A stretch of 20,000 nucleotides of DNA from an uncultured virus (IMG/VR IMGVR_UViG_3300006100_001445). Lineage: Duplodnaviria > Heunggongvirae > Uroviricota > Caudoviricetes. Where the stretch lies: IMG/VR virus record IMGVR_UViG_3300006100_001445, one strand, 5' to 3'. The notes below the pieces were generated by a model, which had not been told where the DNA came from, did no database searches, and saw only the letters and a program-made list of their open reading frames with translations. Position 1 is the stretch's first letter, and the number at the start of each line of letters is the position of its first letter. Shown here one piece after another: positions 1 through 20,000 of this stretch. A program made the position numbers and the translations under genes.

Positions 1-25
1 TAGATTACGATGTACCGGATTTATA

Positions 26-1111
26 TTAAGTTGCATTGTTGATCAATTTGGTAATTTGATTGGCAGCATACACAGTCCAATCAGTTTTCATAATCAAATT
101 GAAATTGTGTTCCAACACATCTTGTATGCGGTTGTACACTTCAGTTTGGTCCATTGCACACAATCGCTTGACCTGCTCAAATGCCTGTGTGTAACGTTCT
201 GTGTCGTTCTTGATCAAATCGTAACTTTCGTCAATGACCGAATCAAAGGTTCGAAATCCCAAACTGTGCAGATTGGCCAAAAATTTATATCCGGTAAAGG
301 CCACAAATAATCTTCTAGCAATCATGGGTTTGGCTGTTTTTTCGCTGTAGAAGCTTAGGGTATTGTCGTGGTCCGTTTCGGCAATAACGCTGTAGGCTGT
401 GTCGTTAAACACAGAGATTGGAATCACTCTACTCAGTCCAGTGTGTACACCGTAGTAGCGCACAGGACCAGCTGTACCTGGCTCTTGCTTGCCGACCACT
501 TCAACACCAGGTTCCCAAATAAAATAATCGCGGGCATAGAAACTGTTGTCGTCCCATTTGCCACCATAGGTTATAATAAATTTATCTTCTAATTTGTTAG
601 ACTTGACCGAGTCGGCAACAAAAGTTCTGTGTGGTTTGGGACTGCCCAGTAATGCATCAAAGTATTTGGGTTTGGGTAACGTATAAGAAATTTGATTCAA
701 CTGTGCCGGTAACTTTTTATACAACAACGTGGTTGTTTTGAACCAGTCTCCCCAAAAAACAATATGGCCATTCATGTCAGGAGCATCGTTGACTTGCCCG
801 GGCACAACCCAATACACATTGTTGTGATGACATTGGTCCCACATATCCCAATGGTAATGATGCAATTCACTTTCAAAACTAAACACCAATTGGCTGATAG
901 CACTGAGTTTGTTTACTTTGTCTTCAAATCCTTGATATGCTGTACAATTTATATCTTCGTTGCAATGTAGGCGTTGCATAGTAAATGCTATTTTTACTGG
1001 ATCTGCACTGGCCGCATATTCGTCAAAACTGTGACACAAGGTGTACGAAGGCAACTGTAACTGTGGTAACCAATCCTGATCAATAATTTGACTATCGCTG
1101 AAAACTATCAT
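26..1111 (-). CDS. Putative glycosyltransferase-like protein (GT10/alpha-1,3-fucosyltransferase-like C-terminal motif), 361 aa
   Basis: Long ORF whose ATG overlaps the iscA stop (ATGA). C-terminal YSVIAET...FYSEKTAKPMIARRLFVAFTG...LGFRTFDSVIDESYD resembles the SEK/TEK nucleotide-sugar-binding motif of GT10-like enzymes. Confidence 0.55.
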   Translation of the reverse strand: MIVFSDSQIIDQDWLPQLQLPSYTLCHSFDEYAASADPVKIAFTMQRLHCNEDINCTAYQGFEDKVNKLSAISQLVFSFESELHHYHWDMWDQCHHNNVYWVVPGQVNDAPDMNGHIVFWGDWFKTTTLLYKKLPAQLNQISYTLPKPKYFDALLGSPKPHRTFVADSVKSNKLEDKFIITYGGKWDDNSFYARDYFIWEPGVEVVGKQEPGTAGPVRYYGVHTGLSRVIPISVFNDTAYSVIAETDHDNTLSFYSEKTAKPMIARRLFVAFTGYKFLANLHSLGFRTFDSVIDESYDLIKNDTERYTQAFEQVKRLCAMDQTEVYNRIQDVLEHNFNLIMKTDWTVYAANQITKLINNAT

Positions 1112-1434
1112 ACTCTAAAACTTTCACCACAACCGCAACGATCTCGTTCATTGGGATTGATAAATTCAAATCCTTCGTTGAGCCCTTGGCGTACATAATC
1201 TATTGTCATACCGTCTAGATATACGGTGTCTTTGAGATCCACTAGAACAACAAAATCAGGTTGAGCATAATTGATAATGCCTTCTTCTCCTTCGTATTTG
1301 TCTACATATTCCAGTGTATAGGCCATACCCGAACATCCGGTGGTTCGTACGCCCACACGAATTCCAACGCCCGAGCCGCGTTTTGACAAATTGGCTTGAA
1401 TTTTTTTACGTGCTGTGTCGGTTACGGTAATCAT
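1108..1434 (-). CDS. iscA: Iron-sulfur cluster assembly A-type carrier protein IscA (HesB family), 108 aa
   Basis: GIRVGVRTTGCSGMAY motif and C-terminal CGCGESF signature; three conserved Cys. Confidence 0.95.
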   Translation of the reverse strand: MITVTDTARKKIQANLSKRGSGVGIRVGVRTTGCSGMAYTLEYVDKYEGEEGIINYAQPDFVVLVDLKDTVYLDGMTIDYVRQGLNEGFEFINPNERDRCGCGESFRV

Positions 1435-1786
1435 TTACAGCCGCCTTGATTGCATCTTCGGCCAAGATTGAGCAGTGGATTTTGACTGGCGGAAGTGCGA
1501 GTTCTTCTGCGATTTGAGAATTTTTAATTTCCATTGCGGCATCGAGTGTTTTGCCTTTAACCCATTCTGTAACCAGCGAGCTACTTGCAATCGCGCTACC
1601 GCACCCATACGTCTTGAACTTAGCGTCTTGAATAATCCCATCTACCACCTTTATTTGAAGTTTCATTACATCACCACAGGCCGGTGCACCGACCATACCG
1701 GTACCCACGTTGGTATCGTCTTTGGCAAACGAACCCACGTTGCGCGGATTTTCATAGTGGTCAATTACTTTGTCACTGTAGGCCAT
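1406..1786 (-). CDS. iscU: Fe-S cluster scaffold protein IscU, 126 aa
   Basis: MAYSDKVIDHYENPRNVG, GAPACGDVM, YGCGSAIASSS and LPPVKIHC (HscA-binding LPPVK). Start placed at ATG 1786 after AGGA, not the ORF-track start 1855. The 3' end overlaps iscA by 29 nt. Confidence 0.96.
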   Translation of the reverse strand: MAYSDKVIDHYENPRNVGSFAKDDTNVGTGMVGAPACGDVMKLQIKVVDGIIQDAKFKTYGCGSAIASSSLVTEWVKGKTLDAAMEIKNSQIAEELALPPVKIHCSILAEDAIKAAVNDYRNRHST

Positions 1787-1787
1787 A

Positions 1788-1949
1788 TTATTTTCCTGTT
1801 GGGGACTTGGGTGGCTGTGGTGGTTTGGGTGCCTGTGGTGCTGGCGCCGGTGCAACTGGTTTTTTAAAGCTGTCTACCAACTGTTGTAAACCGGCAGCTT
1901 GAACAGAGCCGGCTGTTAATAATACAAAAATAAAATATATCTTTTTCAT
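1788..1949 (-). CDS. Small exported proline-rich protein, 53 aa (missed by the ORF track)
   Basis: Manual translation: MKKIYFIFVLLTAGSVQAAGLQQLVDSFKKPVAPAPAPQAPKPPQPPKSPTGK*. Signal-peptide-like N-terminus (VQA|A). ATG overlaps the upstream stop (TGATG) and the TAA lies 1 nt before the iscU ATG. Confidence 0.75.
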   Translation of the reverse strand: MKKIYFIFVLLTAGSVQAAGLQQLVDSFKKPVAPAPAPQAPKPPQPPKSPTGK

Positions 1950-2254
1950 CAGTTAGGTACCAATACTGTTTTATAACAATTACACGTGCCGTCTAGCAAG
2001 GCTTCCCAATGGTATCCAGCCGGTGCTGGGTATACTGGTTGTGCTGGTGGATAAGTCTGCTGTATGTAAACTGGTTGCTGTTGAATAATCACTGGAGGAC
2101 GTGTGGCTTCGTACACAATCAATCCGCCTACCACAGCCGGTGCTACCCAACCATAACCAGGATGATAGTAATAGCGGCCACCACCGTGATGCCAGTATTC
2201 GGCGTGTGCCAATGTGGAACACATCAACAGTATCAACAAAACGAGTTTTTTCAT
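1949..2254 (-). CDS. Exported Gly/His/Pro/Tyr-rich small protein, 101 aa
   Basis: AAGGAG RBS; signal peptide MKKLVLLILLMCSTLAHA|E; hydrophobic WVAPAVVGGLIVY segment followed by PPVIIQQQPVY repeats and a CxC near the C-terminus. Confidence 0.8.
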   Translation of the reverse strand: MKKLVLLILLMCSTLAHAEYWHHGGGRYYYHPGYGWVAPAVVGGLIVYEATRPPVIIQQQPVYIQQTYPPAQPVYPAPAGYHWEALLDGTCNCYKTVLVPN

Positions 2255-2280
2255 GATAGACTCCTTTACACTAGTAAACT

Positions 2281-2310
2281 AGTATACAGTATTTACACCT
2301 TTTTGGTCAA
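2281..2310 (-). promoter_or_regulatory. Sigma70-like promoter with a nested late-type GTAAATA, driving the exported-protein/isc operon
   Basis: Minus strand TTGACC (2310-2305), 18 nt, TATACT (2286-2281). The spacer contains GTAAATA (2296-2290). Confidence 0.6.
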
Positions 2311-2327
2311 CAAATTTGGTAGGCTTA

Positions 2328-2753
2328 TTACTTAGAAGCGGCACGATTGGCCATTTTGGAAACAATTTTGCTGGGATCACCGGCTGGGGCGCCTTGGGCA
2401 CCAAGTGGATCTTCTGGGTCAACTGTGTTTTCTGGCAAAGACAAATAGATATATTTGGAGCCAGATTTGTCATCATCTTTGATGTCTTTGATTAGACTTT
2501 TTACAGTATCGTTATGATCGTGTGCAGCTTCCAAGGCAGCATAATTAAATGCTTCGTTGCCGGGTATATCGCGTACACGATCGATTACTGTATCAACTTT
2601 GACACGTGGAGTTACTGCACCGCTGGTTTGCGCTTCATTGCGAAGCCATTCAAGTGTTGTGATTAAAGCTGAATCACCGCGGCTATCAGCTTCGTCCTCA
2701 ATTACTTCGTCTACTATGTCTAGAGACTCAAGAACAATTTCACGAATTTTCAT
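2328..2753 (-). CDS. Hypothetical late protein, 141 aa, possibly virion-associated
   Basis: ATG overlaps the upstream stop (TAATG); N-terminus MKIREIVLES. Confidence 0.75.
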   Translation of the reverse strand: MKIREIVLESLDIVDEVIEDEADSRGDSALITTLEWLRNEAQTSGAVTPRVKVDTVIDRVRDIPGNEAFNYAALEAAHDHNDTVKSLIKDIKDDDKSGSKYIYLSLPENTVDPEDPLGAQGAPAGDPSKIVSKMANRAASK

Positions 2754-3460
2754 TAACGACGCTCGCGGCCTAATTCTTCTTCACCACCAACTGCGGCATC
2801 AGTAGCATCAAACCCATCAGCGCCATCAGCATCTAAATCGCTTTCTGGTTCTGGACCAAGATCAGCACCGGCGTCTGCAGGAGCACCTGCATCTAATCCA
2901 GTGTCACCGCCCATGCCCATATCCATTGGCTGTTCAACTTGTTCGCCGGCTAGGCCACGAACTGCTGTGTCAGCTTGGTCACGACCTGTGCTGACTGCTT
3001 GGTATAAACTTGTTAGTAAAGGAGCCATTGCACCTTTGAATTGTTCTGCTTGCTCGCTGCCGATTTGGTCACGAATTGTATCTACCAGGGCTGGCATCTG
3101 TTCGTTTTGCATCTTGGATACTTTTTCCAACATATCTTGCACAGAGTCAACCATATCTTTGGCAGCCAATACTGCTTCGCTCTTGCCCATTTCACTTTCA
3201 AACAAACCTTGTTCGCTAGTTAGCCATTTGTTCAGGCCTTCTTTGACCAACATAAGTTCTATGTACTTTGGATTCTTTTCAGCGGTGTGTGCGCCAAAAG
3301 AACGTTTGATTGATTGAATGTTTTCACCCAGTGCTTTGGCCAAACGCTGTGCCTTGGCATAAGTTAAATTGTCATAGTCAATAGAAAAACCAAAGCGGCT
3401 TTCCATAACTTTGTTAATTTTTTGTGGTGTTACTTCGGTACGCATTTCAGAGAGTCTCAT
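2753..3460 (-). CDS. Hypothetical helical protein with acidic low-complexity C-terminus, 235 aa (possible prohead core/morphogenesis protein)
   Basis: Start placed at ATG 3460 (MRLSEM), downstream of CTAAATA at 3491-3485. Helical Glu/Met-rich middle and Asp/Gly/Ala-rich tail. Confidence 0.7.
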   Translation of the reverse strand: MRLSEMRTEVTPQKINKVMESRFGFSIDYDNLTYAKAQRLAKALGENIQSIKRSFGAHTAEKNPKYIELMLVKEGLNKWLTSEQGLFESEMGKSEAVLAAKDMVDSVQDMLEKVSKMQNEQMPALVDTIRDQIGSEQAEQFKGAMAPLLTSLYQAVSTGRDQADTAVRGLAGEQVEQPMDMGMGGDTGLDAGAPADAGADLGPEPESDLDADGADGFDATDAAVGGEEELGRERR

Positions 3461-3465
3461 TTTGT

Positions 3466-3999
3466 TTATTCCCAAACTTTGTAGTATTTAGCTATATTAT
3501 GTATTTTTGTCATCCTGTCCCGAGCAAGATTTAGCCGAGTTTCAGCCATTTCTAACCTGGGAAGACGGGTATCTACTGTTACATAATCTTGTTGTTTTTT
3601 TGCCTTTTCAATAATATTACGTAAACATAACATATCTGTATAACATTTATTTATTATTCTATCAACTGACAGTATTTCATCTGCCCTGGCATACTGTTGT
3701 TTGGTCAAGTAAATAGCGTACAAAATTGCTGAAATTTTGCTTTCAAAACGGTGCACCAGTTCTCTATTGACATCAAATAAGTCGCAAGTTTTGTTGGGAT
3801 TTACAGTGAGTCTATACAGTCCCACTAGATATCCGTCTTTGACTTGCACACAAACTGGACGTGGTTCATTGCTTTGTATACGGCCTAACTCGCGAGAAGT
3901 CCAATGTTTGATATAATCTGCAGCAACGTTGGTTATTTCCTTCGGGACCGAAGTACGAGGTTTTTTAGCGTATTTTTTTTGAGTATGTGATCTTGCCAT
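3466..3999 (-). CDS. Hypothetical protein, about 177 aa
   Basis: ORF in a tightly packed operon; start at 3999 or 4005; overlaps the end of the upstream 69-aa gene. Confidence 0.7.
   Translation of the reverse strand: MARSHTQKKYAKKPRTSVPKEITNVAADYIKHWTSRELGRIQSNEPRPVCVQVKDGYLVGLYRLTVNPNKTCDLFDVNRELVHRFESKISAILYAIYLTKQQYARADEILSVDRIINKCYTDMLCLRNIIEKAKKQQDYVTVDTRLPRLEMAETRLNLARDRMTKIHNIAKYYKVWE
3485..3491 (-). promoter_or_regulatory. Putative T4-type late promoter (CTAAATA)
   Basis: TAAATA core about 25 nt upstream of ATG 3460; lies within the end of the upstream gene. Confidence 0.45.
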
Positions 4000-4174
4000 T
4001 TTCATTACGACGAAGTAATATATCTTGCGTCGTTAGTTGATTTGCTATAAGCTGTTCTCTTTCATTTAGAGAGTTTTTTAATATGCTGGGTTCGTGTTGA
4101 AAACGTCCCAATAAATCAGCTTGTTCATTATTTAAGGCAATTTGTACTTGGTTAATTAATTCTACGATTTTCAT
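3965..4174 (-). CDS. Hypothetical protein, 69 aa
   Basis: ATGA overlap with the upstream gene; N-terminus MKIVEL. Confidence 0.7.
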   Translation of the reverse strand: MKIVELINQVQIALNNEQADLLGRFQHEPSILKNSLNEREQLIANQLTTQDILLRRNENGKITYSKKIR

Positions 4175-4431
4175 TTTGATACGAGGTGTACCACTAAACC
4201 AAAAACACCAGCTAGTAGTGCTACAAAAATAGCAGTACCAATTGTGATAAGAGTTTTGTTACTGTCGCTACCGACACGGCCAATGGAATCCTTGATGTCA
4301 ACAATATGGGCTTCTAATTTGTCCATACGACCATCAAGATGTATTAATTTTGTCTCCAAAGCAGAGTATCGCTCCGCGCAAAGTTCTACGTGGGCTTCTA
4401 GACTCTTCTTTTCGATGTCAGTTGTAGACAT
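4171..4431 (-). CDS. Small coiled-coil protein with a C-terminal transmembrane helix (XhlA/holin-like architecture), 86 aa
   Basis: GAGGA RBS; heptad segment YSALETKLIHLDGRMDKLEAHIVDIKDSI, then hydrophobic LITIGTAIFVALLAGVFGLVVHLV. Confidence 0.7.
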   Translation of the reverse strand: MSTTDIEKKSLEAHVELCAERYSALETKLIHLDGRMDKLEAHIVDIKDSIGRVGSDSNKTLITIGTAIFVALLAGVFGLVVHLVSK

Positions 4432-4523
4432 AGTTCCTCGCTTTTTTCATGTTAAGCGATGCGTTGATTTGCCTGTGTGTGCCGTGATATGAGCCTTAAT
4501 AGTTGCCTTATAGCATCTATTAG

Positions 4524-4530
4524 TATTTAT
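4524..4530 (-). promoter_or_regulatory. T4-type late promoter (ATAAATA)
   Basis: Minus strand ATAAATA overlapping the TAA stop of the upstream gene, ahead of a roughly 90-nt leader. Confidence 0.6.
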
Positions 4531-4964
4531 GCTACGGGATTGATTTGCCTAAAGTATATGTTTTTTATAGTGCCATATGGATAAAATATCGGCAACATAA
4601 ATCGAGCAGTTTCGGCAAGTCCGGTAATGATAGGTACCTGCTCAAAATCCTGTTGCAATCCACCTATAGGTTTGCCTGGAAGGTCGTATACTCCGTTGCC
4701 TTCTACAGCCCACTGCCAGGTCCATACCTGCTGTATGCCTTCATAGAAATCACCAAAGCTCAGTCGATCCAATTCAATTTCTACCACAGTAGGCAGTTGT
4801 ATATGTTGTGGTTGAGTACGCAGGCTCATACATTGTATGACTGTTTCCCAGTTGCGCTGTTGATGTCGTTCTACTGCGTCAGGATCTGAGCTGCGGACCA
4901 CACCGGTAGCAGTGATGTCTACTAGACTGTAGCCTTGAAAAAAATACAAATTAGATTCTGACAT
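4527..4964 (-). CDS. Hypothetical late protein, 145 aa
   Basis: Start placed at ATG 4964 (MSESNL), just after ATAAATA at 4979-4973. The ORF-track start 4997 lies inside the terminator. Confidence 0.75.
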   Translation of the reverse strand: MSESNLYFFQGYSLVDITATGVVRSSDPDAVERHQQRNWETVIQCMSLRTQPQHIQLPTVVEIELDRLSFGDFYEGIQQVWTWQWAVEGNGVYDLPGKPIGGLQQDFEQVPIITGLAETARFMLPIFYPYGTIKNIYFRQINPVA

Positions 4965-4972
4965 AGTGCTAG

Positions 4973-4979
4973 TATTTAT
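4973..4979 (-). promoter_or_regulatory. T4-type late promoter (ATAAATA), near-leaderless transcript
   Basis: ATAAATA 8 nt upstream of ATG 4964, directly after a terminator; no SD present. Confidence 0.6.
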
Positions 4980-4986
4980 CGGCCAC

Positions 4987-5013
4987 AAAAAAAGCAATCA
5001 TAAAGATTGCTTT
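4987..5013 (-). terminator. Rho-independent terminator
   Basis: Minus strand AAAGCAATC-TTTAT-GATTGCTTT followed by a T run, downstream of the 118-aa gene. Confidence 0.8.
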
Positions 5014-5034
5014 CTTCGTTATAGTTAAAAACTA

Positions 5035-5391
5035 TTAAGCAAACTTGATGCCACCTGCGCTTGATACAACAGCGTTAGCTGAAATTGTACGTACACGAGT
5101 TTGTTTAGTTGCATCGTTAGAACCAGTAGCTTCTAAAAGAACGCTTAACTGAGTTGAGCTAACTTGATATGCTGTGATAGTAGAATCGATAGCGATTTGC
5201 TTTAGAATTGATTCAACGATACCACCAGTAGCTGAGTCAGCTGCTGATAATGTGCCGATAGAAGTAATCTTTAAGCCGATTGGGTTCTTTGTTAAACCTA
5301 AACCGATAACTGTATCTAGTGTACCATCATATGTTGCGTCAACGTTGTTAACGCCATTTGCATCACCTGCATAACGTGTCTGAATTGCCAT
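5035..5391 (-). CDS. Probable abundant virion structural protein, 118 aa
   Basis: Strong TAAGGAG RBS, own late promoter and own terminator. Ala/Gly/Ser/Thr-rich. Start MAIQTR at 5391. Confidence 0.7.
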   Translation of the reverse strand: MAIQTRYAGDANGVNNVDATYDGTLDTVIGLGLTKNPIGLKITSIGTLSAADSATGGIVESILKQIAIDSTITAYQVSSTQLSVLLEATGSNDATKQTRVRTISANAVVSSAGGIKFA

Positions 5392-5433
5392 TTTAAATCT
5401 CCTTAATATGTGTGGTCTCAATGGACCTATAAT

Positions 5434-5440
5434 TATTTAT
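5434..5440 (-). promoter_or_regulatory. T4-type late promoter (ATAAATA)
   Basis: Intergenic ATAAATA about 43 nt upstream of ATG 5391; small GGTC/GACC hairpin in the leader. Confidence 0.65.
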
Positions 5441-5466
5441 GCTTTCGAACAAAAAACGGGTTGTTA

Positions 5467-6558
5467 TTAACGGGCAAATAATGCCTGGCTAAACACAGTT
5501 CTTTGTACCAATTTTACTGGGCCTTCTGGGGTACTGAATACAAATCCTTCGCCAGCTGGCTGTCCGTTTACATATTGCCCAATACCTTGTACCTGGCGTT
5601 CCAGTTGCTCGGTTAAATTGACTTTGAACGCATAAACCGCGTTCCAAATCGCAAAAACTGCGGCCACACCGTTGATGTGCTGATACAGGTATCCGTCTTG
5701 GTTTTCACCCAACAAAAACTTGCGTAATTTTTGAGTAACATTAGCAGATTGTAACCAATCTGATAATTCTTCGTGCGTTTGCCCAGTAATCTTTTTGTTT
5801 GCATACTGTTTCAACGCAGCACGTGCTTTGTCATCTAGGCCGGCCAAAAAGCTGTCGGCCACTGTGCTGTACTTCTTTAAGGTGCTCACTGCGGCTTTGT
5901 GCAAACGCACAGGATCATCCAATGTAAATTTGATATTGGCACTGGGCGTCAAAATTGCTGTGGGTGCATTAAAGTCAAGCCCTTGCCCGTTCCAAGGTTG
6001 TGGTCTAGCGTGTTCGTCGGCCAGATAAGTGTGTACCACAATACCGCCTTGGCGTCCGGCTATCTGTTGACCTAGACTGCTTTTTACTGGAATATGATAT
6101 TCAACCACATTGGGTTTGAACACAAACTGGCCTTTGACTGGTCGAAGTGGTGCACTCCATAGCAGATCGCCCCAGAAGTATCCAGGTACATTGCCCACCG
6201 CTTGATCTAGACCAGGCCAAATGTTGGCAATGCGTTGATACAAATCGTTACGATTCTTGCCGCGCTCTTGATCGTAACGTACCCAATCTTCAGGGCTGGT
6301 AACTCGACCGTGCGGCTTGTCAAACATATACTTGTCCATCACAGTCAACTGACCGTCGGCATTACGACCAAATACCAAGGCAGGAAATCCATCCCACTTG
6401 ATTGTCAGGCTGCCAGGATCTTTGATTACAGATTCCATTGCACCTACCATACGTTCAGCGACTGCTGTGCCATCAAATATGGCATCTTCAGGATGTGGAG
6501 TACGTGCTGGTGCTGCTTTGACTTCTAGCAGGACCTCATTGATAAAATTTAATTCCAT
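5467..6558 (-). CDS. Ligase-fold covalent nucleotidyltransferase-like protein (DUF6267-like), 363 aa
   Basis: HPED, TIKWDG (motif I KxDG), WGDLL (motif III-like), GEGFV (motif IV) and VKLV (motif V) in the order seen in ATP-dependent RNA/DNA ligases. Confidence 0.65.
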   Translation of the reverse strand: MELNFINEVLLEVKAAPARTPHPEDAIFDGTAVAERMVGAMESVIKDPGSLTIKWDGFPALVFGRNADGQLTVMDKYMFDKPHGRVTSPEDWVRYDQERGKNRNDLYQRIANIWPGLDQAVGNVPGYFWGDLLWSAPLRPVKGQFVFKPNVVEYHIPVKSSLGQQIAGRQGGIVVHTYLADEHARPQPWNGQGLDFNAPTAILTPSANIKFTLDDPVRLHKAAVSTLKKYSTVADSFLAGLDDKARAALKQYANKKITGQTHEELSDWLQSANVTQKLRKFLLGENQDGYLYQHINGVAAVFAIWNAVYAFKVNLTEQLERQVQGIGQYVNGQPAGEGFVFSTPEGPVKLVQRTVFSQALFAR

Positions 6559-6559
6559 T

Positions 6560-7693
6560 TTACTTTCGCAATTTGTTTTCTAAGATTGCAGCTGGATCAA
6601 AACTTTCACTGAAACCAGCGGCCTTGTCTAACATAGCTTGGAATGACTGGTGTGGAGTTTTAGTACCACCTAGGTGTACCCATTGGCCATTGTCATCAAG
6701 GCCAAACTCTCTGTTTTTGTATTTTACAATAATAGGTTCTTGCTGTACAATTTCCATACCAGGTACCATATCGTGTTTGATATCTTTTTCATCGTGTGCA
6801 TCAGGAGCCGGAGCTGCAGTTGCCGGTGCAGCTGTTGTAGCGGCCGGCGCAGGTTGTGCCGCTGGTTGTGTTGCAGGTGCAAATGGTTTACCTGTTGCAG
6901 GATCAATAATAGTTGACTGTGTTGCAGCAGGTGCCGCGGCAGTTTTGGTAGCAGGTGCCGCTGTCTTGGGTTTGTTGGCACGGTCTGCCATATAGGTACT
7001 ATAGACCTGTGTAACATAATTTTGCACGTCGTTTTTGTTGCCAGGTCTTACCTTGCTGACATCTATGTTGCCAACATCAAGTCCAGGATATCTCTTACCG
7101 GCCCACGCCTGCAGTTCTTTTTGGAATGTGGCAGGATCTTTTAAGTTGGTAACAGCACCACGTTGTGCTAAAAATTTGTTTGCTGCATTGGTTTCTAATT
7201 CTAGATTCAATCCACCGGCCTGTTTTGCTTGATCAATTGCTTGACGAGTGTTGCGTGCCTGTTGATATCCTTTGACCGCACCTTGGATACCTTTGGACAA
7301 TGCACCTCCCAAGTTCTTTAGGCCTTGCTTGGCTTTTTGTGCAGGTGTGTTGGCCTGATTGGCAGCCACTGCCGCTTGTTGTTTTTGCTGAATATTTTGA
7401 TCAAGTTGATCTTGATATGCTGTATCAATTGGAGCAGCTGGGGCAGGTTGTGCAGCGGGAGTTGCAGGAGTGGGATTTGGGATGCCAGTCGGAACATTGT
7501 ACTTTGCTGTTGTTCCGGGATTGGTAGCATAAGCACCAGGTTTCTGACTGTAATCAGGCTTTGCTGGTGCAGCTGGTTTGCGACCAGTCCACTGTGTTTG
7601 ATTATCGTCGGCCGGTGGGTTGGCTGGCGCAGCAGGATTTGGAGTACCAGTATTAGTGTTAAGTGCTTCTACAATAACTTCATTAATTTTCAC
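6560..7693 (-). CDS. Ala/Pro/Gln-rich low-complexity protein, 377 aa, probably virion-internal
   Basis: N-terminus MKINEVIVEA; repeated PAAQPAPAA segments; small globular-looking C-terminal domain. Confidence 0.75.
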   Translation of the reverse strand: MKINEVIVEALNTNTGTPNPAAPANPPADDNQTQWTGRKPAAPAKPDYSQKPGAYATNPGTTAKYNVPTGIPNPTPATPAAQPAPAAPIDTAYQDQLDQNIQQKQQAAVAANQANTPAQKAKQGLKNLGGALSKGIQGAVKGYQQARNTRQAIDQAKQAGGLNLELETNAANKFLAQRGAVTNLKDPATFQKELQAWAGKRYPGLDVGNIDVSKVRPGNKNDVQNYVTQVYSTYMADRANKPKTAAPATKTAAAPAATQSTIIDPATGKPFAPATQPAAQPAPAATTAAPATAAPAPDAHDEKDIKHDMVPGMEIVQQEPIIVKYKNREFGLDDNGQWVHLGGTKTPHQSFQAMLDKAAGFSESFDPAAILENKLRK

Positions 7694-7931
7694 GTTTCAT
7701 TCTCCGTACACCACGCTTGAATTTTTCTGGCTCTTGATTACGGATTGAATTAATTAATCTACGTTCCAACTCCCCCGCTTGTTCAGCGTCGTAATTTTCA
7801 CGTATGTAGTTGATTAGATTGATAGCACCCTGAATAACGTGGGTGGCACGGCTTTCCACAAGATTCTCACGATCTTTGTGTACTATTAGGTTATCTAATT
7901 CATCAAGAATACTACGGGCCCGCTTTTGCAA
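7683..7931 (-). CDS. Hypothetical late protein, 82 aa (TTG start)
   Basis: GGAG RBS and ATAAATA upstream; helical, charged sequence. Confidence 0.7.
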   Translation of the reverse strand: MQKRARSILDELDNLIVHKDRENLVESRATHVIQGAINLINYIRENYDAEQAGELERRLINSIRNQEPEKFKRGVRRMKREN

Positions 7932-7953
7932 GATTTCAGCTCCAGTTTAGTAT

Positions 7954-7960
7954 TATTTAT
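7954..7960 (-). promoter_or_regulatory. T4-type late promoter (ATAAATA)
   Basis: Intergenic ATAAATA just after the helicase stop, upstream of GGAG and TTG 7931. Confidence 0.65.
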
Positions 7961-7966
7961 TGAAGT

Positions 7967-9406
7967 TCACTCGGATTTAGATTTAAGACCGGCCAGCATC
8001 TGCTTTAATTTGATGCTTTCTACACTACTGCCCGGAGTAGGACCGGCGTTTTCCAAGTCAAATCCTTCTCGTGCCTGCGGTTTGGCCCAGGGTTTGGCAT
8101 CAGTCACTGTGCTGCCGGTTTTGATTTGATTTAAAATATTGGCCGCCGGTTTTGATCCACCTGAACTTGTTTGTCCTTCTTCTCCCGGGTCAGTGATACG
8201 CATGGTTTCAATATTGTACTCTAGATCAATCTTTTGTCCCACACCTGTTGAGCTACGTGACTTCATACACTGGATTTGATAACGCCCACGTTCTTTCATT
8301 GCACGGCTGGTAAAGATACCAAACACGTTGTCCGCAGTATTGATCTTTGAAATACCACCAGCAATATGGCTATGGTCAAATTCAATTTCTTCTACTGCAC
8401 TACGATTCAACTGACTCGCTGTAACTAACAGCACACCCAGCTCTTGCGACAAGTTACGCAGTTCTTCTGCCACATACTTGTCTTTGATAAACTGATCGTT
8501 GGGATTGACTTTTACACTCACTGGCATTACCAAGTCCAAGTAGTCAACCATGACAAAGTCTACCTTGTTGTTGGTTTGTATTTGATATTCTTTGATAAAG
8601 CTACGAATATCATTCACGTTGCTTTGTGCTGGTAGTGCTTTGATTCTATACTTGCCAGCTTTTTTACCCACCATCTTGACTTTGAGTTCTGTAGTATCAA
8701 TGTCTTTGCGAATGTCTTTGGTGCCCATACTGGTCAACATAGCATCAGTACGCAAGGCCACCAGTTCTTCACTAAGTTCTAAACTTACATAAACACCCGA
8801 GAGTCCTTGCTGTATCCAACTCAATGCAATGTTCATCATGACCAAACTTTTGCCCGATCCCGATCCGCCAGCAAAGATATTGAGCTCGCCGCGGCTGAAT
8901 CCGCCGTACAAAATCTTGTCCATGGTTGGCCAACCGGTTGACACTTGTCCGCCCGAATTGAAGTAACGGTCAATACGTGTTTTGGGATCATCGAAATAGT
9001 CAGTGCCTAGGTCTTTGGTCAATGAGATTTGTACTGCATCCTTGATCAGTTTCTCCACAGGATCGTAGTCACCTTCTTCCAGCAAATCCGCGGCTTTGAG
9101 AATAGCACGGCTGAGTTCTTCTTTTCTGCTGAAACCTTCAAACTCCTGCATAAACCATTCTTGATGTCCATCAATGGCATTGGGAATTGGCTTCAAGTCT
9201 ATACCAGTAACTGCCCGAATCTGTTCATAGGTTGGCAAAGTTTTATGCTCTGCGCTGTGTTGCTGTATAAACTTGGCCGCATCTCTCAGTGTACGATCAA
9301 AGTTTTCTGGATTGTAAATGTTTTGCACACGCACAAAACTCTGTGCGTCCTGCATCATCATTTCCAAGAATAATTTTTGTATTTCGGGTGTGTATTCTTT
9401 TGCCAT
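7967..9406 (-). CDS. Replicative DnaB-like DNA helicase (T4 gp41-like), 479 aa
   Basis: Walker A GGSGSGKS, SLE, Walker B VMVDYLDL, TASQLNR and MKSR arginine finger; directly downstream of primase. Confidence 0.93.
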   Translation of the reverse strand: MAKEYTPEIQKLFLEMMMQDAQSFVRVQNIYNPENFDRTLRDAAKFIQQHSAEHKTLPTYEQIRAVTGIDLKPIPNAIDGHQEWFMQEFEGFSRKEELSRAILKAADLLEEGDYDPVEKLIKDAVQISLTKDLGTDYFDDPKTRIDRYFNSGGQVSTGWPTMDKILYGGFSRGELNIFAGGSGSGKSLVMMNIALSWIQQGLSGVYVSLELSEELVALRTDAMLTSMGTKDIRKDIDTTELKVKMVGKKAGKYRIKALPAQSNVNDIRSFIKEYQIQTNNKVDFVMVDYLDLVMPVSVKVNPNDQFIKDKYVAEELRNLSQELGVLLVTASQLNRSAVEEIEFDHSHIAGGISKINTADNVFGIFTSRAMKERGRYQIQCMKSRSSTGVGQKIDLEYNIETMRITDPGEEGQTSSGGSKPAANILNQIKTGSTVTDAKPWAKPQAREGFDLENAGPTPGSSVESIKLKQMLAGLKSKSE

Positions 9407-9409
9407 AGT

Positions 9410-10444
9410 TTAATTATATATTCTTTTCTTGCGTAGCTCAATTTTTAATTTGTTCGACTGACGTGCTTCAATAATGCTCTTGATAACAAACAATTTGCCA
9501 AATTCTTCCACAGCCGATGCCACGTCCTTGTGAGTCTCTTGCCAAACTGGGAAGGATACTGACCAGCCAAATTCAACCGCCTGGTCGACTAACCTAGCAC
9601 CGGCCCGATCTGCATCAGGTACTACAATGACTTCTCTGCCCAAGCTATCAATGATGTCAGCTTGCGTCTCACTGCACTCGTTACTGAGTACTGCTACCCC
9701 ATCTACAGCCATGGCGTCAAATGGACCTTCGACTACAATAACAAACTTAGCGTCTTTTAATTGACGATCCACGTTGAACACATAGTTAGGTTCGTAACTT
9801 GAGTGGTACTTGGGTTTAACAGTCTCATCAAATGTTCTTGACGTGTATCCAATGATTTGATTCCGCCAGGTAAAAGGAACGATCACACGACGGTTTAAAT
9901 TGTATTGTGTTTCTGGAGTCCAATAAAATTCGTATCTAGACAAATCTATTTTTCTACCAGCTGTGTACAGAACCGCGTTGTGAAATTCTTTAGGTACATC
10001 ACGATCATTGTTTAATGTGTAAAAATTACTGAGTGCGTGAAATGTCTGTGCTTCTTCTGGCAAGGGTCTTGCCTTAAAGTTTACAGGTTCTGCTTCTTCT
10101 ATTTCTACTAGAGTTTCAGGTGCTACCAATTCACGGATACGGATAGCATCAATTACTAATCGCTTAACAGTACCTTCGTCTGCACCTAGCCAACTTAGTA
10201 ACTTACGGAATTTGTATGTTAAGTGACGACCCGGAACATAGCTGGCTTTGAAGTTGCAGTTGAAACAATGATAACTAACACCACCATCTGCGTTCATTAC
10301 TAATCCGCCACGTCCACGAGTGTCTGTGCTTTCGCCATTGTGAGGACAACAAACGCCGTTGAAACTGGTCCAACCCGAACTGGAATTGGTTTTACGTTTA
10401 TGCGGTAATATTTGAGTTACAGCGTCGCGAATAGAGTTCAACAT
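9410..10444 (-). CDS. DNA primase (T4 gp61/DnaG-like, Zn-finger plus TOPRIM), 344 aa
   Basis: N-terminal CCPH...YHCFNC zinc-binding motif; IIGYTSR; TOPRIM VVEGPFDA and VPDAD. Confidence 0.9.
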   Translation of the reverse strand: MLNSIRDAVTQILPHKRKTNSSSGWTSFNGVCCPHNGESTDTRGRGGLVMNADGGVSYHCFNCNFKASYVPGRHLTYKFRKLLSWLGADEGTVKRLVIDAIRIRELVAPETLVEIEEAEPVNFKARPLPEEAQTFHALSNFYTLNNDRDVPKEFHNAVLYTAGRKIDLSRYEFYWTPETQYNLNRRVIVPFTWRNQIIGYTSRTFDETVKPKYHSSYEPNYVFNVDRQLKDAKFVIVVEGPFDAMAVDGVAVLSNECSETQADIIDSLGREVIVVPDADRAGARLVDQAVEFGWSVSFPVWQETHKDVASAVEEFGKLFVIKSIIEARQSNKLKIELRKKRIYN

Positions 10445-10451
10445 TCTGTAT

Positions 10452-10480
10452 ATTATACAGGATATTTTGTACTACGTCAA
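10452..10480 (-). promoter_or_regulatory. Sigma70 consensus promoter of primase-helicase, probably leaderless
   Basis: TTGACG (10480-10475), 17 nt, TATAAT (10457-10452), then 7 nt to ATG 10444; no SD. Confidence 0.8.
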
Positions 10481-10483
10481 CTG

Positions 10484-10927
10484 TTACGGGGTTGTAGAAT
10501 AGTACGCTGGTAGTACTTCTAGATCCAAAGGAACACCATAATTGTCATCAATGTACACCGGAGTAACTGTGCCGGCAGCGTTGGCACTGAAAGTTAGTTT
10601 GTAGAAACGGTTTTCCAAACTGTCTATAGTAGCGCGGTCTAGTGTAAAATTACCTTGGCCTAACTGAATGTTTGCCCAAGTAATTGGATATGAACTGATA
10701 GTTTTTTGATTGGTAGGATCTTGTATTTGTGCAGTCATTGTGGATCCCGTCAAGTCAACACTTTTTTGATCCTGATTTTTAACTATGACTTGTATGGGAT
10801 TATCAATACCTTGATAAACTTTGATTGGGCGGCTGTACACTTGGCGATTCCTTGTTGTAAATATGCGAGGATCAAAAATTTGAACTTCCGCAGTATTTGG
10901 GTAGAGATAGGCTTTTACGGTAATCAT
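10484..10927 (-). CDS. Beta-rich putative virion protein (BppU N-terminal/Ig-like), 147 aa
   Basis: AAGGA RBS and TATAAATA upstream; the IKVYQGIDNPIQVIVKNQDQKSVDLTG pattern resembles baseplate upper-protein N-terminal domains. Confidence 0.55.
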   Translation of the reverse strand: MITVKAYLYPNTAEVQIFDPRIFTTRNRQVYSRPIKVYQGIDNPIQVIVKNQDQKSVDLTGSTMTAQIQDPTNQKTISSYPITWANIQLGQGNFTLDRATIDSLENRFYKLTFSANAAGTVTPVYIDDNYGVPLDLEVLPAYYSTTP

Positions 10928-10945
10928 ATTTTGGTCCTTATCCTA

Positions 10946-10953
10946 TATTTATA
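10946..10953 (-). promoter_or_regulatory. T4-type late promoter TATAAATA (leftward)
   Basis: Exact T4 gp55 late consensus on the minus strand, 18 nt upstream of ATG 10927. Confidence 0.75.
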
Positions 10954-10983
10954 CGATATTCTTTTGATTGGCTGTATCCAGAA

Positions 10984-10991
10984 TATAAATA
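10984..10991 (+). promoter_or_regulatory. T4-type late promoter TATAAATA (rightward)
   Basis: Exact consensus on the plus strand, upstream of GGA and GTG 11018. Confidence 0.7.
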
Positions 10992-11017
10992 AACAAGCAC
11001 AACAATTATTGGACACC

Positions 11018-11653
11018 GTGGAAGATTTAACTCAACAGATAACAAAATTTTATGTATATTCTTATGCACGATCCTCTAACGGAACACCGTACTATATCGG
11101 TAAGGGCTGTGGTTGGAGAATGTTTAGTAAACAACACTCAGTCACTGTCCCCAAAGATAGATCTAAAATACAAATAATAGCAAAAAATCTATCGGAATCT
11201 GAGGCACACCAATTGGAGGCAAAATTAATTTCTATTTTTGGTCGTAAAGATTTAGGAACTGGAATTTTACATAACCGTAGCAATGGCGGAGAAGGATCTA
11301 GCGGAGCATATAGATCTGCCGAAACTCGTGCTAAAATTAGTGCTAGTAATACTGGTAAAAAATTACCAAACAGATCAGAAATACACCGCAAACGATTGTC
11401 AGACTCGCAAAAAGGTATTAAACGTTTGCCATTGTCTAAAGAACATAGAGATAAAATAGGGCAAGCACATAAAGGGAAAACAATTACTAAAGAAACTACA
11501 GATAAATGGCGTAAATCAATGGAACTACGCAAACAATCCGGGGTTATTGATATCCGCAATATTAAAAAAGTAACTTGTCCGCATTGTAATAAAACCGGCG
11601 GTGGTGGTAATATGACCCGGTATCACTTTAATAATTGTAAGAATAATGAATAA
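11018..11653 (+). mobile_element. Free-standing GIY-YIG homing endonuclease with NUMOD3 repeats (Seg-like), about 211 aa
   Basis: FYVYSY...PYYIGKG, conserved R and E residues, GILHNRSNGGEG; NUMOD3-like repeats (RSAETRAKISASNTGK, RSEIHRKRLSDSQKG, LSKEHRDKIGQAHKG); C-terminal CPHC...H...C. Visibly AT-rich. GTG 11018 chosen because the ORF-track start 10706 lies inside the opposite-strand gene. Confidence 0.85.
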
Positions 11654-12020
11654 CGAACAGACATCAGTACTTAGCTCCTACCCTTTCCTTTCTCACATCA
11701 CCTACGGCGGTAATGATTACATCGGCATCATACAAAATTCAGACGAAGTTATAACTACTCTTTACGATTTTGGACAACTGAAAGACACTGAAGTCAAGCG
11801 TTTATTCCTGAGCTTGGGGGAAACTTGGTGGTGGGAAAGCAATAGATTAATGCCGATCAATGTGTTTTTAAAACAGGATTGGGCAATATTCAAAGCGTGT
11901 CTACGTACCATGAACTCAAAAGACGTAGAAATTATTATGGGCCCGTATGTGAGCCTAAAAGAAATGGCCAGTAAACGTAGCAAGCGTAAATCAATTACGC
12001 TGGTACGAAAAATGCCCTAG
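11646..12020 (+). CDS. Hypothetical phage protein, 124 aa
   Basis: Start overlaps the endonuclease 3' end; GETWWWESNRLMPINVFL motif; stop overlaps the convergent mini-DnaE stop (CTAG). Confidence 0.8.
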   Translation: MNNEQTSVLSSYPFLSHITYGGNDYIGIIQNSDEVITTLYDFGQLKDTEVKRLFLSLGETWWWESNRLMPINVFLKQDWAIFKACLRTMNSKDVEIIMGPYVSLKEMASKRSKRKSITLVRKMP

Positions 12021-12610
12021 GCAAACCCGTAGCTGAGCCGTTCACAAATCAAATTCATATTGACCACTACCAAATGAGCATAGGCCACTGCGTGGCTTTT
12101 CTTGAAGTAGTAGTCGCCATCCGCAGGTTTTTCCCACACAGTTTTGGCCACTTCGGCCCAGGGCAGTCCGATCAGGTGTCGTTTGGCCGGCCGTATTACT
12201 GCCAAAAACATGGCCATTCTAGCAATCGTGGTCACAGCTTCGGGCATTTGAATTAGTGTCTTGTAATGATTGTTGATGTGAATTAACTGCCCACAGAACT
12301 CTGGCTCATACAACAAGTCCCACAAGGGTTCGGCTGTCATTAATTCTTGCAGGTGCTGTTCATTCTTTATCTGCGTATATAATGATACGTTTAGCAAGTC
12401 CAACTTCATATAGCCTCGGTCTTCGGCTGCCTCATAATCTATACTGGCCAAACCTGTGAACGGATCCTGCGGAATGTCGGTTACATATATACCAGTGTTG
12501 TGCGGCACCAACTTGTCGTCACGCAATATGCTGGCTGGCGTGTGCGTTAACAACCGCAAGGCCTGTGTGCGATCTCCAAAGTCAATGTCAATGTCTGACC
12601 GAAATTTCAT
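12017..12610 (-). CDS. dnaE: Miniature DNA polymerase III alpha (family C, DnaE)-like catalytic-core protein, 197 aa
   Basis: SDIDIDF, HNTGIYV, GYMKLDLL, AVIRP and YYFKKSHAVAY match the DnaE motifs PDFDVDF, HAGGVV, GLVKFDFL, ALFRPG and YGFNKSHSAAY in order. ATG 12610 overlaps the upstream stop (ATGA). Confidence 0.8.
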   Translation of the reverse strand: MKFRSDIDIDFGDRTQALRLLTHTPASILRDDKLVPHNTGIYVTDIPQDPFTGLASIDYEAAEDRGYMKLDLLNVSLYTQIKNEQHLQELMTAEPLWDLLYEPEFCGQLIHINNHYKTLIQMPEAVTTIARMAMFLAVIRPAKRHLIGLPWAEVAKTVWEKPADGDYYFKKSHAVAYAHLVVVNMNLICERLSYGFA

Positions 12611-13329
12611 AAGCCTGCCTTCTTTAGCACATCCTTGACCCATTCGGTATCACCAAGATAATCTTGAAACCTGCGTTGCCAGTGTGCAGGATCAATCCAA
12701 GGTAGTATCATTACCACCTGTTCTTCGGTAAGCCCATCAAGGAACGCAACCCCTGAGTCACAGTTATATATAATCCAAGGGCTAATGCGACCGGTAGCGA
12801 TATGATGACAGATACGGTTAGTGTTGCCATACATAAAATAATCAGTAAAACCATTCCTAAGCTCAGGGTGGTCGTCTGCGTAGTCTTGCATTTCATTTAG
12901 TGCCCTTTCCAATGCGTCTTGTACTGCTTCTTTCTTTAGATACTCCAGCATCCACTCTTCATACAAGGTGTCTCGACACCAATGGTCTATTTTTTTATTA
13001 TTACGCAGTAGCCAGTCAAGAAAATTAACAAAGCTAATACAACGTACAGATTGACAGTATCGTCCAAATTTGACGAAAGCGTTATAATAAGGACTGCTAA
13101 CAAAATCTTCATAGCTTTTTAGCTTGGCGCTACCTTGTGTTACTTCGTAGAATCTCAAATAGGCTTTAAGTCCCAGTTGTACTCCCACTTCCTTTTCCTG
13201 TTGCCAACGTCGCTTGGGCTCACAGAGATGCACCGCAAGACTGGACTCTTTGCGGAATTCTTTTTCACAATACCGACACTTATAGATCGGACTTGATTCG
13301 TTTATCGTCCCAGCCGAGACTTTTTGCAT
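12607..13329 (-). CDS. Zinc-finger protein, possibly T4 gp59-like helicase loader, about 240 aa
   Basis: YKCRYCEKEFRKESSLAVHLC zinc finger followed by a helical domain; start uncertain (ATG 13329 overlaps the upstream gene by 50 nt). Confidence 0.6.
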   Translation of the reverse strand: MQKVSAGTINESSPIYKCRYCEKEFRKESSLAVHLCEPKRRWQQEKEVGVQLGLKAYLRFYEVTQGSAKLKSYEDFVSSPYYNAFVKFGRYCQSVRCISFVNFLDWLLRNNKKIDHWCRDTLYEEWMLEYLKKEAVQDALERALNEMQDYADDHPELRNGFTDYFMYGNTNRICHHIATGRISPWIIYNCDSGVAFLDGLTEEQVVMILPWIDPAHWQRRFQDYLGDTEWVKDVLKKAGL

Positions 13330-13750
13330 ACTGTTTAAGATCATCTTTATTGTTAATTTCTGACAACAGCTCAATATCATCTTCACCAAGATCAGGGCGT
13401 AGTTCGCGTAAAAATTTCTTGGCCTTGTTGTTGCCAGTTTCTCGTTTCTTGGCTGCCAACCACTGATGGTACTGATTGCCCATACCCGGACTCACTGTGG
13501 TGGCCAACAACCACTGTAGCTTTTTGTGCTGTGTGGCGTTGACGTCGAAGAAATTTTTATTCAATCGTTCGTTACAACTCATCAAGTAGTAGGCCTGTAA
13601 ATCTGCATTACCAGTTACAGTGGCACCATACCGAATCATCAAGAACGGACTAAACTTTTTCTTTTCTTCATCTGAGAGGCTGTCGTAAAACTCGCGGTTT
13701 TTACGATCAAATGCTGCCATCTCACTTTTGATGCTTAATTTATCTTCCAC
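13280..13750 (-). CDS. Probable sliding-clamp loader small subunit (T4 gp62-like), 156 aa
   Basis: KKFSPFLMIRY...CNERLN...HKKLQWLL...YHQWLAAKK resembles the gp62-family pattern; size and replication-operon context agree; GTG start. Confidence 0.55.
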   Translation of the reverse strand: MEDKLSIKSEMAAFDRKNREFYDSLSDEEKKKFSPFLMIRYGATVTGNADLQAYYLMSCNERLNKNFFDVNATQHKKLQWLLATTVSPGMGNQYHQWLAAKKRETGNNKAKKFLRELRPDLGEDDIELLSEINNKDDLKQYAKSLGWDDKRIKSDL

Positions 13751-14444
13751 TGTTGATCCATTTGGTTAGTTCTGTTGCTATCACATCGTGCCCGGCCACT
13801 GTTGGATGACCACCCGGAAACAACAGATGCGAGCTTCTAGCGTTTGCTTCTGTTGGCGTACCAGTACTGTAACTTGGTACATACTCCTTGAACGGTGCTG
13901 TTTCAAGTACTTGTCTCAATGTGCCGGGATAAAACCTTACCGGGTCAATGACTTGAAACTCAAATTCTGGATTGTAAAAATTGTGTACGTAGTAGTCTGT
14001 GATTTTATACTCTCGGCACAACAATGTCAACAAGGTCACATTCTTGTGATAATTAAATAACTCTAATCTTTCCGAATGTATGTATTTGTAATAGGCCGGC
14101 GACAGATTGTCCACTGTGTTGCCAACCTGTAGTTCTAGTGTGTGCGGATCCTGTTCCCACAGTTGATCACGTGCAGGTGGTACTGCATTTGGATGCCAGG
14201 CTATGCCTCTACTGATGTCTGTGATACAGAATAGTGCTGTGTATTGTGTGTCGGCATTGTAGTCTTTCTCTAAGAAGTTTGTAAACGACATAACCACGTG
14301 ATCAAAGCTGGTGGCAATACGACTGCGATCATCCAATGTTAGGCCCAGACGTTGAGCTAAGAGCGTGGGAAACGCTAGAGATTTGTCCTCCAGCTTGCCG
14401 CCAGCAGGCCAACTGTCACCAAATGTTAGCAATACATTACTCAT
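13740..14444 (-). CDS. SGNH/GDSL hydrolase-like protein, 234 aa
   Basis: Block I LLTFGDSW and block V-like GGHPTVAGH; ATGA coupling at 14444. Confidence 0.7.
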   Translation of the reverse strand: MSNVLLTFGDSWPAGGKLEDKSLAFPTLLAQRLGLTLDDRSRIATSFDHVVMSFTNFLEKDYNADTQYTALFCITDISRGIAWHPNAVPPARDQLWEQDPHTLELQVGNTVDNLSPAYYKYIHSERLELFNYHKNVTLLTLLCREYKITDYYVHNFYNPEFEFQVIDPVRFYPGTLRQVLETAPFKEYVPSYSTGTPTEANARSSHLLFPGGHPTVAGHDVIATELTKWINSGR

Positions 14445-14731
14445 ACTGGATGCCAATCGGGCGGTAGTGTTTTGGGGTCACGTGACAATTCATACACTAG
14501 TATAACACGATCTATGGCTTCTTGTAAAGCCGGCGTTCGTTCGGCTGTGTTGAATATGTCCATCCATTCGTTACGACGGCGTTCCAATTCAATACGAGCT
14601 TGCAGTTCGGGTGCCACGCTGTGTAGCACTCGTTCACTTGAACCGGCTTGGCGTTTGTATATGGTTAGCCCACCATCGGGACTTTCATATACATCATATG
14701 ACGATATCTGGCTGGCTTTGTATATGGTCAT
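14441..14731 (-). CDS. Hypothetical phage protein, 96 aa
   Basis: TAATG coupling; VYESPDGGLTIYKR motif. Confidence 0.75.
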   Translation of the reverse strand: MTIYKASQISSYDVYESPDGGLTIYKRQAGSSERVLHSVAPELQARIELERRRNEWMDIFNTAERTPALQEAIDRVILVYELSRDPKTLPPDWHPV

Positions 14732-15231
14732 TACCAAACCTTGCTATAATCTATAACCTCACTTTGACGACTGATGTCTTTGATGAAAAAAGCACACATT
14801 GGTTCTGGGCCTTCGGTTAGGGGTATTGCCAACAGTTGCCCGGGTTTGAGTTTGGGAAAATACCATTTGACATCTTGGTAGATATCTACAATCTCCACCG
14901 GGTGGAACTCAGGTTTGAAACTGGTCAAGGGATTGAATGTAAAAACATTAAAACCGCGATCATTGATACTGGTCAACGGTACTACTTCTAAATCGCCAAA
15001 GTCGGGTTCACCAATCAGTAGTTGCCAGTCCACAGGCATACGCACAACATTTTCGCCAATTTTTAGTACCAAAGCTGGGCTGTTGAATGATTCTAAAAAG
15101 ATCAAGGGAATGTAAAAGTAATCAGGGTCCTTGGGATCACTGTTGTCAAGTACGCAAAAACGTACCTCATCTATTTCTCCCGGGACCTGGTCCATGGGAT
15201 ATGCTGTATTATCTAATGTTAATATTCTCAT
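14731..15231 (-). CDS. Hypothetical protein with a degenerate Hint (intein-like) fold pattern, 166 aa
   Basis: ATGA-coupled to the helicase; beta-strand pattern described in findings. Confidence 0.65.
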   Translation of the reverse strand: MRILTLDNTAYPMDQVPGEIDEVRFCVLDNSDPKDPDYFYIPLIFLESFNSPALVLKIGENVVRMPVDWQLLIGEPDFGDLEVVPLTSINDRGFNVFTFNPLTSFKPEFHPVEIVDIYQDVKWYFPKLKPGQLLAIPLTEGPEPMCAFFIKDISRQSEVIDYSKVW

Positions 15232-16712
15232 TGCCAAGAGGCCTTTTCTATAGTAAATGGGTAGCTTGCTTCTTTGTAGAACTGCTTGCGTTTGGTCAAA
15301 TGCCGTTTGGCAAATTTACAGGTGCTGGTTATGTCCCAGATTTGAACGAAGTCTTTGTCTTCCGCTTTGCGTATACCACGGCCGATTGACTGGATAACAC
15401 GGACAAAGGATTTACCCGGTTCAATAAGCACAAGATTAAAAATCCTAGGAATATTAATACCAACAGCGGCGACACCATAAGTAGCAATAATAATCTTGTT
15501 AGTACTTGTCGCAACGTCATCATATTCTTCTTTCCTATCCCCGGCTTTGGTAGCACCACTGACAAAAGCTACGTCGGGTTTGTCTGACAGCAGGCTGAAT
15601 AATGTACTTAGCTCTGTTTGCAGTAGGCGGCCAGTTTCTATTCGATCAACCAAGATCAATGTGTTGCCACCATCTTTGATTGAGTCAATCAATCTGGCCA
15701 GATACGCCACGCGATCAATATTGGTCACTAGGTATTTTAATTCGCTTTGATAGTCTCTGTACTCTACCGAGTCTTGTAACTGTACTATGTTCACGTGACA
15801 GTTGGCCAAGTGCCCGGCTTCTTGTAATTCACTTGCACTTAATTTTCCTATTACCGGACCCAAGCTACAAAACAAACTGACTTTTTCGTAATCTTCTTTG
15901 GGAACAGTCCCAGTTAGTCCCCAGCGGATAGGTACTCGTGCAAACACACCAGTAAGCAAAGTTTTTAATGCGTCGGCTTTGGCCATATGTACTTCGTCTA
16001 CCATGACACACACTACATCTTCAATAAAATCGCCGATGGTGACATCGCCTGTACCAGCCTGCGTGTTCTTTAACAAGACATTTAAACTTTGCCAGGTACA
16101 AATGGTATGAGTACGACCAATGTCTTTGCGATCACCAAAGTACACTCCAACATCAAGACCCATATTGACATAGTCATCTTCGGTCTGTGTTACCAAGCTC
16201 TTGTTAGGAACAATAACAATTGATCGCCCATAAGGTTCTACGCTTTTGCTCAAGGCCGCGGTCATAATAGTTTTGCCTGCACCTGTGGCCACTTCTTGTA
16301 TGCTTTGTGGATTGGCCAAAAACTCGTTTAGAATCTGTATTTGATAATCTCTAAGTACTATAGGTTGACCTTCGGCTGGATGACCTTTGGGCCATAGCGT
16401 GTCGCTGAACGTGTCTTCGGTAATTTGTTCAAAACTAAAACTGGTTGAATAATCTCTGAGGTCTTCAATTTCTATGTCGTAATTGCGACTTTCCAAATAC
16501 TCAATGATTTCAGGCAGGAGATTGATGTAACTAGATCCACCTAGCTGAAAGAAGGCAACCTTGCCGTCCCAACGTCCCAGTCTAACTGCCGGCTGATAAC
16601 GAGCGCCCGGCACTTCATATTTGAACTTGCGAACCAAAGCCGTACGATCACTAAGATCCAATCCTTCGATCTTGACGTTGACTTCGTCTTTGATAATTAA
16701 TCGAGCTTGCAA
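15228..16712 (-). CDS. uvsW: Superfamily 2 DNA helicase (UvsW-like), 494 aa
   Basis: Q motif LRDYQ, Walker A ATGAGKT, DEVH, GLTGT, AVGINIP and QSIGRGIR; N-terminal RLGRWDGKV as in UvsW; TTG start. Confidence 0.88.
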   Translation of the reverse strand: MQARLIIKDEVNVKIEGLDLSDRTALVRKFKYEVPGARYQPAVRLGRWDGKVAFFQLGGSSYINLLPEIIEYLESRNYDIEIEDLRDYSTSFSFEQITEDTFSDTLWPKGHPAEGQPIVLRDYQIQILNEFLANPQSIQEVATGAGKTIMTAALSKSVEPYGRSIVIVPNKSLVTQTEDDYVNMGLDVGVYFGDRKDIGRTHTICTWQSLNVLLKNTQAGTGDVTIGDFIEDVVCVMVDEVHMAKADALKTLLTGVFARVPIRWGLTGTVPKEDYEKVSLFCSLGPVIGKLSASELQEAGHLANCHVNIVQLQDSVEYRDYQSELKYLVTNIDRVAYLARLIDSIKDGGNTLILVDRIETGRLLQTELSTLFSLLSDKPDVAFVSGATKAGDRKEEYDDVATSTNKIIIATYGVAAVGINIPRIFNLVLIEPGKSFVRVIQSIGRGIRKAEDKDFVQIWDITSTCKFAKRHLTKRKQFYKEASYPFTIEKASWQ

Positions 16713-17878
16713 ATGTCTCGTCCTTTTTTTACATTCTTATTATACACATCATTTGTAAAATAAACAACCTTCTCTGCTGTCTGAATCCACACTTGACGAT
16801 CTCCGCCAAACAGCATACCTGCTGTACTGATCAACAAAGGAATATTGCCCACGGGAATTCTTGGTATTTTATTGGTGTATATCAAACGAGTATCTGCTGT
16901 TATTTGTTCTCGGTTGTTTAGGTTGGCCACTTGCTCTTTGTCAAAATATCCAATCATTTGCATTGTCAATCGGTTGCTTTGATCGGGTTCGTATACATAT
17001 ATGGGAAATCTATTGGTAACAGCTGCGTAGGCAATCAACTCTTGTACCTGATCCACTTGCGACCCGTTTCGATCTACTTTGACTTCTCTGTTGGTACACA
17101 AACTCCAAAACCTAGGACCGTGCTGTTTGATAACAGTTTCTTCAATAGCCGGATCAACTGTGTACCCCAGCAAGGGCGAATGATCAACCAGGCGCAGTAG
17201 ATTGTCAAGACCAAACCCACCAAGATTTGTGTCAACATACTCGATCAAACTGTTGGCAGCGTTTGCAATATGCAATTGGTCGTTGTGTTGTGTCAATTCA
17301 ATTCGGTAAGAATTTTTTTCTGCGGACAGAATCAAATCCATCAGATCCGATAAACTTTTGTCAATGACAAAATTGTTGTTCTTGCTAAAAGTGTATATCA
17401 GGTTCACATTGTATTCAGTCAAATCAGCTTGCCATACTCGAGCTTCTCTGTTGAAATGTATGCGGCCAGAGCTTTCACGACTTTCGGTTCTAATATGCTC
17501 AATAAGATTTTGATCGTACGGAAAACGTATTTTAATTAGGTTGTCTTCGACCCACACTCGTGTACTGCGATCGATGTTGCGAATGGGATTTCTAAATACT
17601 GGATTTGTTTTGACAGATTCTATATCTATCTTGTGTTTGTTTAATTGTCGCTCGTATTTTAATACCAATGCCACAGCCAAGGCCGATTGCTTGTCAGTGA
17701 ATCCAATGTTGTTACGTGCTTGCTCGGCAAAACTTTCAACAATTTTGACATCGTATCTGGCCAGGTTCAACGAACTAGCCGGCAGTTGAAAAATACTGTA
17801 GGCATTCTTGCCAGCGGCATCTCGAAAACCAGCAATAAACTCAATGTAATCTTCAATGTGTGGGTATGAGTATTTCAT
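16697..17878 (-). CDS. Hypothetical protein with an internal HARP-like segment, 393 aa
   Basis: Long ORF directly after a consensus promoter; contains IKIRFPYDQNLIEHIR...GRIHFNREARVW. Confidence 0.7.
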   Translation of the reverse strand: MKYSYPHIEDYIEFIAGFRDAAGKNAYSIFQLPASSLNLARYDVKIVESFAEQARNNIGFTDKQSALAVALVLKYERQLNKHKIDIESVKTNPVFRNPIRNIDRSTRVWVEDNLIKIRFPYDQNLIEHIRTESRESSGRIHFNREARVWQADLTEYNVNLIYTFSKNNNFVIDKSLSDLMDLILSAEKNSYRIELTQHNDQLHIANAANSLIEYVDTNLGGFGLDNLLRLVDHSPLLGYTVDPAIEETVIKQHGPRFWSLCTNREVKVDRNGSQVDQVQELIAYAAVTNRFPIYVYEPDQSNRLTMQMIGYFDKEQVANLNNREQITADTRLIYTNKIPRIPVGNIPLLISTAGMLFGGDRQVWIQTAEKVVYFTNDVYNKNVKKGRDICKLD

Positions 17879-17884
17879 ATGTGT

Positions 17885-17913
17885 ATTATACTGTATTTAA
17901 ACTGCAAAGTCAA
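17885..17913 (-). promoter_or_regulatory. Sigma70 consensus promoter (leaderless) with nested TAAATA
   Basis: TTGACT (17913-17908), 17 nt, TATAAT (17890-17885), then 6 nt to ATG 17878; TAAATA at 17899-17894. Confidence 0.8.
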
Positions 17914-17941
17914 AAAAATCCCCAGGTATTTCTACCCGGGG
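17912..17941 (-). terminator. Rho-independent terminator with GAAA tetraloop
   Basis: Minus strand CCCCGGGTA-GAAA-TACCTGGGG followed by A and T7. Confidence 0.88.
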
Positions 17942-17945
17942 CAAA

Positions 17946-17993
17946 CTGGCTTCGGGAGCCAGACTGTGATTCAGGAGCTAGATTGAATCACAG
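17946..17993 (-). other. Two additional hairpins in the 3' UTR (candidate structured RNA)
   Basis: Perfect 10-bp stem CTGTGATTCA/TGAATCACAG (17964-17973/17984-17993) and 6-bp stem CTGGCT/AGCCAG (17946-17951/17957-17962). Confidence 0.6.
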
Positions 17994-18563
17994 CGATAAA
18001 AAGTTTACAGGTTCCTTAAAAAATGTACAGGCCAAAACCAATCTGGGAAATTGTGTAGCCGACTGCATACGAATACTGTGTGGAATTTGACTGTTAAACA
18101 CCACCGGTTGCAACAATTCAAATCGTCCTACCAGTTCACACTTGCCAAGATCCACTGACTCTAGATCGTAATAGGCATTGCCAAACTTGTTGATAATCGG
18201 AGTCACTGAGTTAAAAATTTCTTCGGGTACACTATACCATTCGTTGTAACTGCCGGCAGTATTCAAAATGGGAAAATTTATTTTGGCAGTTACCGGCAAC
18301 TCGTCCACGTGCAATCCTACATCTTGGTTGTTATTGCATACTGTAACACTTACTTCACGCAACCTTAGGCCTAAGTCTCTGGTCCACTGAACCAACTCAG
18401 GAACTGCTCGTACATACTCTGCTGTATTCAGTTTGTTCCAAAGACTCAACTCGTCCAAATGATCAAAAAGTTCAGTCCGTGTTGTCAAGAACTCAACGGT
18501 TTTAGTTTGGATAGTAGACTGTAATACAGGATCACAGTCTACTGGTACAAACGGTTTAAGCAT
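17988..18563 (-). CDS. 2OG-Fe(II) oxygenase/cupin-fold-like protein, 191 aa
   Basis: GLHVD (HxD), INFPI, PVVFNSQIPHSI (distal His) and PRLVL (Arg); TAATG coupling at 18563. Confidence 0.65.
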   Translation of the reverse strand: MLKPFVPVDCDPVLQSTIQTKTVEFLTTRTELFDHLDELSLWNKLNTAEYVRAVPELVQWTRDLGLRLREVSVTVCNNNQDVGLHVDELPVTAKINFPILNTAGSYNEWYSVPEEIFNSVTPIINKFGNAYYDLESVDLGKCELVGRFELLQPVVFNSQIPHSIRMQSATQFPRLVLACTFFKEPVNFLSL

Positions 18564-19609
18564 TAAGCAGCTTTCATACAAGTAACTTGAGCCATAGCCT
18601 TCCATTTGAGCGGAAAGCTCTTACGTAAGTCTGCTACCTTGATTGCCATACGCAAGCTCATTTCACGGAATTTATTCTTGTTCTCTTCCAAGAACTCAAT
18701 GATTTCGTCTTGTACTGCTTGCTCAAAATCATACTCAGCAAACAACTCACCATCCTTGGCAATCTGCTTGATACGCAACACTTTGTCACGCATTGTGTCA
18801 AGAGTCAAGTCTAGGTAGTGACAACGTGATTGTAGTGCATCCAAGTGATCACGCAACTTCTGGCTTTTCATTTGATCGAACTTAAGGTTAGTGATAAAGA
18901 TCACTGAGCCGTTGAAGTTGAAGCTGTCCGGAACGCCTTCGCGACGCAACATATTGCTATCACTTAACCACGAAATCTTACGCTTCTTACCAGAGTCCAA
19001 AGCACCCTTCAGCAGGTTGAGTGCAACATCGTCAACAAGAATTGAGTCACAGTCGTCAAATACCAACACACAGTTTGAATCACTATACTTGTAAAGTGTA
19101 GTATACAAACCTAGGGCACTGGCACTACCTTTGACAACTTCGGCACGGAGACGCTTGCCAGAAATCTGGTCGAACAAACAAGCCTTCTCAACAATACGCT
19201 CTACACCGAACGACTTACCAACTCCTGGGGGACCTGATACAATCATTGCACGGATGTCGCCGTTGGTAGCGGCAGTGGCCATCTCGTCCAAAATTTCAAA
19301 ACGCTGACGAATACGTTCAATAACTTCTTCGTCACTCTCTTGTGCAGTTTCTAATGCCTGAGTTTCTTTGACCGGTGTATTACCTTGCTCAACAAACTCG
19401 GCTTCACTAACAAAATCATAATCGCTCATAGCGTCTACCTTGACACGGATTTCTTCTGGAAAGCCGGGGAAACGGCCGCTGTTTTTTACAGTCACATAAT
19501 TGCCTTTGGCAGTGGTTTTAAACTGTTCTACCAATTGGAAAACCTGACCGCTGACGTCTGTAGTGCGATAAGCACCACTTTTGATGCGAATAAAAGATAT
19601 GTTTGACAT
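18563..19609 (-). CDS. AAA+ ATPase, 348 aa
   Basis: Walker A GPPGVGKS, Walker B LVFDDCD, sensor-1 FITN, SRC arginine finger; AAGGAG RBS. Confidence 0.88.
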   Translation of the reverse strand: MSNISFIRIKSGAYRTTDVSGQVFQLVEQFKTTAKGNYVTVKNSGRFPGFPEEIRVKVDAMSDYDFVSEAEFVEQGNTPVKETQALETAQESDEEVIERIRQRFEILDEMATAATNGDIRAMIVSGPPGVGKSFGVERIVEKACLFDQISGKRLRAEVVKGSASALGLYTTLYKYSDSNCVLVFDDCDSILVDDVALNLLKGALDSGKKRKISWLSDSNMLRREGVPDSFNFNGSVIFITNLKFDQMKSQKLRDHLDALQSRCHYLDLTLDTMRDKVLRIKQIAKDGELFAEYDFEQAVQDEIIEFLEENKNKFREMSLRMAIKVADLRKSFPLKWKAMAQVTCMKAA

Positions 19610-19638
19610 ACTAGCTCCTTTTTTGATTTAATACAAGT

Positions 19639-19667
19639 ATTATACTATTTTGACAATTATAGGTCAA
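19639..19667 (-). promoter_or_regulatory. Sigma70 consensus early promoter
   Basis: TTGACC (19667-19662), 17 nt, TATAAT (19644-19639), followed by ACTTGTAT. Confidence 0.85.
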
Positions 19668-19960
19668 GCACCATAATATACTGCGTCTGCATCGGCAAGC
19701 TCTTCGGCCTGTTCCAACACATCAAAATCTGACTCCTCTACCACCCAACCTGCGGCACGAAGTTCATCGCGTCCGGCACGGGTCTCTTTCAAGCGATCCA
19801 TTTGATTGTGGATAGCATTGATCGAAGCTTCTAAATACTCACGACTACGCCATTGCTCAGGAGTAGCATAACGTGGACGAAAACCAAAAAAGTCTTTATG
19901 GAAATCGCTCAAATAACTTTGCAATTCTTCAACTGATAAATCTGCTAAATGGTTCTGCAT
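19664..19960 (-). CDS. Small early hypothetical protein, 98 aa
   Basis: AAGGAG RBS and own promoter; SDFHKDFFGFRPR motif; acidic C-terminus. Confidence 0.8.
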   Translation of the reverse strand: MQNHLADLSVEELQSYLSDFHKDFFGFRPRYATPEQWRSREYLEASINAIHNQMDRLKETRAGRDELRAAGWVVEESDFDVLEQAEELADADAVYYGA

Positions 19961-19989
19961 CGTTGCTCCTTGTTATTCACTATACAAGT

Positions 19990-19998
19990 ATTATAGCA
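19990..19998 (-). promoter_or_regulatory. Extended -10 early promoter element (-35 outside the window)
   Basis: TGcTATAAT followed by ACTTGTAT, identical downstream to the promoter at 19644. Confidence 0.7.
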
Positions 19999-20000
19999 TT

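Follow-up and report, generated by a model that had tools for sequence, protein, structure and literature searches.

A GGC-repeat RNA leader conserved before one gene module of uncultured freshwater jumbo phages

Csr/Rsm target RNAs carry arrays of A(N)GGA motifs that are bound by CsrA/RsmA dimers, and TRAP and HutP are protein rings that bind repeats of the triplets (G/U)AG or UAG, a TRAP-type operator being composed of nine to eleven (G/U)AG repeats located 2-3 nt apart. In phage T4 the RegA sites overlap the AUG, and the operator of gene 32 consists of a pseudoknot and an A/U-rich tract. We know of no T4 operator that is an array of GGC repeats, and post-transcriptional control in jumbo phages beyond T4 and phiKZ is, to our knowledge, very poorly understood. 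The T4 late promoter, TATAAATA, is read by gp55 together with gp33 and, as outlined in passages of the same source, late promoters situated in or beside RNA structures decide whether the ribosome site is free (PMC3014915).

Here we analyse a leader from an uncultured virus that lies at positions 4432 to 4530 of a 20,000-nt window, the whole stretch of DNA under study, which belongs to a 157.9-kb viral record rated 43% complete. The element is not a chance arrangement but a genuine RNA leader with wide conservation among uncultured jumbo phages from freshwater. Searching Rfam 15 gave no match at the gathering score in the 20-kb window, and at E ≤ 10 the region 4300-4700 gave only two chance-level matches to eukaryotic families, with 14 bits against cut-offs of 60-70. 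Full-text literature searches yielded no description of a GGC or GGCAC repeat leader. The searchable tables of a catalogue of 10,006 viral structured-RNA candidates (PMC10690425) contain neither a 17-mer of the element nor three to four contig names nor XhlA/hemolysin. We rate the GGC leader as a candidate new RNA motif, a cis-acting leader with repeated putative binding sites whose anatomy is well supported.

Anatomy, presumed transcript start and distribution

All coordinates of the element are given as read on the minus strand, on which the genes around the leader are also located. From 5' to 3' the locus is composed as follows.

5013-4991, minus strand: terminator-like hairpin, preceding the TAAATA of the 145-aa ORF
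4527..4964, minus strand: 145-aa ORF 5' of the leader, with its own TAAATA (4978-4973) 8 nt ahead of its ATG
4529-4524, minus strand: TAAATA, T4-like late-promoter core, its first three bases being the TAA stop (4529-4527) of the 145-aa ORF
4517-4513, minus strand: GAUGC, 5' strand of the closing stem P1, with six bases between TAAATA and GAUGC
4502..4507, minus strand: repeat 1, GGCAAC, with GGC at 4507-4505
4490..4495, minus strand: repeat 2, GGCUCA, with GGC at 4495-4493
4478..4483, minus strand: repeat 3, GGCACA, with GGC at 4483-4481
4468..4473, minus strand: repeat 4, GGCAAA, with GGC at 4473-4471
4462-4458, minus strand: GCAUC, 3' strand of P1, in phase with the repeats
4459-4454 pairing with 4443-4438, minus strand: hairpin P2, UCGCUU/AAGCGA, with a 10-nt loop
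4439-4435, minus strand: GAGGA, Shine-Dalgarno-like, its first two bases lying within P2
4171..4431, minus strand: 86-aa ORF with ATG at 4431-4429, heading the conserved module
2328..4174, minus strand: genes of 69, 179, 240 and 141 aa, 3' of the 86-aa ORF

The four GGC motifs with spacings of 12, 12 and 10 nt (read from the sequence), the otherwise G-free loop, the GAUGC/GCAUC stem and the UCGCUU/AAGCGA hairpin are all located, exactly to the base, where the original prediction had placed them. Within the 50-nt loop (4512-4463) the sole Gs are those of the four GGC motifs, and the UC at 4459-4458 is common to the 3' strand of P1 and the 5' end of P2. Runs of at least four GGC at 9-15 nt spacing occur nine times over the two strands of the record together, the leader being the sole G-poor one. 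The intergenic gap comprises 95 nt (4526-4432). It had been described as unusually long, and it is long, ranking at about the 90th percentile of the same-strand gaps of the 157.9-kb record (median 1 nt) on the basis of crude ORF calls, but it is not extreme, with 20 of 179 gaps measuring 95 nt or more.

We infer the late timing, and likewise the promoter function, from the TAAATA motif. TAAATA is present within 60 nt 5' of 44 of the 230 ORFs, ranking first among 15 hexamers of equal composition, ahead of the overlapping ATAAAT with 29. Hence, a TATAAATA-like core is repeated in front of many genes and lies a few bases ahead of the presumed start, as is the case for the T4 late promoter with its gp55, gp33 and clamp; in contrast to T4, just six bases are conserved here and the two bases preceding TAAATA vary. 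General profile scans of the 43%-complete record revealed no gp55-like sigma factor among its ORFs. The distances between TAAATA and the start codon fall into two groups, 4-10 nt in 15 ORFs and mostly 15-33 nt in the others, the latter often with AAGGAG in between, and the 15 ORFs of the first group apparently give rise to leaderless messages. The ATG of the 86-aa gene is preceded by TAAATA at a distance of 92 nt, and the other leaders of the record measure 4-48 nt or are missing, the maximum of 48 nt applying inside the 60-nt search window. In relatives 5-9 nt separate TAAATA from GAUGC, and since this equals the distance between TAAATA and ATG in the leaderless genes, the transcript probably begins at or adjoining GAUGC. 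Transcription would thus start 6-9 nt past the TAAATA core, at or adjoining the G of GAUGC, and the 5' strand of P1 would probably constitute the first bases of the mRNA.

The conservation of the element was assessed in two sets of loci. Set 1 originates from a protein-guided scan of viral contigs that returned at least 587 relatives of the 86-aa protein, of which the best 80 were fetched and compared over the 130 nt 5' of each homologue, where they share a common layout, giving 66 distinct leaders. At E ≤ 0.01 a covariance model built from 15 of these 66 leaders detected the element in 55 of the 66, in each case immediately 5' of the homologue and at no other place in the loci of ±3 kb. Set 2, from a scan seeded with a 47%-identical homologue, comprises 397 relatives and 55 distinct leaders, and 20 of the 51 more distant loci searched contain the element. 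Among eight homologue-bearing contigs that have been binned into bacterial MAGs the element is present in one, the closest, labelled Polynucleobacter, and six of the seven contigs without it are labelled as Bacteroidota taxa. A scan of viral contigs with a degenerate pattern (GATGC..GGCA..GGCTCA) was too loose, with two real elements among 80 fetched loci. TAAATA lies 5' of the homologue wherever the sequence extends far enough, even at loci that have no repeat element; where the element is missing TAAATA lies 24-41 nt before the ATG, in some cases with a plain hairpin. All six large records, the 157.9-kb record of the window and five relatives of 129-338 kb, have a single copy, the 338-kb relative being 97% complete. 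As there is one copy per genome and always before the same gene, the element is specific to one gene and not a general property of late leaders.

Helices and repeats of the leader

In the relatives both the repeats and the closing stem are conserved, and the stem covaries; the original prediction, which would have fallen had they been absent there, is thereby upheld on this point. RNAalifold, run on a plain MAFFT alignment of 54 leaders, returned exactly the five pairs of P1 with no broken pair, 15 one-sided (G-U) changes and two double changes. In the model-fitted alignment of 55 sequences 98.6% of the cells pair as compared to 90.7% in shuffles, and five of eight pairs exhibit double changes; the observed values were reached by none of 500 shuffles, a test that overstates the significance because the alignments used for counting had been fitted to the model and because of the relatedness of the sequences. 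When the partners were slid by 1-3 columns pairing fell to 13-49%. P1 is paired in 99.6% of the set-1 cells (GC 51, GU 2, AU 1; UA 45, UG 9; CG 50, UG 3, UA 1) and in 100% of the set-2 cells, the outer pair including AU in two cases and GU in one. Double changes in P1 are found in three lineages (L008 with GAUGU/ACAUC, L027/L237 and L218 with AAUGC/GCAUU), so that its covariation reflects few events.

P2 is part of the predicted fold of nearly all relatives and its sequence varies freely (CGCU/AGCG, CGUUC/GAACG, UCCU/AGGA, UCUCG/CGAGA and others). No pairs in the alignment score higher in mutual information than its three inner ones, all of which covary in both sets (0 of 500 shuffles); the hairpin adjoining the ribosome-binding region is thus real and strongly covarying. 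The mutual-information scan of the alignment detected no Watson-Crick covariation involving loop columns. The maintenance of pairing through compensatory and G-U changes points to P1 and P2 acting as RNA of the sense strand, and the conservation of both helices bears out the structured leader that the original prediction had proposed. In the relatives P2 ends 2-17 nt before the start codon and covers the Shine-Dalgarno sequence in some of them, not consistently. The Shine-Dalgarno sequence of the gene is weak: of 57 leaders 18 contain a 4-mer and 4 a 5-mer, the corresponding numbers for the 225 ORFs of the record being 98 and 54. We also considered the minimum-free-energy fold of the window's leader sequence with flanks (UAAUAG.UGCU/GGCA.CUAUUA, z = -2.1), but it differs from the fold of the original prediction and is not conserved in relatives.

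On its own P1 is weak, having a median pair probability of about 0.002 in the predicted transcripts and exceeding 0.5 in one of 56, and forcing it costs a median of 1.35 kcal/mol over the minimum-energy fold (n = 56). In the competing state, as predicted, the 5' UGC pairs locally with the GCA of repeat 1, the loop of this hairpin being UACG in about 31 of 55 sequences (judged from column counts) and its stem reaching 4-5 pairs where repeat 1 is GGCAUY or AGCGUU. In addition, the shared UC extends P2 by pairing with a GA whose G is conserved in 54 and whose A in 47 of 55 sequences. The alternative pairs (P1a and extended P2) are sequence-compatible in 97% of the cells and do not show double changes, which makes a two-state stem switch with nearly balanced calculated energies plausible, not demonstrated.

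The consensus of the repeat unit, derived from 42 leaders with exactly four GGC, is Y-A-U-U-A-A-GGC-W-C-A with flanks that contain no G, and the displayed site is (A/U)(A/C/U)GGC(A/U)C(A). Each G, G and C is kept in 49-55 of 55 sequences, the columns and the base that follows being G49/A6, G54, C54 and A54 in repeat 1, G54, G54, C53 and U47 in repeat 2, G55, G54, C54 and A43/U12 in repeat 3, and G52, G51, C53 and A24/U24 in repeat 4. Over 73 distinct elements the number of GGC motifs in the loop is four in 57, three in 12, two in three and six in one, the spacing is 10-14 nt in 198 of 203 cases, and the base after GGC is A (188), U (87), G (1) or C (0). Repeats 1 and 2 are spaced by 11 nt in 26 of 42 elements. 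GGC is preceded by AA in 68 and by UA in 29 of 213 repeats, AC and CA together accounting for 81. The varying number (2-6) and spacing (10-14 nt) fit the idea that the repeats are modular, single-stranded, sequence-specific sites. The A/U after GGC tends to alternate (GGCAC, GGCUC, GGCAC, GGCUC) and a 24-nt tandem duplication has resulted in six repeats in L058, which suggests a two-site unit. In 8 of 73 elements the distal strand of P1 reads GGCAUC, i.e. a fifth repeat. Two leaders (L280 and L283) retain the repeats while lacking GAUGC and P1, and in the L260 clade an extra 5' hairpin is inserted between TAAATA and GAUGC. A complementary GCC array was found on neither strand of the record. 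Upstream ORFs were considered as well, and in some sequences an ATG occurs in the P2 loop or within the repeats, but it is not conserved.

Like Csr/Rsm targets, the 5' leader displays several short single-stranded GG motifs at least 10 nt apart near the ribosome-binding region, and the sites are modular, vary in number and often have an A before GG. In contrast to the GGA core, however, the third base is C, not A, in 54, 53, 54 and 53 of 55 sequences (repeats 1-4), the motifs lie in one large loop rather than in hairpin loops, and none overlaps the Shine-Dalgarno sequence. With the TRAP and HutP operators the leader shares evenly repeated, triplet-centred motifs in an unstructured region and, in the model proposed below, the reading by an oligomer with refolding of neighbouring helices. 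It differs in its period (10-14 nt versus about 5-7), in the number of repeats (2-6 GGC versus 6-11) and in the motif itself, and the helix downstream of the repeats is not a terminator. The T4 operators for gp32, gp43 and RegA as well as the leaders of gene e and I-TevI are comparable in being post-transcriptional leader elements, with the operators located beside the start codon, whereas here the promoter precedes the structure rather than lying within it.

Proposed function and alternative readings

Based on the anatomy we tentatively propose that the leader acts as an operator, its repeats serving as an array of sites for an oligomeric RNA-binding factor and its stems as a small two-state switch coupled to that array, and we put the chance that this proposal holds slightly below even. 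The 5' leader of the presumed late mRNA displays three to six, usually four, single-stranded sites, on which an oligomeric sequence-specific RNA-binding factor from phage or host would sit, and its binding would set translation and/or stability of the mRNA. The 5'-terminal GAUGC can close the repeat stretch via the distal GCAUC, forming P1, directly followed by P2, which extends into the ribosome-binding region of the first gene of the module. A factor that keeps the repeats single-stranded would favour P1, and P1 would take the shared UC from P2, reducing the latter from 5-6 to 3-4 pairs and burying the 5' end. A bolder version appears doubtful to us, namely a novel operator-regulator system of jumbo phages in which an oligomeric protein reading AGGC(A/U)CA with a period of about 12 nt drives a 5'-end RNA switch via GAUGC as 'anti-repeat'. 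Here, the anti-repeat would toggle between repeat 1, giving the local hairpin with the UACG loop, and GCAUC as a distal fifth repeat, giving P1, and occupancy of the array by the protein would in this way bury the 5' end and partly open the ribosome-site hairpin.

An array for a multimeric RNA-binding protein, as originally suggested, is still the best reading of the anatomy, but the binder was not found in the searches carried out. The CsrA family (PF02599) is absent from all five phage records searched, in which the controls matched. PHROG and Pfam scans yielded no RNA-binding annotation for the neighbouring genes and no RNA-binding regulator among the 225 ORFs of the record, of which the first 125 were covered by PHROGs only and the last 100 by Pfam, 65 of these also by PHROGs. 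The basic 179-aa protein matched unnamed viral clusters only in the ESM Atlas.

Four GG motifs in an otherwise G-free, stem-closed loop might also form a protein-free folded RNA, either a two-layer G-quadruplex or a compact tertiary fold closed by P1, that would serve as riboswitch or ion sensor controlling P2, and both the added stabilisation required by P1 and the two bases that P1 and P2 have in common, as in expression platforms, would agree with such a fold. We nevertheless regard it as improbable. Instead of four constant G tracts there are four GGC in 57 of 73 elements, 2-3 in 15 of 73 and six in one, and in 6 of 55 sequences repeat 1 begins with A instead of G; these 2-3-repeat and AGC variants argue against a G-quadruplex, and a G-quartet gives no role to the invariant C or to the A/U after GG. 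A fixed aptamer is disfavoured by the variable repeat number and length, as covariation is confined to the two stems while the region between the P1 strands has none, its spacers vary from 7 to 11 nt, duplication of the 24-nt unit is tolerated in L058 and Rfam gives no match. The GG motifs could, alternatively, load the 30S subunit in a translation enhancer or ribosome standby site, with (U)AAGG making weak contacts of the Shine-Dalgarno type or with S1 binding to the A/U-rich spacers. The AA or UA that precedes GGC in many repeats creates AAGG or UAAGG, the gene's own Shine-Dalgarno sequence is poorer than the average of the record, and the phage carries genes for bS21 and IF-1. We give this idea little credence, since the invariant C is located where a Shine-Dalgarno sequence would need A, arguing against its mimicry; the natural variants are AGC, not GGA, AC or CA stands before GGC in 81 of 213 repeats, and the conserved W-C-A after GGC is left without explanation. 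The repeats could also belong to an element for decay or processing, in which a sequence-specific endoribonuclease would cleave at them and the 5' stem would merely shield the end of the mRNA; their GC(A/U) core resembles the specificity that has been reported for MqsR-type toxins. GC(A/U) is indeed the most invariant part, with A or U after GGC in 275 of 276 repeats and GC being kept in the AGC variants, the sites are single-stranded, and the 5'-end stem recurs, the L260 clade even adding a separate 5' hairpin. Cleavage, however, needs no four evenly spaced sites, the conservation extends past GCW to the preceding purine and the following C-A, and no nuclease candidate was found, so that we judge such an element to be unlikely.

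If the repeats acted as DNA, they could constitute a repressor or roadblock array past the late promoter or sigma-54-like GGCAC-N-GC(A/T) elements. With about 11-12 bp their period comes close to one helical turn, as implied by the earlier suggestion of helically phased DNA sites, and GGCAC followed about 11 nt on by GC(A/T) resembles the elements of the -24/-12 sigma-54 promoter consensus. The spacing, however, drifts, being 12, 12 and 10 in the window and 10-14 across relatives, which speaks against phased sites as well as against sigma-54 with its strict spacing. Moreover, the elements contain between 2 and 6 repeats, which all share one strand and one orientation in a G-free context, P1 and P2 pair through G-U, corresponding to a C-A mismatch on the opposite strand, and the array always lies inside the leader of one gene, all of which renders a DNA-level function very improbable. 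An independent small RNA had also been envisaged; made from the late promoter, it might for instance sponge an RNA-binding protein of the host, the mRNA arising by read-through only. A promoter-like core and a defined 5' stem belong to the leader itself, small RNAs that sponge proteins typically contain repeat arrays, and a strong late promoter would yield many copies. Between 4432 and 4530, however, no terminator-like site was found on either strand and thus none separates the element from the ORF, P2 lacks a U tract and stops 2-17 nt short of the start codon, and the element is single-copy and always located before the same gene, leaving this possibility barely credible.

The leader is a well-defined RNA element that is clearly recognisable by its sequence and naturally variable in the number of its repeats and, because of the at least 587 and the 397 relatives of the downstream gene, hundreds of natural leader variants probably exist in freshwater viromes. 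It is a handle for finding a new RNA-binding specificity, be it of phage or host origin, and should the binder come from the host, the abundant late leader could sponge it as well.

The genome and the genes served by the leader

The record encodes a T4-like replication set, comprising a UvsW-like helicase, a DnaB/gp41-like helicase, a primase and clamp-loader ATPases, and the helicase shares 45-48% identity with its counterparts in Agrobacterium phage Atu_ph07, the Pseudomonas PA5oct group and jumbo myoviruses of similar kind. The genome that carries the leader is that of a T4-like (Rak2/PA5oct-related) jumbo phage. Cultured phage records gave no match to the region 3400-5500 (blastn) or to the 86-aa protein (tblastn).

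The 86-aa gene is the first of a conserved six-gene module, with the genes of 86, 69, 179, 240 and 141 aa being tightly packed. As the neighbouring starts and stops of the 69-, 179-, 240- and 141-aa genes overlap or abut, these genes are probably located on the same mRNA. The content and order of the module genes are the same in loci with and without the element, providing no local co-occurrence clue. The 86-aa protein is composed of a coiled-coil N-terminal part and a hydrophobic C-terminal helix, and had been taken for a lysis-type membrane protein. This assignment is not supported: the match to the PHROG phrog_1193 'hemolysin' (XhlA-like) is weak (E 1.1e-4), Pfam XhlA gives no match at E ≤ 0.01, and a DUF7310 match is below the cut-off. 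The context does not favour it either, since two module members match PHROGs named virion structural protein, and a clear endolysin and a GTA-type holin-like gene are sited elsewhere, about 110 kb from the leader in the same record. The leader also lets one ask how a T4-like phage times one structural/membrane module apart from its other late genes. Elsewhere in its coding capacity, the record includes a gene for a small WYL_2/Sm-like protein.

Natural variants of the repeat leader

The number of GGC repeats and the structures that accompany them vary among the related viral loci that carry a homologue of the 86-aa gene. L058 (2890-2988) is a natural variant with six repeats, which arose by a tandem 24-nt duplication of the GGCAC...GGCUU unit; its close relative L043 has four. 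One clade, comprising L260, L261, L264 and L275 (about 505-591), contains an extra hairpin, GUAGCA-AUAA-UGCUAC, between TAAATA and GAUGC, and its leaders have five GGC motifs, the last of which is part of the distal strand, GGCAUC, of P1, the GAUGC/GCAUC stem that closes the repeat loop. In L280 and L283 three or four GGCAC repeats are located downstream of TAAATA without a GAUGC/GCAUC stem, and therefore the GGC repeats can exist without P1.

TAAATA elements and the region upstream of the 145-aa gene

In the whole 157.9-kb viral record that contains the window (G000), TAAATA, a putative T4-like late-promoter core, lies 4-10 nt before the ATG of 15 ORFs, an arrangement suggesting that the phage makes many of its late mRNAs with little or no leader. 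The 145-aa gene, which adjoins the repeat leader upstream, is among these ORFs, and a hairpin is located between its TAAATA and the 118-aa gene:

Window 4991-5013, acting on the minus strand: palindromic hairpin AAAGCAATC/GATTGCTTT, followed by a T run
Window 4978-4973, minus strand: TAAATA of the 145-aa gene, with the ATG at 4964

The hairpin together with this TAAATA looks like a terminator-promoter junction.

Further genes of the window and of the viral record

The gene for a DUF6267 family protein has the replication genes on one side and the module headed by the 86-aa ORF on the other. Elsewhere G000 encodes a small WYL_2/Sm-like SH3 barrel protein, a fold type capable of binding RNA as an oligomer. 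The translation and chaperone genes of the phage form a large set, and the record also carries genes for Fe-S assembly, for superoxide dismutase and peroxiredoxins, and for a tricarboxylate transporter:

Window 5467-6558: DUF6267 family protein, 363 aa (E 1.3e-31)
L214:3824-4132: WYL_2/Sm-like SH3 barrel protein, 102 aa (PF10902, E 2e-11)
L211:18369-18620, L214:16833-17027, L209:14069-15993, L216:8115-11267, L211:19370-19822: ribosomal protein bS21, IF-1 homologue, GroES/GroEL, DnaJ, ClpB-like ATPase and Hsp20
Window 1108-1855, L214:18212-18538, L214:13147-15062, L215:13956-14906: IscU, two IscA-like proteins, superoxide dismutase, peroxiredoxins and the TctABC tricarboxylate transporter set

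The TctC-type genes, together with a Polynucleobacter-labelled MAG contig, hint weakly at a betaproteobacterial host.

Follow-up and report, generated by a model that had tools for sequence, protein, structure and literature searches.

The transcription unit of an AAA+ ATPase gene in a large uncultured phage ends in a hairpin whose loop is complementary to that same ATPase gene's Shine-Dalgarno (SD) region, and the comparison of related loci leads us to consider that this hairpin is probably an icaR-like anti-SD element, acting from the 3' end to repress ATPase translation in cis or in trans. The hairpin is a conserved structure at the 3' end of the unit, its stem covaries as sense-strand RNA, and the complementarity between its loop and the SD has been kept and has in part covaried. 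At this comparative level, the central idea of a preliminary description of this DNA, that an anti-SD sequence at the 3' end pairs with the first gene's SD, has held up, whereas the second hairpin and the wider set of targets that it had included have not.

The ATPase unit and its 3' end

The window, by which we mean the whole stretch of 20,000 nucleotides that was analyzed, is the minus strand of positions 17265-37264 in a single virus record of 157,933 bases whose completeness is rated at ~43%. As contigs of its relatives reach 374 kb, it is taken to be a piece of a large uncultured phage. The window has nearly all of its long ORFs on the minus strand, and it holds a replication region with a UvsW-like helicase, a primase, a DnaB-like helicase and a piece of a polymerase. 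A near-identity DNA search of a phage collection returned no match to the window, and a search of the whole window against Rfam 15 at the gathering score returned 0 matches. The features on which the argument depends are the following:

19639..19667, minus strand: sigma-70-like promoter of the ATPase unit (TTGACC, 17 nt, TATAAT; 11 of 12 matches)
19611..19619, minus strand: proposed loop target, the ATPase SD region AGGAGCUAG within a short, A-rich 5'UTR
18563..19609, minus strand: AAA/P-loop ATPase of 348 aa, first cistron (PF00004, phrog_1250)
17988..18605, minus strand: ORF of 205 aa, a variable cargo gene with no family match
17964..17993, minus strand: hairpin 1, with a perfect 10-bp stem, the conserved element
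17973..17981, minus strand: anti-SD CUAGCUCCU (DNA CTAGCTCCT), consisting of eight loop bases and the first base of the 3' arm
17946..17962, minus strand: hairpin 2 (CUGGCU-CCCGA-AGCCAG), lineage-specific and outside the conserved element
17912..17941, minus strand: intrinsic terminator, end of the ATPase unit, with a 9-bp G+C-rich stem (17941-17920), a 4-nt loop and seven U
17876..17913, minus strand: next promoter (TTGACT, 17 nt, TATAAT), the boundary of the unit

Since a sigma-70-like promoter directly precedes it, the ATPase is taken to be the first gene of its unit. That promoter is a member of a repeated cassette of promoter and 5'UTR, TATAATACTTGTAT, of which the 158-kb record has five copies, and in 71 of 80 relatives a regular expression places an own promoter 27-52 nt upstream of the ATPase start, the remaining nine having a TATAAT-like hexamer with a weaker -35 before the ATPase. 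From the ATPase to the hairpins the window is free of terminator-like and strong promoter-like sites, and with the promoter at the other end this makes it plausible that the ATPase, the 205-aa ORF and the three hairpins belong to one transcript. The unit is followed by an ORF of 393 aa whose ATG (17878) lies 6 nt past the -10 hexamer of the next promoter, and whose mRNA is probably leaderless. The interval between the ATPase and the homologue of this 393-aa ORF ranges from 63 to 3081 nt and differs in gene content from lineage to lineage, which marks it as a hot spot for variable cargo.

Neither solved structures nor curated families assign a function to the ATPase. Its nearest homologues in cultured phages have protein identities of ~40% (PA5oct, Pseudomonas) and ~35% (Ackermannviridae of Vibrio and Aeromonas), and homologues in T4-like records are labelled 'hypothetical', 'thioredoxin' or '36.7 kDa protein'. 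The 205-aa ORF, which had been labelled an oxygenase, has no matches in Pfam, PHROG or NCBIfam that would support the label, and is found only in the window's own group and in one further locus, L003. Its TGA stop codon (17990-17988) falls within the 5' arm of hairpin 1.

In hairpin 1, CTGTGATTCA (17993-17984) pairs with TGAATCACAG (17973-17964) and encloses the loop ATCTAGCTCC (17983-17974), which reads AUCUAGCUCC as RNA. The predicted fold of the 106-nt stretch consists of exactly hairpin 1, hairpin 2 and the terminator, with a minimum free energy of -39.3 kcal/mol (z = -5.3; none of 200 shuffles folded equally well), so that the three structures first reported from the sequence are all present, on the minus strand and at the coordinates listed. 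The third hairpin alone combines a G+C-rich stem with a directly following U tract; hairpin 1 has no U tract after it and is for that reason not regarded as a terminator.

The reported complementarity to the SD of the AAA+ ATPase is likewise real: the anti-SD, read from 17981 to 17973, is the exact reverse complement of the nine nucleotides AGGAGCTAG (19619-19611), which end 1 nt before the ATG of the 348-aa ATPase. As a string, this 9-mer is within chance in the window, where four matches with at most one mismatch are found against 2.08 expected and 31 of 200 shuffles reach four; its significance comes only from its position, at a loop apex and at the SD of the first gene, and from the relatives. 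At the other terminators of this genome, complementarity to upstream SDs reaches at most 7 nt, compared with 9 nt here. The loop-SD duplex is estimated at -12.6 to -14.2 kcal/mol, opening the 5' side is put at a cost of ~3.3 kcal/mol and opening the loop at ~0-1.4 kcal/mol, giving a net estimate of about -9.4 kcal/mol from an energy model that does not cover loop topology and thus ignores the topological strain of pairing 8-9 nt out of a 10-nt loop.

Conservation and covariation of hairpin and loop

When viral contigs were searched with the ATPase, 593 relatives were confirmed, and the best 80 of these (94-69% identity) were available for comparison. The comparison rests on 82 non-duplicate loci, namely the window, 79 loci numbered L004 to L083 without L008, L003 and L087; four were left out as identical to the window here (L001, L002, L084, L085) and two as lying on the same contig as L003 (L008, L086). 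In this set, drawn chiefly from the best 80 of 593 relatives, an (N)GCUCC motif stands single-stranded just before the terminator of the ATPase operon in 63 of 82 loci. A hairpin with GCUCC in or at its loop is present in 60 of the 82, in most of them with the T-run of the terminator 20-44 nt later; in L010 the hairpin is present and the SD and start of the ATPase are off the contig; and L058 and L062 have the motif unpaired, with a hairpin directly 3' of it. Four loci (L050, L057, L075 and L082) can be read either way, as a hairpin loop or as a single strand 5' of a hairpin. The motif is lacking in 19 of the 82 loci. Three of these have less than 850 nt of downstream DNA, and the other 16 seem truly to be without the element in the DNA available, so that it appears to be dispensable.

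The element occurs once per genome, and it is single-copy in the 158-kb record. The gap between the ATPase stop codon and the hairpin is below 60 nt in 27 loci and reaches 2357 nt elsewhere, and the terminator always adjoins the hairpin. Where the gap exceeds 60 nt (33 loci), no terminator-like site intervenes in 28 and no promoter-like site in 30. In 36 of 60 loci, irrespective of which gene comes last, at most 15 nt separate the final stop codon from the start of the hairpin. At such closeness a terminating ribosome might open the hairpin, but the compactness of the genome could explain the proximity equally well.

Hairpin 2 has no such distribution. Together with its GCUCC it is found only in the window and in L003; the second hairpin of L004 is unrelated to it, most loci are without a second hairpin, and the 'triple hairpin' does not survive as a unit. 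Among cultured phages, nothing comparable was found in Aeromonas phage phiA8-29 or Vibrio phage VAP7, whose ATPases are ~35% identical, and PA5oct has just an 8-nt complement that is buried in a stem.

The 60 hairpins comprise 46 distinct stems, with loops of 8 to 25 nt. In an alignment of 13 sequences with loops of 10-12 nt, both sides have changed at nine of the ten base pairs, which bears out the stem covariation that had been named as a check, and 95.4% of cells are paired, as compared with 26-36% when the partner is slid, a level reached by none of 500 shuffles. A first covariance model (R1) proved too narrow, as it described only the group with 10-12-nt loops, and its 21 matches at E values up to 1 include reverse-strand echoes; hairpins with loops of 14-25 nt, which that model was unable to align, were therefore analyzed by script. 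Internal single mismatches that are flanked by Watson-Crick pairs are G·U in ten cases, A·C in none and of another kind in two, and this bias indicates that the stem is selected as RNA of the gene strand and not as a DNA palindrome or an antisense RNA.

Two further readings of the hairpin were considered and discarded. Its palindrome contains TGTGA..TCACA, which we take to be a CRP-like motif, and a role as a CRP-like site or other operator palindrome is ruled out as the sequence of the stem is not conserved. On the plus strand, within a program-called ORF of 76 aa (17860-18090), there is an SD-like loop with TTG after it; this antisense reading is ruled out by stems that allow G·U, never A·C, on the minus strand, and by promoters, terminator and genes that are all on the minus strand.

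The link between the loop and the ATPase SD was approached from both ends. In a forward search, the longest complement of a 23-nt SD window was sought within ~3.5 kb downstream with no prior assumption, and the best complement was the flagged loop in 48 of 81 loci; in three more (L015, L018 and L062) it also lay on the motif, at a place that the filter had not flagged. In the reverse search, over a locus of ~8 kb, no other site complemented the loop as well as the ATPase SD in 32 of 60 loci; another site did equally well in 16 and better in 12, these last being mostly low-complexity A-rich matches in one clade. GGAGC is present in the SD window of 59 of 60 loci and GCUCC in the loop of all 60, a count in which only the G of the loop is informative because the motif search demanded NCUCC. 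In the one exception, L014, the loop matches GAGCUAGA, just 3' of GGAGU.

The C of GGAGC is itself of interest. A C at that position of an SD adds no pairing with the 16S tail, and a perfect SD would not carry it. It follows GGAG in just 22 of 63 crude GGAG-type SDs of this genome. Among the 16 loci that have at least 3 kb of downstream DNA and no element, nine have GGAGU, GGAAG, GGAAC or GGAGA instead.

In several clades the flanks of the loop track the flanks of that locus's own ATPase SD, as in CUAGCUCC/GGAGCUAG. The outcome that had been named as refuting the idea, a loop neither conserved in relatives nor covarying with the RBS there, was thus not obtained, the core being kept in 63 of 82 loci and the flanks covarying in those clades. 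The classes of loop (given first) and SD are:

CUAGCUCCU with AGGAGCUAG
UUAGCUCCU with AGGAGCUAA
GUUAGCUCCU with AGGAGCUAAC
UGGCUCCUU with AAGGAGCCA
GGUUGGCUCC with GGAGCCAACC
GCUCCUGUU with AACAGGAGC
UUGCUCC with GGAGCAA
UGUCUAGCUCCU with AGGAGC-C-UAGACA, with one bulge

One locus inside the GGAGCC clade (L082) has reverted on both sides, to UUAGCUCC/GGAGCUAA.

Across 50 unique combinations of loop and SD, a loop forms on average 8.64 bp (-15.6 kcal/mol) with its own SD and 7.38 bp (-13.6 kcal/mol) with foreign ones, a difference that none of 20000 label permutations reached, though such permutations ignore kinship and so overstate it. A stricter contrast uses 20 phylogenetically separate pairs of loci that differ in both loop and SD: the own combination was better than the swapped one in nine, equal in seven and worse in four (Wilcoxon p = 0.013 when base pairs are counted and 0.011 when energies are compared). 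Own combinations won by a wide margin (2-9 bp) and lost by a narrow one (1-2 bp), and sign tests alone are not significant (9 vs 4, p = 0.27; 12 vs 5, p = 0.14). When independent pairs were taken from the ATPase tree, the loop followed the SD three times, opposed it never and was unchanged five times at the first flank position, and at the third followed it about four times, opposed it never and was unchanged once, each of these counts being underpowered alone. In one large clade, with the loop UUUUG(U/A)UAGCUCCUUUU, the SD base after GGAGC drifts (U, C or G) and the loop stays constant, which left five of eight independent pairs uncompensated; complementarity there is only 7-9 bp and rests on the A-rich/U-rich flank. 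At the ends of the loop-SD helix (n = 100), G·U occurs 10 times, A·C 18 times and other combinations 72 times, and because G·U does not outnumber A·C there, the duplex has no strand-specific wobble signature.

Other targets and other explanations

It is unlikely, in our estimation, that the element is chiefly a trans-acting RNA derived from the 3' end, one in which hairpin and terminator outlast decay of the mRNA and the loop regulates several phage or host mRNAs with the ATPase as just one target. The architecture would suit such a role, as the hairpin, the U-rich linker present at many loci and the U-tailed terminator resemble the body of 3'-derived sRNAs, an arrangement that is presumably like their Hfq module. 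Candidate targets are also to be found. The window's own genome has four GGAGCUA sites on the gene strand, each of them ahead of a start codon, the genes at record positions 99769 and 147185 offer the loop 10 and 9 nt, respectively, and in the group of L069 the 10-mer AAACAGGAGC occurs at two to three upstream sites, the ATPase SD among them.

These candidates do not hold up among the relatives. In the closest large relative, the counterpart of the 99769 gene is preceded by the SD GGAGCAG, where complementarity stops at 6 nt. For the 147185 gene, one record has a homologue that retains 8 nt and a single G·U, and in a second record no complementarity is left. The extra gene-strand sites inspected in five records of the GGAGCCAAC class all lack a start codon after them, and a recognized gene contains one of them; the ATPase SD is the only SD among the sites inspected. 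The preliminary description had also pointed to GGAGC RBSs before the starts at 19960 and 7931 and had proposed control of early genes more widely. Both RBSs exist as sequence, but only the 5-nt core is common to them and the loop, and with the two better candidates not conserved the wider proposal is not supported. Neither the window's own genome nor the records of relatives yielded conserved complementarity to a phage target other than the parental mRNA, and no promoter-like site was predicted just upstream of hairpin 1. Since relatives keep none of the other sites complementary, the ATPase SD is the one consistent partner, and this fits an action on the parental mRNA, which might take place within one molecule or between copies or fragments.

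More doubtful still is the suggestion that the hairpin is a 3' stability or processing element, protecting against exonucleases or binding a protein through its loop, with its likeness to an anti-SD being incidental. It draws on the constant adjacency of hairpin and terminator, on the start of the hairpin so soon after the last stop codon in many loci, on a GCUCC core that is more constant than its flanks, and on the tolerance of uncompensated SD changes in one clade. It leaves unexplained why the flanks of the loop should follow those of the ATPase SD in separate clades and why hairpin-less loci should so frequently lose the C of GGAGC, and the terminator hairpin by itself is already a strong 3' block.

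We regard it as highly improbable that the two sequences are DNA-level inverted repeats, such as recombination sites or mobile-element ends around an ATPase cassette, or a protein operator. The two copies are indeed inverted repeats that change together, the wobble pairs at the helix ends do not favor sense-strand RNA, and the interval between ATPase and hairpin is a hot spot for variable genes. Against this, the 5' copy is in every case an SD, spaced as usual from the start codon, its 3' counterpart always sits on a covarying stem that allows G·U and not A·C, the register of the match shifts between clades, and its length is just 7-11 bp; moreover, the neighboring helicase or 393-aa gene, where found, always follows the ATPase on the same strand, so that no inversion is seen. 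Finally, a chance resemblance without function, for which the 9-mer alone would leave room in a 20-kb window, is contradicted by all of the comparative evidence and is so very unlikely given the conservation that it can be set aside.

Proposed mechanism and relation to known systems

In the model that we favor, an ATPase unit would consist of its own promoter, a 5'UTR of ~25 nt, the ATPase gene and the further cargo genes that some lineages have, followed by a 3' module in two parts, the hairpin with the anti-SD loop and, directly after it, the intrinsic terminator. The loop, with its GCUCC core and lineage-specific flanks, would base-pair with the ATPase SD region and thereby block binding of the 30S subunit, limiting synthesis of the ATPase. 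The SD so paired might be on the same molecule or on another copy of the mRNA, or the loop might be supplied by a stable 3' fragment. Pairing in the cell, repression of translation and the choice between action in cis and in trans are what the retained complementarity would predict rather than what it displays.

It is tempting to go a step further and to picture a self-limiting messenger, a version that we hold tentatively and would put at somewhat short of an even chance. Here the loop, the last part to be transcribed, would kiss the RBS of the first cistron, so that a finished mRNA would silence its first gene and leave the downstream cistrons free, or a stable 3' remnant would silence later copies. 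Ribosomes terminating at the last stop codon might melt the hairpin, which would couple the switch to the translation of the operon itself.

The closest known parallel is the icaR mRNA of Staphylococcus aureus, for which the published account describes a 3'UTR motif, UCCCCUG, that lies 260 nt after the stop codon and complements the mRNA's own SD; complex formation in vitro was restored by compensatory mutations, the pairing acts as a block to the initiation complex, RNase III cleaves the duplex, and the question of cis or trans action is left open there (PMC3868564). The two systems share a 3'-end anti-SD complementary to an SD on the same mRNA, and the window has such a sequence after the last stop codon in the form of a 9-nt exact complement. 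They differ in setting, as icaR, in that account, is a single gene from a single bacterium and its 3'UTR runs to several hundred nucleotides; the present element is a phage-borne loop directly before a terminator. The motif differs as well, and the SD concerned here is that of the first cistron of a possibly multi-gene unit with variable cargo. The nature of the evidence is also different, being natural covariation across many lineages here and experiment in the case of icaR.

The likeness to other systems is more partial. Bacterial sRNAs derived from 3'UTRs, such as CpxQ (cited in PMC8545117) and an sRNA from the prtV 3'UTR that acts on CTXphi mRNA (PMC13250501), as far as these sources describe them, have a conserved pairing sequence just before the terminator and end in a terminator hairpin with a U tail, features that are found here too; they reach other genes in trans by way of a linear seed, whereas the seed here is a loop and the only consistent site is the SD of its own operon. 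Staphylococcal RNAIII and RsaE use C-rich hairpin loops to pair with SD regions and prevent initiation (PMC3868564), so that an anti-SD carried by a hairpin loop is common to both cases, but they are described there as separate transcripts with UCCC motifs and many targets. The present element has GCUCC(U), no predicted promoter of its own and one conserved target. In the hbs mRNA of Bacillus subtilis, a long-range interaction between 5'UTR and 3'UTR likewise joins both ends of one bacterial mRNA, and in the account given it concerns ribonuclease action and mRNA stability (PMC5737220). Structured, UTR-derived RNAs have been reported from large phages as well, by Grad-seq in phiKZ (PMC8545117) and in 201phi2-1 (PMC11512511); these ncRNAs are intergenic or derived from 5'UTRs, with no assigned target, and the available text of the two reports does not describe a 3'-end anti-SD element. 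Our literature search for such an element in phages found no description of one.

Very few cases are known in which the 3' end of a bacterial mRNA controls its own translation, and icaR, the main one, comes from a single species. By comparison with icaR, the element described here offers dozens of natural variants that can serve as ready compensatory 'mutants', and it has the further advantages of being a compact module of hairpin and terminator and of lying in the replication region of widespread large environmental phages. If the proposed repression is true, it would provide a small, portable part for self-limiting expression, and terminator-proximal hairpins, which mostly go unannotated, would merit screening against the start of their own operon. 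Should the self-limiting messenger also prove true, it would give bacterial viruses their first natural example of 5'-3' closed-loop translational control supported by covariation. For the phages themselves, the repression, if confirmed, would mean that a replication-associated ATPase is dosed or timed by means of anti-SD elements at the 3' end of its messenger.

Further sites complementary to the anti-SD loop

The loop of the hairpin downstream of the ATPase gene, whose GCUCC core is complementary to that gene's Shine-Dalgarno (SD) region, has further complementary sites in the 158-kb virus record. Two of these are the SD regions of a 76-aa gene (10 nt) and of a 223-aa gene (9 nt) whose glycine-rich product is probably a membrane protein, and for neither gene is the complementarity kept in the relatives checked. 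A fourth occurrence of GGAGCTA lies 7 nt upstream of an ATG that opens an ORF of only 13 codons; it could mark a small ORF, or nothing.

Record 99759 and 147176, outside the window: SD regions of the two further genes
Window 11664-11680, minus strand: fourth GGAGCTA

In four related loci (L069, L070, L072 and L081) the 10-mer AAACAGGAGC, complementary to the loop of their own clade, occurs at one or two extra sites in the 1 kb that precedes the ATPase SD, and these may be the SDs of small upstream genes. In Pseudomonas phage PA5oct, the 3' arm of a hairpin about 20 nt past the stop of the homologous ATPase gene contains an 8-nt complement of the SD and spacer region of that gene (AGTAGCAT on the SD side; L106, about 2660-2672). 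This complement is located in the stem, not the loop, and may be due to chance.

The variable interval downstream of the ATPase gene

Across loci L004-L087, the interval between the ATPase gene and the 393-aa ORF, the gene that follows the terminator of the ATPase unit, spans 63 to 3081 nt, and variable genes are concentrated in the region 3' of the ATPase gene. In the window it holds a 205-aa ORF that shares its first 43 nt with the end of the ATPase gene; among the loci compared this ORF is confined to the closest relatives, and family searches returned no match to any family.

Window 17988-18605, minus strand: 205-aa ORF
Window 17876-17913, minus strand: -10 hexamer and start of the 393-aa ORF

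Relatives that lack the anti-SD hairpin at this position carry another conserved element, about 50 nt long, in which an invariant GCGTAA...GGCAATGTCAATAAG is enclosed by complementary flanks whose sequence varies by locus. The element, which is absent from the window, is found at two positions.

Just after the ATPase stop: L021, L040, L049, L041, L061, L074, L036, L039, L027, L051, L067
Upstream of the hairpin: L016, L037

Promoters of the next unit and of a repeated cassette

In the window and most relatives shown, a TATAAT-like -10 hexamer lies 6-7 nt before the 393-aa ORF start, with no SD before that start. Judged from these sequences, the ORF looks like a conserved leaderless mRNA at the head of the next unit, which would run on into the UvsW-like helicase.

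Five near-identical copies of a cassette made up of a promoter and a 5'UTR (TTGAC..., about 17 nt, TATAATACTTGTAT, an A-rich leader and GGAG) are present in the 158-kb record.

Record 17270, 17621, 49990, 97680 and 99733: cassette copies
Window 19626-19644 and about 19982-19995, minus strand: those of the five copies that lie within the window

The initial transcribed sequence of the cassette is found again 5' of the ATPase gene in many relatives, and the cassette may be the mark of one temporal class of promoters.
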